A stretch of 64,000 nt of DNA from Candidatus Limnocylindrales bacterium. GTDB lineage: Bacteria; Chloroflexota; Limnocylindria; Limnocylindrales; CSP1-4. Where the stretch lies: positions 4,248 through 68,247 of the forward strand of contig JBQGDI010000058.1 in NCBI GenBank assembly GCA_052038965.1, in the 5' to 3' direction. Both the position numbers and the translations under genes were made by a program. The notes under the pieces are model-generated. The model saw only the letters and a program-made list of their open reading frames with translations. It searched no databases and was not told where the DNA came from. Below, piece after piece: positions 1 to 64,000 of this stretch (its first letter is position 1; each line of letters begins with the position of its first letter).

Positions 1-52
1 GTGGGGGGCCTGGTGGCGACCAGGGAGCCCACGGGGCGGCGCGCGGGTGCGG

Positions 53-313
53 CTAGCGGACTTCGGGTGCGACCCGGTCGGCCTCGGCCTCGGATGCGGA
101 CGCCTCGACGCGACCGAGGTCCATCCGGAAGGGCAGGCCGAGATGGTCGACGCCATCCTCGGCAAGGTCCGCCTCGTAGGTGCAGACGCACGGTCCGCCC
201 TGCGCGCAGCCCGCGCAGCAGTAGGTCTCGTCCATCCGGTACACCGGCCGGCTGGTGAGGAGCGTCTCGCACGAGGCGCAGTAGCCTCGGCGGGGGCTCG
301 AGTACGTTCGCAT
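53..313 (-). CDS. Small Cys-rich metal-binding protein with a YHS/TRASH-like motif (86 aa)
   Basis: Internal ATG at 313 within ORF 53..556, preceded by GGAGG at 6 nt spacing. Translation MRTYSSPRRGYCASCETLL...YCCAGCAQGGPCVC has a CxxC...YCCxxC arrangement resembling YHS/TRASH metal-binding domains. Lies 47 nt downstream of gdh on the same strand. Confidence 0.5.
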   Translation of the reverse strand: MRTYSSPRRGYCASCETLLTSRPVYRMDETYCCAGCAQGGPCVCTYEADLAEDGVDHLGLPFRMDLGRVEASASEAEADRVAPEVR

Positions 314-360
314 GGGATGCCTCCTCGGTCCTGTGATGAGCGTCCGGTCGAGTTCGATGG

Positions 361-1686
361 CTAGGGGTAGAAGCCCCGCAGGCGCGTGGCGGTGGCGACG
401 CGCTCCACGGCGATGGCATGGGCGGCGAGCCGCGGCGGGATGTTGTCGGCCCGGGATCGCTGGGCGACCTCGTGGGCCGCCGCGAGGATCTGGTGTCGCA
501 GCCGGAGGTTGACCTCGTCGCGGGTCCAGGCCAGGGCGGCCCGGTTCTGGGCCCACTCGAAGTAGCTGACGATCACACCGCCGGCGTTGCAGAGGATGTC
601 GGGGATGACCGTCACGCCGTGCTCCTGGAGGATCGGGTCGGCGGCCGGATCGGTCGGCCCGTTCGCGCCCTCGGCGAGGATGCGGGCGCGCACTCGCCCG
701 GCGTTTGCGGCGGTGATCTGGCCCTCAAGCGCGGCCAGGACGAGAATGTCGACGTCGAGGCCGAACAGGGTCTCGTTGTCGATCGGACGCGTGCCCGCGG
801 CGCCGGCCACGGTGCCGTGCTCCTCGAACCGCCGTCGCAGGTCCGTGACGTTGAGCCCGGCCGGGTCGTGGACCCCGCCCCCGATGTCGGTGATCGCGAC
901 GATCCGGGCGCCGGCCTCGTGCAGCAGGCGGGCTGCCGCCTCGCCGACGTTGCCGAAGCCCTGGACGGCCACGGTCGCTCCGGCGAGGTCGAGGCCGATG
1001 CGCCGGGCAGCCTCCTCGATCGTGTAGACGACCCCTTGGCCGGTGGCGTCGGCTCGTCCGGCCGAGCCGCCGATGGACAGCGGCTTGCCGGTCACGACGC
1101 CCGGCACCGAGTAGCCCTTGTGCATCGAGATCGTGTCCATGAACCAGGCCATGACCTGGGCATTCGTCCCGACGTCGGGCGCGGGGATGTCCGAGTCCGG
1201 GCCGACGAGCGGCTCGAGCTCGGTCGCGAAGCGGCGAGTGAGGGCCTCGAGCTCCTTGGCGCTCATCGCACCCGGGTCGCAGGTCACGCCGCCCTTCGCT
1301 CCCCCGAACGGGACGTTCACGAGCGCGCACTTCCAGGTCATCCACATCGCCAGGGCGCGCACGTCGTCGAGATCGGCGTTGGGATGGAAGCGCATCCCGC
1401 CCTTGGCGGGCCCACGGGCCGTGTTGTGCTGGACGCGGAAGCCGGTGAACAGGCGCACCGATCCGTCGTCGAGCTTCACCGGGAACCGGGCAACGTACTC
1501 GCGATGCGGCACGCGCAGGACGTCGCGCAGCTCGGCATCGAGGCCGAGGTGCGACGCCGCGGCATCGAACTGGGCGAGTGCGGCCGCGTAGGCCCGCTGG
1601 CCGGCCGTGGCCGGAGCGGCCGGCACCGCGCCTGGTGCAAGGGGCGGCGGCGCGGGGGCCGGGTGCGCCGCCGTATCGATCGTCAC
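361..1686 (-). CDS. gdhA: Glu/Leu/Phe/Val-family NAD(P)-dependent glutamate dehydrogenase
   Basis: 441-aa ORF with the GGAKGG nucleotide/active-site region and the Rossmann motif GFGNVG of Glu/Leu/Phe/Val dehydrogenases. Confidence 0.9.
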   Translation of the reverse strand: MTIDTAAHPAPAPPPLAPGAVPAAPATAGQRAYAAALAQFDAAASHLGLDAELRDVLRVPHREYVARFPVKLDDGSVRLFTGFRVQHNTARGPAKGGMRFHPNADLDDVRALAMWMTWKCALVNVPFGGAKGGVTCDPGAMSAKELEALTRRFATELEPLVGPDSDIPAPDVGTNAQVMAWFMDTISMHKGYSVPGVVTGKPLSIGGSAGRADATGQGVVYTIEEAARRIGLDLAGATVAVQGFGNVGEAAARLLHEAGARIVAITDIGGGVHDPAGLNVTDLRRRFEEHGTVAGAAGTRPIDNETLFGLDVDILVLAALEGQITAANAGRVRARILAEGANGPTDPAADPILQEHGVTVIPDILCNAGGVIVSYFEWAQNRAALAWTRDEVNLRLRHQILAAAHEVAQRSRADNIPPRLAAHAIAVERVATATRLRGFYP

Positions 1687-1882
1687 GTCGTGGGTCCTCC
1701 AGGGTGGTGAAGGGATCCCACACAGCCTCCGACGCGGCCGGGAACATCACGGGGGCGCACCGTGAACCCGGCGTGAACGTTGGACCACGGCCGTTCATCG
1801 GCCGTTCACAGTCATTTCCCGGTCGGTCACGGAAGGGCGCTGACGAGCCCGTCGCGCCGGACCCTGCCGATATGCTCTGGCC

Positions 1883-2920
1883 ATGTCCACCACGGGCGCG
1901 TCGCCGTCAGGGCCGCCGCTGCTCGATCCGTCGGCATCGGCGGCCGTGGGCCGCTCTCCCCTGCTCCACGCCGCGCTCGCGCTGGTGCCGCCGGAGGCGA
2001 CGGCGGTCGAGCTTGCCACCCGCTTTGCGGCGACCGGCGCGGAGGTCGAGCTGACGATGGCCGCGAGGCTGCTGACCGAGCTGGCGGAGCTGGGCCTCGT
2101 CCGCGTCAGTCGGCGCGAGTCAGATGGCTCGCGATACGTCGCGACGTCGCTCGGCCAGCGGAGCATCGAGGCCGGCGTCCACGGCGACGCGGCCGTGCCG
2201 CTCGAGGAGCTGGAGCGCCTCCGAACCGACCTCCTGTCGACCATCGCCCACGAGCTCCGGACGCCGCTCACCGCGGTCCGGACGAGCGTCGGCCTGCTCC
2301 TCGATCCGGGCGCCGAGCCGACGCCCGAGCAGCACCGCAGCCTGCTCGAATCCATCGAGCGGAACGCGGACCGGATGCAGCGCCTGATCGCCGACATCCT
2401 CGAGCTGTCGCGCTTCCGGTCCGGGAGCGTCGCCCTCCAGCTCCGACGATTCCGCGCCACGGCGCTCGCGGAGTCGGCCATCGCGCTCGTCGAGCCGCTG
2501 GCCGCGAAGCGAGGCCAACGGATCGTGCTGTCGGCCCGGGTCAGCGAGGGGCACGAGGTGTTCGGCGACCGGCGGCGACTGGAGCAGGCACTGCTGAACC
2601 TGCTCGCCAACGCCCTCCGGTTCTCGGCCGACGGCGCCGACGTCCGGGTCGGCGTCGAGGAGCGGGGTGACACGACAGCCTGGATCGTGGCCGACGATGG
2701 CACGGGCATCAGCGAGGCCGACCAGGCCCGGCTGTTCGAGCGGTTCTTCGTCGGTCGCAGCGATCGCTCGGGGCCGCGCGAAGGCGTCGGCCTGGGGCTC
2801 CCGACGGCCCTCGCCATCGCCCAGGCCCATGGCGGTGCGATCGAGGTCGCGAGCGTGCTCGGGATCGGGAGCACGTTCGCGCTCGTCGTCCCGACCGCCG
2901 GACCGGAGGACGAGCCGTGA
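1883..2920 (+). CDS. Cytoplasmic sensor histidine kinase (HisKA + HATPase_c)
   Basis: H-box HELRTPLTAVRTS and the N/G1/G2 ATP-binding boxes. No TM segments. ATGA overlap with the downstream response regulator. Confidence 0.85.
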   Translation: MSTTGASPSGPPLLDPSASAAVGRSPLLHAALALVPPEATAVELATRFAATGAEVELTMAARLLTELAELGLVRVSRRESDGSRYVATSLGQRSIEAGVHGDAAVPLEELERLRTDLLSTIAHELRTPLTAVRTSVGLLLDPGAEPTPEQHRSLLESIERNADRMQRLIADILELSRFRSGSVALQLRRFRATALAESAIALVEPLAAKRGQRIVLSARVSEGHEVFGDRRRLEQALLNLLANALRFSADGADVRVGVEERGDTTAWIVADDGTGISEADQARLFERFFVGRSDRSGPREGVGLGLPTALAIAQAHGGAIEVASVLGIGSTFALVVPTAGPEDEP

Positions 2921-3630
2921 TGAAGATCCTCGTCGTCGACGACGCCCCGGACGTCGTGGAATCGGTGCGCCTCGGCTTCGCCCTCCAATGGCGCGAGGTC
3001 GACGTCCTGGGTGCAGGTTCCGGGGAGGAGGCCCTCGACCTCGTCGAGCGCGAGACGCCCGACGTCGTGCTGCTCGACGTCGGCCTACCCGACCGGGACG
3101 GCTTCGACGTCCTGCGCGAGCTCCGCACGTTCTCGGACGTGCCGATCGTCATGCTCACCGCGCGCGACGACGCCATGGACAAGGTCAAGGGCCTCGAGCT
3201 CGGCGCCGATGATTACGTGACCAAGCCCTTCAACCACCTGGAGCTCATGGCCCGCGTCAGGGCGGTGCTGCGACGGCATGACATGCCACCGCCCGCGACC
3301 CGGGCGCCGTCGTTGCGCTCGGGCGACCTGGAGATCGACTTCGCCCGCCAGGAGGTCAGGATCAAGGGCGAGCGCGTCGAGCTGACGCCCACGGAATACA
3401 AGCTCCTGTACCACCTGGCCAGGAACGCCGGCCACGTGCTGCAGCACGGGACGCTCCTGGCCAAGGTCTGGGGTCGGGAATACGTCGACGAGACCGACTA
3501 CGTCCGGGTCTACGTCCGGCGGCTTCGCGAGAAGCTCGGTGACGACCCGGAGCACCCCCGGTACATCCGGACAGAGCGCCGGCTCGGCTATCGCTTCCTG
3601 AGGCCGGAGGAGGCGCGCGAGCCCTCCTAG
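2917..3630 (+). CDS. OmpR/PhoB-family response regulator
   Basis: Receiver domain (VVDD...LLDVGLPDRDG...K) plus C-terminal winged-helix domain (LTPTEYKLLYHLARNAG...GYRF). Confidence 0.9.
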   Translation: MMKILVVDDAPDVVESVRLGFALQWREVDVLGAGSGEEALDLVERETPDVVLLDVGLPDRDGFDVLRELRTFSDVPIVMLTARDDAMDKVKGLELGADDYVTKPFNHLELMARVRAVLRRHDMPPPATRAPSLRSGDLEIDFARQEVRIKGERVELTPTEYKLLYHLARNAGHVLQHGTLLAKVWGREYVDETDYVRVYVRRLREKLGDDPEHPRYIRTERRLGYRFLRPEEAREPS

Positions 3631-3631
3631 G

Positions 3632-4237
3632 GTGCCCGCTTCCGGGACCCGCCCGGCGTGCCATCCTGTGGCCGTGGACCGGATCGGCCGCATCGAGGTC
3701 ATCGCCGGCCCGATGTTCGCGGGCAAGACCGAGGAGCTGCTCCGGCGGGTCCGGAGGGCCACCATCGCCGGCCGTCACGTGACCGTCGTCGGTCACGCGC
3801 TGGACACCCGACGCGGTCCGGACCGCGTGGCCTCGCATGCCGGGCTCGAGCATCCGTCGGTCGCCGTCGAGTCTCTCGCCGAGATCGAGACCGTCGTGCC
3901 CGGGGATGCGGAGATCGTCGCGATCGACGAGGCCCAGTTCTTCGGGCCCGGGCTCGTGGCGATCGCGACCCGCCTGGCCGCGCGCGGCCTGATCGTGATC
4001 GTGGCCGGTCTCGACGTCACGTTCGACGGACGACCGTTCGAGCCGCTGCCCTCGCTCATGGCCCTCGCCGAGCGTGTCGAGAAGCTCACCGCGATCTGCA
4101 GCGCCTGCGGCGAAGAAGCCGCGTTCCACGTCCGCCTGGCGACGTCGGCTTCCGCGCCGGACGATGTCGCTCCGGAGCATGTCGGCGGCGCGGAGCTCTA
4201 CCAGGCGCGCTGCCGCCGGCACGTCGCGTTCGACTGA
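3632..4237 (+). CDS. tdk: Thymidine kinase
   Basis: P-loop GPMFAGKT, the IDEAQFF motif and a C-terminal zinc-ribbon cysteine cluster. GTG start 2 nt after the regulator stop; the true start may be an internal GTG near 3668/3674. Confidence 0.85.
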   Translation: MPASGTRPACHPVAVDRIGRIEVIAGPMFAGKTEELLRRVRRATIAGRHVTVVGHALDTRRGPDRVASHAGLEHPSVAVESLAEIETVVPGDAEIVAIDEAQFFGPGLVAIATRLAARGLIVIVAGLDVTFDGRPFEPLPSLMALAERVEKLTAICSACGEEAAFHVRLATSASAPDDVAPEHVGGAELYQARCRRHVAFD

Positions 4238-4275
4238 CGCCGCTCGCTCCGGGACGGGCCCGCGGATCCTGGCGG

Positions 4276-5271
4276 TCAGGCCCGAGTGGCGCGCCCCGCC
4301 GCGCGAGCGGCCGTGGGAAGCTCGGGACAGTCCTCGATCGGCAGGCATTCCGGGGCGCTCGTCGCGGTCGACCGCCCGCGGCGGGTGGGCATGAACGCGC
4401 CGACGTAGGTGCCCAGGATGGCGACCGCCGAGCCGGCGAGGAACGGGACCGTGACCGGTTCGGACAGTAGGACTGCGGCGATCGGCAGCGTGACGAGCGG
4501 CATCAGCAGCGTCGTGTACGAGACGGCAGAGGCGGTCCAGCGGCGGAGCGCGAACAGGTACAGGCCGAACAGCGCGATCGAGCCGAGCACCACGAGATAG
4601 GCCAGCGCGACCCAGGTCGAGGCCTGTGACGGGACGTGCCAGGTTTCCCCGGTGACGAGCGACGCCGTCAACAGGACGGCGCCGCCGCTGAGCATCGCGA
4701 CGCCGTTCGTCGCGTAGGGATCGGCGCGCGGGATCGACTTCACCACGATCGCGCTCTCGGCGATGAACAGCGTGCCCGCGATGATCAGAAGCATCGAGCC
4801 CAGCGGGACGTCCGAGTCGAGCTGGTCGAACACGACCAGGATCACGCCGCCGAGCGAGATCAGGGCGCCGACGAGGCCCTGGATCCGGAAGCGCTCCTGG
4901 CGCTGCAGGATCGCCAGCGCGAACGTCTCCAGTGGAACCAGCGAGATGAACACCATGCCCGTCGCCGCCGGGACGTCGCGCAACGCCGGGTAGATGAGTC
5001 CATAGCTGGCGCTGAAGCCCAGGAGCCCGTAGAGCACGGCGCCGCGAAGGCTCGCGCCGCGCGGGAACGCGCGACGGCCCACGAGCACCACGGCCGCGAG
5101 CAGCAGGCCGGCCGCCACGAAGCGCGAACCGGCACTCCAGAAGGGGTCCAGCTCCCGAACCGTGGCCTTGACCGCGATCGCGTTGAGGCCGCCGAGGACG
5201 GCCACGGCGATGAACGCCCCGAATGCCTGGAGGTCGGGGGGTCCATGCCGCTCGGCGGTGGAGCTCGACAT
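4276..5271 (-). CDS. EamA/DMT-family transporter (10-TM drug/metabolite exporter)
   Basis: Two EamA-like hydrophobic repeats. Start chosen at the ATG at 5271 (MSSSTAERH...); the ORF extends to 5343. Confidence 0.8.
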   Translation of the reverse strand: MSSSTAERHGPPDLQAFGAFIAVAVLGGLNAIAVKATVRELDPFWSAGSRFVAAGLLLAAVVLVGRRAFPRGASLRGAVLYGLLGFSASYGLIYPALRDVPAATGMVFISLVPLETFALAILQRQERFRIQGLVGALISLGGVILVVFDQLDSDVPLGSMLLIIAGTLFIAESAIVVKSIPRADPYATNGVAMLSGGAVLLTASLVTGETWHVPSQASTWVALAYLVVLGSIALFGLYLFALRRWTASAVSYTTLLMPLVTLPIAAVLLSEPVTVPFLAGSAVAILGTYVGAFMPTRRGRSTATSAPECLPIEDCPELPTAARAAGRATRA

Positions 5272-5376
5272 GGCGGGAGTGTCGGGATCGACGCCCCGGC
5301 GCGCAAGCCCGGCGGACGTGACATCTCGAGCCAAACATGACACTGCATGGCAGGAATCGGACTATCCTTCGCGCAC

Positions 5377-6345
5377 ATGCGCGCATCGCGGCTCGTGAGC
5401 CTGCTGCTCCTCCTCCAGAACCGTGGCCAGCTGACGGCCGCAGAGATCGCCCGCGAGCTCGAGGTCTCCGAGCGAACGGTCCACCGCGATGTCGACGCGC
5501 TCGCCTCGTCCGGCATCCCGATCTACGCGGAGCGCGGGCCGCACGGCGGGGTCCGGCTCGTCGAGGGCTACCGAACGCGCCTGACCGGCATGACGGGCGA
5601 GGAGGCCGGCGCGCTGTTCCTGTCTGGCCTGCCCGGCCCGGCCGCCGAGCTGGGCCTCGGGACGGTCATGACCGCGGCCCGCCTCCGAGTCCTGGCAGCG
5701 CTCCCGAGCGAGCTCCGGGCTCGCGCGACCAGGCTCGTCGAGCGCTTCTACCTGGACGCGGCCGGGTGGTTCCGCCCTGGCGAGGCCGTCCCGCACCTGC
5801 CGAACCTCGCCGAAGCGGTCTGGGGGAACCGCCGCGCCCGGATGGTGTACGACCGCGGCGACGAGCTCGTCGAGCGCGTCGTGGAGCCGCTGGGCGTCGT
5901 GCTGAAGGGCGGCACCTGGTACCTGGTGGCGCGCCGCGACGGGGAGGTGCGAACGTATCGGGTCGCACGGATCCAGGCCCTCGAGCTACTCGACCAGCAG
6001 TTCGAGCGGCCGGCGGGCTTCGACCTGGCGTCGTACTGGCTCGAATCGAGCGCCGCCTACGAGCGCGAGGTCCCGCGCCTCGAGGTCGAGGTGCGCGTCG
6101 ACCCGGCGGCGCTGGACGAGCTGCGCGATCACATCGGTGACCAGGCCTTCAGCGGTGCCGAGCGGCTCGACACCCCGGACCCGGAGGGGTGGGTCCGCCT
6201 CCGGGTCCGGATGACCTACCCGCGGGAGGCGCCGGCTCGCCTGCTCGGCATGGGTTCACGCCTGGAGGTCATCGGCCCGCGGGACGTGCGTCAGCGGGTC
6301 GTGGCGCTCGCCCGCGGGGCCCTGGCTCGCCACGGCTTCGCATAG
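5377..6345 (+). CDS. YafY-family transcriptional regulator (HTH + WYL domain)
   Basis: N-terminus MRASRLVSLLLLLQNRGQLTAAEIARELEVSERTVHRDVDAL is the classic YafY HTH. A WYL-like C-terminal half follows. Divergent from the EamA transporter gene. Confidence 0.8.
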   Translation: MRASRLVSLLLLLQNRGQLTAAEIARELEVSERTVHRDVDALASSGIPIYAERGPHGGVRLVEGYRTRLTGMTGEEAGALFLSGLPGPAAELGLGTVMTAARLRVLAALPSELRARATRLVERFYLDAAGWFRPGEAVPHLPNLAEAVWGNRRARMVYDRGDELVERVVEPLGVVLKGGTWYLVARRDGEVRTYRVARIQALELLDQQFERPAGFDLASYWLESSAAYEREVPRLEVEVRVDPAALDELRDHIGDQAFSGAERLDTPDPEGWVRLRVRMTYPREAPARLLGMGSRLEVIGPRDVRQRVVALARGALARHGFA

Positions 6346-6482
6346 GCCTCACCGTCGTCGCACTCCGAATCGGGATCCGGCCCCGCCGAATCGCGCTGCA
6401 GGAGCCGTCGCACTCGAAGCTCCCGCTGGATCTCGCGCTCCCGCTCATCGGCGAGCAGGCGGAGAAAGTCGATCGAGAACAT
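6291..6482 (-). CDS. Small hypothetical protein (63 aa) with a strong RBS
   Basis: AGGAGGGAAC 7 nt upstream of ATG 6482. The C-terminus overlaps the convergent yafY gene by about 55 nt. The SD lies inside an 8-bp inverted repeat (see regulatory feature 6486..6512). Confidence 0.45.
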   Translation of the reverse strand: MFSIDFLRLLADEREREIQRELRVRRLLQRDSAGPDPDSECDDGEAYAKPWRARAPRASATTR

Positions 6483-6485
6483 CCT

Positions 6486-6512
6486 GTTCCCTCCTGAGCG
6501 TCCAGAGGGAAC
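6486..6512. promoter_or_regulatory. SD-sequestering hairpin: perfect 8-bp inverted repeat GTTCCCTC-N11-GAGGGAAC covering the RBS of sORF 6291..6482
   Basis: Read directly: gttccctc(6486-6493) ctgagcgtcca gagggaac(6505-6512). On the minus-strand mRNA the GGAGGGAAC Shine-Dalgarno would pair with the upstream GUUCCCUC. Confidence 0.5.
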
Positions 6513-6596
6513 ACACTACGCCCCGAACAGGACAGGTTCTGTCAGGAATATCGCTCGCAGGATGGGACGCGGAACCATCCCGTAGCCCGGCGGGCG

Positions 6597-7853
6597 TCAC
6601 GCGGTGGCGAAGGCCGTCTGCCGGGTCCGCCGCAGCCCGAGGGCCACGAACCCGGCGGCCACGGCCATGAACCCGGCGGCCACGTACGCGATCGCGTAAT
6701 CCCCGGCCCCATCGCGAATGATCCCGGCGACCTGGGCCAGGATCGCCGCGCCGATCATGTGGGCGGCGAAGATCCAGCCGTACACGATGCCGACGTTGTG
6801 CCGCCCGAAGACGTCGGCTGTGAGGGCGACCGTCGGCGGGACGGTGGCGATGTAGTCGAGCCCGAACAGGATGCTGAAGGCCACCAGGCCCAGCGACTCG
6901 TGCAGGAATGGCAGGAACAGCAGGCTGATGCCCCGGAACGTGTAGTAGACGAGCAGCAGCTTCCGAGGGTCGAACCGGTCCGTGAGGAACCCCGAGGCAA
7001 TCGTCCCGAAGAAGTTGAAGACGCCCATCAGGGCCAGCGCGCCGGCGGCGACGCCCTGGGTGAAGCCGTGGTCCACGGCGTGGGCGATGAAATGCTGCCC
7101 GACGACGCCGTTCGAGGTCGCGCCGCAGACGAAGAACGTGCCGGCCAGCAGCCAGAACGCCGGCGTCCGCACGGCTCGCCGCATGATCCCGCGGTCGGCG
7201 CGCACGACCGGCAGGTTCGCATCCGACGGGAGACCGAGCGGTCGGGCCCCGACCGAGGCCGGGCTCTCGCGCAACAGCAGCAGCGCGGGCACCGCGACGG
7301 CGCCGAGGATCACCGCGGCCCCGATGACCGCGAGCCGCCAGCCCTCCGTCTGGCCGACGGCCGCGAAGATCGGGACGAACGCCAGCTGGCCCGCGCTCGT
7401 GGCGGCACCGAAGAGCCCGACCACGAGGCCGCGCCGCGTCACGAACCAGCGGTTCGCGATGATCGGCCCGAGCGAGCTCGCGATCAGCCCGGCGCCGAAG
7501 CCGGCGACGATCCCGAACAGCAGCACGAGCTGCCAGACGTCGGTCGCGACCGACGATAGCCCGAAGCCCGCGGCCGTCAGCACGAGGGCGGCCGCCGTCA
7601 CGCGCCGAACCCCGAACCGATCGATGAGCAGGCCGGAGACCGGGCCGGCCAGGCCGAGCAGCAGCAGCCCCGCGGCGCCGGCGAGCGTGACCTGGCCGAT
7701 CGACCAGCCGGTGTCGTTCCCGATGGGCAGGAGCAGCGCTCCGGGCGCCGATCTCGTGCCCGAGCCGATGAAGATGACCAGGAACGCGACCGCCACGACG
7801 ACCCAGCCGTAGAACAGCCCGCGACCGCGCGCCGCTTCCCTCCCCGCGCCCAT
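6597..7853 (-). CDS. MFS transporter (12 TM)
   Basis: 418 aa with two 6-TM halves and the MFS loop motif region (DRFGVRRV). Confidence 0.85.
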   Translation of the reverse strand: MGAGREAARGRGLFYGWVVVAVAFLVIFIGSGTRSAPGALLLPIGNDTGWSIGQVTLAGAAGLLLLGLAGPVSGLLIDRFGVRRVTAAALVLTAAGFGLSSVATDVWQLVLLFGIVAGFGAGLIASSLGPIIANRWFVTRRGLVVGLFGAATSAGQLAFVPIFAAVGQTEGWRLAVIGAAVILGAVAVPALLLLRESPASVGARPLGLPSDANLPVVRADRGIMRRAVRTPAFWLLAGTFFVCGATSNGVVGQHFIAHAVDHGFTQGVAAGALALMGVFNFFGTIASGFLTDRFDPRKLLLVYYTFRGISLLFLPFLHESLGLVAFSILFGLDYIATVPPTVALTADVFGRHNVGIVYGWIFAAHMIGAAILAQVAGIIRDGAGDYAIAYVAAGFMAVAAGFVALGLRRTRQTAFATA

Positions 7854-7954
7854 GCGGGCAACGATATCCGGTCACGGCGGATGCGCACCCGCATCCGCGG
7901 CACTCGCGTGGGCGAGCCGGTCGCCACCGCGCGCCGCGCGCGCCGGCTCGCGCC

Positions 7955-8203
7955 TCAGCCGCGTTTCGCGACGTTCGAGTCGGGATCGACCTCGATCTGG
8001 TGCCGGCGCGCCGCGGCCAGGATCTTCTTCCGTGCCCGCTCCTTAGCGGCCTTGCTCTGGAACTCGGTCTGGTTGAACCGAGCCATGGCGTTCCGGACGT
8101 GTGACTCGTCGTGGATCGGCAGATGGCCCTCGCCCTCGTCGTCGACATAGGCGAACTGGTCGTCGCGCAGCCGGTCGCGGGCCTTCTCGGTCAGCTCAGG
8201 CAC
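7955..8203 (-). CDS. Small conserved hypothetical protein (about 82 aa), translationally coupled to the His-rich protein
   Basis: GTG at 8203 preceded by GAGAGGAG, overlapping the upstream stop (GTGCCTGA). The hydrophilic sequence HLPIHDESHVRNAMARFNQTEF looks like a conserved actinobacterial DUF. Confidence 0.55.
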   Translation of the reverse strand: MPELTEKARDRLRDDQFAYVDDEGEGHLPIHDESHVRNAMARFNQTEFQSKAAKERARKKILAAARRHQIEVDPDSNVAKRG

Positions 8204-8495
8204 GACGCGGCTCCTCTCGCTCTGGCGTGGCCGGCGCGTCATGGTCGTGGACGTGGGCCTGGCCGTCGTGGTCGACGTCCTCGTCCTCCCGGCTGCGATC
8301 CTGGTGAGCGTGGATCAGCGGCGCGTGGTTGTGCGCGTGGCTGTGGTACGAGGAGCGGTGCTCGAACTCGCCGAGGGGGCCGCCCCGGTGATGGTGCGAG
8401 ACGTGGTAGTGGTCGTGCGTGTGGATCACGGCCTCGTGAGCGTGCTCGTGCTCGTCGTCGCCAACGACACGTTGCACGACCTGGCTCTGCTGCAT
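8196..8495 (-). CDS. Histidine-rich (about 30 % His) small protein, putative metal-binding/storage
   Basis: HEHAHEAVIHTHDHYHVSHHHRGG...SYHSHAHNHAPLIHAH...DVDHDGQAHVHDHD. 8-nt start/stop overlap with the downstream gene. Confidence 0.55.
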   Translation of the reverse strand: MQQSQVVQRVVGDDEHEHAHEAVIHTHDHYHVSHHHRGGPLGEFEHRSSYHSHAHNHAPLIHAHQDRSREDEDVDHDGQAHVHDHDAPATPEREEPRRA

Positions 8496-8643
8496 GGTCG
8501 GACACCTCCTGTCGCGACCAGCCTTGCACGAGCGGCCGGATCGGCCGGTTGCAGGCCGGCCGGTTCGGTTGCGGGTACCTCTCGACCCCGTAACGAGGCG
8601 GCGAGTGGGTCGATCGACGCCCCGCAGCCCGCGCCGCGATCCG

Positions 8644-9867
8644 TCAGCCGGTGGCCCGGTGCTCCTCGGGCTGCCGGAAGAGCGCGAGGGTCCGCCATGC
8701 CGTCCACCCTCCGGCGAGCGTCATGGCCGCGCAGAGGGCGCGGACGCCCCACCACGGCAGGTCCTTCGCCAGGAACGAGGGCAGTGGCAGGATCAGGTAC
8801 GGCGACGTCGCGACGACGTACCACAGCGTCACGAAGAACATCGTGCTGAGCGCGATGAACGGGCCCCGGAGTGACGGCACGAGGACCGCGAGCGGGGCGA
8901 GAAGCGGGATCGCGCCGTACAGGTACCGCTCGTGGACCCGCGTCGGCACGAAGTACAGAGCCAGCGCGACGAGCGAAGCGACGGCGAACAGGCCAACGAG
9001 GTCACGTCGCCGGCGAAGGAGCAGCAGGCTCCCGCCGATCGCCAGCACCGTCGCCGTCGTACCGACGTAGAGCCACGGTCCGTCGACGGTCTCGAAGCCG
9101 AAGAGCAGGCCCCACGGATTGAAGCCGTAGTGGGAGGCGTATGGATAGCGCCCGAACGTGTCCGCGATGATGGCCCGGTAGCCGAGCGGGTCGAGGCCAA
9201 GTGGCAGCAGCACGATCGCGCCGGTCAGCAGGGCCGCGAGCGCGACGATGGCCGCACGGCCGATCCCGTCAGCCGTTCGCAGCCAACCTGCCACGAGCCC
9301 GACGAGGACCATCGCCGCGACGCCGAACTGGGGCTTGACGAGGCCCGCCAGGGCCGCCAGGGCCCCGGCGGCGACGAGACCGCCCGAAGCCGCGGTGACG
9401 ATCGACACGACCATCGGGAGGGCTCCCATGCCGTCGACCTGGCCCCACGCCGGGCCGCTCAGGACGACCGCGGGATTCAGCAGGTATAGCGCCGCCGCCA
9501 CCGGTCCGCCCCCCGCCCCGGCCAGCCGCCGTCCGACGGCAAACAGGACGGCGCCCAACGCCAGGTCGAACGGAATCGACAGGACCCGGATGGCGGCCCA
9601 CAGGGGCGCACCGTCGAACGCCACGCCGAGCGGCCATAGCAGGTACAGCATCGCTGGGTAGTTCGCGTCCCCGCCGGCCGCGTAGTAGCCCCCGAGTCCG
9701 TGCTGCGCGAGGCCCTCGGCCCACTCCTCGAAGGCCTTGACGTCGCCGCCGTGCCCGGTGCCGAGCAGCCCGACCAGGCGGACGACGAGCGCGGCGGTGA
9801 GCACGACGACGAAGGCCCGCGCATCGTCGGCCGGCGACCACGGGACCCGCAGCCGCGGGAGGGTCAT
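8644..9867 (-). CDS. GT-C-fold integral membrane glycosyltransferase (DUF2029/PMT_2-like)
   Basis: 407 aa with about 10 TM segments. The early periplasmic loop has the D-x-K/FEEWAEG-type acidic motif typical of GT-C mannosyl/arabinosyltransferases. 16 nt downstream of kimA1. Confidence 0.65.
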   Translation of the reverse strand: MTLPRLRVPWSPADDARAFVVVLTAALVVRLVGLLGTGHGGDVKAFEEWAEGLAQHGLGGYYAAGGDANYPAMLYLLWPLGVAFDGAPLWAAIRVLSIPFDLALGAVLFAVGRRLAGAGGGPVAAALYLLNPAVVLSGPAWGQVDGMGALPMVVSIVTAASGGLVAAGALAALAGLVKPQFGVAAMVLVGLVAGWLRTADGIGRAAIVALAALLTGAIVLLPLGLDPLGYRAIIADTFGRYPYASHYGFNPWGLLFGFETVDGPWLYVGTTATVLAIGGSLLLLRRRRDLVGLFAVASLVALALYFVPTRVHERYLYGAIPLLAPLAVLVPSLRGPFIALSTMFFVTLWYVVATSPYLILPLPSFLAKDLPWWGVRALCAAMTLAGGWTAWRTLALFRQPEEHRATG

Positions 9868-9883
9868 GGCCGAGCGGTGGCCG

Positions 9884-12022
9884 TCACCGGGAGCCGGCGG
9901 GGTTCGCCGGGACGTGGTCCTCGGGGTGCTCGCGGCGGTAGGGCACGTTGACCACGACCGTGTACGGCCGTCCGAGGAGGGCCGCCCGCAGCCGCTTCGC
10001 GGACTGGTTGTAGAGGATCCGCTCCCACCAGCTCTTCGCGACGTATTCCGGGATCACGACGAACGTGATCGGGGCCTCCTTGTCGGCCGGCCACGCCCGA
10101 TCGAGGACGTCGAGGTAGGCGAGCATCGGCGCGACGAGCGCGCGATAGGGCGATTCGACGATCACGAGCGGCACGTCGGGAATCTGGCGCTCCCAGCGCT
10201 CGCGAACCCTGGCCGCCTCGTCGGGCTCGTCGGAGATGAGCACCGCGCGGACGTCCGGGGCGATGGATCGCCCGACGTTGATCGCCTGGACGACCGCCCG
10301 GTTGATGCCCGGGATCGGCACGATCGCCCGCTCCTCCCGTCGCGGTGCCGGGATCCTGGCGTCGGGCTGGATCGCCAGCTCCCGCGAAGAGGCGGCGTAC
10401 TGCCGGTGGATGAACAGCATCAGCCCGACGAGGATCGGGATGATGACCGCGACGATGAGCGAGGTCGGCGCCTTCGCGACGAGCACGACCACGAACACCA
10501 CGCTCGTGAGTCCCGCCCCGAAGGCGTTGATGCCCAACCGCCATTGCCAGCCCCGTGACCGTTCAGCCAGCCAGTGGCGGACCATGCCGACCTGCCCGAT
10601 CGTGAAAGCCAGGAACACGCCGACGGCGTACAGCGGGACGAGCGCGGTCGTGTGGCCACCGAACAGCACCACGAGCGAGATCGCCGCCACGCTCAGGATC
10701 ACGATCCCGGACGTGAACGCCAACCGATCGCCCCGGAAGCTGAACTGGCGTGGCATGTAGCCGTCGCGGGCGAGGATCGCGCCGAGGCGCGGGAAGGCGT
10801 TGAACGACGTGTTGGCGGCGAGGAAGAGGATCAGCGCGGTGAACGTCTGGAACAGGTAGAAGCCGATCGAGCCGTCACCGTAGGCGACCGCCGCGACCTG
10901 GCTGACGACGGTCTTGGGCGTCGGATGATCGATGGGCACGACTCCGAAGTTCGCGGCGACGAATGTGATCCCGATGAACAGCGTCCCCAGGAGGATCGCC
11001 ATCGCCGTCAGCGTCGCCGCGGCGTTCCGCGACTCCGGCGGCTTGAAGGCCGGGACCCCATTGGCGATCGCCTCGGTTCCGGTGAGGGCGACCGAGCCGG
11101 ACGCGAATGCGCGGAGCACCAGCAGCGCCGTCACGGCCTGCAGCGGCTCGTGCGCGCCGGGCAGGGGCGATGGCGGCATCTGGTGCTCGCCGAGGACGAC
11201 GATTCGGAAGGTCCCGATCGCGATCGCGAGCAGCGCGGACCCGACGAACAGGTACGTCGGGATGGCGAAGATGTTGCCCGATTCGCGGAGCCCGCGGAGG
11301 TTGCCGATCATGATCAGGATGATCGCGACGACCCCGATCTCGACCCGGATGTCTGTGAGAGCCGGGACCGCGGAGATGACCTGCTCGATGGCCGACGAGG
11401 TCGATACCGCGACGGTCATGACGTAGTCGACGAGCAGTGCGGCGGCCACGACGAGCGCCGTGATACCCGGCAGGTTCGCCTTGGCCACGGCGTAGTCGCC
11501 GCCGCCGGACGGGTACGCGTAGACCTCCTGGCGATAGCTGATCGACACGACGGTGAGGAGGAAGCCGATCGCGATCGCGACCGGCAGGCTCAGGAACAGC
11601 GCGCTCGCTCCGGCCAGGACGAGGACCCGCAGGATCTCCTCCGAGGCGTAGGCCGAGGAGCTGATCGCGTCCGAGCTGAAGATCGCGAGGGCCTTGACCT
11701 TCGATAGCCGCTCGGTGATCTCCTCGTGGATCGAGAGCGGGCGGCCGAACAGCATGCCGCGGACTCGGGCCAGCATCCGTCCGAGCCCGGTGCGTGGCGC
11801 CGAGGCGGCCGGCTTGGCGATGAGGGTGCCCTCGCCGCCGTAGCGGAAGTACGCCGCGTGGGGCCGTTCGACCCGAACGCGGCGGTCGCCGAGCTTGCGG
11901 CCCTTGAGCGAGCCGCCGGACGAAGGTGGGGTGTCGCTCACCGTGGGCCGCGGCGGGCGCGCAATTGCATCCGCGAAGGATCGCACGCGCGGCCCGGGGT
12001 CGCATGCGCCACGGCGTCGCAT
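9884..12022 (-). CDS. kimA: KimA-family K+ importer (APC superfamily with C-terminal cytoplasmic domain), paralogue 1
   Basis: Start at ATG 12022 (MRRRGACDP...), 15 nt after the fur stop; the ORF extends upstream in-frame to 12556. Motifs KALAIFSSDAISSSAYASEEI, YRQEVYAYPSGGGDYAVAKANLPG, NLRGLRESG, AFASGSVALTGTEAIANGVPAFKPPESRNAA and C-terminal YNQSAKRLRAALLGRP match my recollection of B. subtilis KimA (YdaO). Confidence 0.85.
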   Translation of the reverse strand: MRRRGACDPGPRVRSFADAIARPPRPTVSDTPPSSGGSLKGRKLGDRRVRVERPHAAYFRYGGEGTLIAKPAASAPRTGLGRMLARVRGMLFGRPLSIHEEITERLSKVKALAIFSSDAISSSAYASEEILRVLVLAGASALFLSLPVAIAIGFLLTVVSISYRQEVYAYPSGGGDYAVAKANLPGITALVVAAALLVDYVMTVAVSTSSAIEQVISAVPALTDIRVEIGVVAIILIMIGNLRGLRESGNIFAIPTYLFVGSALLAIAIGTFRIVVLGEHQMPPSPLPGAHEPLQAVTALLVLRAFASGSVALTGTEAIANGVPAFKPPESRNAAATLTAMAILLGTLFIGITFVAANFGVVPIDHPTPKTVVSQVAAVAYGDGSIGFYLFQTFTALILFLAANTSFNAFPRLGAILARDGYMPRQFSFRGDRLAFTSGIVILSVAAISLVVLFGGHTTALVPLYAVGVFLAFTIGQVGMVRHWLAERSRGWQWRLGINAFGAGLTSVVFVVVLVAKAPTSLIVAVIIPILVGLMLFIHRQYAASSRELAIQPDARIPAPRREERAIVPIPGINRAVVQAINVGRSIAPDVRAVLISDEPDEAARVRERWERQIPDVPLVIVESPYRALVAPMLAYLDVLDRAWPADKEAPITFVVIPEYVAKSWWERILYNQSAKRLRAALLGRPYTVVVNVPYRREHPEDHVPANPAGSR

Positions 12023-12036
12023 TCGCCGCGCGAGAT

Positions 12037-12504
12037 TCAGCGGTCGCGACAGGCCTCGCAGCGGCCCTCGATCGACAGGTGCTCGAGCGAGACCGCGAAG
12101 CCACGCCGCCGCTCGAGGTCCTCGACGAGGGCCACGAGCTCGGATGGCGCCAGGTCCCAGCGTCCACCGCAGGCGGAGCAGACGAGGTGACCGTGCGTGG
12201 CGGATGGGCGGACGTGGAACTCGGTCCGACCGTCGGGCCCGTGGGAGTGGCTGACCAGCCCGAGCTCCTCGAGGACGTCGAGCGTCCGGTAGACCGTCGA
12301 GGGCGTCGTGGACGGATCGATCTGGCGACAGCGATCGACCAGCGTCGCGCCCGTCACGTGGCCGTCGACGCGAGCCAGGACGTCGAGGATGACGCCCCGC
12401 TGGGACGTCCAGCGCAGCCCTCGCTCGTGGAGGCGCCGACGCACCTCCGCCCACCGATCGCCGGGGATCGAGGGCAGCCGACGCGTCGCAGAGCCGGCCG
12501 TCAT
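12037..12504 (-). CDS. Fur-family metalloregulator (candidate Nur/Zur-type)
   Basis: Winged helix plus metal-site cysteines/histidines (RWTSQRGVILDVL...TVYRTLDVLEELGLV...HGHLVCSACG...GRCEAC). Start ATG 12504 overlaps the NiCoT stop as ATGA. Confidence 0.8.
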   Translation of the reverse strand: MTAGSATRRLPSIPGDRWAEVRRRLHERGLRWTSQRGVILDVLARVDGHVTGATLVDRCRQIDPSTTPSTVYRTLDVLEELGLVSHSHGPDGRTEFHVRPSATHGHLVCSACGGRWDLAPSELVALVEDLERRRGFAVSLEHLSIEGRCEACRDR

Positions 12505-13457
12505 GCCCCCAGCCCGAGGCCCCTGAGCCACTCGTCGATCGACGGCAGCCGGGCATCGAGGCCGAGCAGGAAGACCGTGCCGATGACCAGGCTGAAGGTG
12601 CCGGCGACGACGCCGATCACGATGTAGATCCGCTGCCGAAGGCGGCTCGCGATGAAGCCGGTCGCGGTGATGAGGACGACGATCGAGTTCGCGATCAGCA
12701 GCCCGACGATGAACGCGACCATCATCGGGATCCCGAGGCCGTGCTGGGCGGCGCCGCCGATCGCGGCGATGAGCAGGACCTGCGTCCCGGTCTCGGCGCC
12801 GATGCCGTGGATCAGGCCGACCCCGAAGGCCGTCTTCGGGCCGTACGAGCTCATCTCCATCGGGTCGACGTGCTCGTGGCCGTGGAGGCGCGCCTGGAAC
12901 CGGCGCCAGGCGTAGCGAGCCGAGTCGAAGACGAGCATCCAGCGGCTCCGCAGCCGGAACGCGACGCCGTGCCGGGCGTACTGGTAGAGCGAGACGAAGA
13001 CCCAGATCCCGAGAAGGAGCAGCGTCAGCCCGACGATCGGGCCCATGACCTGGTCGACCCAGTCCGGCAGGATCGCCCCGAACAGCAGAGCAAGCAGGCC
13101 GAGGACGGCGACGACGGCGGCGTGGCCCAGCGCGTACAGCGAACCGAGCAGCAGCGCGCGCTTCTGCTCCTCGACCAGGCGCGGCCTCGGTGGGGCCGCC
13201 GGATGGTCGGCGGCTCCGTGCTCCCCGCCGTGGGCCCGGACCTCGGTCGGGCCGCCGTGGGCGTGTTGATGCGGATGCCGGGCAACGTGGACGGCCTCGT
13301 GGCCGAGCTCCGCGGCATCGGCCGTCGCGGTCGTCGATGTGACGTCGGTGATCGCCGCCAGATGGTCCCAGTCGAAGCCGTGCCGGATCCCCAGCACGAG
13401 CGCCGTCGAGATCAGCCCAAGCGCACCGCCGGTCGCCGCATCGGCCAGGAAGTCCAC
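12501..13457 (-). CDS. NiCoT (HoxN/NixA)-family nickel/cobalt permease
   Basis: Signature HX4DH in TM2 (IRHGFDWDHLAAITD), second motif GLIHGIGAETGTQV, His-rich cytoplasmic loop (HVARHPHQHAHGGPTEVRAHGGEHGAADH). Start set at GTG 13457; the ORF continues to a TTG at 13568, which would overlap kimA2 by 52 nt. Confidence 0.8.
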   Translation of the reverse strand: MDFLADAATGGALGLISTALVLGIRHGFDWDHLAAITDVTSTTATADAAELGHEAVHVARHPHQHAHGGPTEVRAHGGEHGAADHPAAPPRPRLVEEQKRALLLGSLYALGHAAVVAVLGLLALLFGAILPDWVDQVMGPIVGLTLLLLGIWVFVSLYQYARHGVAFRLRSRWMLVFDSARYAWRRFQARLHGHEHVDPMEMSSYGPKTAFGVGLIHGIGAETGTQVLLIAAIGGAAQHGLGIPMMVAFIVGLLIANSIVVLITATGFIASRLRQRIYIVIGVVAGTFSLVIGTVFLLGLDARLPSIDEWLRGLGLGA

Positions 13458-13478
13458 GGCGGCATGATCGCCGTTATC

Positions 13479-13493
13479 GCAACAGGTTGCAAC
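13479..13493. promoter_or_regulatory. Candidate Fur-family (Nur-like) operator: GCAAC-AG-GTTGC palindrome inside TTGCAAC-type repeats, 22-36 nt upstream of the NiCoT start
   Basis: Read directly: ..atcGCAACagGTTGCAACaag.. in the 58-nt kimA2-NiCoT spacer. It resembles the tTGCaa-N5-ttGCAA Nur box of Streptomyces. Confidence 0.4.
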
Positions 13494-13515
13494 AAGGGTC
13501 CCACAATGGCTCGCG

Positions 13516-15573
13516 TCAGCCCGCCGTCGCCTCCGCGGTTGCCCGCTCGCGCTGATACGGCACGTCAACGACGACGGTGTGGGGCCGGCCGAGCAGGGCG
13601 CCGCGCAGCCGCTTCGCAGACTGGTTATAGAGCGCCCGCTCCCACCAGTGTTGGGCGACGAACTCCGGAACCACGACGAACGTCACCGGAATGTCGCCCT
13701 CGGCCGATTCGGCCGCGTCGAGGACGTCGAGGTACGCCAGCAGCGGTCCGACGAGGGCCCGGTACGGTGACTCGACGATCACGAGCTCGACGTCCGGCAG
13801 CTGGCGTTCCCAGCGTCCCCGGACCGCCTCGGCGGCGACGGGATCATCCGTCACGAGGACGGCATGGACATCGCGGCCGATGGAGCGACCGACGTTCACG
13901 GCCTGGACGGCCGCCCGATCGAGGCCGGCCACCGGGACGACGATGCGCTCCCGGCGTCGCGGACCCCGGATCACGACGTCGTCGCGCACGGCCAGCTGGC
14001 GAGCGGTCGAGCGGTATTGCCGGCGAATGAAGAGCATCCCGACGATGAGTGCGGGAATGAGGACCAGCACGACCCACGCGCCGAGCATGAACTTCGCCGC
14101 GGCGACTTCGACCGCGACGACGCCGGTCGTGAGTGCCCCGATCCCATTGATGAGCGCCTTCGTCTGCCACCCCGGGGTGCTCGCCCGGTGACGCCACCAC
14201 CGCCGGACCATGCCGCCCTGGCTGAGCGTGAAGGCGACGAACACGCCCACGGTGTACAGCGGGATCAGGCTCGTCACGCTGCCAGCGAAGCCGATCACGA
14301 GCGCGATCGCGACGATCGCCAGCACGACGATCCCGCCGTTGAACGCCAGGCGGTCGCCCCGGAACTGGAAGACCCGGGGCAGGAACGAGTCGCGCGCCAG
14401 GATGCTCGACAGCCTCGGAAAGTCGGCGAACGAGGTGTTGGCGGCCAGGATGAGCAGCACGGCGGTCGATACCTGGATCACGTAATGGAATGGCGTGCCG
14501 CCGCCCACGAACGCGCGCGTGAGCTGGCTGACGACCGTCTCCTGTTCGCTCGGATCCGGCAAGATCCCGAGCTGGCTCGAGAGGAAGCTCATGCCGAGGA
14601 AGATGGCGCCGAAGCAGGCGCCCATGATCACGATCACTCGAGCCGCATTGCGCGCCTCCGGCGGCTTGAACGCCGGCACCCCGTTGGATACCGCCTCGGT
14701 GCCGGTCAGGGCGACCGAGCCGGAGGCGAACGCCCGCAGGATCAGCAGCAACCCGAGCGGCTCGGCGGCGCTCTCGACCCAGCCGGGCGGTGGCGAATTC
14801 GCCGGCATGGTCCCCGTCGCATAGCGCAGTAGGCCGAAGCCCAGGAGCCCGAGCATCGACGCCAGGTAGACGTAGGTCGGTACGCTGAACACGAGGCCGC
14901 TCTCGCGGACGCCTCTGAGGTTGACGAACGCGATCGCCGCGATGAGCCCGGCGCCGAGAACCACGCGAGCCTCGAACAGCTCCGGCCAGATCGACGTCAG
15001 GGCCGCGACGCCGGCGGCGATCGAGACGGCGACGGTGAGGACGTAGTCGGTCAGCAGGGCCGCCGCCGCGGTCAGGCCCGGCAGCGTGCCGAGGTTGTCG
15101 CTGGCCACGATGTACGAACCGCCGCCGCTGGGATAGGCCGCGATCGTCTGGCGGTAACTGGTGACGACGATGGCGAGGACGACGACGATGCCGATCGTGA
15201 TCGGCATCGTGAGCACCAGCGCCCCCGCGCCGGCGAGGACGAGCACCCGCATGATCTCCTCGGTCGCGTATGCCGAGGACGAGATGTTGTCCGACGCGAA
15301 GATCGACAGGCCGGGCACGACGCCCAGCCGTTCGTGCCATTCCTCGTGGTTCGACAGCGGCCGGCCGAAGAGCAGCGCCCTCAGCCGCGACGCGGCCCGG
15401 CCAACTGGGGTGCGCGGTCGCGAGGCCTCGGGCTTCGCGACCAGGGCCCCTCGTCCGACATACCGGAAGAACGGTTCGTGGGGACGGTGCACCCGGACGC
15501 GTCGGTCGCCGGGCTTGCGACCGGCTCGCGCGGTCGGGGCGGGCGAGGCAGGGCTGGAGTCGGACGCGGGCAT
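13516..15573 (-). CDS. kimA: KimA-family K+ importer, paralogue 2
   Basis: Start ATG 15573 (MPASDSS...GRKPGDRRVRVHRPHEPFFRY). Same motif set as paralogue 1 (SIFASDNISSSAYATEEI, YPSGGGSYIVASDNLG, NLRGVRESG, YNQSAKRLRGALLGRP). Confidence 0.85.
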   Translation of the reverse strand: MPASDSSPASPAPTARAGRKPGDRRVRVHRPHEPFFRYVGRGALVAKPEASRPRTPVGRAASRLRALLFGRPLSNHEEWHERLGVVPGLSIFASDNISSSAYATEEIMRVLVLAGAGALVLTMPITIGIVVVLAIVVTSYRQTIAAYPSGGGSYIVASDNLGTLPGLTAAAALLTDYVLTVAVSIAAGVAALTSIWPELFEARVVLGAGLIAAIAFVNLRGVRESGLVFSVPTYVYLASMLGLLGFGLLRYATGTMPANSPPPGWVESAAEPLGLLLILRAFASGSVALTGTEAVSNGVPAFKPPEARNAARVIVIMGACFGAIFLGMSFLSSQLGILPDPSEQETVVSQLTRAFVGGGTPFHYVIQVSTAVLLILAANTSFADFPRLSSILARDSFLPRVFQFRGDRLAFNGGIVVLAIVAIALVIGFAGSVTSLIPLYTVGVFVAFTLSQGGMVRRWWRHRASTPGWQTKALINGIGALTTGVVAVEVAAAKFMLGAWVVLVLIPALIVGMLFIRRQYRSTARQLAVRDDVVIRGPRRRERIVVPVAGLDRAAVQAVNVGRSIGRDVHAVLVTDDPVAAEAVRGRWERQLPDVELVIVESPYRALVGPLLAYLDVLDAAESAEGDIPVTFVVVPEFVAQHWWERALYNQSAKRLRGALLGRPHTVVVDVPYQRERATAEATAG

Positions 15574-15605
15574 GAGGGCGCGATGTGGCCGCCGCGATCC
15601 TTTGG

Positions 15606-17648
15606 TCAAGCGGATGCGCTGGCCGCGGCAGCCGGGCGCTCGCCGCGTCGATATGGGGCATCGACGACGACCGTCTGCGGGCGGCCCAGGAGGGCGCGGC
15701 GGAGTCGGGCGGCCGACTGGTTGTACAGCAGCCCGTCCCACCAGCGCCGAGGCGCGTACTCTGGCAGCACGACATAGGTGAGCACGGCCGCGCCCGCCGG
15801 CTGGCCTTGGTCGAGCAGGTCGAGATACCGGAGCAGCGGATCGACGAGCACCAGCGACGGTGTCTCGATGAGGTCGAGAGGGACGTCCGGGATGCGGTCG
15901 CTCCAGTCGGACCGCATGGCCAGGGCGGCGGCCCGGTCGTCCGAGACCAGGACGGCTCGGACGTCGGTGGCGAGCGACCGGGCGATGTTCTCCGCCTGGA
16001 CGGCCGCACGATCGATCCCGGGCACCGGCACGATGGCCCGCTCCCGTCGGTGCGGCGGTTCGATGACCGCGTCGGCGGGAATGGCGAGGCGGGCCGCGGA
16101 CGCCCGGTACTGTCGGTTGATGAACAGCATCATGCCTACCAGGGCCGGGATGAGGATCACGACCAGGTAGGCACCACCGAAGAACTTCTCGTAGACGACG
16201 ATGGCCAGGACGACGATCGTCAGGATCGCCCCGAGGCCGTTGATGCCGAGCCGGAGCCGCCACCCATCCCCGCGCACCCGCAGCCAGTGCCGGACCATCC
16301 CGACCTGGGACAGCGAGAAGCACACGAACACGCCGACCGCGTACAGCGGGATCAGGAGCGTGGTCGTGCCGGCGAAGAGCGCCACGAGCCCGGCCGCGAT
16401 GGCCGCCAGCAGCACGATCCCCCACGAGTAGGCGAGGCGGTCGCCGCGGAAGCTGAATTGGCGCGGCATGTAGCCGTCGATCGCGAGCAGGTTCGCCAAC
16501 CGTGGGAAGGCGTTGTACGAGGTGTTCGCGGCGAGGAACAGGATCAGCATCGTGGCGACGAGGAACAGCGCGTGGAGGGGCGTGCCGAATCCGTAGACCG
16601 CCCCCGCCACGAGCGAGATGACCGACGGATAACCGCCGACCGACGGCACGACGGCATACGCGATTGCGACGACCGAGATCCCGATGAAGATCACGCCCAG
16701 GAGGACTGCCATGGCGGTCATCGTGTTTGCGGCGTTGCGGGATTCCGGCGGCTTGAAGGCCGGCACGCCGTTGGCAATCGCTTCCACGCCAGTCAGCGCG
16801 ACCGACCCGCTGGCGAACGCCTTGAGGAGCAGCACCAGGGCGAGGGGCTCGAGCCCGAACGATTCGGCGTTCGGCTGCGCCGGCAGCGGGCTGGTGGTCC
16901 CGGTGGCGATGTTGAGGCCGCCGAGGACCACGATGCCGAGCGCCAGCGAGACGAACACGTACGTCGGGACGGCGAAGATGTTCCCGGACTCCCGCAGCCC
17001 CCGCAGGTTCGCGATCGTCATGAGGCTGATGACGATCGCGGCGATCAGGACCTTGTGGGAGCCCGCGGCCGGCGCGAGCGAGGCGAGCTGATCGAGGGCC
17101 GACGAGGTCGACACGGCAACGGTCATGACGTAGTCGATCAGGAGCGCTGCGGCCGCAACCAGGCCCAGGAGTGGGTTGAGCTCCGTTCGGGCGACCGCGT
17201 ACGCTCCGCCGCCGTTCGGGAAGGCCTTGCAGACCTGCCGATAGCTCAGGGCGACGATCGCGAGCAGCAGCGCGATCGCGATCGAAACCTCGATCGATGC
17301 GAACAGCGCAGCCGCACCGGCCAGGACGAGGACCCGCAGGATCTCCTCCGAGGCGTAGGCCGAGGAGCTGATGGCGTCCGAGCTGAAGATCGCGAGGGCC
17401 TTGATCTTGGAGAGGCGCTCGCCGATCTCCTCGTGGATCGACAGCGGCCGACCGAAGAGGATCGCCCGGACCCGGGCGAGCATCCGACCGGGGGCGGTGC
17501 GCGGCGCCGAGGCAGCCGGGCGCGCGACCAGCGTCCCTTCGGCGCCGTACCGGAAGAAGGGCTCATGGGGCCGCGCGACGCGAACGCGTCGGTCCCCGGG
17601 CTTTCGGCCGCGACGCGGCCGCGCGAGTCCTGCTTCGACGGTCTCCAT
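15606..17648 (-). CDS. kimA: KimA-family K+ importer, paralogue 3
   Basis: ATG 17648 (METVEAGLARPRRGRKPGDRRVRVARPHEPFFRY); an alternative GTG lies at 17666. About 75 % identical to paralogue 1 over the N-terminal 100 aa. Confidence 0.85.
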   Translation of the reverse strand: METVEAGLARPRRGRKPGDRRVRVARPHEPFFRYGAEGTLVARPAASAPRTAPGRMLARVRAILFGRPLSIHEEIGERLSKIKALAIFSSDAISSSAYASEEILRVLVLAGAAALFASIEVSIAIALLLAIVALSYRQVCKAFPNGGGAYAVARTELNPLLGLVAAAALLIDYVMTVAVSTSSALDQLASLAPAAGSHKVLIAAIVISLMTIANLRGLRESGNIFAVPTYVFVSLALGIVVLGGLNIATGTTSPLPAQPNAESFGLEPLALVLLLKAFASGSVALTGVEAIANGVPAFKPPESRNAANTMTAMAVLLGVIFIGISVVAIAYAVVPSVGGYPSVISLVAGAVYGFGTPLHALFLVATMLILFLAANTSYNAFPRLANLLAIDGYMPRQFSFRGDRLAYSWGIVLLAAIAAGLVALFAGTTTLLIPLYAVGVFVCFSLSQVGMVRHWLRVRGDGWRLRLGINGLGAILTIVVLAIVVYEKFFGGAYLVVILIPALVGMMLFINRQYRASAARLAIPADAVIEPPHRRERAIVPVPGIDRAAVQAENIARSLATDVRAVLVSDDRAAALAMRSDWSDRIPDVPLDLIETPSLVLVDPLLRYLDLLDQGQPAGAAVLTYVVLPEYAPRRWWDGLLYNQSAARLRRALLGRPQTVVVDAPYRRGERPAAAASASA

Positions 17649-17732
17649 GGCACCAACGTGCGCCACGGACCCAAGAGGGATCGGCGCTCGACAGCAGCTC
17701 CGACCCTTAAGTTCGCCTCAGGTTTCCGACGC

Positions 17733-18455
17733 TCACCCTTCCGGAGCGCGGATGCGGTAGCCGACGCCTGGCTCGGTGACGATCAGGTCACGGAGCGCGC
17801 CCTCGTGGTCGGCCGCCGCCAGCTTGCGACGGAGCTGGCTGACGTGGACGTACACGTAGCTGTCGGCGTCCTGGTAGGCCGTGCCCCAGACCGCCCGCAA
17901 GAGGCGACCCTTCGTCACGATCCGCCCGAGCTCGCCGAGCAGGACGCGCAGGATCTCGAACTCGCGGGGCGTGAGCTCGACCGTCTGGCCGTCGACGAGG
18001 ACCTCGTGGTTAGGGCCATCGAAGACGAGCGGGCCCACACGAATGCGGCCCTGGCTGTCGGCGGCCGGACCCGGTGATCGGCGCAGGGCGACCCGGAGGC
18101 GCGCGTGCAGCTCGTCGAGGCCGAACGGCTTGGTCACGAAGTCGTCGGCACCGAGCTCGAGGGCCTCGACCTTCTCACGCTCGGCGTAGCGGCCGGACAG
18201 GATCACGATCGGCGTGCCCGCGTCGCGTCGAATCCGCCTGATGACTTCGAGCCCGTCGAGGTCGGGCAATCCCAGGTCGAGCAGCACGACGTCAGGCCGC
18301 GATGCCTCCCAGCGCTCGAGGGCCGTGCGCGCGTCGATCGCCTCGACGGTCCGGTAGCCGCGAGCCCCCAGCTCGCGCAGCAGCGCGCGCCGGGTCTCGT
18401 CGTCGTCCTCGACGACCAGCACGGACGGGCCACCCGGGGGCCGCGGGGGGATCAT
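17733..18455 (-). CDS. kdpE: KdpE-like OmpR-family response regulator
   Basis: Receiver (VLVVEDDDETRRAL...LLDLGLPDLDG...LSGRYAEREKVEALELGADDFVTKPFGLDELHARLRVALRR) aligns closely with E. coli KdpE as I recall it. 4-nt overlap with kdpD. Confidence 0.85.
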   Translation of the reverse strand: MIPPRPPGGPSVLVVEDDDETRRALLRELGARGYRTVEAIDARTALERWEASRPDVVLLDLGLPDLDGLEVIRRIRRDAGTPIVILSGRYAEREKVEALELGADDFVTKPFGLDELHARLRVALRRSPGPAADSQGRIRVGPLVFDGPNHEVLVDGQTVELTPREFEILRVLLGELGRIVTKGRLLRAVWGTAYQDADSYVYVHVSQLRRKLAAADHEGALRDLIVTEPGVGYRIRAPEG

Positions 18456-20050
18456 TCCGGCGCGTTGGGCAGCAGCTCCGCCGGCACCGACGCAGCCGGC
18501 AGCAGCAGCTCGATGGCCAGCCCGCCAAGCTCGCTCCGCTGCGCGCTGGCGCGGCCGCCCATCGCCTCGACCAGCCCACGCACGACGGCCAGGCCGAGCC
18601 CGGTCCCACGCGCCGGGGCCGGGTTGCGCCCGCCGCCGTGATCGCGGTCGCCGATGCGGACGAACGGGTCGAAGATGCGCTCCTGCGCCGCCTCGGGCAC
18701 CCCCGGTCCACCATCCTCGACGATCAGCCGGACCATGCCGCTGTCGTCCCGGGACGCGGTGATCCGCACCGTCGCGGCTGCCGGCGCGAACTTGGCAGCG
18801 TTGTCGAGCAGGTTCAGGAGGGCCTGGCCCAGGAGGACCGGATCGACGCGGACGGCCAACGGTGGGACGTCGATGATCATGGGTCGATCGTGGAGCGGCC
18901 CGCCGAACCGTTCGACCGCTTGGCCGACAAGGTCATCGAGCTCGAACACGTCGACGTCGGCCCGCAACGCGCCGGCCTCGATCCGACCCAGGTCCAACAG
19001 GTTGGCCACGAGCCGGTCGAGGTAGCGGACCTGTCGCTCGATCGCCTCGGCGCTCGCCGCGCGGGCCTCGTCGTCCAGGCCACTCTCCGGGCGGAGCGAG
19101 CCGGCCGCCGCGCGGATCGCGGCCAGCGGGGTCCGGAGGTCGTGCGAGACCAGTTGCAGCAGGGCGCTCTTGAGGGCGTCGCTCTGGCGGGCGATCTCGG
19201 CGTCGCGGGCCTCGGTGGCGAGCCGATCCTGGACCAGCAGCTGGCCGATCTGGTCGGCCGCCGCGCCCAGCAGGCGAGTCGCCGACCGATCGGGCAGGGC
19301 CGCGGATCGATCGCGAAGCGCCCAGATGGAGCCGAGCGCATCGCCGCCGGCCTCGATCCGCACGCGATACGTCTCGAGCGGCGCGGTCGCGGCCATCGAG
19401 CGCCCACCCATCCCCGTGTGCACCCGGACCCAGCGGGCCGGCTCATCGCCGGGCATCCGACGAAGGACCTGGTGGAGCCCCGAGGTCGGCGTGCCGGCCC
19501 CGCGACCAGTCGCGGCCTCGCCGGCCCGGGTCGCGACGCGCTCGGCTGCGTCGTCCTCTCCGAGGGCGATCCAGAGCGAGCGCATCTCGGTTGCGGCCCG
19601 CAACAGCTCGGCGAGATCCGGCAGCGCCTCGCGGGTCGAAGATCGCGTCGCGAGCGCCCGGCTGAGCTGGAACAGCTCGCGGGCCTCGCGCTCGCGGGCC
19701 GTTGCCGTGACGGTCTGGGCCCGCTGGAGCGCCGCCAGCTGACCGACGACCAGGCCGACGAACAGGAGCAGGGCGAGGCTCAGCCACTCACCCGGGTCAC
19801 TGATCGTGAACGTGTGGTACGGCTCGGTGAAGAGGTAGTCGTAGGTGGCGATCCCCATGACCGCCGTGGCCACACCGCCCGCGGTCCCGGACAGGAGGGC
19901 CGCCGCGACGACCGCGATCAGGTAGACGGGCGAGGCGTTGGGGATCCCTACGCGCTCCTCGAGCAGCCAGACCAGGGCGGTGGCCCCGACGAGGGTCGGC
20001 AGGGCCACCGCGAGCAGTCGCGCGACCCGGGCGACGCCCAGCTGCGGCAC
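18452..20050 (-). CDS. kdpD: Truncated KdpD-like sensor kinase (DUF4118 4-TM + GAF-like + HisKA + HATPase_c; lacks the N-terminal KdpD and Usp domains)
   Basis: GTG start. Membrane module GIPNASPVYLIAVVAAALL...YDYLFTEPYHTFTI resembles KdpD DUF4118. H-box SHDLRTPLAAI. No 350-aa N-terminal domain and no upstream kdpFABC. Confidence 0.8.
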   Translation of the reverse strand: MPQLGVARVARLLAVALPTLVGATALVWLLEERVGIPNASPVYLIAVVAAALLSGTAGGVATAVMGIATYDYLFTEPYHTFTISDPGEWLSLALLLFVGLVVGQLAALQRAQTVTATAREREARELFQLSRALATRSSTREALPDLAELLRAATEMRSLWIALGEDDAAERVATRAGEAATGRGAGTPTSGLHQVLRRMPGDEPARWVRVHTGMGGRSMAATAPLETYRVRIEAGGDALGSIWALRDRSAALPDRSATRLLGAAADQIGQLLVQDRLATEARDAEIARQSDALKSALLQLVSHDLRTPLAAIRAAAGSLRPESGLDDEARAASAEAIERQVRYLDRLVANLLDLGRIEAGALRADVDVFELDDLVGQAVERFGGPLHDRPMIIDVPPLAVRVDPVLLGQALLNLLDNAAKFAPAAATVRITASRDDSGMVRLIVEDGGPGVPEAAQERIFDPFVRIGDRDHGGGRNPAPARGTGLGLAVVRGLVEAMGGRASAQRSELGGLAIELLLPAASVPAELLPNAPE

Positions 20051-20114
20051 ATGTCGATGCTAGGCCCTCGCGGTGCGATGGTCCGCGGCGCGCCGGGAAC
20101 GGAGCGAACCGAGA

Positions 20115-20366
20115 TCAGTGGCCCTGGCCGGCCTCGCGGACCTGGTCATCGGACGCCGAGCGGCCCTCGCGGTGGCCGTCCGGCGTGGCGCCGCGCTCGG
20201 ACTCGGGCACGGGCCCTCGCGCCGGCCCTGGCTGTGTGGCCACCGCGGACACTCGCCGGTCGCGGCGGCCGAGCCCACCCGGGATCGTCTCGGTTGCACG
20301 CTCGGGCTTGCGGCCGATGTAGGCGCCGGCGTCGCGGCGCGGCTCGGTTTGGCGTCGATCGGTCAT
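20115..20366 (-). CDS. Small hydrophilic hypothetical protein (83 aa) immediately upstream of kdpD
   Basis: ATG 20366 with GGGAGG at 6 nt spacing. Highly charged sequence MTDRRQTEPRRDAGAYIGRKPERATETIPGG..., 64 nt upstream of the kdpD start. Confidence 0.5.
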   Translation of the reverse strand: MTDRRQTEPRRDAGAYIGRKPERATETIPGGLGRRDRRVSAVATQPGPARGPVPESERGATPDGHREGRSASDDQVREAGQGH

Positions 20367-20473
20367 GGGTTGCCTCCCGGGTGTCGGATCCAGGCTCCTA
20401 CCCTGGCGCGCGACCCGCTGACGACGGGACGGTCCCGCGACCCGGTGGCTATCGCGCTCGTTGCAGCCCGGAC

Positions 20474-21634
20474 TCAGGCGAAGAGCCGGCCGTGGGCCCG
20501 CATGACCTCGACCAGCCGGTCGTGGGGCAGGCGGTGCGCGACGATCCCGTCCCGGCCGGTCATCGTCTCGGCGGCGACGAGGGCGTTCGCGATCGCCTCC
20601 TCGGTCGCCTCCACGACCGCCTCGAAGAGCGGGTCGAGGGCCGTGTCGACGAGCGCCCGCAGCTCGACGACGCCGTGCATCGCCGGCGGCGCCTCGCCGG
20701 CCGGCAGGCCGCGGTTGCCGGTGGCGAAGGCGATGAACAGGTCGCCCGACGATGTCGCGCCGAGGCCGCCGGTTCGAGCCAGCCCGAGACCGGCCCGCTG
20801 GGCCAGACGAGCACACTGCCCCGGGAGCAGCGGTGCATCGGTCGCGACGACGACGATGATCGAGCCCTGCCGGCCGGGGGCGATGCCTTCGTCGAAGGCA
20901 ATCCCGCGGCGGGGACTCTCCCATGGCGACGGCACCTCGGTGATCGGGATCGCCTCACCGACGGCCACGCCATCGACCCGGAGCAGCCCGCGACGACCGT
21001 AGTTCGCCTGGACCAGGACGCCGACGGCCCAGCCCCCAAGCCCCGGCGGGATAACCCGCGACGAGGTCCCGATTCCGCCCTTGAACTCATGGCACAGCAT
21101 CCCGGTGCCGCCGCCGACGGAGCCCTCGGCCACCGGTCCCGCGCGAAGGTCGGCCAGCGCGGCGTCGACGTGCTCCGGGCGGACGTGCTGGCCGGCGATG
21201 TCCGACAGCCGCCCGTCCCACGTTTCGCCGACCACCGGCAGCGACCAGGAGGCGGAGCCCGGGGTGCGCGCCCGCGTGGCATGGTTGATGAGGGTGTCCC
21301 GGACGATCCCGAGCGAATGGGTGTTCGTGATGGCGATCGGGCTGTGGAGCAGCCCCGTTTCGCGGATCCACTCGAGGCCGGTCATGTCGCCGTTGCCGTT
21401 GAGGATGTGACAGCCCGCGAACACGGGTTCCGTCCAGATGTCGCCGTCGTGCGGATCGACGACCGTGACCCCGGTGCGGACGGGCCCGCGGCCCACGACG
21501 AGCGGCCCCTCGCCCTCGATGATCGTCGCGTGGCCGACTCGGACACCGGGCACGTCGGTGATCGCGTTGTCCGTCCCCGGCCGACCCTCGCCGATCCGGA
21601 TTCCGAGATCACGCGCCCGAGGCCGACCCAGCAT
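20474..21634 (-). CDS. DmpA/OAT-family (peptidase S58/P1) L-aminopeptidase/D-Ala-esterase-like protein
   Basis: ATG 21634 with GAGGG RBS. About 386 aa with GxGxxGS/T-type self-processing region. 8 nt after the MgtC stop. Confidence 0.8.
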   Translation of the reverse strand: MLGRPRARDLGIRIGEGRPGTDNAITDVPGVRVGHATIIEGEGPLVVGRGPVRTGVTVVDPHDGDIWTEPVFAGCHILNGNGDMTGLEWIRETGLLHSPIAITNTHSLGIVRDTLINHATRARTPGSASWSLPVVGETWDGRLSDIAGQHVRPEHVDAALADLRAGPVAEGSVGGGTGMLCHEFKGGIGTSSRVIPPGLGGWAVGVLVQANYGRRGLLRVDGVAVGEAIPITEVPSPWESPRRGIAFDEGIAPGRQGSIIVVVATDAPLLPGQCARLAQRAGLGLARTGGLGATSSGDLFIAFATGNRGLPAGEAPPAMHGVVELRALVDTALDPLFEAVVEATEEAIANALVAAETMTGRDGIVAHRLPHDRLVEVMRAHGRLFA

Positions 21635-21644
21635 CGGGACGCCC

Positions 21645-22325
21645 TCAGTCGGCGTGCGAGCTGGAGAGGATGTCGACGCCTTCGAGGCGGGAGATCTCCT
21701 CGAGGGCGGCGGCGATCGACGCCGGGGTCCGGCCACGGACGGTGAGATCGGCCCGGTACAGGCTCCGGCCCTGGCGCTGGGTCGCAATCGCGCCGATCTC
21801 CAGCTTCTCGCCTCGGAGGATCGCGGTGACCTGTCCCAGCAGGTCCACGCGGTCCATCTGGAGGCGGAGCTGCAGCTCCGGCTGTGCGGTGCCGTGGAGG
21901 CGCTCGGCGAGCGCGTTGATTGGCCACAGGCTGACGAGGATGACCGCCGCCGCGACGGTGGCGATGACATGCTCTCCGGCCCCGGCCGCCATGCCGACCG
22001 CGGAGGTCGCCCAGAGGCTCGCGGCGGTCGTGAGGCCGCGGATGACGATCCCGTCCTTGAGGATCGCGCCCGCACCGAGGAAGCCAATGCCGGACACGAT
22101 CTGGGCCGCGATCCGGGTCGGGTCGATGGGCGCCGCCACGGTCCCGCCTTCGAACCCGTGGGCCGACAGCACGGTGAACAGGGCCGAGCCGAGGGCCACC
22201 AGCATGTGCGTCCGGAGGCCCGCGGGGTGGCCGTGGATCTCCCGCTCGAAGCCGATCCCGAGGCCGAGCAGGCTGGCGATGATGAGCCGGACTGAGAGAT
22301 CGAGCTGGAGGCCGACGTCGATCAT
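21645..22325 (-). CDS. mgtC: MgtC/SapB-family membrane protein
   Basis: N-terminal 4-5 TM MgtC domain (LIIASLLGLGIGFEREIHGHPAGLRTHMLVALGSALFT) plus C-terminal ACT-like domain. Start ATG 22325. Confidence 0.8.
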   Translation of the reverse strand: MIDVGLQLDLSVRLIIASLLGLGIGFEREIHGHPAGLRTHMLVALGSALFTVLSAHGFEGGTVAAPIDPTRIAAQIVSGIGFLGAGAILKDGIVIRGLTTAASLWATSAVGMAAGAGEHVIATVAAAVILVSLWPINALAERLHGTAQPELQLRLQMDRVDLLGQVTAILRGEKLEIGAIATQRQGRSLYRADLTVRGRTPASIAAALEEISRLEGVDILSSSHAD

Positions 22326-22444
22326 CGGCTGGGCCGTCGCGGTCGAGCGGGCTCGTGATGTGCCATCGCAGCATGATGGCGCAGTCGGCCACGGGCCGGG
22401 AGGCCGACACGGAGCCGTCATCTCGATGATCTAGGCTCCCGGGC

Positions 22445-24019
22445 GTGACGAATCCCCCGGTGATGAGACGCGCGATGCTGGCCGGTGGCCTCGCCGTCGC
22501 CGCGGCGCTCGGGATCGGCGAGCTCGCGGCCGGTGCGCTGCCGGGTGTGCCCTCCCCCATCCTCGCCGTCTCGCGCCTGATCGTCGACGTCCAGCCGCCG
22601 GGTGCGAAGGACCTGTTCGTCGCGCTCTTCGGCACGGCCGACAAGATCGCCCTCCAGGTGCTGATCGTCGTCGTCGCGCTCGCGATCGGGGCTGGCCTCG
22701 GGCGACTCGCGCTGACGCGGCTGGCGACCGCCGGCGCCGTGATCGCCGCGTTCGTCGGGTTCGGGTTCATCGCCACGCTGCGCGACCCGGATGCCCAGCC
22801 CACGCTCGCCGTCGCGGCCGCGGCGTTGCAGGCGGTCGCCGGCATCGAGCTGCTGCGGCGGCTCGTCGCGCTGGCCCGCGCCGACGGCGAGGGCGCCCCG
22901 GCGCCCGATGCTGCGGGCTCGGGGGGCATGCCCGACTGGGGCCGCCGGGCGTTCCTGCGCTGGTCGGGCGTCGTCGCGGTCGGATCGGTCACCGCGCTGA
23001 CCGTCGGCCGGGCCTTGGTCGAAGGACGGGGCGCCCCGCCGCCCAGTGGCACGGACCTACCCATTCCCACGCCGCCGGTGCCGGCCGAACTGCCGGACGG
23101 GGTCGACCTCGCCACGCCGGAGCTCGCGACCGCCGGCCTCAGCCCGATCGTCGTGCCGAACGACGACTTCTACCGGATCGACACGGCCTTCATCGTCCCG
23201 GTCGTCGATCGCGACGGCTGGTCGCTGAAGGTCACCGGCCTCGTCGACCGCGAGATCGAGTTGACCTGGGATGAGCTCGTCGCCCTGCCGATCGTCGAGC
23301 AGTACGTCACGATCGCCTGCGTCTCGAACGAAGTGGGTGGCGGGCTGGTCGGCAATGCCGCCTGGACGGGCGTCCCACTCCGGACGGTCCTCGACTTGGC
23401 TGGCCTGAAACCCGAGGCGGACCAGCTCGTCGGGCGCTCGTATGACGGCTTCTCCGCCGGGATGCCGGTCGAGTGGGTCCTGGACGAGTCGCGGGAGCCG
23501 CTCATCGCGATCGGGATGAACGGCCAGCCACTCCCGCGCGACCACGGCTATCCCGCCCGACTGATCGTGCCCGGGCTGTACGGCTACGTCTCAGCCACGA
23601 AGTGGCTCACCGAGCTGGAGCTCACCACCTTCCGGGACTACCAGGCGTTCTGGATCACCCGGGGCTGGGCCGAGCGTGCCCCGATCCTGACCCAGTCGCG
23701 GATCGACGTCCCGCGACACAACGCGACCATTCGAGCCGGGCGCGTGGCGGTGGCCGGGGTGGCCTGGGCGCCGGACCGGGGCGTGGAGCGGGTCGAAGTC
23801 CGGGTCGATGACGGCGAGTGGCGCGAGACCCGCCGTTCGGCCGCGATCTCCGACGCGACCTGGGTCCAATGGCTGCTCGAGTGGGACGCGACCCCGGGCG
23901 CCCACCAGCTCGAGGTCCGGGCGATGGACGGGACCGGCGAGGCCCAGGCCGAGAAGCCGAGCAGACCCTTCCCGGACGGCGCCCGCGGCTACCACCGGAT
24001 CGCGGTCACCGTTGCCTGA
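22445..24019 (+). CDS. Membrane-anchored molybdopterin-dependent oxidoreductase (sulfite-oxidase/YedY-MsrP family)
   Basis: N-terminal TM region, then Oxidored_molyb core (YVTIACVSNEVGGGLVGNAAWTGVPL) and a C-terminal Ig-like dimerisation domain. Confidence 0.8.
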   Translation: MTNPPVMRRAMLAGGLAVAAALGIGELAAGALPGVPSPILAVSRLIVDVQPPGAKDLFVALFGTADKIALQVLIVVVALAIGAGLGRLALTRLATAGAVIAAFVGFGFIATLRDPDAQPTLAVAAAALQAVAGIELLRRLVALARADGEGAPAPDAAGSGGMPDWGRRAFLRWSGVVAVGSVTALTVGRALVEGRGAPPPSGTDLPIPTPPVPAELPDGVDLATPELATAGLSPIVVPNDDFYRIDTAFIVPVVDRDGWSLKVTGLVDREIELTWDELVALPIVEQYVTIACVSNEVGGGLVGNAAWTGVPLRTVLDLAGLKPEADQLVGRSYDGFSAGMPVEWVLDESREPLIAIGMNGQPLPRDHGYPARLIVPGLYGYVSATKWLTELELTTFRDYQAFWITRGWAERAPILTQSRIDVPRHNATIRAGRVAVAGVAWAPDRGVERVEVRVDDGEWRETRRSAAISDATWVQWLLEWDATPGAHQLEVRAMDGTGEAQAEKPSRPFPDGARGYHRIAVTVA

Positions 24020-24072
24020 TGCTCGATGGCCGGCGAGACCGGCTTCGGAGGGAATCGCGCTAGAGTCGAGGC

Positions 24073-24630
24073 ATGCCACGTCGCCTCTTCGTGTTCGACC
24101 TTCCTGATCGCTTCGCGACCGGAACCATCGGCGAGCCCGGCCAGCGGACGTTCTTCCTCCAGGCGCGCGACGGCCGCCGGGTCGTGTCGGTCTCGCTCGA
24201 GAAGACCCAGGTCGCCGTGCTCGCGGAGCGCCTCGGGCGGCTGCTCGTCGAGCTGGACCGAGTCGGCGTCGCGCCGGACTCGTCGACGCCCGTCGAACCC
24301 GACGACACGCCGCTCGACGAGCCGATCAACGAGGCCTTCCGCGCCACGACCCTGACGCTCGGTTGGGACGGCGACGCGGAACGGATCCTCATCGAGGCTC
24401 GGGCCCCCACGGCCGACGAGGAAGAGGAGGACGCGACCGAGTTCGACGACGATGACGAGGACGGCCCGGACCTGATGCGCGTCCGCCTCTCGGCGGCCGC
24501 CGCGCGCTCGTTCGTGGAGCGCGCCTTTCGCGTGATTCGCGCCGGGCGGCCGCCCTGTCCGCTGTGCGGCCAGCCGCTTGAGGCGACCGGCCACATCTGC
24601 CCGCGCCGGAACGGCTCCTACGTCCACTGA
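24073..24630 (+). CDS. DUF3090-family protein (C-terminal CPLCGxP...GHxCPRRNG zinc-ribbon)
   Basis: MPRRLFVFDLPDRFATGTIGEPGQRTFFLQAR ... CPLCGQPLEATGHICPRRNGS matches my memory of the DUF3090/TIGR03847 family. Confidence 0.75.
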   Translation: MPRRLFVFDLPDRFATGTIGEPGQRTFFLQARDGRRVVSVSLEKTQVAVLAERLGRLLVELDRVGVAPDSSTPVEPDDTPLDEPINEAFRATTLTLGWDGDAERILIEARAPTADEEEEDATEFDDDDEDGPDLMRVRLSAAAARSFVERAFRVIRAGRPPCPLCGQPLEATGHICPRRNGSYVH

Positions 24631-25423
24631 TCCGTCGGGGCGGCTCGACCACCAGGCCGTCCTCCCGACCCTCGAGTCCGGCGAGATCGAGGTCGTCGGG
24701 CGACTCGTCGAGTCCTCGAACAATGCAATGGTCGTCGTCGTTCGCCCAACCCGGGTGCGGCGCGACCCACCGCCCACGGCGGCGGACCCGCCAGACGAGC
24801 CGGCGATCGAGCTCGGACCCGACGACCGCCTCGCGGTCTGGAAGCCGACCCGCGGCGAGCGACCGCTGTTCGACTTCCCCCTTGGCACGCTGGCCCGCCG
24901 GGAGGTCGCGGCCTACCTCGTCTCCGAGGCGATCGGCTGGGGCGTGGTGCCGCCGACGGTCCTGCGGGACGGACCGTTCGGCGAGGGCATGCTCCAGCTC
25001 TGGATCGAGGCGGACCCCGACGCCGACGTCGTGGGGATGCTCCGCGCCGACGACCCGCGGCTCCGCCGGATCGCGCTGTTCGACGCGGTCGTGAACAACA
25101 CCGACCGCAAGGGCGGTCACCTCCTGCCGGTGCCGGGCGGCCACCTCTACGCCGTCGACCACGGCGTCACGTTCTCGGTCGTCCCGAAGCTCCGGACCGT
25201 CCTCTGGGCCTGGGAGGGCGAGCCGATCGCGGCTGACGAGCGGGCGGCCCTCGAAGCCCTGTCCGGTGCGATGGAGGATGGATCGCTGTCGGGCCCGCTC
25301 CGGGCGCTTCTCGCCCGGCGCGAGATCGAGGCCACGGCCCGCCGCGTGACGGAACTACTGACAACAGGTGTCTTCCCGAGCCCGAGCCCGGACTGGCCCC
25401 CGATCCCCTGGCCGCCGTTCTGA
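24578..25423 (+). CDS. SCO1664-family (TIGR03843-like) protein, partner of DUF3090
   Basis: GEIEVVGRLVESSNNAMVVVV...FDAVVNNTDRKGGHLL; kinase-like fold family usually found next to DUF3090. The only in-frame start upstream of the conserved N-terminus is ATG 24578, overlapping the DUF3090 gene by 53 nt. Confidence 0.7.
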   Translation: MRRPATSARAGTAPTSTDPSGRLDHQAVLPTLESGEIEVVGRLVESSNNAMVVVVRPTRVRRDPPPTAADPPDEPAIELGPDDRLAVWKPTRGERPLFDFPLGTLARREVAAYLVSEAIGWGVVPPTVLRDGPFGEGMLQLWIEADPDADVVGMLRADDPRLRRIALFDAVVNNTDRKGGHLLPVPGGHLYAVDHGVTFSVVPKLRTVLWAWEGEPIAADERAALEALSGAMEDGSLSGPLRALLARREIEATARRVTELLTTGVFPSPSPDWPPIPWPPF

Positions 25424-25512
25424 GCTTCGGGCGCCGCCGGCGCGAGGAACCTGCGCGATCGTCCGGCGTGAGCGACCGGTAGCCGCCCTCGCGGCTCGCT
25501 ACCGTCACGTCC

Positions 25513-27087
25513 GTGGCGGATCACCTGCTGGCGCTCGACGTCGGCACCCAGAGCGTCCGCGCGCTGTTGTTCGACCCGGCGGGGGCCCTGGTCGGTACGG
25601 GCCGGGTCCCGATCGAGCCGTACGTCAGCCCGCACGCCGGCTGGGCCGAGCAGGACCCCGAGGTCTGGTGGGCCGCGATCGGCGAGGCGTGCCACCGGCT
25701 GTGGGCCGGCACGGCCGCCGCCGACCCGCCCGGCCCCGGTCCGGACGCGGTCGCGGGCATCGGGCTCACGACCCAGCGGGTGACGATCGTCGTCAGCGAC
25801 GACCGGAACCGCCCGCTCCGCCCGGCGATCGTGTGGCTCGACCAGCGCCGGACCGAGGGCCTTCAGCCAGTCGGCGGACCGTGGGGCCTGGCCTTCCGGA
25901 TCACCGGCACGACCGAGACCGTCGCCCGCTTCCAAGCCGACTGCGAGGCGAACTGGATCGAGCGCCACGAGCCGGAGGTGTGGCGGGCCATCCGGCGCTA
26001 CGGGGTCCTGTCGTCGTGGCTGACCGCGCGGCTCGTTGGAGCGTGGATCGACTCGACAGCGTCCCAGGTCGGCTACCTGCCGTTCGACTTCAAGGGCTCG
26101 CGCTGGGCCGGCCGCCTCGACTGGAAGTGGCGGATCGCCCACTTCAGCCGAGATTGGCTACCGGCGCTCGTCTCGCCGACCCAGCCCCTCGGCGAGCTGA
26201 CCGCGGAGGCCGCCGCACACCTCGGCCTCCGCGCCGGCCTGCCACTGATCGCCGCGGCCGGCGACAAGCAGTGCGAAGCCCTCGGCGCCGGGGCGCTCCA
26301 GCCGGAGCTCGCCGGCTTGTCGTTCGGCACGACCGCGACGATCGGCACGACCCATCGTCGCTACATCGAGGCGATCCCCCTCGTACCGCCCTACCCCGCG
26401 GCCCTGCCCGGGGCGTGGTTCGTCGAGCTCCAGGTCATGCGCGGCTTCTGGATGGTCGAGTGGTTCAAGCACGAGTTCGGTTCGGCCGAGGTCGCCCGCG
26501 GCGCCGCGCTCGACATCCCGCCCGAGGCGCTCTTCGAGGAGCTGCTCGGGGCGTCCCCGCCGGGCTCCATGGGCCTGATGCTCCAGCCGTACTGGATGCC
26601 GGGCGTCCGCTATCCCGGGCCCGAGGCGAAGGGCGCGATCGTCGGCTTCGGTGAGGCCCACGGCCGGGCTCACGTCTACCGCGCCATCCTCGAAGGCCTG
26701 GCCTACGCGCTTCGCGAAGCGGCGGACCGGACGGTCCGGCGGAGCAGGATCCCGATTGCCGAGCTGCGGGTGTCCGGCGGCGGGTCGCAATCCCGCTCCG
26801 CGGTCCAGCTGTTCGCCGACGTCTTCGGCCTGCCGGCCTCGCGCCCCCACACCCATGAGGCTTCGGGTCTCGGCGCGGCGATCGACGTCGCACTCGGGCT
26901 CGGCATTCACCCCGATCCGGACACGGCGGTTCGCGCGATGGTCCGCGTCGCCGAGCGCTTCGATCCCGACCCGGCCGCGATGCGCCTCTACGACGACCTC
27001 TATCGGTCGGTGTACCTGCCGATGTACGACCGGCTCCGGCCGCTCTACCGGGAGATTCGGCGGATCACGAACTACCCACCGGCCTAG
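25513..27087 (+). CDS. FGGY-family carbohydrate kinase (xylulokinase/glycerol-kinase-like)
   Basis: N-terminal LALDVGTQSVRALLFD and C-terminal GGGSQS ATPase motifs. Confidence 0.85.
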   Translation: MADHLLALDVGTQSVRALLFDPAGALVGTGRVPIEPYVSPHAGWAEQDPEVWWAAIGEACHRLWAGTAAADPPGPGPDAVAGIGLTTQRVTIVVSDDRNRPLRPAIVWLDQRRTEGLQPVGGPWGLAFRITGTTETVARFQADCEANWIERHEPEVWRAIRRYGVLSSWLTARLVGAWIDSTASQVGYLPFDFKGSRWAGRLDWKWRIAHFSRDWLPALVSPTQPLGELTAEAAAHLGLRAGLPLIAAAGDKQCEALGAGALQPELAGLSFGTTATIGTTHRRYIEAIPLVPPYPAALPGAWFVELQVMRGFWMVEWFKHEFGSAEVARGAALDIPPEALFEELLGASPPGSMGLMLQPYWMPGVRYPGPEAKGAIVGFGEAHGRAHVYRAILEGLAYALREAADRTVRRSRIPIAELRVSGGGSQSRSAVQLFADVFGLPASRPHTHEASGLGAAIDVALGLGIHPDPDTAVRAMVRVAERFDPDPAAMRLYDDLYRSVYLPMYDRLRPLYREIRRITNYPPA

Positions 27088-28504
27088 GGCCGAGGGGTTG
27101 GTGCGCGGCGCGCCCTGGCGCGCTCGCAGCTTGCTCGGCGGGAGGCTCGCCCGGCTCGAGGACGATGACCTGGCCCAGCGACCACAGCGTCGTCGCCGTC
27201 AGGACGACCATCAGGGCCGCCAGTGGCACCTGCCGCCAGCGGGCGGACGGCGCCGGTCCCGTCTCGCGGACGGCCAGGACGTGCCCGGCCCAGGCCCCGG
27301 CGACGTGGCCCCCGACGACGGCGCCGAGCATGATCGCCCACATCGCCACCGGCGGGATCCAGTCCGATCCGTACTCGAAGTGGCCGAGGCCGAACAGGTC
27401 CCAGCCCTGCATGAACGGGTCGTTGAGCACGTTGACGATCCGCTGGCCGTCGCCGAGGACGAAGGTCAGGTAGTGGGCGACGATGTACCCGACCGCGATC
27501 GGCACGAGTCCGCCGCCGACGGCCGCGAGGCCCACCAGCCGCGCGACCGCAAGCGCGATGAGCGCGAGCAGGCCGAGGAACGCGGCCAGCTCGAGCGTCG
27601 CTTCCGGGAGCGTCGGCACGCCGAAGACGTCGAACCAGATCTGCGTCTGCGACAGCCCGTCGTACAGGATCGAGGCGACGCCCACGGCGACCAGCACGAC
27701 ATGGGCGGTCGTCCAGCCTGGCTCCAGCAGCCCGCGGCCGTAGCCCCGTCGTGGCACGACCCGCTCGCCGGGGCCCTCCGGCGCGCCGAACGGCGCGAGC
27801 CGGTTGAGCGTCCCGAACCAGACCGAGAACGTCTCGCCGCGCTGCCGCCACGTGTCGCGGCCGAAGTTGGCCATCGCGAGCAGCGTCAGGACCGTGTAGC
27901 CGACGAGGACGACGCCGAGGCCGCTGCCGCGATAGGCGAGCTCCAGCCAGATGACGACCGCGAGGCCGGCGACCGCCGGCCACGCCCCGAGGCGCTCGGG
28001 ATAGGGCGACGGATCGAGCCCGCCGATTCCCAGCCGGCGACCCACCGCCGCGCCGATGTCGTACAGCGTCGCGAACGGATCGAGCCACGACCAGACCGGT
28101 CCGACGAGCGCGGACAGGATCGCCAGCCCGACCCAGCCGTAAACCCACAGGAACAGCGACGCGACGTCGGCATCCGAGGAGCCGCCGAGGATCGCCTGGA
28201 CGACGATCCAGGCCCAGGCGACGAGCCCCACGGCGCGCAGCCCGAGGACCAGCCAGCGCGGCGCCATCACGGTGCGGCGTCGGACCGGCGCCGGCGCCCG
28301 GACGTCCCGCACGATCACGAACGCGAACGACAGCGCGACCGCGAGCGCTGCGCCGCCGAGGTACGCGGCCAGCGGCAGCGGCGATTCGACGCGGCCGACC
28401 AGCCCGTGGGCGAGCACCGGCGTCGGCAGGGCCAGCGCCGCCAACCCGAGCGCGATGAAGATCGGACGTCGGGCCCTCGCGGGGACGCGGGCCCACGCGG
28501 CTAT
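27065..28504 (-). CDS. Polytopic integral membrane protein (about 10 TM), last gene of the NEW3/ABC operon; start unresolved
   Basis: Long hydrophobic ORF in the frame of 27065..29749. A signal-peptide-like N-terminus (ARARRPIFIALGLAALALPTPVLAHG) begins at the ABC-2 stop (TAG 28501) with GGAGG 7 nt upstream, but the codon there is ATA. In-frame alternatives are TTG 28444, GTG 28417 and ATG 28267. Confidence 0.45.
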   Translation of the reverse strand: MAAWARVPARARRPIFIALGLAALALPTPVLAHGLVGRVESPLPLAAYLGGAALAVALSFAFVIVRDVRAPAPVRRRTVMAPRWLVLGLRAVGLVAWAWIVVQAILGGSSDADVASLFLWVYGWVGLAILSALVGPVWSWLDPFATLYDIGAAVGRRLGIGGLDPSPYPERLGAWPAVAGLAVVIWLELAYRGSGLGVVLVGYTVLTLLAMANFGRDTWRQRGETFSVWFGTLNRLAPFGAPEGPGERVVPRRGYGRGLLEPGWTTAHVVLVAVGVASILYDGLSQTQIWFDVFGVPTLPEATLELAAFLGLLALIALAVARLVGLAAVGGGLVPIAVGYIVAHYLTFVLGDGQRIVNVLNDPFMQGWDLFGLGHFEYGSDWIPPVAMWAIMLGAVVGGHVAGAWAGHVLAVRETGPAPSARWRQVPLAALMVVLTATTLWSLGQVIVLEPGEPPAEQAASAPGRAAHQPLGPRPVGSS

Positions 28505-29499
28505 GCCCGGACCTCCTGGCGCATGAAGCGCGCGTAGGCGAGCGCGAAGCAGCCCACCGTCAGCGCGACGAGGGTCACCAGGTGCGGCATCACCAGGAAC
28601 AGGCTCTGGTCGAACGACAGCAGCGACGGGATCTGGTCGGCGAGCGACGGGTTGTAGAGGTCCTGGGCGTTGACCGTCGTGACGGACGGGTTGAGGAGGG
28701 CGATCGAGGCCTCGCCGTAGATCTGGCTGGGCAGCAGGCGCAGCAGGAACTGCTGGGTCCCGGCCGCGTCGACGACGTTGGAGCCACCCGTCAGGACACT
28801 TCCGAGGAGACGGACCAGGAAGGGCCCGAACAGCGGGACGGCCACGAACAGCCAGGCACCGAACGCGACGAGGGCCGACGTCGCGGCTCGCCGGATGACG
28901 ACCGACAGCAGCGTCCCGAAGGCCAGCCACAAGGCGACGTAGAGGACCGTCACGAGGTACCAGCCCATCAGCCGCAGGATCTCCTCGGGCTCGGGCGTGA
29001 TCCCGAGACGGAGCATCCCGAAGCCAGCGATGACGAGCATCACCGCCATCAGGACCGCGGCGATGACCGCGAGGCCGGCCGCGAACTTGCCGTTGATCAC
29101 GTCGTCGCGGTGGATCGGCTGCGACAACAGGCGCGGCAGCGTGCCCTCGTGGCGTTCGCCGTTGACGGCATCGAAGGCGAAGCCGACGCCGAGCAGCGGC
29201 GCGGCGATCGCGACGAACGTCTGGACGGTGACGAAGGCGATGCCCTCCGGCCCGAGGACGAACAGCGCCAGGAACACCCCTGGCTCGCCGCTCGCCGACG
29301 AGGCCAGGGCCCGAATCCGCTCCGCGGCGAAGTAGAGCGGGATGAGCGCGGCCACGCCGAGCACGACGAGCAGGACGTAGAACCGGATGCTGAGGATGTG
29401 ATCCGCGAACTCCTTCGCCGCGACGATCGTCCAGCCGGCGGGCTGGCGGGTCGGGATCGCTGCGGTGCGGCGGGGCGCCGCCTCGGTGGCCGTGCTCAT
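28501..29499 (-). CDS. ABC-2-family transporter permease
   Basis: 332 aa, 6-7 TM, ABC-2 type. ATGA overlap with the ATPase gene. Confidence 0.8.
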   Translation of the reverse strand: MSTATEAAPRRTAAIPTRQPAGWTIVAAKEFADHILSIRFYVLLVVLGVAALIPLYFAAERIRALASSASGEPGVFLALFVLGPEGIAFVTVQTFVAIAAPLLGVGFAFDAVNGERHEGTLPRLLSQPIHRDDVINGKFAAGLAVIAAVLMAVMLVIAGFGMLRLGITPEPEEILRLMGWYLVTVLYVALWLAFGTLLSVVIRRAATSALVAFGAWLFVAVPLFGPFLVRLLGSVLTGGSNVVDAAGTQQFLLRLLPSQIYGEASIALLNPSVTTVNAQDLYNPSLADQIPSLLSFDQSLFLVMPHLVTLVALTVGCFALAYARFMRQEVRA

Positions 29500-30803
29500 G
29501 CCTCGTCCCGCCGATCGGGCCGGGCCGGCCGACGGCCGATGGGCCGCGAGGAGCCGGGTCGGCCGCCAACCGGCGGCCTCGGGCCGGGGCGCCGGACGCC
29601 GTCACCGGGACGCCCCGGGGTCCTGCCGCTCGCCGTGGCGGCGCCGCCCCGGGGCCCCCCGGGTCCCGCGGCCTTCGGGGGCCGGACGGCCGCCCGGGCG
29701 TCGGCGGCGCTGAGGCCCTGCTCCGCGAGCGCCCGGCGGTAGATGTCATCGAGCGAGGCCGAGACCTCGCGGATGGAGCTCAAGCGGAGCGACTCCGCGG
29801 CCGAGATCGCCAGGACGGACTCGCGGACTCCTCCCGCCCTCGACGCCGGCCGCACGACGAGCGTCCACTGGTCGCTGGACAGGCGGCCGCGGTGCACCTC
29901 GACCACCCCATCGATCTGGCCGAGCAGCTCGGTGGCCCGGACAGCGGTCGCCTCGTCCATGCCCTCGAAGCCGACCTCGACGTGGGCCGAGTCCTCGCCG
30001 AAGCGCGCTGCGAGCTCTGTCACCGTGCCAACCCCGATGAGCCGGCCGGCGGCGAAGATTCCGACCCGGTCGCAGACCGACTGGACCTGGTTGAGCAGGT
30101 GGCTCGAGAGCATCACCGCCAGGCCGCGCTCTCGGACGAGCGCCCGGAGGAGGTCGAGGATCTCGACCACGCCGATCGGGTCGATCGCGGTCGTCGGCTC
30201 ATCGAGGATCAGGACCGCCGGGTCCTTCACCAGGGCGTCGGCGATGCCGAGACGCTGCAGCATGCCCCGGGAATACGTCTCGACCTTCGTGTCGGCCCGG
30301 GCCGTCATGCCCACCTGCTCGAGGACGTCGTCGATCCGGCGCTCGGCGCCGCGGCCCGTGAGCCCGTTCAGGCGTGCCGTGTACCGGATGTTCTCCCGGC
30401 CGGTCATGCCGCCGTAGAAGCCGACGTTGTCGGGCAGGTAGCCGACTCGGCGCTTGACCTCGAGTGGCTGGCGGGTGGGATCGTAGCCGACGACGCGCGC
30501 CGCCCCGCGGCTCGGCTCGGTCAGGCCGAGGAGCATGAGGATCGTGGTCGTCTTGCCGGCGCCGTTCTGGCCCAGCAGGCCGAAGATCTCACCGGCGTGG
30601 ATCTCGAGCTCGAGCGCGTCAACGGCCACGAGGTCGTCGTAGCGCTTCGTGAGCCGCCGGGTGACGATCGGCGAGTCCGGCCACGGGACGGCCGGACGGT
30701 CAGGTCGGCGGCCCTTCCGCCGGGCCACGTCCGCGACGGGCCGCGCGTCCGCCGCGACGGGCGCCCCCGGGGCTCCCTCGGGCTGCGGGGTCACGGCGCC
30801 CAT
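29496..30803 (-). CDS. ABC transporter ATP-binding protein with a 110-aa Pro/Gly/Arg-rich C-terminal tail
   Basis: Walker A GQNGAGKTT, signature YSRGMLQRL, Walker B ILILDEPT. The start ATG 30803 overlaps the upstream stop (TGATG). Confidence 0.85.
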   Translation of the reverse strand: MGAVTPQPEGAPGAPVAADARPVADVARRKGRRPDRPAVPWPDSPIVTRRLTKRYDDLVAVDALELEIHAGEIFGLLGQNGAGKTTTILMLLGLTEPSRGAARVVGYDPTRQPLEVKRRVGYLPDNVGFYGGMTGRENIRYTARLNGLTGRGAERRIDDVLEQVGMTARADTKVETYSRGMLQRLGIADALVKDPAVLILDEPTTAIDPIGVVEILDLLRALVRERGLAVMLSSHLLNQVQSVCDRVGIFAAGRLIGVGTVTELAARFGEDSAHVEVGFEGMDEATAVRATELLGQIDGVVEVHRGRLSSDQWTLVVRPASRAGGVRESVLAISAAESLRLSSIREVSASLDDIYRRALAEQGLSAADARAAVRPPKAAGPGGPRGGAATASGRTPGRPGDGVRRPGPRPPVGGRPGSSRPIGRRPARPDRRDEA

Positions 30804-31960
30804 CAGCGCCGGCCGTAACGCTGGAAGACCCACCACAGGCCGCCGAACGCGGCGAGGATGAGGACGATCCCGATGACGGCGCCGATGATCGAGGTCTGGA
30901 CCGTGAAGCGGATCTCCTCCGTGTCACGGGCCTGGTCACCCGTCGCCCGAATCGTCATCACGTAGTCGCCGGCGATGGCGTCGCCCGAGGGGGTGATCAA
31001 GGCCGTGACGGTCACGGGCTGGTCGGGCGCCACGGACGCGACGGTCTCCTGGTCGCCCCAGTCGACGGTCCAGCCGCTCGGTAGGGTCGCGGCCATCTTG
31101 ACGTTCGTGATCGGCGCGGTCCCGGTGTTGGTGAGCAGGACCTGCTGCTCGTAGCCTGCGCCGGCGTTGCCACTGCCGGTGAGGACGCCGGTCGGCGTCG
31201 AGACGCTCAACGTGTAGGAGCCGGTGATCTCGACCGACAGGTCCTGGGTCAGCTGGTGGGTGCCGACGTTGGCGATGACCTGGAGCGGGTACTCGCCGGG
31301 GTCGATCGTCGCCGGGGCATTGACGGTCACGGAGATGCCGGCTGTCCCGCCAGCCTTGGCGACGGCGCTCGCGGCGTTGGTCTGGCCGGTCGGACGGGCC
31401 TCCACGGACCAGCCCTCGGGGCCCTGGCCGGTGGCGGTGTAGGTGAGATCCTCCTCCGTGTCGTTCCGGATGTTCAGCGTGAACGTGAACGTCTGGTCGG
31501 CAGCGCCACGGAGGCCGGGCACGTCGGTGCTGATCGTCACCTCGCCGGCCACGTTCTCCTGGACGGTGATGTCCAGCGGAAGCGTCCGGGTCGTGCCTTC
31601 GGATTCGGCGGTGACGGTGATCCGGTGGGTGCCGGTGGCAGCGGCCGGCACGTCGACGTCGAGCCGGACAGTCGTCGGCTCCTCCCCGTCCGGGTAGACC
31701 GCGTTGACGACGAAGCCGCCGCCGCGAAGTGCCGCCGTCCAACCGGTCGGCACGCCCGAGACCGACAGGTCGACCCGTGCAGCGGGCGAGGTCTCGACGT
31801 CCATGCTGAAGCTGACCCGCGTTCCCGGACTCGCCACGACGGCGGGATAGGGGGTCGTGAGGCTCAGCCTGTCGACGGCGAAGGCCGCCGGTGCCAGGCT
31901 CGTCGCCAAGAGCGCCGCAGCCCCGAGCGAGATCAAGCCCCGAATCCAGCGCGCAGACAA
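30803..31960 (-). CDS. Secreted/membrane-anchored NEW3-domain (COG1470-like) protein
   Basis: TTG start with GAGGAGGAG RBS. Signal peptide, three or four repeated beta-sandwich modules (VDVETSP..., FTLNIRNDTEED..., LLTNTGTAPITNV...) and a C-terminal TM anchor. Confidence 0.75.
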   Translation of the reverse strand: MSARWIRGLISLGAAALLATSLAPAAFAVDRLSLTTPYPAVVASPGTRVSFSMDVETSPAARVDLSVSGVPTGWTAALRGGGFVVNAVYPDGEEPTTVRLDVDVPAAATGTHRITVTAESEGTTRTLPLDITVQENVAGEVTISTDVPGLRGAADQTFTFTLNIRNDTEEDLTYTATGQGPEGWSVEARPTGQTNAASAVAKAGGTAGISVTVNAPATIDPGEYPLQVIANVGTHQLTQDLSVEITGSYTLSVSTPTGVLTGSGNAGAGYEQQVLLTNTGTAPITNVKMAATLPSGWTVDWGDQETVASVAPDQPVTVTALITPSGDAIAGDYVMTIRATGDQARDTEEIRFTVQTSIIGAVIGIVLILAAFGGLWWVFQRYGRR

Positions 31961-32294
31961 GGTCGTATCTCCTCCTCAAACCGTACGTCGGTGGCGCCCG
32001 AATCTCGCCACTCTCTCGCGATCCGGGCAACCAAGATGCGCTTCAGGGTCGGTTAGGAGTCCTGAATCGCATTTGACAGCGAGGTAGATATGGTCTCATG
32101 CTCCGTTTCGTCAAGTTGAACGCCGAAATGGGACAGCAGGTCTGAGCATCGATCGAGTCACGAACCCGTCGACTCGCTCCCGCGTCCACGAGGCAACCAT
32201 CACGCCCGCCGCCCAACCCGCGGCCGGCCACCCGACCGCCGTCTCGAGCCCATCCCGCTCCGAGGTCGCGGCCAGAAAGAACGAACCAGCGTCC

Positions 32295-32480
32295 ATGCTC
32301 ACTCGCACCTATCAATCGTCCGTGGTCGGGCGATCCGCCTCGATGCGCCGAATGCGCCGGCGGTCCCTCGCCACGCGCCTCTACTGCCGCACCAACGGGT
32401 GCGCCAGCTTCCTGGAGATCGACCCGGAGCGCGGCATCGCCGCCTGCCCGATCTGCGGCTATACCCGCCGCCTCGACTGA
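32295..32480 (+). CDS. Small Cys4 zinc-ribbon protein (61 aa)
   Basis: CRTNGC...N17...CPICG pattern. Weak RBS. Sits in an unusually AT-rich intergenic island. Confidence 0.4.
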   Translation: MLTRTYQSSVVGRSASMRRMRRRSLATRLYCRTNGCASFLEIDPERGIAACPICGYTRRLD

Positions 32481-32504
32481 CCCGGGTGCCGGCGTGACGA
32501 TCGG

Positions 32505-33866
32505 GTGACCGTCGCCGGCATCGACCCCGCGCGCGTCGCCGCCCTCCTCGCCCGGGAGGTGGCACGGTTTGCCGAGCGTCACCCACGCTCACGTGCCCTG
32601 CACGAGCGTGCGCGCCACAGCCTGCTCGACGGCGTGCCGATGAACTGGATGGTCAAGTGGGCCGGACCCTTCCCGCTCTTCCTCGAGTCGGCCTCGGGGG
32701 CCCGGGCGACGTGCGTCGACGGTCACGAGTACGTCGACCTGTGCCTTGGCGACACCGGGGCCATGGCGGGGCACGGGCCAGCCGCGACGATCGCCGCGGT
32801 GGAGCGGCAGCTGCGGCGCGGGATCACCACGATGCTCCCGACCGAGGACGCGGCCTGGGTCGGCGAAGAGCTCGGGCGTCGCTTCGGGCTGCCACTCTGG
32901 CAGTTCACGCTCACGGCCACCGACGCCAATCGCTTCGCCCTCCGACTGGCCCGGGAGATCACGGGGCGGCCGCTCGTCGCCGTGCACGAGTGGTGCTACC
33001 ACGGGACGGTCGACGAGACGCTCGCCGTGCTCGGCGTGGACGATCGAGTCGTCGCGCGCCGGGGGAATCTCGGCCCACAGGTCGATCCGGCCCGGACGAC
33101 GCGCGTCGTTCCGTTCAACGATCTCGACGCTCTCGACGCGGCCCTCGCCGACGGCCGGATCGCCGCGCTCCTCATCGAGCCGGCCCTGACCAATGTCGGA
33201 ATCGTCCTCCCCGAAGCCGGCTACCTCGAAGGGGTGCGCGAGATCACGCGGCGGCACGGGACGATCCTCATCCACGACGAGACCCACACGATCTGTGCCG
33301 GACCCGGTGGCGTGACCGGCGCGATGGGCCTCGAGCCGGACATGCTCGTGATCGGCAAGACGATCGGCGGCGGCATCCCCGCCGCGACCTACGGCATGAC
33401 CGAGGCGATCGCGGCGCGAGTCCGGTCGGCGGTGACCGTCGAGGACTCCGACGTCGGCGGAATCGGCGGCACGCTGGCCGGCTACGCGCTCTCGTTGGCC
33501 GCCATCCGGGCGACGCTCGGCGAGGTCCTCACCGACGCGGCCTTCGGGCGGATGCTGCCGCTCGCCGAGCGCTGGGAACGCGGGGCGGCGGACGCCATCG
33601 CCCGCCGCGGCGCGCCGTGGAGCGTCACGCGCCTCGGCGCGCGCGCCGAGTACCACTTCACGCCGGACCCGCCGCGAAGCGGCGCCGAGCAGGTGGCCCA
33701 CGCCGACTTCGAGCTGGAGCGGCTGCTCCACCTGTGGGCCATGAATCGCGGGGTCCTGATGACGCCCTTCCACAACATGGCCCTGATGTCGCCGGCGACG
33801 ACCGAGGCGGACGTCGACCGGCACACGAGCGTCTTCGACGAGGCCCTGGCCGCGATCTTCGCCTGA
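32505..33866 (+). CDS. Class-III (PLP fold type I) aminotransferase, glutamate-1-semialdehyde aminomutase-like
   Basis: 453 aa; LIHDETHT...GKTIGGGIP lysine-containing region typical of the GSA-AM/aminotransferase class III family. Confidence 0.85.
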   Translation: MTVAGIDPARVAALLAREVARFAERHPRSRALHERARHSLLDGVPMNWMVKWAGPFPLFLESASGARATCVDGHEYVDLCLGDTGAMAGHGPAATIAAVERQLRRGITTMLPTEDAAWVGEELGRRFGLPLWQFTLTATDANRFALRLAREITGRPLVAVHEWCYHGTVDETLAVLGVDDRVVARRGNLGPQVDPARTTRVVPFNDLDALDAALADGRIAALLIEPALTNVGIVLPEAGYLEGVREITRRHGTILIHDETHTICAGPGGVTGAMGLEPDMLVIGKTIGGGIPAATYGMTEAIAARVRSAVTVEDSDVGGIGGTLAGYALSLAAIRATLGEVLTDAAFGRMLPLAERWERGAADAIARRGAPWSVTRLGARAEYHFTPDPPRSGAEQVAHADFELERLLHLWAMNRGVLMTPFHNMALMSPATTEADVDRHTSVFDEALAAIFA

Positions 33867-33953
33867 TGCGGGACCGCCGTGGCGGCTCGCCACGGCGGTC
33901 GAGGCATCGGACGCCCCCCGACCTCGGCCGGTGGCGGCCTATGATGCCGACCC

Positions 33954-35222
33954 ATGTCCCTGATGTCCGCGGAGGCCGCCGGCCTCGGCGACCGTGCGCT
34001 CGAGGCGGCCCGCGGCCGGACCCGCTGGTCCCTCGTGGCCGGCGTCGCCCTCGGCAGCACCGGGCACATCGCGGCGGTGACCGTCGCGACGATCGTTGCC
34101 AAGGACCTGCTCGGCTCGGGAACCCTCGCCGGTGCGCCGGGCTCGACGGTCGTCCTCGGCGCGGCGGCCGGGGCCGTGGTCCTGTCGTATGTCATGTCGA
34201 AGCGCGGCCGCAGGCTCGGGCTGAGCCTTGGCTATCTCGTGTCCGTGGCCGGCGCGCTCATCGCGACCGCGTCGGTCCTGTGGCGGTCGTTCCCGCTGCT
34301 CCTCATCGGGACCTTCCTCATCGGCTTCGGCAACTCCTCGAACCAGCTGTCGCGCTACGCGGCCGCCGACCTCGTCGCTCCGGAGCGGCGGGCCGTCGCG
34401 ATCGGGATCGTCGTCTGGGCCGCGACCGTCGGGGCCGTCGTGGGGCCGTGGCTGGTGCCGATCTCGAGCGACCTCGCCAACGCGGCCGGCCTGCCGGCAC
34501 TGGCGGGCCCGTACCTGGTGCCGGTCGTCTTCGTGGGCCTCGCCGGGCTGCTGTCGTTCCTCCTGCTCCGGCCGGATCCGTTCGCACTCGCCCATCACAC
34601 GACCGTCCGAGGCGCGGCCGATCCCGATGCCCAGCCGACCACCGTCATCCTCCGGCGCCCGACCGTCCTTGCGGCTCTCGTGGCGCTCGTCGCGGGCCAG
34701 TTCACGATGGTCCTGGTGATGACCTACACGCCGCTCCACCTGACGGCGCACGACCACGGTCTCGACGTCGTCGGCCTCGTCATCAGCGGCCACGTCGCCG
34801 GGATGTTCGCCTTCGCCCCGCTCTCGGGCAGGATCGCCCAGGCGCTCGGGTCGGTACCGACGATCTTCGCCGGCTCGGCCATCCTGGCCTTGGCATCGGG
34901 CCTCGCGGCATTCGCCCCGGAAACGGACCCGACCGTCCTGTTCGCGGCCCTGTTCCTGCTGGGATTCGGCTGGAACCTCGGGTTCGTCGCCGGCAGCGCG
35001 ATGCTCTCGTCCGGCCTCGAGCTGGCCGAGCGAGCCCGGATCCAGGGCCTCGCCGACGCGGTCATCTGGAGCACGTCGGCGATTGCCAGCCTCGGCTCGG
35101 GGGTCATCGTGGCGCTGGCCGGCTACACCGGCCTCGGCATCCTCGGCGCGGCCCTCGTGGCCATCCCGGTGTGGGTGCTGCTCGGGCGCCGGTCGGCGAT
35201 CGCGGCTGCGGCCGCGCGCTGA
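33954..35222 (+). CDS. MFS transporter (12 TM)
   Basis: 422 aa, two 6-TM halves with G-rich loops. Confidence 0.85.
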   Translation: MSLMSAEAAGLGDRALEAARGRTRWSLVAGVALGSTGHIAAVTVATIVAKDLLGSGTLAGAPGSTVVLGAAAGAVVLSYVMSKRGRRLGLSLGYLVSVAGALIATASVLWRSFPLLLIGTFLIGFGNSSNQLSRYAAADLVAPERRAVAIGIVVWAATVGAVVGPWLVPISSDLANAAGLPALAGPYLVPVVFVGLAGLLSFLLLRPDPFALAHHTTVRGAADPDAQPTTVILRRPTVLAALVALVAGQFTMVLVMTYTPLHLTAHDHGLDVVGLVISGHVAGMFAFAPLSGRIAQALGSVPTIFAGSAILALASGLAAFAPETDPTVLFAALFLLGFGWNLGFVAGSAMLSSGLELAERARIQGLADAVIWSTSAIASLGSGVIVALAGYTGLGILGAALVAIPVWVLLGRRSAIAAAAAR

Positions 35223-35225
35223 GCC

Positions 35226-36521
35226 TCAGCTCGCCGGGACCAGCTCCCGGACGAGCCAGGCCGCCAGGACCCGCGCGCACTCCACGACCTCCGGCAGGGG
35301 GACGGACTCGTCGGCGACGTGGGCGAGGCGCTTGTCCCCCGGCCCGAAGATCACCGTCGGCGTCTGACCCTCGTTCACCAGCAGCCGCATGTCCGCGCCG
35401 TACGGCTCGCCGGCGAATCGCGCCTGGCGCCCCGTCACGCCTGCGGCGACGGCGGCAAGGCCGACCGGCAGCGGGTGGTCGGCCGGCACCTGCGACGACG
35501 AGAACCGGCCGCCGACGATCTCGACCGTCGCCGGGTGCTCGCGCAGGAACGGGTCCGCCGAGCAGGCTGCCTCGATGCACCGCCGGAGGTCGGCCTCGGC
35601 ATCGCGCCAGGTTTGTCCAAGGCGCACGCCGTAGCGACCGTCCGCGACGACCCGATCCATGACCGTCGAGGCCCAGTCGCCGCCGTGGACGATCCCGATC
35701 ATCGTCGCGTACGGCAGGCCGTGGACGGTCATGAGCGGCTGCGTCTCGGACTCGTTCCGGGCGCGCTCGTCGTCCTCGAGGGCGCGCACCAGGACGCCCA
35801 GCTTGTCGAGCGCCGAGACGCCCTCGCGCCGCACCGAGGCGTGGGCCGCCCGGCCGGGCACGGTCAGCCGGAACGTGATCGCGCCCGCATGCGCAATGAC
35901 GATGTCCAGCCCGGTTGGCTCGGTGATGATGGCCATGTCGCCGGTGACGCCCGCCCGGATCGCGGCGAGCATGCCCTGGCCGCCATCCTCCTCGGACGGG
36001 ACGCTGGCGACGAGCACCTCGCCGTCGAGCCGTTCCCGGAGCCCGGCCGTCGTGAGCGCGCGGACGGCCCCGAGGATCGCCGCGACGCCGCCCTTCATGT
36101 CCACCGCCCCGCGACCGAAGAGCCGGACCCCGTCGATCTCGCCGGACCACGGATCATGGCTCCAGGTCGCGGGATCGCCGGGCGGCACGACGTCCACGTG
36201 GCCGACGAGGATCAGCCGGCGGCCGTCCCCACGCCCGGCCCGGCCGAGGACGATCGGCAGCCTGTCGCGGGGCATCTCGGCGCCCGGCCAATCGGGGTCG
36301 TCGCGGGCGAACGCAGCCGGATCGGGCTCCAGGCGGTCGACCTCGCAGCCGATCTCTCCGAGCAGCCCGGCCACGAGATCCTGCACCGCCCCCTCGTCGC
36401 CGGTGACGCTGGGGGTCCGCACGAGCCGCGACAGGGCATCGGTCGCGAAGACCGGGTCGACCGCGTCAGCCGCCCGACGCTCGACCGGCGACAGCTCCGC
36501 GGTGAGGCTCCGGCCGGTCAA
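35226..36521 (-). CDS. M20-family metallopeptidase (ArgE/DapE/succinyl-diaminopimelate desuccinylase-like)
   Basis: HVDVVPPGD...DMKGG...EEDGGQG metal-ligand motifs. Only the TTG at 36521 is available as a start near the conserved N-terminus. Confidence 0.8.
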   Translation of the reverse strand: MTGRSLTAELSPVERRAADAVDPVFATDALSRLVRTPSVTGDEGAVQDLVAGLLGEIGCEVDRLEPDPAAFARDDPDWPGAEMPRDRLPIVLGRAGRGDGRRLILVGHVDVVPPGDPATWSHDPWSGEIDGVRLFGRGAVDMKGGVAAILGAVRALTTAGLRERLDGEVLVASVPSEEDGGQGMLAAIRAGVTGDMAIITEPTGLDIVIAHAGAITFRLTVPGRAAHASVRREGVSALDKLGVLVRALEDDERARNESETQPLMTVHGLPYATMIGIVHGGDWASTVMDRVVADGRYGVRLGQTWRDAEADLRRCIEAACSADPFLREHPATVEIVGGRFSSSQVPADHPLPVGLAAVAAGVTGRQARFAGEPYGADMRLLVNEGQTPTVIFGPGDKRLAHVADESVPLPEVVECARVLAAWLVRELVPAS

Positions 36522-37405
36522 CCCCGGAGGATCGGCCGAGCCATGCAGGTCGGGCCGCCCGAACCGTTGATGCCGATCTCGGTCGCCGGATAGGTGTGGA
36601 TCTCGATCCCGTGGGCCGCCAGGTTTCGGGTCAGGACCGGGTTGCCCTCGGCGATCACGACCACGCCGGGTCGCACGACGAGGACGTTGCCGCCGAGGGT
36701 CGTGAACTCCTCGTCGGCGACCTCGATGAAGCGGTAGTCGAGATCCATCAGCAGCTGCCACAGCCCGACCGGCAGCAGCGGCAGGTACACGACCGCGAGG
36801 TCGTCGGCGATCGGGTGGATGACCGACATCAGGTGGACGAGCTTCTCGTGGCCCCGCCAGTAGGGCACGTCGAAGACCCGGACGTCGCCACCGACCAGGC
36901 CGGCGAGCTGCCGAGCGCCGGGATCGTTCGTTCGCAGCGTCCGGCCGATCACGAACAGGTCCGGTCGGAGCCAGAACGTGTCGCCCCCCTCGGCGGTCCC
37001 CGGCGCCTCGATCCGCCCGATGGTCGGGATGCCGTGCGACTGGGTCCAGCGCTCGATGGCCGCGGGCTCCACCTGCCGGTTCGGCTTGCCAGGGCGCAGC
37101 GGGATCGCGCCGCGATCGGTGATCAGCAGCGGATCGAAGGCGTACACGAGGTCGGGACTGTCGACCTCCTCATCGATCCGGTGCACGCGGACGCCAAGGC
37201 CGGCGAGGATGTTCGCGAACGCGTCGTGCTCGCGCTGGGCGACGTCGAGGTCGCAGGGATGGAAGAAGCCGTGGGCCGGGTTCTCGAAGGCCCGGCCAAA
37301 CGCCGGCCCGGGTCGCTTCAGCAGGACGTCCCGGAGCGGCGCCGTCATGCTCTGGCCGCCGAACGCCATGGCGGTCGATGCCGTCCGAGATTCGAGCGTG
37401 GTCAT
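36518..37405 (-). CDS. Amidinotransferase-superfamily enzyme, dimethylarginine dimethylaminohydrolase (DDAH)-like
   Basis: C-terminal catalytic GGPTCMARPIL motif. Start ATG 37405; alternative ATGs at 37372 and 37351. Confidence 0.75.
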   Translation of the reverse strand: MTTLESRTASTAMAFGGQSMTAPLRDVLLKRPGPAFGRAFENPAHGFFHPCDLDVAQREHDAFANILAGLGVRVHRIDEEVDSPDLVYAFDPLLITDRGAIPLRPGKPNRQVEPAAIERWTQSHGIPTIGRIEAPGTAEGGDTFWLRPDLFVIGRTLRTNDPGARQLAGLVGGDVRVFDVPYWRGHEKLVHLMSVIHPIADDLAVVYLPLLPVGLWQLLMDLDYRFIEVADEEFTTLGGNVLVVRPGVVVIAEGNPVLTRNLAAHGIEIHTYPATEIGINGSGGPTCMARPILRG

Positions 37406-37506
37406 CGCCGAAGGATATCGACTCGGCTCACCTCGCCACGCGCCGCGCCACAGCGCGCCCAGCAGCGCGTCACATACGCCGGGAGGACGCTGGAGGGTCC
37501 GTTTCG

Positions 37507-40500
37507 ATGGCAGGCCGGTGGCGGCGTCTCGGGGATCGTGTCCCGTCGGGTTCGATCGGCAAGGCGGTGGTCTCCGTCTCGGTCGTCGCCCTCGTCGGCA
37601 TTTTCCTCGTCCAGGTCTCCGGCGGCCCGATCGCGAGCCCGTCCGCCTCGCCCGGCGCGAGCCAATCGGCCGCGAGGCCGACCGCGTCGCCGCGGCCTCC
37701 CGCCTCACCCCTGCCTCTCCCGACCCCCGGCGCGAGTCCCGAGCCCTGGGAGGACTTCGAGCTGCCCGCTGCCCTGCTCGTCGCCGAGCTCAGCCCGACG
37801 GCCAGCGACACGGCCGGCGTCAAGGTCGGCTCGGGGTTCAGGCTCCGCAGCCTCGACGGCACGCCCGCGGTTGCGCTGGCCCGTGGCCTCCAGAGCCAGC
37901 CCGCGGTTGCACTCAGCATCCAGCCCGGCGAGTCGGACGACGTGGCGATCTTGACGCCGGCCGTCGCCCTCGATCCCGGCGCGACCTACCGCTTCCGCCT
38001 GTTCTCCCCGGACGGCGCGCTCGGCGGCTCGTGGGCGTTCCAGACTCAGCGGCCGGTGCACGTCACCGGGACGCTGCCCGGGGACATGGAGACCGCCGTT
38101 CCCCTCACGACGGGGATCGAGGTCACCTTCGACCAGGACGGAAGCACGGACATCGCCGCCCACTTCCGGATCGAGCCGGCGGTCGACGGCCGCTTCGAGC
38201 AGCACGGTCGGACCTGGGCCTTCGTGCCCGAAACTCGGCTCCGCGCCGCGACCGCGTATCGCGTGACGATCACCCGCGGCGTTGCCCTCGAAGGCTCCGA
38301 CCAGGTCCTCGAGGACGACGTGTCGTTCCGGTTCGAGACCGCCCGGGCGGGCACCCCCGTCCGCGAGTTCGCCCTGCAGTTCGAGAGCCCGCTGATGGCC
38401 CTCCGGCCGAGCGATCGCGTGGCGCTGCCGATCGCCCATGACGACGACGACGAGGAATGGGCGGTGTCGTGGCCGACGAGCCTGCCGGTCGAGGTCTACC
38501 TGCTGCCCAACCGCGCCGCGACGATCGATGCGGCGACCCGGCTCACCGGCCCCGACAGCTGGCTGCGCGCCTCCGGGGCGGGCCTCGTCCCGACCTCCGA
38601 CCTGCAGCGGGTTGCCCGAGTCGACGCACCGATCGCCCGTGGCCGGGACGATTCGCCGTCGCTCTTGATGGTTCCCGTCGACCTCGATCCGGGCGCCTAC
38701 GTCGTCGTCGTGCCGCGCGAGCGTGGACCCGTCCAGGCCCTCCTCCAGATCAGGAACCTGGGGGCCTACGGGCTGTCGACCGACACCCGGTCCGTCGTCT
38801 GGGTTCACGACCTCCAGAGCCTCGATCCCGTCGGCGGCGCCGTCGTCGCAACGGCCGACGGCCGCGAGCTGGCGCGAACGGCTGCCGATGGATTGGCGGA
38901 CTTCGCGACCCCGCCCGCCCTCGTGCCGCAGGCACCGGACGAGGAATGGACGCCGTGGCCGACGGTCATCTCCGTCACGACGCCCAGCGGCCGCTGGCTC
39001 GTCGTCGCCCTCGGCATCCGGACGAGCTACTGGACCTCGTACCTGAACAACCGGCCCTCGAGCGCCGACGAGCCAATGAACCGGTGGTGGCTCCTGCTCG
39101 AAACCGATCGCGACCAGTACCGCCAGACCGACACGATCCGGGCCTGGGGGTTCGTCCGGGAGCGCTCCGACCGGAGCGTGCCCGTCGACGTCGAGCTCCG
39201 ACTGTACCCGGAGGACGGCCTGGGCGACGCACCGCTGGCCAGGGTTTCCGTCCAGCCAACCGCGCAGGGCGTCTTCCTCGCAGAGCTCCCGATCGCGTTC
39301 CTGCCGATGGGCGACTACGCGCTTGGCCTGTTCGTCGGTGATCGAGAAGCGTCCACGACCTGGCTCAGCGTGAGCCAGATCCGGAAGCCGAGCTACCGCC
39401 TCGACATCGCCACCGACCGGCTCGTCTACCTCGACGAGGATCGGATCTCGGTGACGATCCACGCGACGTTCTTCGACGGCACTCCCGTCCCGAATGCCGA
39501 GCTGCGCGTCCGCACCGGCAGCTGGAGCGACGAAGACCGCGATCAGACCGTCGCGGTCACGACGGACGCGCTCGGGGTGGCCCGCGCCGCCGTCACCGCT
39601 CGGTACGGGAACAAGCGTCGAGAGGGCTGGGATTACCAGTTCGTGTACGTGCGGCCGGTGAACCCCGAAGAGGGGTCGATCCAGGGCGAGGACCAGGTCA
39701 TGGTCTTTCCCTCCAAGGCCTGGCTTGCCGCCGACGCCGAGCTGGACGGGACGAACCTCGAGGTCGCTGGCCGGTTGACCCGTGTCGACTTCGACGCGGT
39801 CCAGGCCGCGCTCGCCGATGGTTCATGGGACTGGGACGCCGACCCGTCTGGTCGCCCGATCGACGCTGCATCGGTTCGGGCCACCGTGATCCAGCACGTC
39901 ACGACCCGGCGCCAGGTCGGGACCACCTACGACTACATCGAGAAGGTCGTCGTCCCGATCTACCACTACGACACGGTGGAACGGACCGTCGGCACCTACC
40001 AGGCCACGACACGATCGGACGGGTCATTCCACCTCGCCGTTGACGTCCCGAAGGCGACGGACGACTACACGGTCGTCCTCCGCTCGGCCGACGGCGCCGG
40101 ACGGCCCATCCAGCTGGAGACTTGGGCTCAGCCGAAGATCCGGCCCGCGGCCCGTTTGCAGCCGTCCTACCTCGGCACGTATCCCACCGGCTGCGGGGGC
40201 GTGCCCGACCACGTCGTCGGGCTCGACCAGACCGCGGTGCTCACGCTGCATGACGGCGACGGGCGCGTCGCGGACGACGGCCGGTTCCTGTTCCTCGTCG
40301 GTGCCCGAGGCCTCGTCGATGCCCAGGTCAGCGCCGGCTCGACGTTCCAGCGAACCCTCCGCAGCTCGGACCTGCCTGGCTTCACGGTCCGGGCGGTCCA
40401 GGTGACGGAGGTCGGCTACACGGTTGCGGACGTCGGCGTCCGCGTCGACCAGGACGACATGCGGCTGACGGTCCGCCTCGCCCCCGACCACGAGGCCTAC

Positions 40501-42597
40501 CGCCCGGGTGGCACCGTCACGCTCGGCGTCACGACCCTCGGGCCGGGCGGCGATCCCGTGGCGGCGGAGGTCGTCCTGCAGGCCGTCGACGAGAAGCTGT
40601 ACGCGATCGGGGCGGCCCACGTGCCCGACGTCCTGCCATGGCTGATGCGGGAAGTCGGTGATGGATTCCTGCAGGCGACGGCGTCGCACTCGGCGACGCG
40701 CACCTACGAAGGTGGCTGCGGCGCGACCGGCGGGGACGGCGAGCGCGAGGACTTCGAGGACGTGGTGACCTTCCAGCTGGTCCGGACGGGGGCTGACGGG
40801 CGGGGCACCGCTACGTTCAAGCTGTCCGACGACCTCACGAGCTGGCGTCTCACCGCGACGGCCATCAGCGGCGACCTCCGGGCCGGCAGCGGCACGACCC
40901 TCGTCCCGGTCACGCTGCCGTTCTTCGTGGAGGCCGTGCTGGCGCCCGACTACCTCGTGGGAGAGCAGCCGGTCCTGCGCCTGCGGGGGTTCGGCACGAG
41001 CCTCGAGGCGGATGATCCGGTGCGCTACACGGTCGCGGCCCCGAGCCTCGGCCTCACCGACACGACCGTGCAGGGCCGGGCCTTCACCGCGGCCCGCATC
41101 CCGTTGCCCGCCGTCACCGCGGGCGACCACCGGATCACGATCACCGGCCACGGACCTGACGGGCTGACCGACACCCTCGTCCGGGTCGTCCGGGTCGTCC
41201 CGAGCCGGCTCGCCGGCATCAACACCCGCTACGACCTGTTGGACGCCGGCTACGAGCCCCCGGGTGGCGAGGGCTTGACGCACTACCTGGTGGTCGATGC
41301 AGGGCGCGGCTCACTGGTCCCGCTCCTCGAGGAGCTGGCATGGACCCGCAGCGCTCGTTTCGATCGGGCTCTCGCCGCCGAGGCAGCGCGTCAGCTCCTG
41401 ATCGACGAGTTCGGGTTCGATCCGACGACGCTGCCGGAAACGGGGTTCGACTCGTCCGCCTATGACCACGGCCTCGTTGCGCTGCTGCCGTACGGGTCGG
41501 GCGATCTCGAGCTCACCGCGCTCGCGGCGCTCGTCGCCCCGGACGACGTCAGCCCGGACGGGCTCCGCGCGCGGTTGGGCCGGGACGACGATGGCGAGGA
41601 TGGCGGGCCACTGACGCGCGAAGCCCGAATCATCGCCCTGGCGGGCCTCGCCGCGCTCGGCGACGACGTCCTGGCCGAGCTCCGGACCATGGCCTCGGAG
41701 CCGCTGACCGTTCGCGAGCGCCTGTGGCTCGCGCTGGGGATCGCGGCCTCCGGCGACGAGAACGGCGCCCGGGCGATCGAGCGGGCCCTGCTCGATACCC
41801 ACGGGCAGCGGCTCGGGCCGTGGGTCCGGCTGGAGGTCGGCCATTCGATCGAGGACACCCTCGAAGCCGCCGGCCTGCTGCTGGTCCTGAGCGCCCGTCT
41901 CGGCGAGCCGTTCGGGCGGGATGTCGCGCGGTACCTCGCCGATCACCCATCGCGCGAGCGATCGTTCGCGCTGCAGGAGCTGGCCTACGCACAATCGGTC
42001 GCGGAGCGGTCGCCGCGGACGGCCACCCGCTTCGCGTGGACCGTGGCGGGCGCGCGCCACGAGGTGGATCTCGCCCCGGGCCGCTCGTTCACCGTGGTGC
42101 TCTCGGCCGCGCAGCGCCAGGGGTTCCGCCTGGAGCCGCTCGCCGGCGAGCTCGCCGTCGTGAGCTCCTGGGAGGGAGATCTCGACCCGATGCCAGGCGG
42201 GACACTTGCCCGGATTGCACGAAGCGTAACGCCCGCCGGCGACGTGGCGGAGGATGCCCTCGTCCGCGTGTCGATCACGGTGGAGTTCGGGCGGCTGGCG
42301 ACCGCCGGCTGCTGGCAGATCACGGATCTCGTGCCGTCGGGCTTGGTCCCGCTGTCCTACGGCGAGGCCGAGTACGAGGACGAGGAAGATCCATCAGGAT
42401 CCCGCGAGTGGCCGTATGCCATCGAGGGTCAGCGGGTCTCGTGGTGCATGTCGGTGGACAATCCCTCGCGTCGGGTCGACTACCTCGCCCGCGTCGTGTC
42501 GCCCGGCACGTTCACCTGGGAGCCGGCGATCATCCAGGCGGTCGACGCGCCGGAGATCGGGGCGGCGACGGAGGCGACGACGTTCAGGATCCGCTAG
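37507..42597 (+). CDS. Alpha-2-macroglobulin-family large extracellular protein (1696 aa) without a recognisable CxEQ thioester
   Basis: ATG 37507 with GGAGGG RBS. N-terminal TM/signal anchor, many MG/Ig-like repeats, bait-region-like VLQAVDEKLYAIG and a C-terminal A2M receptor-like region. No C-x-E-Q seen in the translation. Confidence 0.8.
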   Translation: MAGRWRRLGDRVPSGSIGKAVVSVSVVALVGIFLVQVSGGPIASPSASPGASQSAARPTASPRPPASPLPLPTPGASPEPWEDFELPAALLVAELSPTASDTAGVKVGSGFRLRSLDGTPAVALARGLQSQPAVALSIQPGESDDVAILTPAVALDPGATYRFRLFSPDGALGGSWAFQTQRPVHVTGTLPGDMETAVPLTTGIEVTFDQDGSTDIAAHFRIEPAVDGRFEQHGRTWAFVPETRLRAATAYRVTITRGVALEGSDQVLEDDVSFRFETARAGTPVREFALQFESPLMALRPSDRVALPIAHDDDDEEWAVSWPTSLPVEVYLLPNRAATIDAATRLTGPDSWLRASGAGLVPTSDLQRVARVDAPIARGRDDSPSLLMVPVDLDPGAYVVVVPRERGPVQALLQIRNLGAYGLSTDTRSVVWVHDLQSLDPVGGAVVATADGRELARTAADGLADFATPPALVPQAPDEEWTPWPTVISVTTPSGRWLVVALGIRTSYWTSYLNNRPSSADEPMNRWWLLLETDRDQYRQTDTIRAWGFVRERSDRSVPVDVELRLYPEDGLGDAPLARVSVQPTAQGVFLAELPIAFLPMGDYALGLFVGDREASTTWLSVSQIRKPSYRLDIATDRLVYLDEDRISVTIHATFFDGTPVPNAELRVRTGSWSDEDRDQTVAVTTDALGVARAAVTARYGNKRREGWDYQFVYVRPVNPEEGSIQGEDQVMVFPSKAWLAADAELDGTNLEVAGRLTRVDFDAVQAALADGSWDWDADPSGRPIDAASVRATVIQHVTTRRQVGTTYDYIEKVVVPIYHYDTVERTVGTYQATTRSDGSFHLAVDVPKATDDYTVVLRSADGAGRPIQLETWAQPKIRPAARLQPSYLGTYPTGCGGVPDHVVGLDQTAVLTLHDGDGRVADDGRFLFLVGARGLVDAQVSAGSTFQRTLRSSDLPGFTVRAVQVTEVGYTVADVGVRVDQDDMRLTVRLAPDHEAYRPGGTVTLGVTTLGPGGDPVAAEVVLQAVDEKLYAIGAAHVPDVLPWLMREVGDGFLQATASHSATRTYEGGCGATGGDGEREDFEDVVTFQLVRTGADGRGTATFKLSDDLTSWRLTATAISGDLRAGSGTTLVPVTLPFFVEAVLAPDYLVGEQPVLRLRGFGTSLEADDPVRYTVAAPSLGLTDTTVQGRAFTAARIPLPAVTAGDHRITITGHGPDGLTDTLVRVVRVVPSRLAGINTRYDLLDAGYEPPGGEGLTHYLVVDAGRGSLVPLLEELAWTRSARFDRALAAEAARQLLIDEFGFDPTTLPETGFDSSAYDHGLVALLPYGSGDLELTALAALVAPDDVSPDGLRARLGRDDDGEDGGPLTREARIIALAGLAALGDDVLAELRTMASEPLTVRERLWLALGIAASGDENGARAIERALLDTHGQRLGPWVRLEVGHSIEDTLEAAGLLLVLSARLGEPFGRDVARYLADHPSRERSFALQELAYAQSVAERSPRTATRFAWTVAGARHEVDLAPGRSFTVVLSAAQRQGFRLEPLAGELAVVSSWEGDLDPMPGGTLARIARSVTPAGDVAEDALVRVSITVEFGRLATAGCWQITDLVPSGLVPLSYGEAEYEDEEDPSGSREWPYAIEGQRVSWCMSVDNPSRRVDYLARVVSPGTFTWEPAIIQAVDAPEIGAATEATTFRIR

Positions 42598-43765
42598 TGA
42601 TGGCGGGCGCGGCGAACCGGGCCGGGGAGAACGCGGGGTCGATCTCGGCCGCGCGCCCGAGCACGAGGTCTGCGACCTGGCGGGCCGACGCCGGGCCGCA
42701 TGAGATGCCCCACGGGCCGTGCCCGGAGGCGATGTAGAGGCCGTCGGTCCACGGAACGGTGCCGACCACGGGCCGACCGTCGATCGACGCGGGGCGGGCG
42801 CAGGCCCGGACCTCGCGGATCGGGGCGTCGACGATTCCCGGCACGAAGGTCATGGCGTTTTCCAGCAGGGGCTCGATCCAGCTGGGCGGGTCCGGCTCGC
42901 GCGACAGGAACGTCGAGCCGACCGCGGATGCACCGCCCGCCGTGATCAGGCTGAAGTTCGGAGCGGGATCGCCGGCGTCTGCCCGCGCCTCCTGACGCAC
43001 CGCAGCCTCGCCGGTACCGAGGGCCTCGTCCATCTCGGCCTCCTCGAGGACGTGGTGCGGCGGGTCCGCCAGGAGCGTCTCGACGACCACGCCCCAGCGG
43101 TGCTCGATGGGTCGCCACGCGCCACCGGGGTCGACGAGCTCCGGCGACCACGGGCCGGCCGCCACGACGACCGCGCCCGCAGGTTCGACCCGACCCGCGA
43201 CGGCCACGCCCGTGCAGCGATGGCCGTCGATCACCGGCCGAGCCTCGTGGCCGAGCCGGATCGAGACGCCGCGGCGCTCGGCGAGCGTCGCGAAGGCGTA
43301 CGTCGGCGCGGAGGGCACCACCGGATAGCCGATCGCCACGCGGCAGGCCACGACGTCCGGCGCGAGGGACGGCTCGAGCGCCCGAAGCGCGGGGCCCTCG
43401 ACGACCTCGGGCGAGATGGCCGGGAACGCCGCGCCGAGGTGCGCCGCCAGGACCCGAACAACCCCTGGGTCATGGGATACCAGCAGTAGCCCCGCCGGCG
43501 GAGCGTCGAAGTCCGCGATCCGCCAGCCGACCTCGGCCTGGGCGCGGCGAAAGTGCTCGCGGCTCTCCTCGAAGAGCGGCACGATGACCGGGTCGAAGGC
43601 CGGTTGGATGACGCCCGAGTTGCGACCGGAGGCTCCGGCCGCCAGGGCCTCGCGTTCGTAGAGGGTCACCCGCGCACCCGCCTCGGCGAGGAACGTCGCG
43701 GTTGCGGTGCCGACGATGCCGCCGCCGATGACGGCCACGTCGGGTGTCGTCACGCCGGCAGTCAC
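42584..43765 (-). CDS. FAD-dependent oxidoreductase (DAO family; glycine/D-amino-acid oxidase-like)
   Basis: N-terminal dinucleotide motif VAVIGGGIVG. 12 nt downstream of the class-V aminotransferase gene. Confidence 0.8.
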   Translation of the reverse strand: MTAGVTTPDVAVIGGGIVGTATATFLAEAGARVTLYEREALAAGASGRNSGVIQPAFDPVIVPLFEESREHFRRAQAEVGWRIADFDAPPAGLLLVSHDPGVVRVLAAHLGAAFPAISPEVVEGPALRALEPSLAPDVVACRVAIGYPVVPSAPTYAFATLAERRGVSIRLGHEARPVIDGHRCTGVAVAGRVEPAGAVVVAAGPWSPELVDPGGAWRPIEHRWGVVVETLLADPPHHVLEEAEMDEALGTGEAAVRQEARADAGDPAPNFSLITAGGASAVGSTFLSREPDPPSWIEPLLENAMTFVPGIVDAPIREVRACARPASIDGRPVVGTVPWTDGLYIASGHGPWGISCGPASARQVADLVLGRAAEIDPAFSPARFAAPAITSGS

Positions 43766-43777
43766 GGCCGGCGGGTG

Positions 43778-45052
43778 CTAGACGACGGCCGGCGCGGCCG
43801 GCTGCTGGCCGCGCGACCCGGCGATGGCGGCGAGCTCCTCGACGAGGCGCGCGACCTCGCCGCGGGTGTTGTAGTGCGTCCGCCCGATCCGGACGACGCC
43901 GTCCGGTGCGAGGCCCAGGCGCTCGCTCAGCCCGGTCGCGTAGAAGTCGCCGTCCCAGACCGCGATGCCGCGCTCGCCGAGGAGGGCCGCGACGGCTCGC
44001 GGCGCCAGGCCGTCGAGCGTGATCGCCGCCGTGGGCGTGCGCCGTTCGAGGTTCGCGTCGCCCCGGAGCCCGACCAGCCGGACGCCCGGGATCGCCTCGA
44101 GTCGCTCCTCCAGGCCGGCATAAAGCTCGAGCTCGTAGGCGCGAATCGCGGTCATCCCCGCGACGAGACGCTCCCGCCGGGGGGCGCCGGCCGCCGCGCC
44201 GCCGTATCGCGACCCGAGCTCGGCGAGGTACTCGACTGCGGCGAGCGCCCCCGCCTGGCCCTCGAAGTTGCCGGTCCCGGTCTCGAAGCGGTGGCTGGCC
44301 GGACGGACCTTGTACGCCGGCAGGCGCTCGAGGACGTCGCGACGCCCGTACAGCGCCCCGAGGTGCGGGCCGAAGAACTTGTAGACCGAGCAGGCGACGA
44401 AGTCGGCGTCGGCTGCCCGCGCGTCGAGCGGCAGGTGCGGCGCCGCGTGGACCGCGTCGACGAACAGCCATGCGCCAGCCGCATGGGCCCGGCGGGCGAT
44501 CTCGGCGACCGGGTTGATGGTGCCGACGGCGTTCGAGGCCCAGCCGACCGCGACGAGCCGGGTCCGGTCGGTCAGGACCCGGTCGAGCTCGGCGAGGTCG
44601 AGCGTGCAGTCGTCGAGCCGCGGCTCCCAGGTCCGGACCTCGAGTCCCCGGTCGGCCGCCATGGCGAGCCACGGGTCGACGTTCGCCTGGTGGTCGAGGC
44701 CGGTCACGACGACCTCGTCGCCGGGCCGCAGGGCGGCTCCGATCGAGCGCGAGACGTGGAACGTCAGCGTCGTCATGTTCGCGCCGAGGGCGATCTCGTC
44801 GGCGTCGACGCCGAGCAGGTCGCCGATCGCGGCGTGGGCCTCGTCGACGATCGCATCGGAACGGATCGAGGTCGGGAACGCGCCGCCGTGGTTGGCGTTC
44901 GATTCGCGGTAGTAGCGAGCCACGGCGTCGATGACCGATTCGGGGACCTGCGTCCCGCCGGGCCCGTCGAAGAAGGCGATCGGGCGGCCATCGTGCCGCA
45001 ACGTCAGGGCCGGGAAGCGGGCGCGGATCGCCGCCACGTCGAACTCGGGCAT
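43778..45052 (-). CDS. Class-V aminotransferase (cysteine-desulfurase/SufS-CsdA-like)
   Basis: MPEFDVAAIRARFPAL start, PLP-lysine region SVYKFFGP, about 425 aa. Confidence 0.8.
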   Translation of the reverse strand: MPEFDVAAIRARFPALTLRHDGRPIAFFDGPGGTQVPESVIDAVARYYRESNANHGGAFPTSIRSDAIVDEAHAAIGDLLGVDADEIALGANMTTLTFHVSRSIGAALRPGDEVVVTGLDHQANVDPWLAMAADRGLEVRTWEPRLDDCTLDLAELDRVLTDRTRLVAVGWASNAVGTINPVAEIARRAHAAGAWLFVDAVHAAPHLPLDARAADADFVACSVYKFFGPHLGALYGRRDVLERLPAYKVRPASHRFETGTGNFEGQAGALAAVEYLAELGSRYGGAAAGAPRRERLVAGMTAIRAYELELYAGLEERLEAIPGVRLVGLRGDANLERRTPTAAITLDGLAPRAVAALLGERGIAVWDGDFYATGLSERLGLAPDGVVRIGRTHYNTRGEVARLVEELAAIAGSRGQQPAAPAVV

Positions 45053-45123
45053 GAGCCGATCGTAGCCGGTCCCCCCACGACGCGGACGCCAGGGCATGGG
45101 GGTCGCATCGATCCGGTGGGTAG

Positions 45124-45158
45124 TTGACCGATCAACGACCTTCGCCGTACGATCAACG
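45124..45158. promoter_or_regulatory. Two copies of CGATCAACG 21 bp apart (first inside the imperfect palindrome GTTGACCGATCAAC) in the divergent marR / aminotransferase promoter; candidate MarR operator
   Basis: Read directly: tagTTGACCGATCAACGacc ttcgccgta CGATCAACGgcg cATG(marR). Confidence 0.4.
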
Positions 45159-45162
45159 GCGC

Positions 45163-45678
45163 ATGCCCGAGATCGCTCCCCTCACCCCTCGCGACCCTCG
45201 CCTCGCCCCGTGGCGAGCCTTCGTGCGCGCCCAGGCCCACGTCGCCCGCCGCCTGGACGAGGACCTCCGGGCGGAGCACGGGCTCTCGCTGCAGGAGTAC
45301 GTCGCGCTCCTGAGCCTCGTCGAGTCGCCCGATCGTCGCCTGCGCATGGGCCGGCTGGCGGAGGCCCTGAACCTCTCGAAGAGCGGCGCCACGCGGCTCA
45401 TCGACCGGCTCGTCGTTGACGGCCTCGTCGAGCGGGTGAGCTGTTCGAGCGATGCCCGCGGCGCCGAGGCCGCGCTCACCGAAGCCGGCGTCGACCGCCT
45501 CCGCACGGCGGCGCCGACCCACCTCCGCGGCATCGCCGACTACTTCCTCTCGGCGATCGAGAGCGATGACCTCGCGGTCGTCGAGCGGACGATGCGGAGC
45601 GTCGGGGAGAAGGCCTGCGGCCAGGCCGCCGGGCGCGAGGTGGAGCGATCCGGCGGGGAGGTCCGGGCAAGGGTTTGA
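45163..45678 (+). CDS. MarR-family transcriptional regulator
   Basis: wHTH LSLQEYVALLSLVESPD...LSKSGATRLIDRLVVDGLVERV. ATG 45163; the ORF begins at TTG 45124. Confidence 0.8.
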   Translation: MPEIAPLTPRDPRLAPWRAFVRAQAHVARRLDEDLRAEHGLSLQEYVALLSLVESPDRRLRMGRLAEALNLSKSGATRLIDRLVVDGLVERVSCSSDARGAEAALTEAGVDRLRTAAPTHLRGIADYFLSAIESDDLAVVERTMRSVGEKACGQAAGREVERSGGEVRARV

Positions 45679-46442
45679 CCGGCCGGCTCTGGGTCGGGAC
45701 GTCCGGGTTCGCGTACCGCGACTGGGCGCCTCGCTTCTACCCGCCGGGTACGCCGCCGTCGGGCCTGCTGCGCGCCTACGCGGCACGGCTGCCCGCGGTC
45801 GAGCTCAACGCCACGTTCAGGCGACGACCGACGCCGTCGGCGATCGCCGGCTGGCTCCGGGCCACGCCGCCGGAGTTCCGGTTCGCGGTGAAGGCCCAGC
45901 GCGGTGCGGCGGTGCGAGCGCTCCTCGGCAGGCCCGAGGAGAGCGTCGCCTGGCTGACCGAGCCGCTCGGCGACTTCGGGGACCGGCTCGGCACGGTCCT
46001 GCTGCGGATCCCGGCGGAGATCCGGCGCGACGGGCCGTGGGCCGGCCGGGACGCCGACGAGGCGGACCGCCGCCTGCGAGGCGTCCTCGCGGCGTGGCCC
46101 GCGTCGATCCCGCTGACGGTCGAGCTCCAGGACCGGGGCTGGCACGTCGACGAGACGTTCGCGGCGCTCCGGGACGCCGGGGCGGCGCTGTGCGTCACCG
46201 AGCTCAACGAGCAGGACGAGCCGTCGATCGTCCGCCAGACCGGGTCGTTCCTCTACCTCCGGCTCCGCCGGGCGGACTACGGGCCGGATGAGCTCGAGGC
46301 CTGGGCGCGCTGGATCGAGCCGTTCGTGGCCGCCGGGAGCGATGTCTTCGCGTTCTTCCGCCACGACGCCACTGGCCTGGCCGCGGATCGGGCCCTGGCC
46401 CTGGGGCGGCTCGTCGCGGCGCGGCAGGCCGCGGTCGGCTAG
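45675..46442 (+). CDS. DUF72-family protein (YecE-like)
   Basis: N-terminal LWVGTSGFAYRDWAPRFYP motif. TTGA overlap with marR. Confidence 0.8.
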   Translation: MTGRLWVGTSGFAYRDWAPRFYPPGTPPSGLLRAYAARLPAVELNATFRRRPTPSAIAGWLRATPPEFRFAVKAQRGAAVRALLGRPEESVAWLTEPLGDFGDRLGTVLLRIPAEIRRDGPWAGRDADEADRRLRGVLAAWPASIPLTVELQDRGWHVDETFAALRDAGAALCVTELNEQDEPSIVRQTGSFLYLRLRRADYGPDELEAWARWIEPFVAAGSDVFAFFRHDATGLAADRALALGRLVAARQAAVG

Positions 46443-46810
46443 GAGGCCGGCGGCGCCCCGTGCGGATGGCCGCGCTGGTGATCGACGCGGTGGGTGTACT
46501 CGGCCGGCCCGAACGCCACGAGGATGACGAGCTCGTCCTCGATGTCGTGGAACCGGTGGACGACGTCGGCCGGCACGAACACGACTGACCCGGCCTGGAC
46601 CGGGGCGTCCTCGTCGCCGACGAGGATCCGGCCGCGGCCCGAGATCACGTAGTAGACCTCGTCCTCGGTGTGCGGACCCTGCGGATCGGTCCCACCCGCC
46701 GGAAGCACGTAGAGTCCGACCGATAGATCGTGGCTGCGGATGAACTCGTGGTACAGCCGGCCGCTGTCGCCCTGGACGCGGACCAGCTCGGCGAGCTCGA
46801 AAGCCTCCAT
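46439..46810 (-). CDS. Cupin-domain protein (123 aa)
   Basis: Cupin motifs G(x)5HxH-like: LYVLPAGGTDPQGPHTEDEVYYVISGRG and VVFVPADVVHRFH. ATG 46810. Confidence 0.7.
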   Translation of the reverse strand: MEAFELAELVRVQGDSGRLYHEFIRSHDLSVGLYVLPAGGTDPQGPHTEDEVYYVISGRGRILVGDEDAPVQAGSVVFVPADVVHRFHDIEDELVILVAFGPAEYTHRVDHQRGHPHGAPPAS

Positions 46811-46821
46811 CGGCGGCGAGG

Positions 46822-47670
46822 CTAGCACGCAGGCGCGGCCACCGACGGCGTGTCGGCGACCTCGACGAGCGTGTCCGGGACCGGGTACCTGACGAGGGCA
46901 TGGTTGCGGAGGACCAGCCGTCGCTCGATCGTCCGGCCGGTCCGGCGGTCGACGACCCGCTGCCATAGCTCGTTCGAGCGGTAGACGGCGCCGTCCTCGC
47001 CCCGGCTGAAGCGGTGCCCGACCTCGTCGACGTGGTAGGTATACGGCCACGGCCGGTCGGTCGCGATCGCGCCCTCGAGGTCCCGCGGGCCAACGCGGAC
47101 CAGGATCTGGAAGACCTGGTCGGTGTCGTTCCGGAGCCGCAGGTCACCGTAGTTGTAGAAGATCGTCGCGCCCGACCCGAACGGCACGACGCGCCGGGAG
47201 TCGGGGAACGGATCGAAGCCGTGATGGTGCTGTTCGACGACCCGGAGTGGCGCGTGGAGGGCCAGCCAGTGGAGCAGATTGGACAGCTGGCAGAGGCCGC
47301 CGCCGATGCCGACCTCGATCTCGCCGCGGCGCAGGACGAGGCCCTCGACGAACCCGCGCTCGGCGGTCGGAGGCCCGACGCGGTCCCAGAACGAGAAGAC
47401 CTCGCCGGGCCGGATCAGCAGCCCATCGATCGAGTTGGACGCGAGGGCCAGGTTGACGATCTTGCTCTCCTGGAGCCGAGGATCGAGGTCCCGCAGCGGG
47501 CGCCGAAGCAGCGACGCATGCCTGGCGATCGTCACCGGCAATGGCGTCTTCGACACGGTCGTGGCGAAGCGCAGGCGCCGAAGCCGATCCGATAGCCGCC
47601 GCTCGAGGCACAGCTCCGCGACCCGCACCTCGTACAGGCGCGGATGAAGGCTCGAGATCGGCCGACGCAC
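46822..47670 (-). CDS. VanW-family protein
   Basis: GTG 47670 with GGAGGG RBS. VanW core IRPGEVFSFWDRVGPPTAERGFVEG...GGGLCQLSNLLHWLA. Confidence 0.7.
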   Translation of the reverse strand: MRRPISSLHPRLYEVRVAELCLERRLSDRLRRLRFATTVSKTPLPVTIARHASLLRRPLRDLDPRLQESKIVNLALASNSIDGLLIRPGEVFSFWDRVGPPTAERGFVEGLVLRRGEIEVGIGGGLCQLSNLLHWLALHAPLRVVEQHHHGFDPFPDSRRVVPFGSGATIFYNYGDLRLRNDTDQVFQILVRVGPRDLEGAIATDRPWPYTYHVDEVGHRFSRGEDGAVYRSNELWQRVVDRRTGRTIERRLVLRNHALVRYPVPDTLVEVADTPSVAAPAC

Positions 47671-47718
47671 CGAGTCCCTCCAGCGACGCCTCCGGGACGT
47701 CCTCCCTAGGATGGAGCG

Positions 47719-49002
47719 GTGCAACCCCCGGTCCAGAGCCGAACGGCACGAGCGGCGAGCCTCATCGTGCTGGCGGGGCTGATCGCGGTCGCCGCCTGCG
47801 GGCCGGCTCCTACCCCGTCTGCGACCGTGCCACCCGGGGCTTCGCCTCCGGCCACGGCCGGGGCCACGGCGGGGACTCCGGGAACGGCCGGTCCGTCTCC
47901 CGCGACCACCGCGACCTCCTCGCCCAGCGCGTTCGACCCACGGGCCGTCACGGTCCGCGTCGAGGAGCTGGCGAGGATCGATGGCCAGCCGCTCGCCTTC
48001 GCCGCGCTGCCTGGACGTCCGGCGGCGATGTACGTCGCGTCGCAGGACGGCCGGGTCTGGCTGCTGGATGGCGGGACCGTCGCGGCCGGGCCGGTCGTGG
48101 ACCTCCGCGACCGGATCGCGAGCGGCGGTGAGCGCGGCCTGCTGGGAATCGCCGTCCATCCCGGGTTCCCCGCTGACCGCCGGGTGTTCGTCGACTACAC
48201 CGATCAGGCCGGTGACACCGTGGTGTCGAGCCTCGAGGCCGGCGCGGATGGCGCGACGATCGATCCGGGGTCGGAGCGCATCCTGCTCCAGGTCGACCAG
48301 CCGTATGCCAACCACAACGGCGGTGGCGTGGCGTTCGGGCCGGACGGCTACCTGTACATCTCGCTCGGCGACGGCGGCAGCGGCGGCGACCCTCACGGCA
48401 ATGGCCAAGCCCTCGAGGTGTTGCTGGGCAAGATCCTCCGGATCGACGTCGATGGCGAGGCGCCGTACGCGGTCCCCGCGGACAACCCGTTCCGGGACGG
48501 CGGCGGGGAGCCCGAGATCTGGCACTTCGGCCTGCGGAACCCGTGGCGGATCAGCTTCGACCGCGAAACTGGCGACCTGTGGATCGGCGACGTCGGCCAG
48601 GGCGACTGGGAGGAGGTCGACGTCGCGCGGGCTGGCCTGGGCGGCCTGAACTTCGGCTGGAACGTCATGGAGGGCACGCACTGCTTCAGCGCGTCGTCCT
48701 GCGACCAGGCCGGCCTGACCCTCCCCGTGAGCGAGTACGACCATACCGCCGGCTGTACGGTCATCGGGGGCTATGTCTACCGCGGCGAGGCCTTCGCCAT
48801 GCTCCGGGGCGGCTACCTCTTCACCGACTACTGCAGCGGCTGGATCTGGGCCATCGACGCGGCTTCGGACGCGTTCCAGCGGCCGATCGAGGTCGGGCGC
48901 GGCGGCCGAGGGCTGGCGGCCTTCGGCGAGGATGGGGCCGGCGAGCTGTACCTCGCGAGCCTCGACGGGACGATCTCGCGCATCGTCGCCGTCGGGCGCT
49001 GA
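47719..49002 (+). CDS. PQQ-dependent sugar dehydrogenase-like beta-propeller lipoprotein (soluble aldose/glucose dehydrogenase family)
   Basis: Lipobox LIAVAACG. Motifs GERGLLGIAVHP, QPYANHNGGGVAFGPDGYLYISLGDGG and NPWRISFD are typical of the GDH-B / sorbosone dehydrogenase fold. Confidence 0.8.
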   Translation: MQPPVQSRTARAASLIVLAGLIAVAACGPAPTPSATVPPGASPPATAGATAGTPGTAGPSPATTATSSPSAFDPRAVTVRVEELARIDGQPLAFAALPGRPAAMYVASQDGRVWLLDGGTVAAGPVVDLRDRIASGGERGLLGIAVHPGFPADRRVFVDYTDQAGDTVVSSLEAGADGATIDPGSERILLQVDQPYANHNGGGVAFGPDGYLYISLGDGGSGGDPHGNGQALEVLLGKILRIDVDGEAPYAVPADNPFRDGGGEPEIWHFGLRNPWRISFDRETGDLWIGDVGQGDWEEVDVARAGLGGLNFGWNVMEGTHCFSASSCDQAGLTLPVSEYDHTAGCTVIGGYVYRGEAFAMLRGGYLFTDYCSGWIWAIDAASDAFQRPIEVGRGGRGLAAFGEDGAGELYLASLDGTISRIVAVGR

Positions 49003-49003
49003 T

Positions 49004-49879
49004 TCAGGACGCGACCGTGGCCCGGGACGGCGACTCGACAGGGCGGCTGGGCGGCAGCGACGGCCGGATCGGGCGGAGGTAGAGGCCCAGCACGACCACG
49101 AGGTACGCGACGTGGACGACGAGCGTCGTCCACTCGGGCGACGCGGAGTACCCGAAGATCGCCCGGAGGAACTGCCCGATTCCCTCGTCGTGCGACAGCA
49201 CGGCCGAGATATCGAACGCGGTCTGGGTTCCGAACGGGATGAGCCCGACCTCGATGAACTCGTGGACGGCGTGGGACAGCAGTCCCGCCGCGATGAAGAT
49301 GAGCCCGATCCCGGTCCAGCGGAAGAACGACCGGAGGTTGATCCGGCGGCTGCCGCTGTAGATGACCCAGCCCACGAGCGCGGCTGCAGCGAGGCCCAGC
49401 AGCGCCCCTGCGAACACGCTCGGTGCGCCGGCCTGCGCGGAGGTTGCCTGGCCGACCAGGAACAGGGCCGTCTCGATGCCCTCGCGGATCACGGCCGTGA
49501 ACGCCAGGAGCGCGAGACCGAGGATCGTGCCCTCGGTCAGCGCCCGGTCGATGCGCGACTCGAGCTCGCCCTTCAGGGCCGCCGCTTGGCGACGCATCCA
49601 GAACAGCATCCAGGTCACGACGCCGGCCGCGAGGAGCATCGCCGCGCCCTCGAAGTACTGCTCGTACGGCTCCTCGAGCGAACCGACGGTCGCGAAGATC
49701 GCGAGGCCCGCCGCGACGCTGACGAGGATCGCGAGACCGGCCCCGAGCCAGACCTTGCCCACCTGGTCAGCGTTGCCGGTGCGGACCAGGTACGCCAGCA
49801 CGATGGCCAGGATGAGGGCCGCCTCGACGCCCTCGCGAAGTCCGGTAAGGAAGCCTGCGCTCAGGGCTCCGAGATCCAC
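49004..49879 (-). CDS. efeU: FTR1/EfeU-family high-affinity iron permease
   Basis: Two RExxE motifs (REGVEAAL, REGIETAL) in 7-TM topology. Confidence 0.85.
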   Translation of the reverse strand: MDLGALSAGFLTGLREGVEAALILAIVLAYLVRTGNADQVGKVWLGAGLAILVSVAAGLAIFATVGSLEEPYEQYFEGAAMLLAAGVVTWMLFWMRRQAAALKGELESRIDRALTEGTILGLALLAFTAVIREGIETALFLVGQATSAQAGAPSVFAGALLGLAAAALVGWVIYSGSRRINLRSFFRWTGIGLIFIAAGLLSHAVHEFIEVGLIPFGTQTAFDISAVLSHDEGIGQFLRAIFGYSASPEWTTLVVHVAYLVVVLGLYLRPIRPSLPPSRPVESPSRATVAS

Positions 49880-49966
49880 GCTGCCATCTCCAGTCCTGCT
49901 GTCTGGGGTTTCGATCCGGCCGGGGACGCCCGACCTGCAAATCCTAGGGGTCCGCTCGGGATTTGG

Positions 49967-50001
49967 TCAAGCGCCCTTGAGTACGCACATCAAGCGCCCT
50001 T
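49967..50001. promoter_or_regulatory. Two 12-bp direct repeats CAAGCGCCCTTG (23-bp period) 88-122 nt upstream of efeU
   Basis: Read directly: ggtCAAGCGCCCTTGagtacgcacatCAAGCGCCCTTGcat. Confidence 0.35.
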
Positions 50002-50004
50002 GCA

Positions 50005-50022
50005 TCGCCTGACACGTCAGGC
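50005..50022. terminator. Hairpin CGCCTGAC-AC-GTCAGGCG 45 nt downstream of the aceE stop (no U-tract)
   Basis: Perfect 8-bp inverted repeat read directly. A candidate factor-independent terminator of the actinobacterial type. Confidence 0.3.
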
Positions 50023-50067
50023 GACTGGTCCCTCCGGATCGCCGCCTCGGCGGGCCTGACGGCGGGC

Positions 50068-52794
50068 TCAGGCGTCGGGGGGATACGCCTTGTCGGCGTC
50101 GATGCCGAGCTCCGCGAGGGCCTTCGCCGCATCGGCTGCCCGCAGCTCGCCGGCGCGGGCAAGCGCAGCGACCGCCGCGGCGGCGATGCTCGGGGCGTCG
50201 ATCTCGAAGTACGCGCGGAGCGCCTCGCGCGTATCGCTGCGTCCGAAGCCGTCGGTCCCGAGCGAGACGAACGGAGCGTCGATCCACGACCTCACGAGGT
50301 CGGGCAGGGCCTTCATCCAGTCCGACGCGGCCACGATCGGGCCGCCTTTCGGTCCGAGGACCGTCGCGACATATGGCACCCGCGGCCGGGACGCCGGATG
50401 GAGGCGGTTCCAGCGGTCGACCGCCAGGGCGTCCCGTCGGAGCTCCGGCCACGACGGCGCCGAGTACACCTCCGCGGCGACCCCGAACCGCTCGGCCAGC
50501 AGGCCCTGTGCGGCGACGACCTGCGGCAGGATCGAGCCTGAGCCGACCAGCCGGACGGCCGGCGCCGCCTTCCGGCCGTTGGAGCTCTTCACCGATGGCG
50601 CGGCGGCAAAGCGGTAGATCCCGCGGAGGATCCCGTCGTCCACGCCCTCCGGCTTGGGGGCCTGCGGGTAGTTCTCGTTGTAGATCGTGACGTAGTAGAC
50701 GAGATCCTCGCCCTTGACGTGCATCCGCTCGATCCCGTCTCGGATGACGGCGGCCAGCTCGTAGGCGTACGACGGGTCGTACTGGCGGACGGCCGGGTTC
50801 GTCGAGGCCGTGAGGTGGCTGTGGCCGTCGTCGTGCTGGAGCCCCTCGCCATGCAGCGTCGTCCGGCCGGCGGTTGCGCCCATCAGGAAGCCGCGGGAGC
50901 GGGCGTCGGTCGCCGCCCAGAACTGGTCGCCCGTCCGCTGGAAGCCGAACATCGAGTAGAAGATGTAGAACGGGATGACCGGGTGACCATGCGTCGCGTA
51001 CGACGTGGCCGCGGCCTGGAAGCTCGCCGCCGAGCCGGCCTCGGTGATGCCCTCCTCGAGGACCTGGCCGTCGGTCGACACGCGGTACATCATGATAAGC
51101 TCGGAGTCGACCGGCTCGTACTGCTGGCCGAGGGCGGAGTAGATGCCGACCTCGTTGAACAGCGGGTCCATCCCGAACGTCCGGGCCTCGTCGGGGATGA
51201 TCGGCACGATCCGCGGTCCCAGCTCGGGATCCCGGATGAGGTTCCGAAGCATCCGGGTGAAGGCCATCGTCGTCGAGACCGGCGTCGTCGAGCCGCCGGC
51301 AAACTCGGCGTCGAAGGCCGGCGCGGGGGCGGGCAGGTGGACGACTCGGACGACCCGCCGCGGCAGCGGGCCCCCGAGCGCGCGCCGCCGTTCCTTGAGG
51401 TACTTGACCTCGTCGGAATCGTCACCCGGGTGGTAGTACGGCGCGTCCTTGAGCCTGGCGTCCGGGATCGGCAGCTCGAGGCGATCGCGGAAGATCCGGA
51501 GCTCCTGCTCGGACAGCTTCTTGGCCTGGTGGGTGATGTTCCGCGCCTCGACGCCGGGACCGAGGGTCCAGCCCTTGACGGTCTTGGCCAGGATCACCGT
51601 CGGCGCGCCCCTGAACTCCGTCGCGGCCTTGTAGGCGGCGTAGACCTTGCGGTAGTCGTGGCCGCCGCGGCGCAGCCGCGAGAGGTCGTCGTCGGTCAGG
51701 TGCTCGACGAGGCGGCGGAGGCGCGGGTCGGGCCCGAAGAAGTGCTCGCGAATGTAGGCCCCGCCGGCGACCGAAAACTTCTGGAACTCGCCGTCGAGCG
51801 TCCGGTTCATCTCCTCGACGAGGACGCCGTCCACGTCGCGGGCGAGCAGCTCGTCCCACTCGCGGCCCCAGATGACCTTGATGACGTTCCAGCCGGCGCC
51901 GCGGAAGGCCGCCTCGAGCTCCTGGATGATCTTGCCGTTGCCCCGGACCGGGCCGTCGAGGCGCTGGAGGTTGCAGTTGACGACGAAGGTCAGGTTGTCG
52001 AGGCCCTCGCGGGCCGCGACGTGCAGCGCCCCGAGCGTCTCGGGCTCGTCGGTCTCGCCGTCGCCGAGGAACGCCCAGACCCGCGAGCCGGACGTGTCGT
52101 GGAGCCCGCGGTTGTGGAGGTAGCGGTTGAAGCGGGCCTGGTAGATCGCGCTGATCGGCCCGAGGCCCATCGAAACCGTGGGGAACTCCCAGAAGTCCGG
52201 CATGAGGCGCGGGTGGGGATAGGAGGACAGGCCGTTCTGCGGCGGCGTCTCACGTCGGAACTGGTCCAGCTGGTCCTCGGACAGCCGCCCTTCGAGGAAC
52301 GCCCGGGCGTAGATGCCCGGGGCGGCGTGGCCCTGGTAGAAGACCTGGTCGCCCGCCTGGCCGTCATCCCGGCCCCGGAAGAAGTGGTTGAAACCGACCT
52401 CGTAGAGCGTCGCCGCCGAGGCGTACGTCGCGAGGTGACCCCCGAGGCCCGCGTACCGGGTGTTGGCCCGCAGGACCATCGCCACGGCGTTCCAGCGGAT
52501 GAGGCGTCGAATCCGGCGCTCCATCGTCTCGTCGCCGGGGAAGGTCGGCTCGTGCTCCGGGCTGATCGTGTTGATGTAGCGGGTGAAGGTCAGCGGCGGC
52601 AGCCCGATCTGGAGCTGCCGGGCGCGCTTCAGGAGCTTGAACAGCAGGAACCGCGCACGCGTCTCGCCCTCGTCCTCGACCACGTCATCCAGCGACTCGA
52701 TCCACTCGCGGGTCTCGCCCGGGTCGATGTCCGGCAGCTGGCCCTTGAACTCGTCGAAGAAGACATTGCCGCTGCGCGGCTCGGTGATGCTCAT
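50068..52794 (-). CDS. aceE: Pyruvate dehydrogenase E1 component (homodimeric AceE type)
   Basis: 908 aa from ATG 52794. Classic AceE N-terminus MSITEPRSGNVFFDEFKGQLPDIDPGETREWIESLD and TPP-binding GDGE...N region. Confidence 0.9.
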   Translation of the reverse strand: MSITEPRSGNVFFDEFKGQLPDIDPGETREWIESLDDVVEDEGETRARFLLFKLLKRARQLQIGLPPLTFTRYINTISPEHEPTFPGDETMERRIRRLIRWNAVAMVLRANTRYAGLGGHLATYASAATLYEVGFNHFFRGRDDGQAGDQVFYQGHAAPGIYARAFLEGRLSEDQLDQFRRETPPQNGLSSYPHPRLMPDFWEFPTVSMGLGPISAIYQARFNRYLHNRGLHDTSGSRVWAFLGDGETDEPETLGALHVAAREGLDNLTFVVNCNLQRLDGPVRGNGKIIQELEAAFRGAGWNVIKVIWGREWDELLARDVDGVLVEEMNRTLDGEFQKFSVAGGAYIREHFFGPDPRLRRLVEHLTDDDLSRLRRGGHDYRKVYAAYKAATEFRGAPTVILAKTVKGWTLGPGVEARNITHQAKKLSEQELRIFRDRLELPIPDARLKDAPYYHPGDDSDEVKYLKERRRALGGPLPRRVVRVVHLPAPAPAFDAEFAGGSTTPVSTTMAFTRMLRNLIRDPELGPRIVPIIPDEARTFGMDPLFNEVGIYSALGQQYEPVDSELIMMYRVSTDGQVLEEGITEAGSAASFQAAATSYATHGHPVIPFYIFYSMFGFQRTGDQFWAATDARSRGFLMGATAGRTTLHGEGLQHDDGHSHLTASTNPAVRQYDPSYAYELAAVIRDGIERMHVKGEDLVYYVTIYNENYPQAPKPEGVDDGILRGIYRFAAAPSVKSSNGRKAAPAVRLVGSGSILPQVVAAQGLLAERFGVAAEVYSAPSWPELRRDALAVDRWNRLHPASRPRVPYVATVLGPKGGPIVAASDWMKALPDLVRSWIDAPFVSLGTDGFGRSDTREALRAYFEIDAPSIAAAAVAALARAGELRAADAAKALAELGIDADKAYPPDA

Positions 52795-53180
52795 GCCGGG
52801 ACGGGCTCCAGTCGGAAGTTCGCGGCCAGGGTGTGCTCGCGGAGCATGCTCCGGAGGGCCGGGTCGCGAGCGTACTTGTCGCGCAGCGCGGCGCTGATCG
52901 CCTCGCTGCTCGCGGGATCGGCGGCGGGCACGGCGCGCGCGGCGACCCGGCGACCGTCGACGTGGACGGCGACCTCGGGATTGGCGAGCGCCTCGCGGTA
53001 CCACCGGCCGCGCTCGCCGCGAACCGAGCGGACGTGCACGGTGCCGTCCCGGACCACGATCCAGATGATCGTCCGGTGGATCGGTCCGCCGGGGGCGCGC
53101 GTCTCAATCTCGACCTCGTCGGCGGCCGCCATGGCCGCAAGGTCGGTTTCGTCGAACCTCACGTCGAAAGCGTAGCCCAT
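52791..53180 (-). CDS. DUF2255-family small protein
   Basis: IHRTIIWIVVRDGTVHVRSVRGERGRWYREALANPEVAVHVDGRRV. ATGA overlap with aceE. Confidence 0.6.
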   Translation of the reverse strand: MGYAFDVRFDETDLAAMAAADEVEIETRAPGGPIHRTIIWIVVRDGTVHVRSVRGERGRWYREALANPEVAVHVDGRRVAARAVPAADPASSEAISAALRDKYARDPALRSMLREHTLAANFRLEPVPA

Positions 53181-53251
53181 GTCGTGGCCTCGGCCCAGCG
53201 ACGGGTGGATGGCGGCCGGGCGCCAGTCGCGTTGCGCTAACCTCGCGGGCC

Positions 53252-53857
53252 ATGGAGCGATACGACTCGAAGGCCGCGCTGGTCGTCGTCGATGTCCAGA
53301 ACGACTTCGCCGACCCGATGGGCTCGCTCTACGTGGAGGGTGCCCAGGCGATCCTGCCGCTCGTCAATTCCGAGGCCGCCAAGGCCATCGAGCGCGGTGG
53401 CTTCGTGGTCTATACCCAGGATTGGCATCCGGCCTCGACGCCGCACTTCGCCAAGGACGGCGGCGTCTGGCCGGTCCACTGCGTCGCCGGCACCTGGGGC
53501 GCCGAGTTCCACCCATCCCTGGAGGTCGGCGGCCCCGTCGTGAGGAAGGGCTCGAACGGCGAGGACGGCTATTCGGGGTTCACGATGCGCGACCCGCAGT
53601 TCGGCGAGACGAAGCCGACCGAGCTCGAGGGCCTGCTCCGCGAACGCGGGGTCGAACGGGTCGTCATCGCCGGCCTGGCGACCGACTACTGCGTCAGCGC
53701 CACGGCCCTCGACGCGGCCCGGCTGGGGTTCGGGGTCGAGGTCCTCCAGGACGCGATCGCGGCCGTCAACCTCCAGCCAGACGACGGCGAGAAGGCCAAT
53801 GCGGCGATGCTGGCCGCCGGCTTCGTCATGTGCTACTGCTTCGGGACGCTCCCCTAG
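53252..53857 (+). CDS. pncA: Isochorismatase-family cysteine hydrolase (nicotinamidase/PncA-like)
   Basis: ALVVVDVQNDF...K...C (VIAGLATDYCV) catalytic D-K-C triad pattern. Confidence 0.8.
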   Translation: MERYDSKAALVVVDVQNDFADPMGSLYVEGAQAILPLVNSEAAKAIERGGFVVYTQDWHPASTPHFAKDGGVWPVHCVAGTWGAEFHPSLEVGGPVVRKGSNGEDGYSGFTMRDPQFGETKPTELEGLLRERGVERVVIAGLATDYCVSATALDAARLGFGVEVLQDAIAAVNLQPDDGEKANAAMLAAGFVMCYCFGTLP

Positions 53858-53885
53858 CCCCCCCCGAGGCCGGCACGCCGAGCCC

Positions 53886-54785
53886 ATGAAGCTCCATCTC
53901 GTCGACGCGACCTACGAGCTCTTCCGCGCCCACTACGCGCCCCGGCCGCCCGTGCTCGGGCACGATGGCCTGAACCTCTCGGGTGTCTCGGGCGTGGTGG
54001 AGCAGCTGCTGTTCCTCCTCCGCGACGAAGGCGCGACCCACCTCGGCTGCGCAACCGACCACGTCATCGAGTCGTTCCGGAACGACCTGTGGCCGGGATA
54101 CAAGTCGTCGGCCGGAATGCCGCCGGAGCTGCTCGCCCAGTTCCCGATCGTCGAGGCGGCGATCGAGGCGCTGGGGATCGCCGTCTGGCCGATGGTCGAG
54201 TTCGAGGCGGACGATGCGATCGCGGCGGCGTGCGTGCGATTCGCCGCGGACCCCCGGGTGGAACAGGTCCTCGTCTGCACTCCCGACAAGGACATGGCCC
54301 AGCTCGTCGACGACGAACGGGTCGTGCTCCTCGATCGGCGCCGCCGGATCGCCTACGACGACGCCGCGGTTCGCGAGAAGTGGGGCGTGTCGCCGGCCTC
54401 CATCCCGGATTGGCTCGCGCTCGTCGGCGATGCCTCGGACGGCTACCCGGGGCTGCCCGGCTGGGGCGCGAAGTCGGCGGCGGCGGTCCTCGCGCGCTAC
54501 GGCTCGCTCGCGGCGATCCCCGAGAAGGCCTCGGCCTGGGAGGTCCCCGCGGTCCGAGGCGCCAAGGCGGTCAGTCTCGCCGCCACGCTGCGCGAGCGGT
54601 GGCCGGACGCCAACCTGTTCCGGTCGCTCGCCCGGCTGCGAACCGCGGAGGATGGCGTGGTCATCCCGCAGGCCGACGTCGAGGAGCTGCGCTGGCGGGG
54701 CACGCCCCGGGCGACCTGGCTGGCGTTCTGCGAGCGCTGGGGCCTCGAGCGACTGGCGGCCCGCCCGCACCGCTGGCGCGACTGA
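53886..54785 (+). CDS. 5'-3' exonuclease / flap endonuclease (Pol I N-terminal-like, ExoIX family)
   Basis: MKLHLVDATYELFRAHYA...GDASDGYPGLPGWGAKSAAAVLARYGSL (H3TH). ATG 53886. Confidence 0.8.
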   Translation: MKLHLVDATYELFRAHYAPRPPVLGHDGLNLSGVSGVVEQLLFLLRDEGATHLGCATDHVIESFRNDLWPGYKSSAGMPPELLAQFPIVEAAIEALGIAVWPMVEFEADDAIAAACVRFAADPRVEQVLVCTPDKDMAQLVDDERVVLLDRRRRIAYDDAAVREKWGVSPASIPDWLALVGDASDGYPGLPGWGAKSAAAVLARYGSLAAIPEKASAWEVPAVRGAKAVSLAATLRERWPDANLFRSLARLRTAEDGVVIPQADVEELRWRGTPRATWLAFCERWGLERLAARPHRWRD

Positions 54786-54812
54786 GGATCCGCCCAGGGC
54801 TCAGCCGCGGGC

Positions 54813-55637
54813 TCAGGCGGAGCGGGCCGGCTCCGCGGCGATGAGCCCGAGCAGCGCGGCGTGATGCCGCCGCGGGGCAGCCAGGACGCCGATCGACTTC
54901 GGGCCGCGGGTGACGTCGAACCACGGCCCTCCGCCCAGGTCCGTGACCTCCGCCCCGCCGCGGGCGGCGATGAGCCCCGCGGCCGCGACGTCCCAAGTCG
55001 AGAGGCCGCCCTGCTGGACGAAGGCGTCGAACCGACCGTTGGCGACGTAGGCCAGGGCGAGCGCCGCCGAGCCCATCGAGCGCGGCACGCGGATGGCCTT
55101 GCGGATGGCCCGTACGCGGCTGCTCAGGTTGCGGCCGCTGAGGGCCATCGAGACGACGAAGTCCGAGAGCGCGTCCTTGTCGGAGGCGGCCACGGCCGCC
55201 CCGTCGAGGGTCGCCGGGCCGTCGGCCGTCGCGGCGTAGGTCTCGTTCCGAGCCGGGTCGTGGACCACCCCCACGACCGGTTGGCCGTCGGCGACCAGCG
55301 CGATCGAGACGCAGAAGAACGGGATGCCGTTGGCGTAATTGATCGTGCCGTCGAGCGGGTCGACGATCCAGACCCGCCCGACCCCGGCCGTCGGCGCGAC
55401 CCCGCCCAGGGCGTGGTGCTCGCCGCTCTCCTCGCCGAGGAGGCCGTCGCCCGGGTGCTCCCGCCGGATCGCGTCGAGGATGAGCGCCTCGGACAGGTGG
55501 TCGACCTCGGTCACGACGTCCTTGGCCGACTTGTGGTCGATCCGCTCGACGCGGCCGTGGTGGTCCATCAGCAGCTCGCCGGCGCGGCGAGCGAGGTCGA
55601 GCGAGAACGCGAGGTCGCCGGCGTGACGGCTCGTCAC
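54813..55637 (-). CDS. suhB: Inositol monophosphatase-family protein (SuhB/ImpA-like)
   Basis: WIVDPLDGTINYANGIPFFCVSIAL and GSAALALAYVANGRFDAF motifs. GTG start in a GTGA overlap with the upstream gene. Confidence 0.85.
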   Translation of the reverse strand: MTSRHAGDLAFSLDLARRAGELLMDHHGRVERIDHKSAKDVVTEVDHLSEALILDAIRREHPGDGLLGEESGEHHALGGVAPTAGVGRVWIVDPLDGTINYANGIPFFCVSIALVADGQPVVGVVHDPARNETYAATADGPATLDGAAVAASDKDALSDFVVSMALSGRNLSSRVRAIRKAIRVPRSMGSAALALAYVANGRFDAFVQQGGLSTWDVAAAGLIAARGGAEVTDLGGGPWFDVTRGPKSIGVLAAPRRHHAALLGLIAAEPARSA

Positions 55638-56125
55638 GGCGACGTGCAATCGGCGGTCAGCGCGATGGCGGTCTCGCCGAACCTCGTCACGGTCGTGACG
55701 AATCGCACCTCCGAGTTGGCCGGCACGACCGGCGTCTGGACGACCTGGCGCGGGCCCCCGGCGCGGCGCGAGGCTTCGAGCACGACGCACGTCGTGGCCG
55801 CCGCCTTGTCGCCGTCGTTGGCGACGAGGAGCGTGATCGACAAGCCGCCAGCGGTTGGGGCCGCACCCAGCACGGCCCCGACGAATGGCCCGGTGCCGGC
55901 GAGGACGAACCGAGCCACGACGGCGAGGACGACGACGAAGGCGATGATGCCGAGAGCCGCGATCCCGTGGACCTGCGTGGCCGAGGGCTGGGCCAGCTCG
56001 AGCGGGTTGCAGTCGTCGCACAGCCCGTTCCCGGCCGCGACGCCGGGACGGCCGCAGCGGATGCAGCGATGGGTGTACTCGGGCTCGTCGCGGCCGGCGG
56101 CGAGGGCGGTCGGGGACGGCGGCAT
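55634..56125 (-). CDS. Zinc-ribbon / single-TM membrane protein (163 aa)
   Basis: ATG 56125. N-terminal CIRCGRP...CDDC zinc ribbon, one TM (GIAALGIIAFVVVLAVVARFVL), then an extracytoplasmic domain. Translationally coupled to suhB. Confidence 0.6.
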   Translation of the reverse strand: MPPSPTALAAGRDEPEYTHRCIRCGRPGVAAGNGLCDDCNPLELAQPSATQVHGIAALGIIAFVVVLAVVARFVLAGTGPFVGAVLGAAPTAGGLSITLLVANDGDKAAATTCVVLEASRRAGGPRQVVQTPVVPANSEVRFVTTVTRFGETAIALTADCTSP

Positions 56126-56154
56126 GGACCTGCGGATGGTGCCACGATCCGCGC

Positions 56155-56997
56155 CTACCAGCGGGCGGCGGCCGCCTCCAGGGCCTCGACGTCGCGCGGT
56201 GTCCGGGCGGTGACGACGACCTCGTCCACGCCCCGCTCCCGCAGCTCGGCCCACGCCTCCGCCGGTCGCTCGACCCACGGGCTGCCGGGCAGCGCGTCGA
56301 CGCCGGTCTTGCCGCCGCCGAACCCGACGACGATCCGGACGTCATCTCGCCGCCGGCCGTTCGCCGCCAGCGCCTCGAAGTACCGATCGCGGAGCTCGTC
56401 GAAGTACCGCCGCTCCGGCGCCCAGCCGTCTCCGATCCGGGCCGCGACGTCGACCCCGCGGCGCGACTCGCCGCCGATCAGGATTCGCGGCGCCGGTTCC
56501 GGCACCGGAAACGCGTACGCCTCGCGGAGCGGGTAGAACGGGCTCTCGCGGCTGATCGGGCCGCCCGTCCAGAGGGCGCGCAGGACCGCCACGGCCTCCT
56601 CCAGCCTCGCCACCCGCTCGTCGACCGGCGGATTCGGGATGCCGTAGGCGGCCAGCTCCCGGTCGCCGCCGCCGATCCCGAGACCCACCGTCAAGCGGCC
56701 ACCGGAGGCTGCCTGGAGCGTCGCCGCCATGCGGGCCAGCAACGCCGGGTGGCGCGTGACGACGTTCGTGATGAACGTGCCCAGGCCGATCCGGCCGGTC
56801 CGCCCGGCGGCCGCGGCGAGAATCGTCCACTGCTCGAGAACGGGGACGGTCGGATCGCCCTTGCCGATGAAGTGGTCCCAGGCCCATACGGCCCGGTAGC
56901 CGGCGGCCTCGAGCCGCCGGGCGCCATCGAGCCACCAGCCCGCGGTCGCGCCGACCGTCCCAAGGGCGACGCCGATCGGCAGTCCTCGCTCGGCCAC
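56155..56997 (-). CDS. Luciferase-like monooxygenase (LLM) family oxidoreductase, probably F420-dependent
   Basis: GTG 56997, 14 nt after the MTAP stop. TIM-barrel LLM motifs (WAWDHF, LTVGLGIGG). Confidence 0.7.
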   Translation of the reverse strand: MAERGLPIGVALGTVGATAGWWLDGARRLEAAGYRAVWAWDHFIGKGDPTVPVLEQWTILAAAAGRTGRIGLGTFITNVVTRHPALLARMAATLQAASGGRLTVGLGIGGGDRELAAYGIPNPPVDERVARLEEAVAVLRALWTGGPISRESPFYPLREAYAFPVPEPAPRILIGGESRRGVDVAARIGDGWAPERRYFDELRDRYFEALAANGRRRDDVRIVVGFGGGKTGVDALPGSPWVERPAEAWAELRERGVDEVVVTARTPRDVEALEAAAARW

Positions 56998-57011
56998 GAC
57001 GTCCGCCGCCG

Positions 57012-57860
57012 CTACAGCCCCGTCTCGAAGAGCCGGATGTCCTCGGGGCTCGTGACGTGGCCGTCGCCGCGCGTCGGGCCGAGTGCCCCCCGGGCGCCGA
57101 GCGAATCGAGATCCGCCGGGAGTCGCCCGATGAGGTCCAGGACGACCTTCTGGATCCTCTCGGCGTTCTGGGCGAAGACCTCGAGCACGCTCTGGGCGTC
57201 GACCGCCGCGGTGCCCTCGATGACGCCCGCGTCGTAGTCCGTGATCAACGCGATGTTCACGACCGCCATCCCGAGCTCCCGGCACAGCCACGCCTCGGGG
57301 TACTGGGTCATGCTGATGACCTCCCAGCCCGCGTCGCTGAACCACTTCGATTCGGCCCTCGTCGAGAAGCGCGGCCCCTCGATGATCACGATCGTGCCGC
57401 GCTCGTGGTGGGGGATGCCGTGATCCCGGATCGTCTCGACGGCCAGGGCCCGGAGCGTCGGGTCATAGACATCCGCGGACGACAGGTGGGTCACGATCGG
57501 CCCGTCGTAGAAGGTGTCGACCCGGTGGCGGGTGCGATCGACGAGCTGGTCGCAGACGACGAAGTCGCCGGGCGCGACGTGGGGCTGGAGCGAGCCGGCG
57601 GCGCACGGTGAGATCACGGCCTTCACGCCGAGCGACCGCATCGCCCAGACGTTGGCCCGGTAGTTGATCTTGTGGGGCGGGATCGTGTGGCGCCGTCCGT
57701 GGCGCGGCAGGAACGCGACCGACCGGCCGGCCACGCCGGCCAGGAAGAACGAATCCGACGGTGGCCCGTAGGGCGTGTCGACCTTGATCTCGCGAACGTC
57801 GGCCAGCAGGGAGTAGAACCCCGAGCCGCCGAACACGCCGATCTCCGCCCGATCCACCAC
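57012..57860 (-). CDS. mtnP: S-methyl-5'-thioadenosine phosphorylase (PNP/MTAP family)
   Basis: IGVFGGSGFY phosphate-binding N-terminus. GTG starts at 57860/57857 follow GGAGG; the ORF extends to 57926. Confidence 0.8.
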   Translation of the reverse strand: MVDRAEIGVFGGSGFYSLLADVREIKVDTPYGPPSDSFFLAGVAGRSVAFLPRHGRRHTIPPHKINYRANVWAMRSLGVKAVISPCAAGSLQPHVAPGDFVVCDQLVDRTRHRVDTFYDGPIVTHLSSADVYDPTLRALAVETIRDHGIPHHERGTIVIIEGPRFSTRAESKWFSDAGWEVISMTQYPEAWLCRELGMAVVNIALITDYDAGVIEGTAAVDAQSVLEVFAQNAERIQKVVLDLIGRLPADLDSLGARGALGPTRGDGHVTSPEDIRLFETGL

Positions 57861-57952
57861 CGCGACCTCCTGCTGCTGCACCTCGGGGATTCTAGTCGTG
57901 GTGCGCGGGGGTACGATGGACGGCACGCCCCGTCACCACCGAGGAGAGGACG

Positions 57953-58327
57953 ATGACATCGGAGCAGCGGGACCCGGCAACGACCGAGCCGGCGGCGAGC
58001 GAGCCCATCCCCGCGCCGCCCTCACCGACGTTCGAGCAGCGGATGGAATCCTTCGGCCGGGAGGCCGGTGCCGCGGGCGAGCGCCTGGGCCACGAGGCCG
58101 AGGCGGCCGCCCAGCGCCTGTCGAGGGACCCCGCCGTCAGCGGCGCGGCGAGCGCGGCCGGGGTGGCGTTCGGCCTGATCGTGCTCGCGGTCGGGCTGTG
58201 GCTGTTCGCGGACGTGACGCTCGTGATGGACCTGCCGGCCGTGCCGTGGCGCGACCTGTGGCCCCTCGGGCTGATCGTGGTTGGCGGGGCCGTCCTGTTC
58301 CGGGGAATGACCCGCCGGACGTCCTAG
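57953..58327 (+). CDS. Small membrane protein (2 TM), unknown function
   Basis: GAGGAGAGG RBS. Hydrophilic N-terminus then VAFGLIVLAVGLWLFADV / WPLGLIVVGGAVLF. Confidence 0.6.
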   Translation: MTSEQRDPATTEPAASEPIPAPPSPTFEQRMESFGREAGAAGERLGHEAEAAAQRLSRDPAVSGAASAAGVAFGLIVLAVGLWLFADVTLVMDLPAVPWRDLWPLGLIVVGGAVLFRGMTRRTS

Positions 58328-58860
58328 CCGGCCGTCGGCGCCTGGCCCGGTGTCACCGGCGAGGCGGCCGGCAGCTCCGCGTGCGGGCCGGTGACGAGGA
58401 CCTCGCCGTAGGCCTTTTCGCCGCTCGGCTCGCGGATCACGTAGGCGTGCCGGATCTCGGCGATCCCTGAGGCGAGGTTCGCCGTGACGGTGCAGTACTT
58501 CGAGGCGGACAGCTCGATCGCCCGGCGCACGGCCGCCTCCGTCACGTCGCCCTCGACGGCGTGGATCACCAGGATCCGCTCGAAGACCCGCGGGTGTGGC
58601 TCCTCGCGGCGCTGCCCGGCGACGCGGACCTCGTAGCTGTCGACCCGCTGCTGCTTCTTGCGCAGGATCGAGATGACGTCCATCGCCGTGCAGCCCGCCT
58701 GCGCGACGAGCAGCAGCTCGGCCGGGGTCGCCGCCGTGCCGCCTGCGGCATCGTCCATCTCGATCAGGTGGCCGCTGCCGGTGCGGGCCACGAAGCGCAT
58801 TCCATCGCCCTCGAGCGCCGCGGTGACCGTCTTCATCGACATCGGGCTGTCCTCCTGCAT
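58324..58860 (-). CDS. osmC: OsmC/Ohr-family peroxiredoxin-like protein
   Basis: Conserved cysteines (AQAGCTAMD, SKYCTV). The start may be the internal ATG at 58836. Confidence 0.8.
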   Translation of the reverse strand: MQEDSPMSMKTVTAALEGDGMRFVARTGSGHLIEMDDAAGGTAATPAELLLVAQAGCTAMDVISILRKKQQRVDSYEVRVAGQRREEPHPRVFERILVIHAVEGDVTEAAVRRAIELSASKYCTVTANLASGIAEIRHAYVIREPSGEKAYGEVLVTGPHAELPAASPVTPGQAPTAG

Positions 58861-58949
58861 CGGCCGGATCGTCCGTCCCGGCCTCCCCCACCGACAGGGA
58901 CGTTCGGCCCGAAACGGGCAGCCGAAGGACCGCCGCTACCATCGTCCCG

Positions 58950-59378
58950 ATGGACCGGCCCACCTCCGTCCGTATTCCCGAGCCCATCCGGGCCTTCCTC
59001 GAGGCCCCGAACTACGCCTCGCTGGCGACCATCGGGCGCGACGGCGCGCCGCACCAGGCAGTCGTCTGGTACCGGCTCGAGGGGGATGACCGGATCCTCG
59101 TCAACAGCCTCGTCGGGCGCCGCTGGCCGGCGGAGCTGCTGGCCGACCCTCGCTGCTCGCTGGCCGTCACGGCCGTCGGCGACCCCCTCCACTGGGTCGG
59201 CCTGCAGGGCCTCGTCGACGCCGTGGATCGGGACGTCGAGCGGGCGCGGGCCGACATCGTGGCCCTCGCCTACCGCTACGACGACGCCAGCCCGTCGACC
59301 GTCGCCCGCTTTCGGTCGCAGGAGCGCATCACCTTCCGTATCCGGGTCGTGTCCGTCCACGACCACCTGGAGGACTGA
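58950..59378 (+). CDS. PPOX-class (pyridoxamine-5'-phosphate-oxidase fold) probable F420-dependent enzyme
   Basis: 142 aa, split-barrel signature (PNYASLATIGRDGAPHQAVVWY...DRILVNS). Confidence 0.7.
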   Translation: MDRPTSVRIPEPIRAFLEAPNYASLATIGRDGAPHQAVVWYRLEGDDRILVNSLVGRRWPAELLADPRCSLAVTAVGDPLHWVGLQGLVDAVDRDVERARADIVALAYRYDDASPSTVARFRSQERITFRIRVVSVHDHLED

Positions 59379-59383
59379 GTTCC

Positions 59384-60322
59384 ATGCCCACCCTGAAATT
59401 CGGCGCCCAGCCGTGGTCGCAGGCCAGCGACTGGCCGAACTTCCATGATGCGGCCGTCACCGCCGACCGCGTGGGCTGGGACTCCATCTGGACCTGGGAC
59501 CACCTGCTGGCGATCCAGGGACCATGGGAGCAGCCGATCTTCGAGGGCTGGATGGCGCTTGCCGGCCTTGCGCCAGTCACGGAGCGGGCCCGGCTCGGGT
59601 TGATGGTCGGCGCGAACACGCTCCGCAACCCCGGGCTGACCGCCAAGATGGCCATCACCCTCGACCACATCTCCGGCGGCCGCGCCATCATCGGCATCGG
59701 TGGCGCCTGGTTCCAGCGCGAGCACGAGGCCTTCGGCTTCGAGTTCGGCCGGTCGCCCGGCGAGCGCCTCGCGTGGCTCGACGAGGCCGTGGGCCTGATG
59801 CGCCGGCTGCTCGACGGCGAGCGCGTGACGCACGACGGCCCGCATTACCGGATGGTCGACGCGCTGTGCCTGCCGGGACCCGTCCAGGCGCACCTGCCCA
59901 TCCTCATCGGTGGCAGTGGCGAGCAGAAGACCCTCCGGACCGTCGCCAGGCACGCCGATGCGTGGAACATGGGCGGGACGGTCGAGGCGGTCGCCCGCAA
60001 GGCGGCGATCCTCGAGGAGCACTGCGCGGCCGTCGGCCGGGACCCAGCCACGATCGAGCGCACGTTCGGCTTCCCGATGGTCATCCGCGACTCCATCGTC
60101 GAGGCGCGGCAGGCCCTCGACGCGATCGTGGCCCACAACCGGATGGCGCCGTTCGACGCGACCACGACGGTCCTGCTCGGGCCGCCGGAGGCGATCGCCG
60201 ACCAGCTCCGGCCGTACCTGCCCTTTGGCCTCGCCACGGTCATCGTCAGGATGCCGGCGCCATACGATCGCGAGACGATCCATCGGATGCCCGAGCTGCG
60301 GGAGCTGCTTGCCCGGGACTGA
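59384..60322 (+). CDS. LLM-class F420-dependent oxidoreductase
   Basis: MPTLKFGAQPW...WDSIWTWDHL...GGRAIIGIGGAW are typical of the F420-dependent LLM subfamily. Confidence 0.8.
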   Translation: MPTLKFGAQPWSQASDWPNFHDAAVTADRVGWDSIWTWDHLLAIQGPWEQPIFEGWMALAGLAPVTERARLGLMVGANTLRNPGLTAKMAITLDHISGGRAIIGIGGAWFQREHEAFGFEFGRSPGERLAWLDEAVGLMRRLLDGERVTHDGPHYRMVDALCLPGPVQAHLPILIGGSGEQKTLRTVARHADAWNMGGTVEAVARKAAILEEHCAAVGRDPATIERTFGFPMVIRDSIVEARQALDAIVAHNRMAPFDATTTVLLGPPEAIADQLRPYLPFGLATVIVRMPAPYDRETIHRMPELRELLARD

Positions 60323-60336
60323 CCCCGGTCCGCCCG

Positions 60337-60675
60337 TCAGTTGATGGGCGGCGGGATCTCGATCGTCGGTACCGGTCGACCGGGCGTGGGCGGAACCGGT
60401 GTCTGGACGATCGGAGGCGACGACGCCGTCGGTCCGGGAGTGGCTGTCGGTGGCGTCGCGCTGGACGGGGGCGAGGCCGACGGGGCCGTGGGCGGGGCGG
60501 CCGACGGGCTCGCTCCCGGCGTCGCGGTTGCCGTGCTGGCAGCGGGTGTCGGGGACGGCGGTTGCGGCTCGGGGTTGCAGCTCGCCACGAGGGCCGCGAA
60601 GACGATGACGGCCGCGGCGCCCGTGATCGCCAGGAGGCCGAGGCCGATGCGTCGACGGCGCGCCTCGCTGTGCAT
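60337..60675 (-). CDS. Pro/Ala/Ser/Thr-rich small lipoprotein (112 aa)
   Basis: Signal peptide with lipobox LVASC, then about 80 aa of low-complexity PAST sequence. Lies downstream of the M6 protease on the same strand. Confidence 0.5.
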   Translation of the reverse strand: MHSEARRRRIGLGLLAITGAAAVIVFAALVASCNPEPQPPSPTPAASTATATPGASPSAAPPTAPSASPPSSATPPTATPGPTASSPPIVQTPVPPTPGRPVPTIEIPPPIN

Positions 60676-60769
60676 GTCGGTCGGGCACTGTACAGGAAGC
60701 GGCCCGCCGGGGATCCCGGCGGGCCGCTCGCGAGCCTCGGTTTGACCGGCGCGGGACGCCGGTCGATCG

Positions 60770-63151
60770 CTACGGGTTGACGACGATCTGCATGAAGTTC
60801 CCCTGCGCCGAAACGTTGGCGACGAAGATCTTCGTGCCCGTGTGCGGGTTGTTCACGCTCGACCATTCGGACTGGTAGCGGCCATCGGCGGGCGCATCGC
60901 CCGGGTGGCCGTCGACCCAGTAGCTCAGGTTGTCGTTGAACATCCGGACTGCCGGCAAGGACGATCGCGTGAGCGTCAGCCCGGCCGACAGGTTGTGGAG
61001 CGTGATCGCGTCCGTCGCCTCGAGCCCGAAGGTCGAGTCGTAGGACTGGATCCGCGGCCGGGCCACGCTGCCGTCGCTCCAGGTCAGGATGCCCGGATGG
61101 GCATCGATCGGCAGGAGCAGGCCCTGGCCCGGGTGGTCACCGACGTTGTTGTCCGCCTGCGACGTGTCCCAGTACCAGATCAGGAGCCCGTCCTGGTACT
61201 TGAAGTGCTCGACCCAGTTGGGCAGGCCTTCCGTCCCGGCCGGGTCCACGAAGTTGTACGGGCCGAGCTCGAGGGCCTTGTCGTAGCCCTTGTAGTTGCG
61301 GTACTCGGCCAGGTAGTAGTGGTTGGCGACCGTGGTGACGGTCCCGTTCGTGCGGATGAAGCCGTCGAACGTCCAACCCGTGTCAGTCTCGGCGTCGTCG
61401 ACGAGGCCGCCGTTGACGGCCAGGTCGTCCCAACCGAAGCCCTCACCGACGGCCGCACCATCCGTCCAGTAGCGGAACCGCAACAGGACGTTCTGGTTGG
61501 CGTAGGCGCTGAGGTCAGCGGTGACGTTCACCGGGCTCGGGGTCAGGTCCAGGTTGTCGTCGCACGCCAGGGCGTGTCCCGAGACACCCGAGATCCCCTC
61601 GCCGAAGTTCTGGCCGTTGACATTGAAGGCCGGCGGGTCCGAGGCGGACGTGTGGACGTTGGTCCAGGTCGTGCCGCCGTCGGTCGAGACCTGCAGGTAC
61701 GCGTAGTCCCAGCATGGTTCGACGTGGTAGCGGGCAGAGAACGACACGTTGACCGGAGCCGCCCCGAAGGACATGGCCTTGGTCATCGTGTTGTCGAGAT
61801 CGTTGCCCGAACCGGAGTGGTAGAACCACTCGCCGGACCACGCATCGCCGATGAAGGCCGAGACCTCCTTGGGCGGCAGGATCACGAAGACCCCCTGCGC
61901 CTGCTTGGTGTTCGAGCTGACCGCGCTCAGCTTGTGGGCGCTCCGCTGCCCGGCAAACGCGACCTCGTAGTTCAGCCAGCCGAGGAAGAACTTCTCCCAG
62001 GCCGACATGTGGACCGGGTAGCTGCCGAGGTCGTCCGAGATCGTGCCGTACGAGCCCTGGGACCACATCGTCCACCAGGCCGTGCTGTTCTCGGCGCCGC
62101 CGGTGTTGCCGCTGGTGTCATACAGGTCGGGCAGGTCGAGGTCGTGGCCGAACTCGTGCCCGAAGACGCCGACGCCACCGTTCTCCGGCTCGACGGTGTA
62201 GTCGCCGATCCAGTAGTCGCTGGCGCCGATGCGGGCGCCGCCGAAGGCCGGACCACCCGGCGGGCCGTCGGACCCGACGGGGATGCTGTTGACGTACGAG
62301 CGATGGCTCCAGATGGCGTCCTCGCCGAGGGCGCCGCCACCCGTCTCCTCGCCCTCGCCGGCATGGACCGACTGGAAGTGGTCGATGTAGCCATCCGGCT
62401 CGTCGAAGTCGCCGTCGCCGTCCCAGTCGTAGCGGTCCCAGACGTCGAACGTCGAGAGGAACGCGTTCGCCGCGGCGACGCTGCCCTGCTCAGCCACCAG
62501 AACGTTCCACCACCCGTCGGCCTGGTCCTCGATGAACCGCCCGACGTCGCGGGTGCAGACGATGCTGCCGCAGTAGTTGCTGCCGTAGGCCGCCGGGTTG
62601 TTCGGGACGGTGACCCAGTCGCTCACGTAGCCGTCGACGCTGTAGCGCCCGTCGGACGCCGCGAGATACCAGTTCGCCATCGACGGGACCTGGGTCTTGT
62701 TGTAGAGCAGGTTGTCGTAGTGATCCTGGCTGAAGTCCTCGACCCAGATCGTGGTGTTGTCGACGTCGCGATCGGGCTCGGGGATGTTGTTGTGCGGCCA
62801 GGCATCGCCGGTATGGGTGATGCTCCCGAACGTGCCGTGGTTGTGGGTCGGGTCGCCGTCGCCGAACTCGGCGAGCAGGGTCAGGATCTGGTCCTCGCCC
62901 TCGAACGCCAGCTCGACGAACTGGCCTTTGGCAACCTCCACGACCTTGTTCGGCCCCTTCGCCTCGGCCTGGCCCTTCATGACCATGTCGAGGGCCTTGA
63001 CCTTGAGCGCCGACTGCTTCTTGGCGAGACCATTCGGCAGGTAGTCGGTCTTGTTCAGGCGCTTCGCCTGGTCGGGGGCGGCGCTGACCGCACCGGCGGT
63101 CAACGAGAAGAGCAGCGCGAGGCTGCTCAATACGCTCAGTACCTTCCTCAC
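60770..63151 (-). CDS. Secreted M6-family (immune inhibitor A / InhA-like) zinc metalloprotease
   Basis: HEFGHDLDLPDLYD zinc-binding HExxH...D motif. Signal peptide MRKVLSVLSSLALLFSLTAGAVSA from GTG 63151, preceded by GGAGG at 5 nt; the ORF extends to GTG 63175. Confidence 0.85.
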   Translation of the reverse strand: MRKVLSVLSSLALLFSLTAGAVSAAPDQAKRLNKTDYLPNGLAKKQSALKVKALDMVMKGQAEAKGPNKVVEVAKGQFVELAFEGEDQILTLLAEFGDGDPTHNHGTFGSITHTGDAWPHNNIPEPDRDVDNTTIWVEDFSQDHYDNLLYNKTQVPSMANWYLAASDGRYSVDGYVSDWVTVPNNPAAYGSNYCGSIVCTRDVGRFIEDQADGWWNVLVAEQGSVAAANAFLSTFDVWDRYDWDGDGDFDEPDGYIDHFQSVHAGEGEETGGGALGEDAIWSHRSYVNSIPVGSDGPPGGPAFGGARIGASDYWIGDYTVEPENGGVGVFGHEFGHDLDLPDLYDTSGNTGGAENSTAWWTMWSQGSYGTISDDLGSYPVHMSAWEKFFLGWLNYEVAFAGQRSAHKLSAVSSNTKQAQGVFVILPPKEVSAFIGDAWSGEWFYHSGSGNDLDNTMTKAMSFGAAPVNVSFSARYHVEPCWDYAYLQVSTDGGTTWTNVHTSASDPPAFNVNGQNFGEGISGVSGHALACDDNLDLTPSPVNVTADLSAYANQNVLLRFRYWTDGAAVGEGFGWDDLAVNGGLVDDAETDTGWTFDGFIRTNGTVTTVANHYYLAEYRNYKGYDKALELGPYNFVDPAGTEGLPNWVEHFKYQDGLLIWYWDTSQADNNVGDHPGQGLLLPIDAHPGILTWSDGSVARPRIQSYDSTFGLEATDAITLHNLSAGLTLTRSSLPAVRMFNDNLSYWVDGHPGDAPADGRYQSEWSSVNNPHTGTKIFVANVSAQGNFMQIVVNP

Positions 63152-63469
63152 ACGGGCCTCCAAGACGTTGGACACGATGCCGTGGCCGTTCGCCCGCGGG
63201 CGGGGACGGGCCCCGGCAAACCGATGGAGACTCAGGCGGTCTCCGCTCCTCCAGGTCGAGACCGCGCCGTTCGAGGTGACCTATTGGAAGGGGATGGGAC
63301 GCGACGGCTGGGCAGCTCGCAGGTGAGCAGCCGTGGCGCGAAGAGCGAACGATCCCCTTGCCGCGCTGGCTCCCGGCGAGTCCTCCGACTCGCACCCAGC
63401 GCCCTGTCGGCGCAGGATACGCCCGTGCGGGAATCTCGTGTCAGTCGGGTACAGAACATGGTGGTGCGG

Positions 63470-64000
63470 TGACGCACCGGGCCGAGCCTCGGACGGTGTT
63501 GCTCGCCGGGGGCGTCGGCGGCGCCCGGCTGGGCCAAGGCCTCCAGGCCCACCTTGCCGATCGACTCACGGTCGTCGTGAATACCGGCGACGACCTCGAG
63601 CGACACGGGCTGCTCGTATGCCCCGATCACGACACGGTCATGTATACGCTCGCGGGCATCGATAACCGGGCCTGGGGCTGGGGCATCGAGGGCGAGACGT
63701 TCGCCGCGGCCGAGATGCTGGAGCGGTACGGTGAAGAGCGCTGGTTCCGGCTGGGCGACCGCGACCTCGCCACCCACGTGGTGCGGACCGCCCGTGTGCG
63801 CGCCGGGGAGCGGTTGACCGACGTTTCGCGCCACCTCCAGCGGTCGCTCGGCGTGGCGGCCACGATCCTGCCGATGACCGACGCGCCGGTCCGGACCGAG
63901 GTCCTAACCGAGGACGGCTGGCTCGAGTTCCAGGAATACTTCGTGCATCGCCACCAAGCCCCGAGCGTCACCGACCTGCGATTTCGGGGGATCGACGCGG
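63470..64000 (+). CDS. cofD: 2-phospho-L-lactate transferase CofD (F420 biosynthesis), 5' part; runs off the window
   Basis: VLLAGGVGGARLGQGL...VVVNTGDDLERHGLLVCPDHDTVMYTLAG...GDRDLATHVVRT aligns with my memory of M. tuberculosis CofD/FbiA-family transferases. Confidence 0.75.

Follow-up and report, generated by a model that had tools for sequence, protein, structure and literature searches.

The DNA described here probably carries a K+-uptake locus of the Limnocylindria, with three specialized KimA-type symporters, a predicted regulatory N-terminal module, and two-component control. The window, meaning the whole stretch of DNA that was analyzed, is 64,000 nucleotides (64 kb) long. The host genome is a Limnocylindria MAG ("Candidatus Limnocylindrales," Chloroflexota) from soil or groundwater. 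An origin in the Actinomycetota or Firmicutes was not borne out.

Three KimA-like ORFs (p1 to p3) had been reported in the initial annotation, and they were found where it placed them, all on the minus strand. Its description of them as tandem holds for p3 and p2, which are adjacent with a spacer of 32 nt, but p1 is split from p2 by a NicO-like gene and a Fur-family gene. The locus contains the following features.

18452..20050, minus strand, sensor histidine kinase with DUF4118-HisKA-HATPase_c domains, 532 aa (Pfam, NCBIfam, L081 orthologue)
17733..18455, minus strand, OmpR-family response regulator, best match KdpE (Pfam Response_reg and Trans_reg_C, NCBIfam)
15606..17666, minus strand, KimA-like K+/H+ symporter, paralogue 3 (p3), 686 aa from GTG 17666 (ORF map, Pfam, phmmer, AlphaFold, Foldseek)
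17454..17621, minus strand, p3 N-terminal extension, residues 16-71 (alignment, AlphaFold)
13516..15573, minus strand, KimA-like K+/H+ symporter, paralogue 2 (p2), 685 aa (ORF map, Pfam, alignment)
15367..15534, minus strand, p2 N-terminal extension, residues 14-69 (start-codon map, alignment)
12501..13493, minus strand, NicO-like (HoxN/NicT-type) metal transporter with a His-rich loop (Pfam, NCBIfam)
12037..12531, minus strand, Fur-family metal-responsive regulator (Pfam FUR E=4e-20, NCBIfam)
9884..12022, minus strand, KimA-like K+/H+ symporter, paralogue 1 (p1), 712 aa from ATG 12022 (ORF map, Pfam, alignment)
11747..11914, minus strand, p1 N-terminal extension, residues 37-92 counted from ATG 12022 (alignment, GC3)
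8644..9867, minus strand, polytopic membrane protein, 407 aa, no family match (Pfam and NCBIfam without match)

The p3 gene starts at GTG 17666 here (686 aa) and at ATG 17648 in the NCBI annotation (680 aa). NCBI protein P0271 is 100% identical to p3, and NCBI protein P0465 (685 aa) is p2. The start of p1 is ambiguous (ATG 12022, GTG 11986, or GTG 11941). Its orthologue in the related locus L081 is 682 aa long, which favors a short leader like that from 11941.

The NicO-like gene between p2 and p1 also has an ambiguous start (13493 or 13457). It matched Pfam NicO with E=1e-5 and NCBIfam NicT with E=6e-10, both under the cut-off. It is kept in related loci L003-L005, L007, L010, and L012, and the Fur-family gene overlaps its end. 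The NicO-like transporter has no part in the K+ function. The gene for the 407-aa membrane protein lies 16 nt downstream of p1 and may be cotranscribed with it. It is also found downstream of the p1 orthologue in L001, L002, L005, L009, and L010. No RNA element, riboswitch or other, was matched by Rfam at gathering thresholds in the window, and a search of positions 9700-20600 at E<=1 returned one chance miRNA match only. Promoter and terminator scans gave nothing above chance.

All three proteins carry an extra N-terminal segment. Its length had been put at about 45 residues; the segment exists, and alignment with 6S3K gives about 60 residues, about 50 of them conserved. It is missing from Bacillus subtilis KimA, as proposed, since the alignment starts at KimA residue 4, which corresponds to p3 residue 65. 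The motif G(D)RRVRVxRPHxxFFRY...L(V/I)A(K/R)P(A/E)AS(A/R)PRT was found in all three copies. It is conserved in orthologues: all 117 of the related copies examined have it, as do hundreds of proteins in the databases. Among the 117 copies, conservation reaches 90% or more in many columns of the extension.

The extension could have lain outside the protein if translation began at an internal Met of the "MLARVR" type. This start was rejected by the start-codon map of p2, which has no Met there and whose next in-frame start is inside the conserved core. The extension must therefore be translated if p2 is to include the conserved FGRPLS block. Orthologues start at MIGGRRPL, just ahead of the motif, and conservation begins exactly at (M/V/L)IGGRRPLxGRK. 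The extension has a pN/pS of 0.41, which is core-like (0.26-0.57 in TM segments; 0.81 upstream), and a GC3 of 0.77-0.92. On these sequence data, each copy is judged to begin with an extension of about 55 residues that is translated and under purifying selection.

Within the family, the motif is confined to a single clade. Of the 150 nearest representatives at 50% identity, about 25-30 belong to it, and the rest start like KimA. The named carriers are Limnocylindrales, Ktedonobacteraceae, Chloroflexia, Dehalococcoidales, and Dormibacteria. In 1.45 Mb of related DNA, the motif occurs ahead of KimA TM1 and nowhere else. The distribution indicates that the extension is a synapomorphy of one KimA subfamily in the Chloroflexota and Dormibacterota, with a single origin.

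AlphaFold predicts four short strands in the p3 extension (residues 17-19, 26-28, 38-40, and 46-48) and a helical turn (50-53), which lead straight into an amphipathic pre-TM1 helix (58-71). The same secondary structure was obtained in the full-length model (pLDDT 66-84) and for the isolated extension (mean pLDDT 71), at moderate confidence. Searches with the extension retrieved a chance HTH_32 match only from Pfam at E<=10, no match in a profile search of PDB sequences, and no Foldseek hit to the isolated model with an E value of 2 or lower. Two candidate readings were rejected by eye. The PilZ pattern RxxxR...DxSxxG does not fit, and neither does a Tat signal, which lacks its hydrophobic h-region here.

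We propose that the N-terminal module would regulate the transporter from the cytoplasmic side, through the gating helix TM1a. The module may dock onto the cytosolic domain or the cytoplasmic face. It may instead plug the inward vestibule, as the N-terminal peptide of KCC does, or bind an anionic ligand or lipid via a near-invariant Arg (R29 of p3). One counterpoint is that the cytosolic domain has the same net charge in carriers and noncarriers, the carriers being no more acidic (-0.3 versus 0.0, p=0.78, small sample), which gives no sign of electrostatic docking. The two-component pair would switch the transporters on when K+ is scarce, and the three copies would differ in affinity or regulation rather than substrate. 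A broader reading is put forward tentatively, as a possibility somewhat short of even. It holds that the basic beta-module may be an undescribed regulatory domain of the KUP family (autoinhibitory/gating, or a sensor of an anionic ligand or lipid). It also holds that a KdpD/KdpE-type system without the KdpD N-terminal domain may have been rewired from the Kdp ATPase to KimA-type symporters in the Chloroflexota.

The extension could also be merely a topogenic or stabilizing "positive-inside" tail that holds the N terminus in the cytoplasm or aids membrane insertion, without any regulatory role. We consider this unlikely. The extension is very basic, with a net charge of +8 to +11 in the three copies versus a mean of +2.6 in relatives without it, and it lies directly ahead of TM1. 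Such tails need charge and not sequence, however, and the noncharged positions G20, G24, P33, F38, Y40, G44, L46, A48, and P55 (p3 numbering) are at least 90% conserved across classes. The distance from the extension to the TM1 anchor is fixed at 26 residues, and the same four strands are predicted for the isolated extension and for the full-length protein. Insertion is correct in B. subtilis KimA and in most relatives, which lack the extension.

It is rather improbable that the extension is simply a small ligand or lipid sensor (for c-di-AMP, another nucleotide, polyphosphate, or an anionic phospholipid) that adds a second input to that of the C-terminal domain. Its dense arginines, which include R29 within a predicted strand, are in keeping with such a sensor, as is its exclusive occurrence on a transporter whose homologue is nucleotide regulated. 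However, it has no likeness to known binding domains in the Pfam, PDB sequence, and Foldseek searches, nor the PilZ-type pattern. The canonical c-di-AMP site also appears to be largely intact, which leaves no need for a second one.

The KimA-like identity given to the three proteins was confirmed over their full length by phmmer, Foldseek, and key residues. B. subtilis KimA (6S3K) residues 4-604 align with p3 residues 65-673 with E=1.2e-119 (phmmer versus PDB), and the identity to KimA over the full length is 38-40%. The AlphaFold model of p3 has a pLDDT of 88.5. With this model, Foldseek gave target TM scores of 0.85 (8B70), 0.89 (8B71), and 0.81 (6S3K), with E values of 1e-30 to 1e-35. KCC and NKCC structures were the next-best matches after KimA. 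The architecture of p1 to p3 is complete, with a LeuT-fold 12-TM domain and a C-terminal cytosolic (PPAT-like) domain.

KimA residues D36, Y43, D117, Y118, T121, S125, T230, E233, N237, and Y377 are identical in p1 to p3. The K+ site (D36, Y43, T121, S125, T230, and Y377) is also identical in 262-263 of 263 relatives, and the residues for proton coupling (E233) and trans-inhibition (D117) are identical in all 263. The roles of these K+/H+ residues were taken from published work on KimA (PMC6994465, PMC10284832). Among the c-di-AMP contacts, R337, P479, N580, Q581, S582, and R587 are retained in p1 to p3. Others are altered (V457 to S/T, F565 to L/V/I, H579 to Y, and W592 to G), and F568 is Y or F. 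The comparison suggests a canonical c-di-AMP site that is largely intact in the C-terminal domain.

AA_permease_2 is the sole Pfam hit above threshold for the three proteins, and database labels read "amino acid transporter" or "APC family permease." They could accordingly be taken for amino acid or polyamine permeases and not K+ transporters, which is very improbable. KimA is itself a member of the same superfamily and is labeled likewise in the PDB. The alignment with KimA is full length and includes the KimA-specific cytosolic domain, and all K+/H+ residues are kept. There are also weak K_trans matches and a KdpD/E-like gene context.

Full-length identity is 61% for p1-p3, 55% for p1-p2, and 54% for p2-p3. 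Over the N-terminal motif, it is 75.5% for p1-p3, 62% for p1-p2, and 70% for p2-p3. Two estimates of the initial annotation agree with these values: about 75% N-terminal identity between p1 and p3, and p2 as the most diverged copy (55% and 54% over the full length). The p2 clade has GV(V/I/L)PGLSIFASDN at the start of TM1 instead of SKVKALAIFSSDA. The three copies fall in separate clades in the phylogeny. Each has its own orthologues, at 73-80% identity and in the same order, in other MAGs (L007/L081, L012, L003, L005, and L010), and by this measure the duplications are old and not recent.

The triplication had been taken to imply either dosage or specialization. The separate sets of orthologues in other MAGs argue against simple dosage, and the old duplications would point to specialization. 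A change of substrate (Rb+ or NH4+), which had also been raised, finds no support, since p1, p2, and p3 have identical residues at the K+/H+ site. A recent local duplication that left redundant copies for dosage, with the N-terminal likeness due to recent common ancestry, would suit the adjacency of p3 and p2 and the motif in all three, but it is rejected by the phylogeny and is hardly credible, given an intercopy identity of merely 54-61%, orthologues at 73-80% in the same order in other MAGs, separate clades, and a motif that extends to far more distant classes.

A kinase and a regulator gene, which overlap by 4 nt, are encoded directly upstream of the transporter genes. The best NCBIfam model for the kinase is KdpD, with 207 bits versus a cut-off of 1123. 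The match is confined to the C-terminal half of KdpD (model positions 403-886 of 895), and neither the KdpD N-terminal domain (PF02702) nor the Usp domain was found in the 532-aa kinase with Pfam. The L081 orthologue of the kinase is 526 aa and has the same domains. For the regulator, the best NCBIfam model is KdpE (169.9 bits versus a cut-off of 325), with MtrA nearly equal (168.6 bits). An adjacent kinase/regulator pair is present in about 30 of 80 related loci, and about half are without one. No Kdp, Trk, or Ktr genes were found elsewhere in the 64-kb window, and no KdpA, KdpB, or KdpC domains were found among its ORFs or in L081. We infer K+ sensing by the pair from its best match and its context.

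To our knowledge, the regulatory inputs to KimA are limited to trans-inhibition by K+ and to c-di-AMP, which acts at the C-terminal domain. The conserved module, joined directly to the gating helix TM1a, would add a second control point, as yet unstudied, in a large clade of bacteria that are abundant in soil and groundwater. The locus suggests that secondary K+ transporters can be under the control of KdpD/E-like sensors. Thousands of Chloroflexota database entries labeled "amino acid transporter" would be K+ importers, a point that matters for metabolic reconstructions of uncultured Chloroflexota lineages.

Three known systems can be compared with this locus. The eukaryotic K+-Cl- cotransporters KCC2-4 have an N-terminal autoinhibitory peptide (PMC7732191). 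The analogy with it is functional only: the peptide is also cytoplasmic, precedes TM1 of an APC/LeuT-fold cation transporter, and is conserved within its subfamily. Both the peptide and the KimA-type module are placed to reach the inward-facing vestibule. They have no sequence or fold similarity, the KCC peptide being an extended loop, whereas a small beta-module is predicted here.

The pair shares with KdpD/KdpE the DUF4118 membrane domain, the HisKA and HATPase_c domains, a regulator whose best match is KdpE, and overlapping genes beside K+ uptake genes. KdpD/KdpE controls kdpFABC. Here, in contrast, PF02702 and Usp are absent, the scores are far under the equivalog cut-offs, and the neighbors are KimA-type symporters, with no kdpFABC within the 64-kb window.

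KimA (YdaO) of B. subtilis is a K+/H+ symporter assigned to the KimA subfamily of the KUP family (6S3K, 8B70, 8B71) and is the structural model for the whole KUP/HAK/KT family. K+/H+ symport and a domain-swapped homodimer are among the features that define the subfamily. B. subtilis KimA has the LeuT-fold TM domain and the cytosolic domain in common with p1 to p3. The ydaO-type c-di-AMP riboswitch belongs to the B. subtilis gene rather than to the KimA protein family; it is not found upstream here, where a two-component pair is present instead. Unlike B. subtilis KimA, p1 to p3 carry the extra N-terminal module of about 60 residues, and there are three paralogues per locus.

The K+ locus genes all lie on the minus strand of the window, which has a G+C content of 72%. 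Domains were assigned with Pfam and NCBIfam.

Genes of the K+ locus in transcription order
20115-20366, minus strand, small conserved ORF of 83 codons
18452-20050, minus strand, DUF4118-HisKA-HATPase kinase
17733-18455, minus strand, OmpR-type regulator (4-nt overlap with the kinase gene)
15606-17666, minus strand, KimA-like paralogue p3, directly after the regulator
13516-15573, minus strand, KimA-like paralogue p2, 32 nt past p3
12501 to ~13490, minus strand, NicO-like transporter, between p2 and p1
12037-12531, minus strand, Fur-family regulator, overlapping the NicO-like gene
9884-12022, minus strand, KimA-like paralogue p1, after the Fur-family gene
8644-9867, minus strand, 407-aa polytopic membrane protein, 16 nt downstream of p1

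ORF and domain evidence shows that the three permease ORFs of the initial annotation are real. They had been described as tandem. This holds for p3 and p2, which are adjacent, but two metal-homeostasis genes separate p1 from p2, so the copies are not strictly tandem. The 407-aa protein had no Pfam or NCBIfam match and is kept downstream of the p1 position in five related loci (L001, L002, L005, L009, and L010). The 83-codon ORF (MTDRRQTEPRRDAGAYIGRKPERATETIPGG...) occupies the 423-nt gap that separates the kinase gene from an S58 peptidase gene. No Pfam family matched this ORF. Its protein sequence is kept upstream of the kinase in loci L001, L002, and L004, with tblastx matches of 72-77% across 47 aa; the corresponding gap in contig L081 is only 55 nt. 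No terminator-like or promoter-like sites above chance were found at the locus, and no Rfam family matched the window or the locus region.

The inserted metal pair (12037-13493, minus strand) encodes the NicO-like transporter and the Fur-family regulator. In three more distant MAGs (L020, L034, and L061), a NicO-Fur pair is present in another arrangement, immediately upstream of the cluster of kinase, regulator, and KimA genes. The metal module is thus recurrently linked to the K+ module. Upstream of the kinase are an MgtC-family gene (21645-22421, minus strand) and the S58 (DmpA-type) peptidase gene (20474-21670, minus strand), and L081 has the identical order. A second two-component pair, a HisKA/HATPase kinase with an OmpR-type regulator, was found about 14 kb from the first (1883-3630, plus strand). 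Its neighbors are genes for a thymidine kinase and an EamA transporter.

The products of p1, p2, and p3 match only AA_permease_2 in Pfam, plus weak K_trans matches, and no NCBIfam model. The sole match in a PDB sequence search with p3 was the Bacillus subtilis K+/H+ symporter KimA (E=1.2e-119), with KimA residues 4-604 aligned to p3 residues 65-673. An AlphaFold model of p3 from 150 homologues had a mean pLDDT of 88.5. In Foldseek, three KimA entries matched the model best (target TM 0.81-0.89), ahead of the transporters NKCC, NCC, and KCC and of amino-acid transporters. The earlier description of the proteins as KimA-like permeases is thus well founded. The KimA residues compared are those found to be important by Tascon et al. 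(PMC6994465) and Fuss et al. (PMC10284832). D36, Y43, D117, Y118, T121, S125, T230, E233, N237, and Y377 (KimA numbering) are identical in p1, p2, and p3. The key residues are also identical in 262-263 of 263 relatives, except N237 (235/263). All three proteins share the architecture of KimA, and their transport sites are intact. Because the functional residues are kept, all three are very probably working K+/H+ symporters that would take up K+. The KimA c-di-AMP contacts R337, P479, N580, Q581, S582, and R587 are kept. Unlike in KimA, H579 is replaced by Y, F565 by L/V/I, and W592 by G. Inhibition by c-di-AMP is plausible from this pattern.

Database protein searches scored at least 7,964 relatives, of which 240 were retrieved. 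The sources of nearly all of the database proteins P0272-P0509 label them "APC family permease" or "amino acid transporter." K+ uptake in Chloroflexota appears to be systematically under-annotated; the relatives keep every KimA K+/H+ residue.

The three paralogues are 54-61% identical to one another. The order kinase-regulator-p3-p2-NicO-Fur-p1 was also found in two MAGs (L007/L081 and L012), in which the counterpart of each copy shows 77-80% identity to it. In other MAGs, p2 or the NicO-Fur pair is missing. Two or three KimA-like copies are present in 37 of the 80 closest loci. In a neighbor-joining tree, p1, p2, and p3 each group with their own orthologues in a different clade, and the tandem pair often found in more distant Limnocylindria has members in the p1-like and p3-like clades. 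The paralogy is ancient. The initial annotation took a triplication to imply dosage or specialization, perhaps for K+, Rb+, or NH4+. The old, retained copies argue for specialization. A change of substrate has no support, as the transport-site residues are identical in the three proteins. The p2 clade differs at the start of TM1 (15250-15330). GV(V/I/L)PGLSIFASDN replaces SKVKALAIFSSDA, and ERLGV(V/I/L)PGLSIFASDNISS replaces ERLSK(V/I)KALAIFSSDAISS. The p2-type start also occurs in L003, L007, L010, and L012. It alters both residues flanking the K+-binding Asp (KimA D36) and may be the basis for a different affinity.

About 30 of the 80 loci have the kinase and regulator next to a KimA-like gene, and these loci group together in the tree. 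This linkage is conserved. The best NCBIfam model for the kinase is KdpD, matched over its C-terminal half only and with a score far under the cutoff. The best model for the regulator is KdpE, barely above MtrA. No Kdp, Trk, or Ktr components were found elsewhere within the 64-kb window. Given these matches, the adjacency, and the lack of Kdp, Trk, and Ktr components, the pair may induce the KimA-like transporters at low K+.

Compared with KimA, p3 has about 60 additional N-terminal residues. All three paralogues share GRK(P/L)GDRRVRVxRPH(E/A)(P/A)(F/Y)FRYxxxG(T/A)L(V/I)A(K/R)PxAS(A/R)PRTxxGR, which covers the basic motif noted initially and is absent from KimA. It is followed by a helix matching the first residues of KimA. 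Translation from an internal MLARVR-type methionine had been considered. p2 has no Met at that position, and its next in-frame start past the motif falls within the conserved core. Conservation among orthologues starts abruptly at (M/V/L)IGGRRPLxGRK, with none upstream. At many positions of the extension, conservation across 117 Limnocylindria copies reaches 90% or more, equal to TM1. Over 1,749 pairs, the extension had a pN/pS of 0.41, compared with 0.26-0.57 in TM segments and 0.81 in the 23 upstream codons; synonymous sites are near saturation, so that constraint is understated everywhere. The GC3 of the extension was 0.77-0.92. The extension is therefore translated and under selection. The p3 protein from the ATG at 17648 exactly matches NCBI protein P0271, and p2 exactly matches P0465.

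Used as a query, the first 117 residues retrieved 388 proteins, of which the best 120 carry the motif. Among the best 150 representatives at 50% identity, about 25-30 align from query residues 9-24, and the rest start at 57-70, like KimA. The motif is thus not family-wide, and the extension is clade specific. A motif profile also finds a degenerate form, G-x-x-(P/L)-G-(D/N)-x-x-V-R-h-x-R-P-x4-F-(R/K)-(R/Y)-x3-G-x-L-x-A-T, which always ends 26 residues ahead of the TM1 anchor. The carriers that have names belong to Limnocylindrales, Ktedonobacteraceae, Chloroflexia, Dehalococcoidales, and Candidatus Dormibacteria; in Ktedonobacteraceae the module is of a variant form. Every carrier falls within one clade of a tree from core columns only, which indicates that the extension arose once. 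In a six-frame translation of 1.45 Mb of related DNA, each significant match to the module was followed by KimA TM1; three matches sit in frame-shifted or mutated copies.

Nearly all of the 80 closest loci are labeled Candidatus Limnocylindrales/Limnocylindria or Chloroflexota MAGs. The genome is not actinobacterial. Two carry other labels, L055 (DATNFQ010000269.1, "Patescibacteria group") and L071 (DATNBW010000102.1, "Verrucomicrobiia"). Their KimA-like loci (63-65% identity) nest in Limnocylindria clades, so they are probably mis-binned contigs.

The module had no match in Pfam, PDB sequences, or folds (Foldseek). The two KimA structure papers (PMC6994465 and PMC10284832) do not discuss the N-terminal region. 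No paper was found that treats KimA in Chloroflexota or describes an N-terminal module of KimA or KUP proteins; coverage of the literature was incomplete, and this is absence of evidence only. In the full-length AlphaFold model, the extension has strands at p3 residues 17-19, 26-28, 38-40, and 46-48, a helical turn at 50-53, and a pre-TM1 helix at 58-71 (pLDDT 66-84). The isolated 63-residue segment, modeled with its own alignment, had the same secondary structure (mean pLDDT 71). G20, G24, R29, G44, L46, A48, and P55 are near-invariant across classes. A beta-module fold is predicted with moderate confidence. We infer that the module may act in regulation or gating via TM1a. It could instead be a ligand or lipid sensor, or the extension could be a purely topogenic tail. 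Docking was tested by asking if the C-terminal cytosolic domains of carriers are more acidic than those of noncarriers, and the result was negative. For a regulatory or gating module, the N-terminal plug of KCC (PMC7732191) may offer a parallel, as a functional analogy only.

Follow-up and report, generated by a model that had tools for sequence, protein, structure and literature searches.

The window analysed here, a 64-kb stretch of DNA, comes from the genome of a soil member of the Chloroflexota (Candidatus Limnocylindria). A permease gene, a Fur-family gene and a gene for a KimA-type transporter, kimA1, all lie on the minus strand where the original prediction had placed them, and two further kimA paralogues are found upstream (Table 1). 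The permease-regulator unit starts 58 nt 3' of kimA2. No terminator was found in this gap, so that read-through from upstream is conceivable and could bypass the operator described below.

Table 1. Features of the permease-regulator locus and its kimA neighbours.
Feature	Position	Strand	Basis
Permease, NiCoT-related, 318 aa, six-helix	12501..13457	-	Profile matches and AF2 model
Nur-like Fur-family regulator, 155 aa	12037..12504	-	PF01475 and Nur 3EYY match
kimA1, KimA-type K+/H+ symporter	9884..~11986, start uncertain	-	6S3K match
kimA2, tandem KimA paralogue directly upstream of the nickel unit	13516..15573	-	
kimA3, tandem KimA paralogue upstream of kimA2	15606..17648/17666	-	
Likely operator, Nur-box-like, TGTTGCAACCTGTTGCGATA	13475..13494	-	PWM and exact pattern search
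Candidate promoter, -35, 17-nt spacer and -10	13464..13492	-	Read from sequence
HX4DH signature HGFDWDH, permease residues 26-32	13362..13382	-	
His-rich loop, permease residues 51-92, 9 His	13182..13307	-	
ATGA overlap of permease stop and regulator start, putative translational coupling	12501..12504	-	
kimA1 5' element, 23 nt, GCGTGCGATCCTTCGCGGATGCA; assigned to kimA1 and separate from the nickel unit	11966..11988	-	

The permease reading frame opens with a GTG at 13457, and its product is identical to a protein in the public collections (P0001). It had been described as a HoxN/NixA-type transporter. The relationship to the nickel/cobalt transporters (NiCoTs) holds, while the strict type does not: the scores against curated cut-offs are 25.8 versus 27.7 bits for NicO (PF03824, gathering score; the match covers residues 13-44 only), 29.6 versus 333 bits for TIGR00802, and 38.8 versus 450 bits. 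A profile search also gave a weak match to NicT, and none of the curated thresholds of the named nickel-transporter models was reached. The AF2 model (pLDDT 85.1) displays a 3+3 helix layout with helix breaks at two motifs, against the eight helices of NiCoTs (PMC2667541); apart from a marginal match to CcdA, no solved homologue was found. The HX4DH signature and the His-rich loop attributed to the permease are both present. The HX4DH pattern alone is weak, with 11 matches in long ORFs of the window, and it counts here only because it aligns with the signature region of NicO and TIGR00802 and is invariant in the family. Across 63 relatives with 32-61% identity, R25, H26, G27, D29, D31 and H32 vary little or not at all, and three more motifs (YAxGH, IHGIGAETxTQ and SN) are as invariant as HX4DH. 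NiCoTs (HoxN/NixA/NhlF/NicT) share with the permease the HX4DH motif within a broken membrane helix, the GH, G-x-(D/E)-T-x-T-(E/Q) and (D/N)-(T/S) motifs in equivalent helices, and a His-rich loop. Weak matches to their models run through the relatives (NicT in 63/63, HoxN/NixA in 60/63, against 5/63 for RcnA), all far below the cut-offs. In the loop, His53, 57, 63, 65, 67 and 76 do not vary in a set of 24 close relatives, whereas most of the distant relatives of roughly 250 aa, and most members of the family (about 250 aa as well), lack the long His-rich loop. Judged by its sequence, the permease is set apart from the canonical HoxN/NixA NiCoTs in a small, separate NiCoT-related family, which numbers 978 clusters at 50% identity in a set of 1.84 billion representatives. 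As the permease stays below threshold in every nickel model and has six rather than eight helices, we treat it as no more than a predicted importer of Ni(II) (or Co).

The Fur-family assignment of the second gene is borne out by a PF01475 score of 72.8 bits (cut-off 23.1). Its best solved relative is Nur of Streptomyces coelicolor (3EYY; 75.7 bits, E = 3.3e-20, 36% identity over 130 residues), an actinobacterial protein as opposed to one from Chloroflexota; the next Fur-family chains reach at most 55.8 bits, 20 bits lower. The nickel-site residues His70, His72 and His126, which are essential in Nur and found only in Nur orthologues (PMC2691836), are retained as H86, H88 and H142, and the triad is kept in all 65 permease-linked orthologues. 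The regulator also keeps three of the four M-site histidines (H49, H104 and H106), together with H97 and the Cys4 cluster with both CxxC pairs. In Nur numbering, H33, H88, H90, Cys4 and the DNA-contact residues Y56 and R57 are kept in 65/65 orthologues, and H81 in 64/65. The sole M-site residue not kept in the family is Nur H86, replaced by Ala, and the H86 Ala mutant of Nur retains DNA binding (PMC2691836); Nur Asp37 is likewise Ala or Ser in these regulators. The metal-site comparison suggested in the original prediction is thus resolved in favour of Nur and not PerR (PMC2691836), and the protein is a Nur-type nickel-sensing candidate, as had been proposed, rather than a PerR-like regulator.

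A Fur gene adjoins the permease in 63 of 80 species loci, and the claimed ATGA overlap, confirmed in the window, recurs as (A/G)TGA in 47/63 tandem loci, which points to a conserved translational coupling. The palindrome reported at 13479..13493 is real and forms the core of a 20-bp site with the family consensus TATTGCAAC-NN-GTTGCAATA, i.e. TTGCAA-N4-TTGCAA. It has a PWM score of 32 bits, no other site in the window reaches 9 bits, and an exact pattern search of the window likewise returned one match. Counted at 12 bits or more and no further than 220 nt upstream of the permease, the site is present in 64/64 loci with an adjacent Fur gene, tandem or divergent, with 0 matches in 1.67 million background positions; L023 and L105, two KimA-clade loci where the permease stands without a Fur gene, lack the site. 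The proposal that this palindrome serves as the operator therefore appears likely to be correct, with repression as the presumed mode. Its hexamers are identical to the TTGCAA hexamers of the Nur box, yet the spacing is 6-4-6 instead of 6-5-6, so that DNA recognition would not be identical. The predicted target, as with Nur, is a nickel-uptake gene. Streptomyces Nur, however, acts on nikABCDE, nikMNOQ and sodF at other loci, whereas the window holds a single operator, in front of a secondary permease of the same operon, and the regulator gene is translationally coupled to its target or divergent from it.

The operator overlaps a candidate promoter that consists of a -35 hexamer TTGCAA (13487..13492), a 17-nt spacer and a -10 hexamer GATCAT (13464..13469). 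These hexamers fit the consensus at 8/12 positions, just under the scan threshold, and were not called. The GTG start of the permease lies 6 nt past the candidate -10, and this distance predicts a leaderless transcript. Of about 28 KimA-clade loci, 23 have the same geometry, with the first in-frame start exactly 35 nt from TTGCAA (TTGCAA, 17 nt, a -10 hexamer fitting nAnnnT, 6 nt, start codon), and at L001 an independent gene call agrees with the fixed spacing. Distant loci carry TTGACA 22 nt 5' of the TAT of the operator.

The KimA assignment agrees with the match of KimA1 to Bacillus subtilis KimA (6S3K, KUP family; E = 5.8e-141). KimA1, KimA2 and KimA3 share 54-61% identity with each other and 39-42% with the B. 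subtilis protein over 600 residues. They differ from it in an N-terminal extension of about 80 residues (..GRKLGDRRVRVERPH..), in the lack of a c-di-AMP (ydaO) riboswitch upstream of kimA, in their arrangement as three tandem copies after a truncated KdpD-like kinase and a KdpE-like regulator and, for kimA1, in the lineage-specific 5' element. It had been suggested that the permease, the regulator and kimA1 make up one operon tying nickel (or Co/Zn) status to potassium uptake, or else that this KimA paralogue carries another cation. The shared strand fits such an operon, and neither a terminator-like nor a promoter-like site was found between regulator and kimA1, so on geometry kimA1 co-transcription with the pair is possible. 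The triad has, moreover, been kept within one clade, across 9 GTDB species and about 20 metagenome contigs, and some of these loci (L002, L004, L006 and L009) have no other KimA gene nearby. The distance is nevertheless larger than the 15 nt originally given, which relied on an ATG at 12022 (14 nt from the regulator stop) that is unconserved in relatives; the conserved candidate starts, GTG 11986 within the 5' element and GTG 11941, place the gap at 50 to 95 nt. Among the 57 species loci with enough flank for the comparison, only 9 carry KimA 3' of the permease, all of one clade with permease identity of at least 71%, and the other 48 have the permease-Fur pair without KimA. No operator was detected near kimA1 by the PWM scan. 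The gene has its own conserved 5' element, which matches once in the window and never in shuffled sequence and is present in 15/15 clade loci examined; of 31 exact metagenome matches, 24 stand immediately 5' of a kimA1-type gene, regardless of the gene upstream. In L092, L095 and L099, with neither a permease nor a Fur gene, kimA1 and its element directly follow kimA2, and in L023 and L105 they come after a permease that has no Fur partner. Against a different substrate stands the retention of D36, Y43, T121, S125, T230, Y377, D117, E233 and R337 in all three paralogues (residue roles in PMC6994465 and PMC10284832): the K+-site, proton-coupling and trans-inhibition residues are all kept, as are most c-di-AMP residues. 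Coupled cation control or a mis-assigned KimA thus appears unlikely, and the link of KimA to the nickel unit seems to be limited to one clade.

Sequence alone does not reveal which way the metal is carried, and the permease might instead be a Ni/Co exporter whose Fur-family partner activates it or derepresses it under metal excess. RcnA-type efflux proteins belong to the same superfamily and have six helices, an association with nickel or cobalt and a His-rich loop, and the few relatives matching RcnA (model PRK10019) do so weakly. RcnA is an exporter under the control of RcnR and is not known to have the HX4DH motif, which is the signature of NiCoT importers. The window permease itself has no match to the RcnA model, and we count the leaning of its relatives towards NicT and HoxN/NixA for import. 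The operator lies where a repressor would bind, over the -35 hexamer and the spacer or, at distant loci, over the -10, and uptake genes are normally repressed by Fur-family proteins in their metal-bound form (PMC2691836); on balance, export is quite improbable. UreH-type members of the superfamily, compared by description only, likewise have six helices and an association with nickel or cobalt; their genes are found next to those for urease or hydrogenase or next to sodN (PMC2667541), unlike the permease gene. A motif search of the window revealed no genes for urease, [NiFe]-hydrogenase or NiSOD, and no nickel enzyme genes recur beside the permease-Fur pair among the 80 loci. With nickel enzyme genes absent nearby, the nickel assignment derives only from the regulator site and the family resemblance, and cobalt may be the metal instead, even though no B12 riboswitch is present. 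A regulator of another kind, sensing Zn, Co, Fe, Mn or peroxide next to a permease for that metal, could draw on the acceptance of zinc by the Nur M-site (PMC2691836), on weak matches to the NCBIfam equivalog models of Fur, PerR and Zur, and on an Asp in the window regulator at the position of Nur E101. These matches are all far under cut-off, however, the E101 position is Glu in 58/65 family members, and the Nur-exclusive triad, the near-invariant H81 equivalent and the Nur hexamer in the operator make such a sensor highly improbable.

The region 12037..13494 is probably an autoregulated nickel-uptake unit of permease, Nur-type repressor and operator, with ordinary KimA genes beside it. This reading is based on gene identities, metal-site conservation, the co-occurrence of operator and regulator, the gene overlap, promoter geometry and the clade-limited KimA link; we infer nickel as effector and substrate, the import direction, repression and the leaderless start. 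A sigma-A-type promoter, overlapped by the 20-bp inverted repeat, would drive a leaderless bicistronic mRNA for the permease and, coupled through the ATGA, the regulator. With sufficient cytoplasmic Ni(II), the Nur-specific site (His86/His88/His142) and the common site would be filled, and the nickel-loaded dimer would bind TTGCAA-N4-TTGCAA, cover the -35 hexamer and spacer, and shut off the permease as well as its own synthesis. Under scarce nickel, the repressor would leave the DNA and the permease would be made. The flanking KimA proteins would be ordinary K+/H+ symporters assembled around an older permease-regulator locus in one Limnocylindria clade, and kimA1 may receive read-through from the nickel promoter while standing outside the conserved unit. 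There is no sign of nickel-potassium coupling, and the KimA neighbourhood appears incidental to one lineage. The locus would extend a known kind of system, Nur-controlled nickel uptake, to a new phylum, the Chloroflexota.

The permease and the Nur-like Fur-family gene beside it form the conserved unit of this locus, and KimA, the K+/H+ symporter encoded by the flanking paralogues kimA1, kimA2 and kimA3, is not part of it. The names attached to close relatives place the organism in Chloroflexota, "Candidatus Limnocylindria", and not among the actinobacteria. A scan with one genome per species returned 380 permease relatives, of which the best 80, with 56-84% identity and a Chloroflexota label in nearly every case, were examined. 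Among these best 80 of 380 loci a Fur orthologue adjoins the permease in 63, lying immediately downstream on the same strand or divergently upstream. The ATGA overlap reported in the original prediction is present, the four nucleotides being common to the permease stop and the Fur start, and an (A/G)TGA overlap of this kind is kept in 47 of the 63 tandem loci. A KimA gene follows the permease in only 9 of the 57 loci with at least 3 kb of downstream flank. In these nine, and in no others of the 57, the permease is at least 71% identical to that of the window; in the remaining 48 the identity is 70.6% or less. The peptidase S58 gene that stands ahead of the pair in the related loci L002 and L006 is often the permease's upstream neighbour in more distant loci as well, so the permease-regulator locus seems to predate the KimA genes that surround it. 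The comparative evidence does not support the nickel-potassium coupling that had been read from the arrangement in the window, where the proximity of the genes reflects a clade-specific order. Three related contigs carry other taxonomic labels: L004 (DATHRO010000017.1) Deferrimicrobiaceae, L012 (DATJGH010000211.1) Patescibacteria group and L072 (JAICUY010000015.1) Steroidobacteraceae. In gene order and in permease identity (63-84%) all three agree with the Limnocylindria loci, so they are probably mis-binned.

Features of the locus (window positions; the G+C content of the window is about 72%, and all genes of the locus are on the minus strand)
Feature	Position	Strand
Truncated KdpD-like histidine kinase (DUF4118 + HisKA + HATPase)	18452..20050	minus
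KdpE-like response regulator	17733..18455	minus
Block of kinase and KdpE-like regulator	17733..20050	minus
Conserved stretch ahead of the KimA genes	17667..17732	
kimA3	15606..17648/17666	minus
kimA2	13516..15573	minus
kimA2-permease intergenic gap, 58 nt	13458..13515	
Putative operator	13475..13494	
Originally predicted palindrome	13479..13493	
Candidate -35 hexamer, TTGCAA	13487..13492	
Candidate -10 hexamer, GATCAT	13464..13469	
GTG start of the permease	13457	
Permease	12501..13457	minus
Permease/Fur overlap, ATGA	12501..12504	
Fur-family gene, 155 aa	12037..12504	minus
Window copy of the 23-nt element	11966..11988	minus
N-terminal extension of KimA, example	11760..11941	
kimA1	9884..~11986	minus
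GT87-like membrane protein	8644..9867	minus
His-rich ORF, 99 aa	8196..8495	minus
DUF6582 ORF	7955..8242	

The regulator matches the Fur family (PF01475) over residues 27-141 with 72.8 bits against a gathering score of 23.1. Its best solved-structure match is 3EYY (75.7 bits, E = 3.3e-20; next chain 55.8 bits), which is S. coelicolor Nur (PMC2691836). The M-site of Nur consists of H33, H86, H88 and H90, where the substitution H86A hardly changes DNA binding and His81 has been proposed as a substitute; the Ni-site consists of H70, H72 and H126, all three essential and exclusive to Nur orthologs (PMC2691836). The window regulator carries H49, A102, H104 and H106 at the M-site positions, H97 at the position of H81, and H86, H88 and H142 at the Ni-site positions, together with both CxxC pairs and the DNA-contact Tyr and Arg. 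Among the permease-adjacent Fur genes of 65 loci, the Ni-site triad, H33/H88/H90, Cys4, Y56 and R57 (Nur numbering) are invariant in 65 of 65, and the H81 equivalent is kept in 64; only the H86 position, Ala in the window, varies. The original prediction had left the choice between a Nur/Zur-like and a PerR/FurS-like metal site to these residues, and they favour Nur. Weak, sub-threshold NCBIfam matches to Zur and PerR were recorded for the window regulator, and the case against either assignment rests on the Nur-exclusive His triad. Judged by its metal-site residues, the regulator is a Nur-like member of the Fur family, and we infer that nickel is both its effector and the substrate of the permease. 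A motif search of the window found no NiSOD, [NiFe]-hydrogenase or urease, and no nickel enzyme occurs among the clustered neighbour genes of the 80 loci, which include sulfite-oxidase-like, peptidase S58, FabI, aldehyde dehydrogenase and ABC genes. Two distant loci harbour a second Fur-family paralogue downstream of the pair (L064 4917-5297 and L082 8386-8709), itself distant, with 31% identity to the window regulator.

The palindrome noticed originally is likewise real, and forms the centre of a longer putative operator, TGTTGCAACCTGTTGCGATA. Nearly all related loci have this motif, with the consensus atgcTATTGCAAC-NN-GTTGCaATAAcg, ahead of the permease. At a threshold of 12 bits, a weight matrix derived from 47 sites gave no match in 1.67 million background positions and exactly one, of 32 bits, in the 64-kb window. 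A site is present in all 64 loci with an adjacent Fur gene (43 tandem, 21 divergent) and in 8 of the 16 loci without a detectable one. Within the KimA clade, the Limnocylindria lineage whose permease-regulator loci sit among KimA genes, L023 and L105 have the permease, but both the Fur gene and the site are absent there, which indicates that regulator and site co-vary. The published Nur box is tTGCaa-N5-ttGCAA, with 6-5-6 spacing (PMC2691836). The candidate operator has the same TTGCAA hexamers as the S. coelicolor box but spaces them 6-4-6 (TTGC-N8-GCAA against TTGC-N9-GCAA), and by this measure it is not a 6-5-6 Nur box.

The operator overlaps a candidate promoter of the pair, in which TTGCAA is followed after 17 nt by GATCAT and after a further 6 nt by the GTG start. 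In 23 of about 28 same-clade loci the distance from the initial T of TTGCAA to the first in-frame start downstream is exactly 35 nt, and in L001 the start given by this spacing coincides with an independent gene call. In these same-clade loci the second base of the hexamer at +23..+28 is always A and the sixth always T (-10-like forms CATCAT, GATCAT, CATGCT, CATGAT, CACCAT and AATACT). One sub-branch has TAGCAT within the operator flank, again 6 nt ahead of the start. In distant loci TTGACA invariably precedes the operator's TAT by 22 nt, a spacing that would place the site over the -10 region there. The geometry seen in the window and its clade would yield a leaderless mRNA, and the bound regulator would cover the -35 hexamer and the spacer, leading to repression. 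Promoter, leaderless start and repression are proposed here at the level of consensus. A consensus scan for promoters and terminators over 9700..18600 gave no call on the relevant strand; the candidate site matches 8 of 12 positions.

The permease had been described as HoxN/NixA-type. Its HX4DH signature stands, but the protein falls short of the curated cut-offs and has six helices instead of eight. Pfam NicO (PF03824) is matched by residues 13-44 only (25.8 bits, gathering score 27.7), NicT with 38.8 bits (cut-off 450) and TIGR00802, HoxN/HupN/NixA, with 29.6 (cut-off 333). The motif itself, HGFDWDH, occupies residues 26-32 within a transmembrane helix. It lies in the alignment to NicO profile positions 2-33 and to TIGR00802 positions 3-27, and does not vary among 63 relatives. 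These 63, with 32-61% identity, come from a profile search of 1.84 billion cluster representatives that found 978 relatives at E <= 0.001, most of them about 250 aa long and without a long His-rich loop. Four invariant or near-invariant motifs parallel the NiCoT signatures: R25-H26-G27-x-D29-x-D31-H32 (HX4DH), Y108-x-x-G111-H112, H217-G218-x-G220-A221-E222-T223-x-x-Q226, and N257. An earlier AlphaFold2 model from 24 close relatives was poor (pLDDT 60.6) and was set aside. A model from a deeper alignment (pLDDT 85.1, pTM 0.81) shows six membrane helices arranged 3+3, and in both halves the first helix is broken at the His motifs; hydropathy agrees with six helices. NiCoTs, in contrast, have eight transmembrane segments (PMC2667541). 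Sub-cut-off scores and six helices together make the permease NiCoT-related, not a NiCoT in the curated sense. Among solved structures no relative was found except a marginal match to CcdA, of the DsbD/LysE superfamily. All 63 relatives match the NicT model, 60 HoxN/NixA and 5 the RcnA efflux model, in every case far below cut-off, and the window permease has no match to RcnA (PRK10019). This leaning of the family towards importer models, combined with control by a metal-activated repressor, leads to the prediction that the permease imports nickel.

The KimA genes show the features of potassium transporters. KimA1 aligns with B. subtilis KimA at E = 5.8e-141 over residues 5-604 of 607, cytosolic domain included. 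The K+ site of KimA comprises D36/Y43/T121/S125/T230/Y377, with E233 coupling protons and D117 acting in trans-inhibition (PMC6994465), and its c-di-AMP pocket includes R337, P479, H579, N580, Q581 and S582 (PMC10284832). In all three paralogues the six K+-site residues, E233 and D117 are identical; in the pocket R337, P479, N580, Q581, S582 and L461 are kept, H579 is replaced by Tyr and V457 by Ser or Thr. With every K+-binding residue kept, nothing points to a substrate other than K+, as the alternative of a mis-assigned paralogue would have it. An Rfam scan of 8000..22000 at E <= 1 found no c-di-AMP, B12 or NiCo riboswitch, only a chance miRNA match. An N-terminal extension of some 80 residues (..GRK(L/P)GDRRVRV.RPH..(Y/F)FRY..G.L(I/V)AKP.AS.PRT..), which B. 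subtilis KimA lacks, is common to KimA1, KimA2 and KimA3. Directly upstream of kimA3-kimA2 lie the kinase and response regulator genes, which overlap by 4 nt; the kinase keeps the KdpD membrane domain DUF4118 and is without the N-terminal KdpD/Usp sensor part. The same block precedes KimA genes in L001, L003, L005, L007 and others, a recurrence that suggests KdpDE-like control of KimA, replacing the kdp operon. The three genes are an ordinary array, probably under such control. The gap separating the response regulator from the first KimA gene holds a conserved stretch, ..CCTCTTGG..GCGCACGCTCGAAGCGTG.., which recurs in the equivalent regions of L003, L011, L074, L085 and L095, and may be a promoter or operator of the array.

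The remaining argument for joining kimA1 to the pair concerns its 5' region. The gap of 15 nt originally measured between the Fur stop and kimA1 depends on ATG 12022, which was rejected as the start because the codon is not conserved in clade loci. What is conserved is a 23-nt element, GC(A/G)TGC(G/C)ATCCTCTGCGGATGCA, common to all 15 clade loci examined, the window copy having two substitutions; copies lie at L001 9478-9500, L005 7413-7435, L092 1556-1578 and elsewhere. Of its two start codons, which differ in frame with respect to the conserved KimA N-terminus, one is in frame with KimA in each genome, either the left-arm (A/G)TG or the right-arm ATG; where the left arm is used, downstream length differences are multiples of three. 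An exact-match scan of metagenome contigs gave 31 matches, 24 of them directly 5' of a kimA1-type gene, including three that follow kimA2 without permease or Fur (L092, L095, L099) and one that follows the Fur-less permease of L105. The other seven fall within unrelated coding sequence on low-GC contigs and were discounted as chance. Since it precedes kimA1 whether the gene before is Fur, permease or kimA2, the element belongs to kimA1. No Rfam family matches it, and a hairpin was dropped from consideration (z from +1.0 to -2.2, variants folding differently, no compensatory changes); RNA folding of the Fur-kimA1 intergenic region gave z = -0.89.

The consensus scan placed no promoter-like site near the element, so kimA1 may well be transcribed by read-through from whichever gene precedes it, which in the window would include the nickel promoter. 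Such possible read-through is the sole remaining basis for the proposed co-transcription. We consider it improbable that in this clade the Nur-box promoter is the main source of kimA1 transcript, making a high-affinity K+ importer nickel-repressed, with the 23-nt element as a new cis-regulatory element. If true, the element could act as a gate for translation initiation or as the operator of a regulator yet to be found, and would make kimA1 expression independent of the surrounding operon.

Downstream of kimA1 the 99-aa ORF encodes 21 His and 20 Asp/Glu residues. It has a coding-like GC3 of 0.87 and a GGAGG 8 nt ahead of its ATG, has no Pfam match, and shares 47 nt with the DUF6582 ORF. L092, L094 and L101 have it too (59-65% identity), a few kb beyond kimA1. 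Its product, encoded close to the nickel unit, could serve in metal binding or storage.

The locus is best described as a compact, predicted autoregulated nickel-uptake unit, an ordinary KimA array and a conserved element 5' of kimA1. Tight same-strand packing beside KimA mimicked functional coupling, and the clade-specific order that emerged from cross-species comparison is a caution for readers of genomes. In the full text of the literature searched, no account of Nur or of nickel homeostasis was found for Limnocylindria or for any other Chloroflexota. The characterised Nur-type nickel sensing is that of Streptomyces; here the Ni-site, a matching operator and a dedicated permease occur together in at least 63 uncultured Chloroflexota species. 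The unit would be of a known kind in a new phylum, its operator differing by 1 bp and its permease belonging to an undescribed six-helix family. That HX4DH family is small, has no solved structure and is not named by curated models. The operator, 1 bp shorter between the Nur hexamers, offers a natural test of the published model in which the Ni-site sets the geometry of DNA recognition.

Follow-up and report, generated by a model that had tools for sequence, protein, structure and literature searches.

A short KdpD/KdpE-type two-component system predicted to control KimA-type potassium importers in a Limnocylindrales bacterium

Bacterial K+ uptake offers two described systems with which the locus studied here can be compared. 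[quoted passage not shown] KdpD itself integrates several signals; its proposed K+-sensing sites lie in the transmembrane (TM)/GAF domains, and its N-terminal domain acts on KdpB as a serine kinase (PMC11018627). Split and short KdpD variants, including TM/GAF/DHpCA kinases, have been described within Kdp regulation and in Kdp-bearing species (Silberberg et al. 2024, PMC11018627). The second system is KimA (gene kimA, ydaO) of Bacillus subtilis, a secondary K+/H+ symporter of the KUP family for which the roles of the K+ and H+ residues have been set out (PMC6994465, PMC10284832). The locus considered here appears to join elements of both, and our in silico analysis supports the view that a KdpD/KdpE-type system is wired to KimA importers and not merely adjacent to them. 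We put the probability of the whole explanation, a K+-uptake cassette under the control of this system, at roughly 0.62. Such an arrangement suggests that soil Chloroflexota, along with members of other phyla, switch on K+ uptake by a route that has not been described.

The window, by which we mean the whole 64-kb stretch of DNA analysed, carries on its minus strand (as do all features given below) a sensor histidine kinase of 532 aa (18452..20050), an OmpR/PhoB-family response regulator (17733..18455) whose gene overlaps that of the kinase by 4 nt, and two adjacent KimA homologues, KimA1 (15606..17648) and KimA2 (13516..15573), with a third, KimA3 (9884..11941; 685 aa), about 1.6 kb further on, starting 1574 nt past the end of the second. 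The original prediction, which had described a KdpD/KdpE-type pair placed directly on tandem KimA-type importers, is confirmed overall, and its gene placement was correct. Of the two spacers that it gave, the 32 nt between KimA1 and KimA2 is exact, whilst the 66 nt between regulator and KimA1 depended on a GTG start at 17666. The ATG at 17648 is conserved in an alignment of kimA upstream regions from 11 loci (A4) and is probably the true start, giving KimA1 a length of 680 aa and the regulator-kimA1 spacer a length of 84 nt. Since only 32 nt separate them, kimA1 and kimA2 are probably co-transcribed, and the same tandem is found at two related loci (L004 and L013). The Kdp ATPase was not found in the 64-kb window, where the P-type ATPase signature DKTGT[LIV]T has no match in any frame, in line with the predicted absence of kdpFABC at the locus; 'KimA instead of Kdp' is a statement about this window, not about the genome.

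All three permeases match B. subtilis KimA over its full length (phmmer against PDB 6S3K, E=1.2e-119, residues 65-673 against 4-604), with 39-42% identity and the C-terminal cytoplasmic domain shared. It is very improbable that they are instead amino-acid, polyamine or other APC-superfamily transporters which do not import K+. Although AA_permease_2 is their sole Pfam match above threshold and the K_trans match is weak, KimA is the sole PDB match at E<=1, the C-terminal domain included, and NCBIfam amino-acid transporter models reach only 18 bits. All ten residues of the K+/H+ pathway (D36, Y43, D117, Y118, T121, S125, T230, E233, N237 and Y377) are kept in each copy, even though the paralogues are only 54-60% identical to one another (KimA2 54% and KimA3 60% identical to KimA1). 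The three are true KimA homologues, and this check, which the original prediction had named as one that could refute it, came out in its favour. The c-di-AMP pocket of the B. subtilis protein is mostly retained as well (R337, P479, N580, Q581 and S582), with H579 replaced by Tyr. Inhibition by c-di-AMP at the protein level may act in addition. The proteins here bear an extra N-terminal extension of about 60 aa with the motif GRKPGDRRVRV. At the level of transcription the likeness to B. subtilis kimA ends: a search that found the c-di-AMP (ydaO) riboswitch at four of six Firmicutes kimA loci found none upstream here or at related loci, and a two-component system appears to govern transcription instead.

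The kinase resembles the C-terminal part of KdpD. Pfam identifies DUF4118 (1e-23), HisKA (1e-14) and HATPase_c (1e-23), as had been foreseen; the GAF_3 domain expected alongside them was not called, and a GAF-like alpha/beta domain is seen only in the AlphaFold model (pLDDT 83), at residues ~139-250, between the four-helix membrane module and the DHp helix. Neither PF02702, the KdpD N-terminal domain whose absence had been anticipated, nor Usp was found in the Pfam scan, and the protein thus lacks the atypical Ser kinase and Usp regions of E. coli KdpD. In the NCBIfam KdpD model, which has 895 positions, it is colinear with 403-886, and it matches the KdpD fragments 6lgq and 2ksf in the PDB, which agrees with its assignment to the KdpD type, whereas its score of 207 bits falls under the cut-off of 1123, formal membership failing because the N-terminal half is missing. 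Some 110 clusters of 500-550-aa kinases outrank the first full-length KdpD in a search for homologues.

To our knowledge, no DUF4118 kinase apart from KdpD has been characterised, and this lends some weight to a reading in which the system does control kimA1-kimA2 but answers to another cue, such as osmolarity or ionic strength, pH, NH4+ or Mg2+. The retention of MgtC upstream in this lineage and the ammonium transporter (Amt) and Na+/H+ exchanger near a related locus, L023, hint at a broader ion physiology, and the mixture of signals read by E. coli KdpD (PMC11018627) would fit such a reading. Against this, the target genes encode K+ importers whose K+ sites are intact, the TM/GAF module that seats the K+-sensing sites of KdpD is retained, and MgtC is missing from the cassette in other clades. 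We consider a different cue unlikely, and K+ limitation would be the favoured signal.

The regulator has REC and Trans_reg_C domains (Pfam) and KdpE as its best PDB match. The original prediction that it matches KdpE closely was an overstatement, given that its NCBIfam score for KdpE (169.9 bits) is only narrowly ahead of that for MtrA (168.6) and below the cut-off of 325, and that it shares 39% of its residues with the E. coli protein. It is KdpE-like and not a KdpE equivalog, and one difference lies where KdpE has its specific Arg193, which is Tyr here.

That residue matters for the interpretation of a direct repeat, CCTGAG-N5-CTTAAG (17706..17722), which lies at -74..-58 from the kimA1 ATG and is a predicted binding site for the regulator. 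Its two 6-bp half-sites lie 11 bp apart, as in the E. coli KdpE site, and at a similar position, whilst differing from it in sequence. The pattern YTDAG-N6-YTDAG has this repeat as its single match in 64 kb, and the repeat recurs at the equivalent position in L001-L004, L007 and L013; distances from repeat to promoter elements and to start codon are fixed while the intervening spacer sequence varies. In other clades, TTGAG or TTTAYA repeats occupy the corresponding site, the TTTAYA type in cassettes from Anaerolineae and Acidobacteriota. In most loci the half-site tracks the residue equivalent to R193 in the regulator, which is predicted to contact bases, Arg going with TTTAYA, His with TTGAG and Tyr with CCTGAG/CTTAAG. 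This covariation is based on two residue changes only and is imperfect, as an actinobacterial locus (L069) retains Arg with an intergenic repeat of TTCTTAG/TTCTTCG in place of TTTAYA.

The arrangement recalls tandem-repeat activation by PhoB and OmpR, having direct repeats of 11-bp period upstream of a weak -10 and an unrecognisable -35; unlike pho boxes, which replace the -35, the repeats here stand further upstream, as for KdpE. The -10-like hexamer CACGTT (NAnnnT; 17655..17660) lies 6 nt before the kimA1 ATG, and in A4 its A at position 2, its T at position 6 and the start codon 6 nt downstream are invariant. We predict from this a promoter that is activator-dependent and leaderless. A search for E. 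coli-type promoters and terminators found none. A second hexamer, TAGCAT (20057..20062), stands 6 nt before the GTG start of the kinase, and the pattern TA(C/G)(G/C)AT, 6 nt and start codon is found also in L001-L004 and L013; it is predicted to be the leaderless promoter of the kinase-regulator pair.

Might kinase, regulator and importers be neighbours without a regulatory link, the pair regulating other genes and the repeat being bound by a different protein or by none? The tie between the pair and kimA comes from sequence comparison, the kinase gene has no repeat upstream, and the element CCTCTTGG (17671..17678; -30..-23), with invariant or nearly invariant columns in A4, shows that the kimA1 promoter holds further conserved signals and might itself be bound by some other factor. 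We nevertheless regard this as improbable, because the repeat type follows the recognition-helix residue of the regulator, the geometry of the repeat is that of OmpR-family sites and its position resembles that of the KdpE site, and adjacency is kept across phyla, orientations and gene contexts. The location of the repeats is also far from random: in 1.38 Mb, nine of the 11 TTGAG-N6-TTGAG sites fall on the strand of KimA and no more than 450 nt upstream of it (binomial P=2e-15), among them sites at L023, L027 and L082, where the kinase pair is far off or absent.

The recurrence of the cassette, for which synteny in relatives had been proposed as a check, was examined from both ends. Around the kinase, seven contigs picked by size alone all contained kinase, regulator, (small ORF) and KimA in that order (3/3 from Limnocylindria and 4/4 from Anaerolineae), with otherwise unrelated flanking genes. 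Around KimA, in a sample of 80 species, about 15 loci had a DUF4118 kinase and regulator within ~1.3 kb of KimA, and at L023 the pair lies ~6 kb away; many close KimA homologues had neither kinase pair nor repeat. In all, the cassette occurs in Limnocylindria, Anaerolineae, Ktedonobacteria and Acidobacteriota, both co-directional and divergent (L009, L014), and in L069 a full-length KdpD/KdpE pair is divergent from KimA.

These comparisons also bear on what we see as the strongest alternative, namely that kdpFABC lies elsewhere in the genome, perhaps alongside a KdpD-N/Usp serine kinase encoded on its own, and that the pair controls both pump and KimA. This remains a tentative reading. It draws on the split arrangement of a KdpD/Usp protein and a TM/GAF/DHpCA kinase known from Kdp-bearing species (PMC11018627), on L083, where KimA genes and kdpABC share a neighbourhood, and on L069, where KdpD is full-length and its N-terminal domain would serve no purpose if KdpB were lacking; our view of this genome is, moreover, of 64 kb. 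On the other side, the surroundings of the short kinases examined, taken out to 7-10 kb where the contig reached that far, contained no Kdp gene, and the window holds just the one repeat. The half of KdpD that is missing is exactly that directed at KdpB, which fits a system without KdpB. Unlike the split variants, whose TM/GAF/DHpCA architecture it shares, the short kinase here and those of the seven relatives sit in a KimA cassette with no KdpD-N, Usp or Kdp gene nearby.

The reading that we favour, the cassette as a K+-uptake regulatory unit, would work as follows. A minimal KdpD-type kinase, having kept the membrane/GAF sensing module and histidine-kinase core but not the N-terminal half, with its serine-kinase and Usp parts, through which the Kdp pump is acted on, would phosphorylate the KdpE-like regulator, which would then bind the repeat and activate the weak, probably leaderless promoter of kimA1-kimA2. 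In contrast to E. coli, the target would thus be a pair of K+/H+ symporters encoded downstream of the regulator and transcribed from their own promoter, the kinase-regulator pair being expressed from another with a better -10 element.

Among the neighbouring genes, those upstream had been correctly named as a small protein (an 83-aa ORF; 20118..20366), DmpA (Peptidase_S58/DmpA; 20474..21634) and MgtC (PF02308; 21645..22421). This block (20118..22421) is present in L001-L004 and L013 and was not found at L007, L009, L019, L024 or L084-L087, so we regard its members, from these comparisons, as lineage-specific neighbours outside the cassette in other clades. KimA3 has no regulator repeat upstream and lies directly behind a Fur-family gene (12037..12531; PF01475, 4e-20), and as such is probably outside this circuit and regulated separately; a Fur-KimA pair occurs also in L003. 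The Fur-family gene and another (12501..13568), whose product is a membrane protein that matches NicO/NicT weakly, both between the second and third paralogues, had been overlooked previously. The latter protein, probably also outside the circuit, has homologues at the equivalent position in L002, L003 and L004.

KdpD and KdpE form the textbook sensor of K+ limitation and are regarded as the regulator of the Kdp ATPase. In the window, which has a G+C content of 72% and whose nearest relatives come from metagenome-assembled members of Limnocylindria, a class of Chloroflexota, a histidine kinase of 532 aa (20050..18452) and an OmpR-family response regulator (18455..17733, overlapping the kinase gene by 4 nt) are followed on the same, minus strand by KimA1 (to 15606, with ATG 17648 as the preferred start) and KimA2 (15573..13516). 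Upstream lie MgtC (22421..21645), a Peptidase_S58/DmpA protein (21634..20474) and an 83-aa ORF (20366..20118), and downstream, also on the minus strand, a membrane protein with a weak NicO/NicT-like match (13568..12501) and a Fur-family regulator (12531..12037) separate KimA2 from KimA3 (11941..9884). The original prediction was that a KdpD/KdpE-type pair here serves KimA importers in place of kdpFABC. The absence of kdpFABC holds for the whole 64-kb window, in which we found neither a Kdp gene nor a P-type ATPase signature. The spacer of 32 nt between KimA1 and KimA2 is also exact, and that of 66 nt between the regulator and kimA1 probably falls away, as it depends on a GTG at 17666 that we do not think is the true start because it is not conserved.

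The three permeases are KimA homologues along their whole length. Searched against the PDB at E<=1, KimA1 has B. subtilis KimA (6S3K) as its sole match (E=1.2e-119), which starts at the first TM helix and extends through the whole cytoplasmic domain (residues 65-673 vs 4-604), thereby spanning the 12-TM LeuT fold as well as the C-terminal domain. KimA1, KimA2 and KimA3 share 39-42% identity with KimA and 54-60% with one another. The roles of individual residues in KimA have been established by cryo-EM, simulation and mutagenesis (PMC6994465, PMC10284832), and on alignment the K+-binding and gating residues (D36, Y43, T121, S125, T230 and Y377), the tunnel residues (D117, Y118 and N237) and the H+-coupling residue (E233) are identical in all three copies. 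The possibility had been raised that these proteins would align better with amino-acid transporters and lack the K+ residues; with the KimA match and the residues intact this is not the case, and the NCBIfam amino-acid transporter models score only ~18 bits on KimA1. On homology and residues, we therefore assign the gene products to the KimA subfamily of KUP K+/H+ symporters, with K+ transport as their predicted function, and a substrate other than K+ is unlikely. Each copy also has an N-terminal extension of ~60 aa that B. subtilis KimA does not possess (17460-17648, 15390-15573 and 11760-11941, minus strand), with a shared basic motif, GRK(P/L)GDRRVRVxRPHxP(F/Y)FRY. Chloroflexota account for nearly all the matches in our KimA scan that begin as early as this extension; the few others are from MAGs of Nitrospira and Acidobacteriota.

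KimA is controlled by c-di-AMP, both through a riboswitch and by direct binding. In sequence, five of the six residues of the c-di-AMP pocket (R337, P479, H579, N580, Q581 and S582) are kept in the window proteins, H579 being replaced by Tyr. Whereas Bacillus kimA carries a c-di-AMP (ydaO) riboswitch in its leader, window kimA lacks the RF00379 aptamer; an Rfam scan of the window gave no family at threshold, neither c-di-AMP nor any other riboswitch. RF00379 was likewise absent from seven related Chloroflexota loci, and of six Firmicutes loci recovered in our genome scan for KimA, four have it directly upstream of KimA (L031, L050, L055 and L059).

The kinase resembles the C-terminal half of KdpD. 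Its whole length aligns to positions 403-886 of the equivalog model for KdpD (NCBIfam NF007793), at 207 bits vs a cut-off of 1123. The protein begins at its membrane module, a DUF4118 four-helix unit (PF13493, 1.3e-23) that matches the structure of the KdpD TM domain (2ksf), and Pfam detects neither the KdpD N-terminal domain with its Walker A/B atypical Ser kinase (PF02702) nor a Usp domain (PF00582). A HisKA and HATPase_c core is present, with H303 and the N and G boxes invariant in the alignment of kinase sequences. Of the Pfam pattern originally predicted, DUF4118, HisKA and HATPase_c with PF02702 absent was borne out, but the match to GAF_3 was not significant. The region at the GAF position nonetheless aligns with the KdpD model, and in an AlphaFold model of the kinase (pLDDT 83) four membrane helices are followed by an alpha/beta GAF-like domain, a DHp hairpin and a catalytic domain, residues 139-250 forming a helix and six-stranded sheet at pLDDT ~90. 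A fold search with the whole protein gave a GAF-PHY-HK phytochrome as top match, a result dominated by the generic kinase core. When 1.8 billion representative proteins were searched, about 110 clusters of kinases of 500-550 aa outranked the first full-length KdpD (911 aa, 33% identical, aligned at 406-893), which places the window kinase in a sizeable short subfamily. Databases annotate these short kinases as 'KdpD'.

The N-terminal domain of KdpD acts as an atypical serine kinase on KdpB (PMC11018627, 2024), so the half that is missing from the window kinase is the half known to act on the Kdp pump. The same study places the proposed K+-sensing sites of KdpD in the TM/GAF part, and describes TM/GAF/DHpCA kinases as split KdpD variants. 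The short kinase may sense K+ status through its membrane and GAF module and phosphorylate the regulator, though the signal may also be something other than K+.

The regulator comprises a REC domain with its phospho-acceptor Asp and a winged-helix DNA-binding domain of the OmpR/PhoB type. It had been described as matching KdpE closely. KdpE is indeed the best match, both among PDB entries (E. coli KdpE at 152 bits vs 142 for RegX3, with 39% identity to E. coli KdpE) and among NCBIfam models, but there the margin is narrow (169.9 bits for NF007820 vs 168.6 for MtrA) and the score falls below the cut-off of 325. Arg193 of KdpE, which is conserved only among KdpE orthologues and positioned for base contacts (PMC3264566), is replaced by Tyr in the window regulator, a protein of 240 aa in which this residue is Tyr200, and its equivalent is His or Arg in other regulators found with a kinase and KimA.

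Right after the regulator stop codon, a direct repeat, CCTGAG-N5-CTTAAG, with a period of 11 bp occupies 17722-17706 on the minus strand; in several related loci it overlaps the stop. Counted from the kimA1 ATG, it lies at -74..-58, its half-sites starting at -74 and -63, and it is conserved across loci. As YTDAG-N6-YTDAG, it is the one match in 64 kb. E. coli KdpE protects -72..-50 and recognises TTTATA-N5-TTTACA (PMC3264566), and the window repeat has the layout of a KdpE-type target, two 6-bp direct repeats 11 bp apart upstream of genes for predicted K+ importers, so that binding by the regulator is predicted. Even with three mismatches allowed, no second repeat beyond chance was found upstream of the kinase, KimA3, Fur or MgtC genes. 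When 11 loci were aligned from -80 to the start codon, invariant columns were confined to both half-sites, the element CCTCTTGG (-30..-23), an NAnnnT hexamer (-12..-7) and the start codon. The 25-26 nt from the repeat to CCTCTTGG are conserved in length and not in sequence.

Since the -10-like hexamer stands 6 nt before ATG 17648, we take this ATG as the kimA1 start, which implies a leaderless mRNA; GTG 17666, which lies upstream of the conserved -10-like element, was dropped as a start. The kinase gene has a better hexamer (TAGCAT/TACGAT, followed by 6 nt and GTG) in the same geometry in six loci, which suggests a separate promoter for the kinase-regulator pair. Both predicted promoters, 20050 and 17648, have a TAnnnT-like hexamer at a distance of exactly 6 nt from the start codon, as do L001-L004 and L013, and this shared spacing suggests that leaderless mRNAs are common in the lineage. 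Between 9500 and 22600, a scan for promoters of the E. coli type found none, and the two terminator-like sites detected are at chance level and both inside genes. The CCTCTTGG element itself (17671-17678, minus strand; alignment columns 51-58) falls 33 nt after the second half-site and is identical whichever type of regulator a locus encodes. Possible identities are a third half-site, a promoter element of an unusual kind and a site for some other factor; a role as -35 element was dropped because only 10 nt separate it from the -10-like hexamer.

The half-site sequence changes with the residue at the Arg193 position. Where this is Arg (E. coli, L048, L066, L075 and L077) the half-site is TTTAYA, where it is His (L009, L019, L024, L025, L032 and L023) it is (C/G/A)TTGAG, and where it is Tyr (the window, L001-L004, L007 and L013) it is CCTGAG/CTTAAG. 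The TTTAYA-type repeats of the low-G+C Anaerolineae and Acidobacteriota loci occur at the same place, upstream of a TATACT-like -10. For loci in which the kinase pair is divergent from KimA, TTGAG repeats were forecast from the residue type; L014 has them, and L009 has them as CTTGAC/CTTGAG. KimA is preceded by such repeats in L023 (directly before KimA), L027 and L082 as well, the kinase pair being 6 kb away in L023 and missing from the contig in L027 and L082. Over 1.38 Mb searched, nine of 11 TTGAG-N6-TTGAG sites lie <=450 nt upstream of KimA and on the KimA strand, in a zone that makes up 1.5% of the sequence (binomial P=2e-15). The exception is the actinobacterial locus L069, whose regulator has Arg, yet whose intergenic repeat is TTCTTAG/TTCTTCG (TTCTTAGCGCG/TTCTTCGCGCG) and not TTTAYA.

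The arrangement of short DUF4118 kinase, OmpR-family regulator and KimA extends well beyond the window. One scan with a KimA alignment against 185,579 species genomes gave 80 loci from many phyla, and in about 15 of these a DUF4118 kinase and OmpR regulator lie within ~1.3 kb of KimA, and in one more, L023, they are ~6 kb away. The loci belong to Limnocylindria (L004, L007, L009, L013 and L014), other Chloroflexota (L019, L024 and L025), Ktedonobacteria (L032 and L023), Anaerolineae (L075 and L077), Acidobacteriota (L048 and L066) and one actinobacterium (L069); the pair is divergent from KimA in L009 and L014 and lies between two KimA genes in L024. In a second sample, centred on the kinase with contigs selected on length alone, the cassette was present in 3/3 Limnocylindria and 4/4 Anaerolineae contigs, the latter having as neighbours a polyketide synthase, a hydrogenase/complex-I cluster or ABC transporters, so that synteny in relatives, proposed as a check, was found. 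Outside the lineage of the window, the cassette occurs without MgtC and S58. In the KimA-centred sample, a large number of KimA genes, close relatives among them, have no kinase pair as neighbours, which fits an inducible copy alongside differently regulated copies. Given the cassette, repeat, covariation and enrichment, we consider a purely coincidental neighbourhood unlikely.

No Kdp genes were found beside the short kinases of related loci. Nevertheless, a kdpFABC operon may exist elsewhere in the genome under the same regulator, in which case the regulon would have been expanded to KimA and not transferred to it. Two loci are compatible with such an expansion. In L069 (6633-11857, an uncultured actinobacterium) a full-length KdpD of 838 aa (PF02702, Usp, DUF4118 and GAF_3) and KdpE are divergent from KimA across a gap of 175 bp, and the 17.9-kb locus contains no Kdp gene. 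In L083 (7928-20221, a Bifidobacteriaceae MAG) two KimA genes, an H+-pyrophosphatase and a 258-aa DUF4118-only protein precede KdpA, KdpB and KdpC, such that a lone DUF4118 module without a kinase adjoins both kinds of K+ importer.

The most far-reaching reading is replacement: the Kdp pump would be missing from Limnocylindria and, as independent cases, from Anaerolineae, Ktedonobacteria and Acidobacteriota, and a minimal KdpD (TM/GAF/HK) with a KdpE-derived regulator would act as a dedicated low-K+ switch for KUP-family symporters. We hold this tentatively, at a probability of about 0.35. In the mechanism that we favour for the window, the phosphorylated regulator would bind the repeat and activate the weak, leaderless kimA1 promoter, kimA2 would be co-transcribed with kimA1, KimA3, behind the Fur-family gene and without a repeat, would be regulated separately, and c-di-AMP may still inhibit the KimA proteins.

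In the part of the literature that we covered, including work on DUF4118 or Limnocylindria and potassium, KimA and KUP transporters are nowhere described as controlled by a KdpD/KdpE-type system, although a prior mention is possible. Each part belongs to a known family, and the novelty lies in how the parts are wired, in the minimal sensor and in the altered specificity of the regulator. A KdpD-type sensor with KimA would represent a third wiring of K+ homeostasis and, if true, a widespread and so far unrecognised K+ regulon, mislabelled by automatic annotation; it would correct many 'KdpD' annotations from metagenomes, in Chloroflexota that are abundant in soil and freshwater, where the label now implies a Kdp system. 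It would also fit the 2024 finding on KdpB phosphorylation, the N-terminal half being missing where no KdpB is nearby, and would offer a naturally minimal K+-sensing kinase for mechanistic work. The R-to-H-to-Y series with its TTTAYA, TTGAG and CTKRAG half-sites would then be a natural record of regulator-DNA co-evolution, and the paired changes provide a directly testable specificity series for DNA recognition by the OmpR family.

Several smaller features were noted in these loci. No gene lies between the regulator and KimA1 in the window; a 90-130-aa ORF (approximate size) is found there in other Chloroflexota (L007, L009, L024 and L025), and in Anaerolineae the place between regulator and KimA, downstream of the repeat, is taken by the gene of a conserved protein of 203 aa that has membrane helices at its C-terminus and matches no Pfam family (L084 9202-9813, L085 9269-9880 and L087 9329-9940). 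In L023 (1866-12034), which comes from a Ktedonobacterales MAG, the genes of the short kinase and regulator diverge from a row that encodes an Na+/H+ exchanger, a TPR protein, an ammonium transporter and KimA. The KimA1 orthologue of L013 (5470-7479) is in two reading frames, its N-terminal 270 codons being present and out of frame with the remainder, which reflects either an assembly error or a pseudogene. The block around window KimA3 recurs in L003 as a 311-aa protein, Fur, KimA and a GT87-like protein. The 83-aa ORF (20118-20366, minus strand) has no Pfam match and is probably a real small gene, since its C-terminus, …DDQVREAGQGH, is also found upstream of the kinase in L003 and L013.
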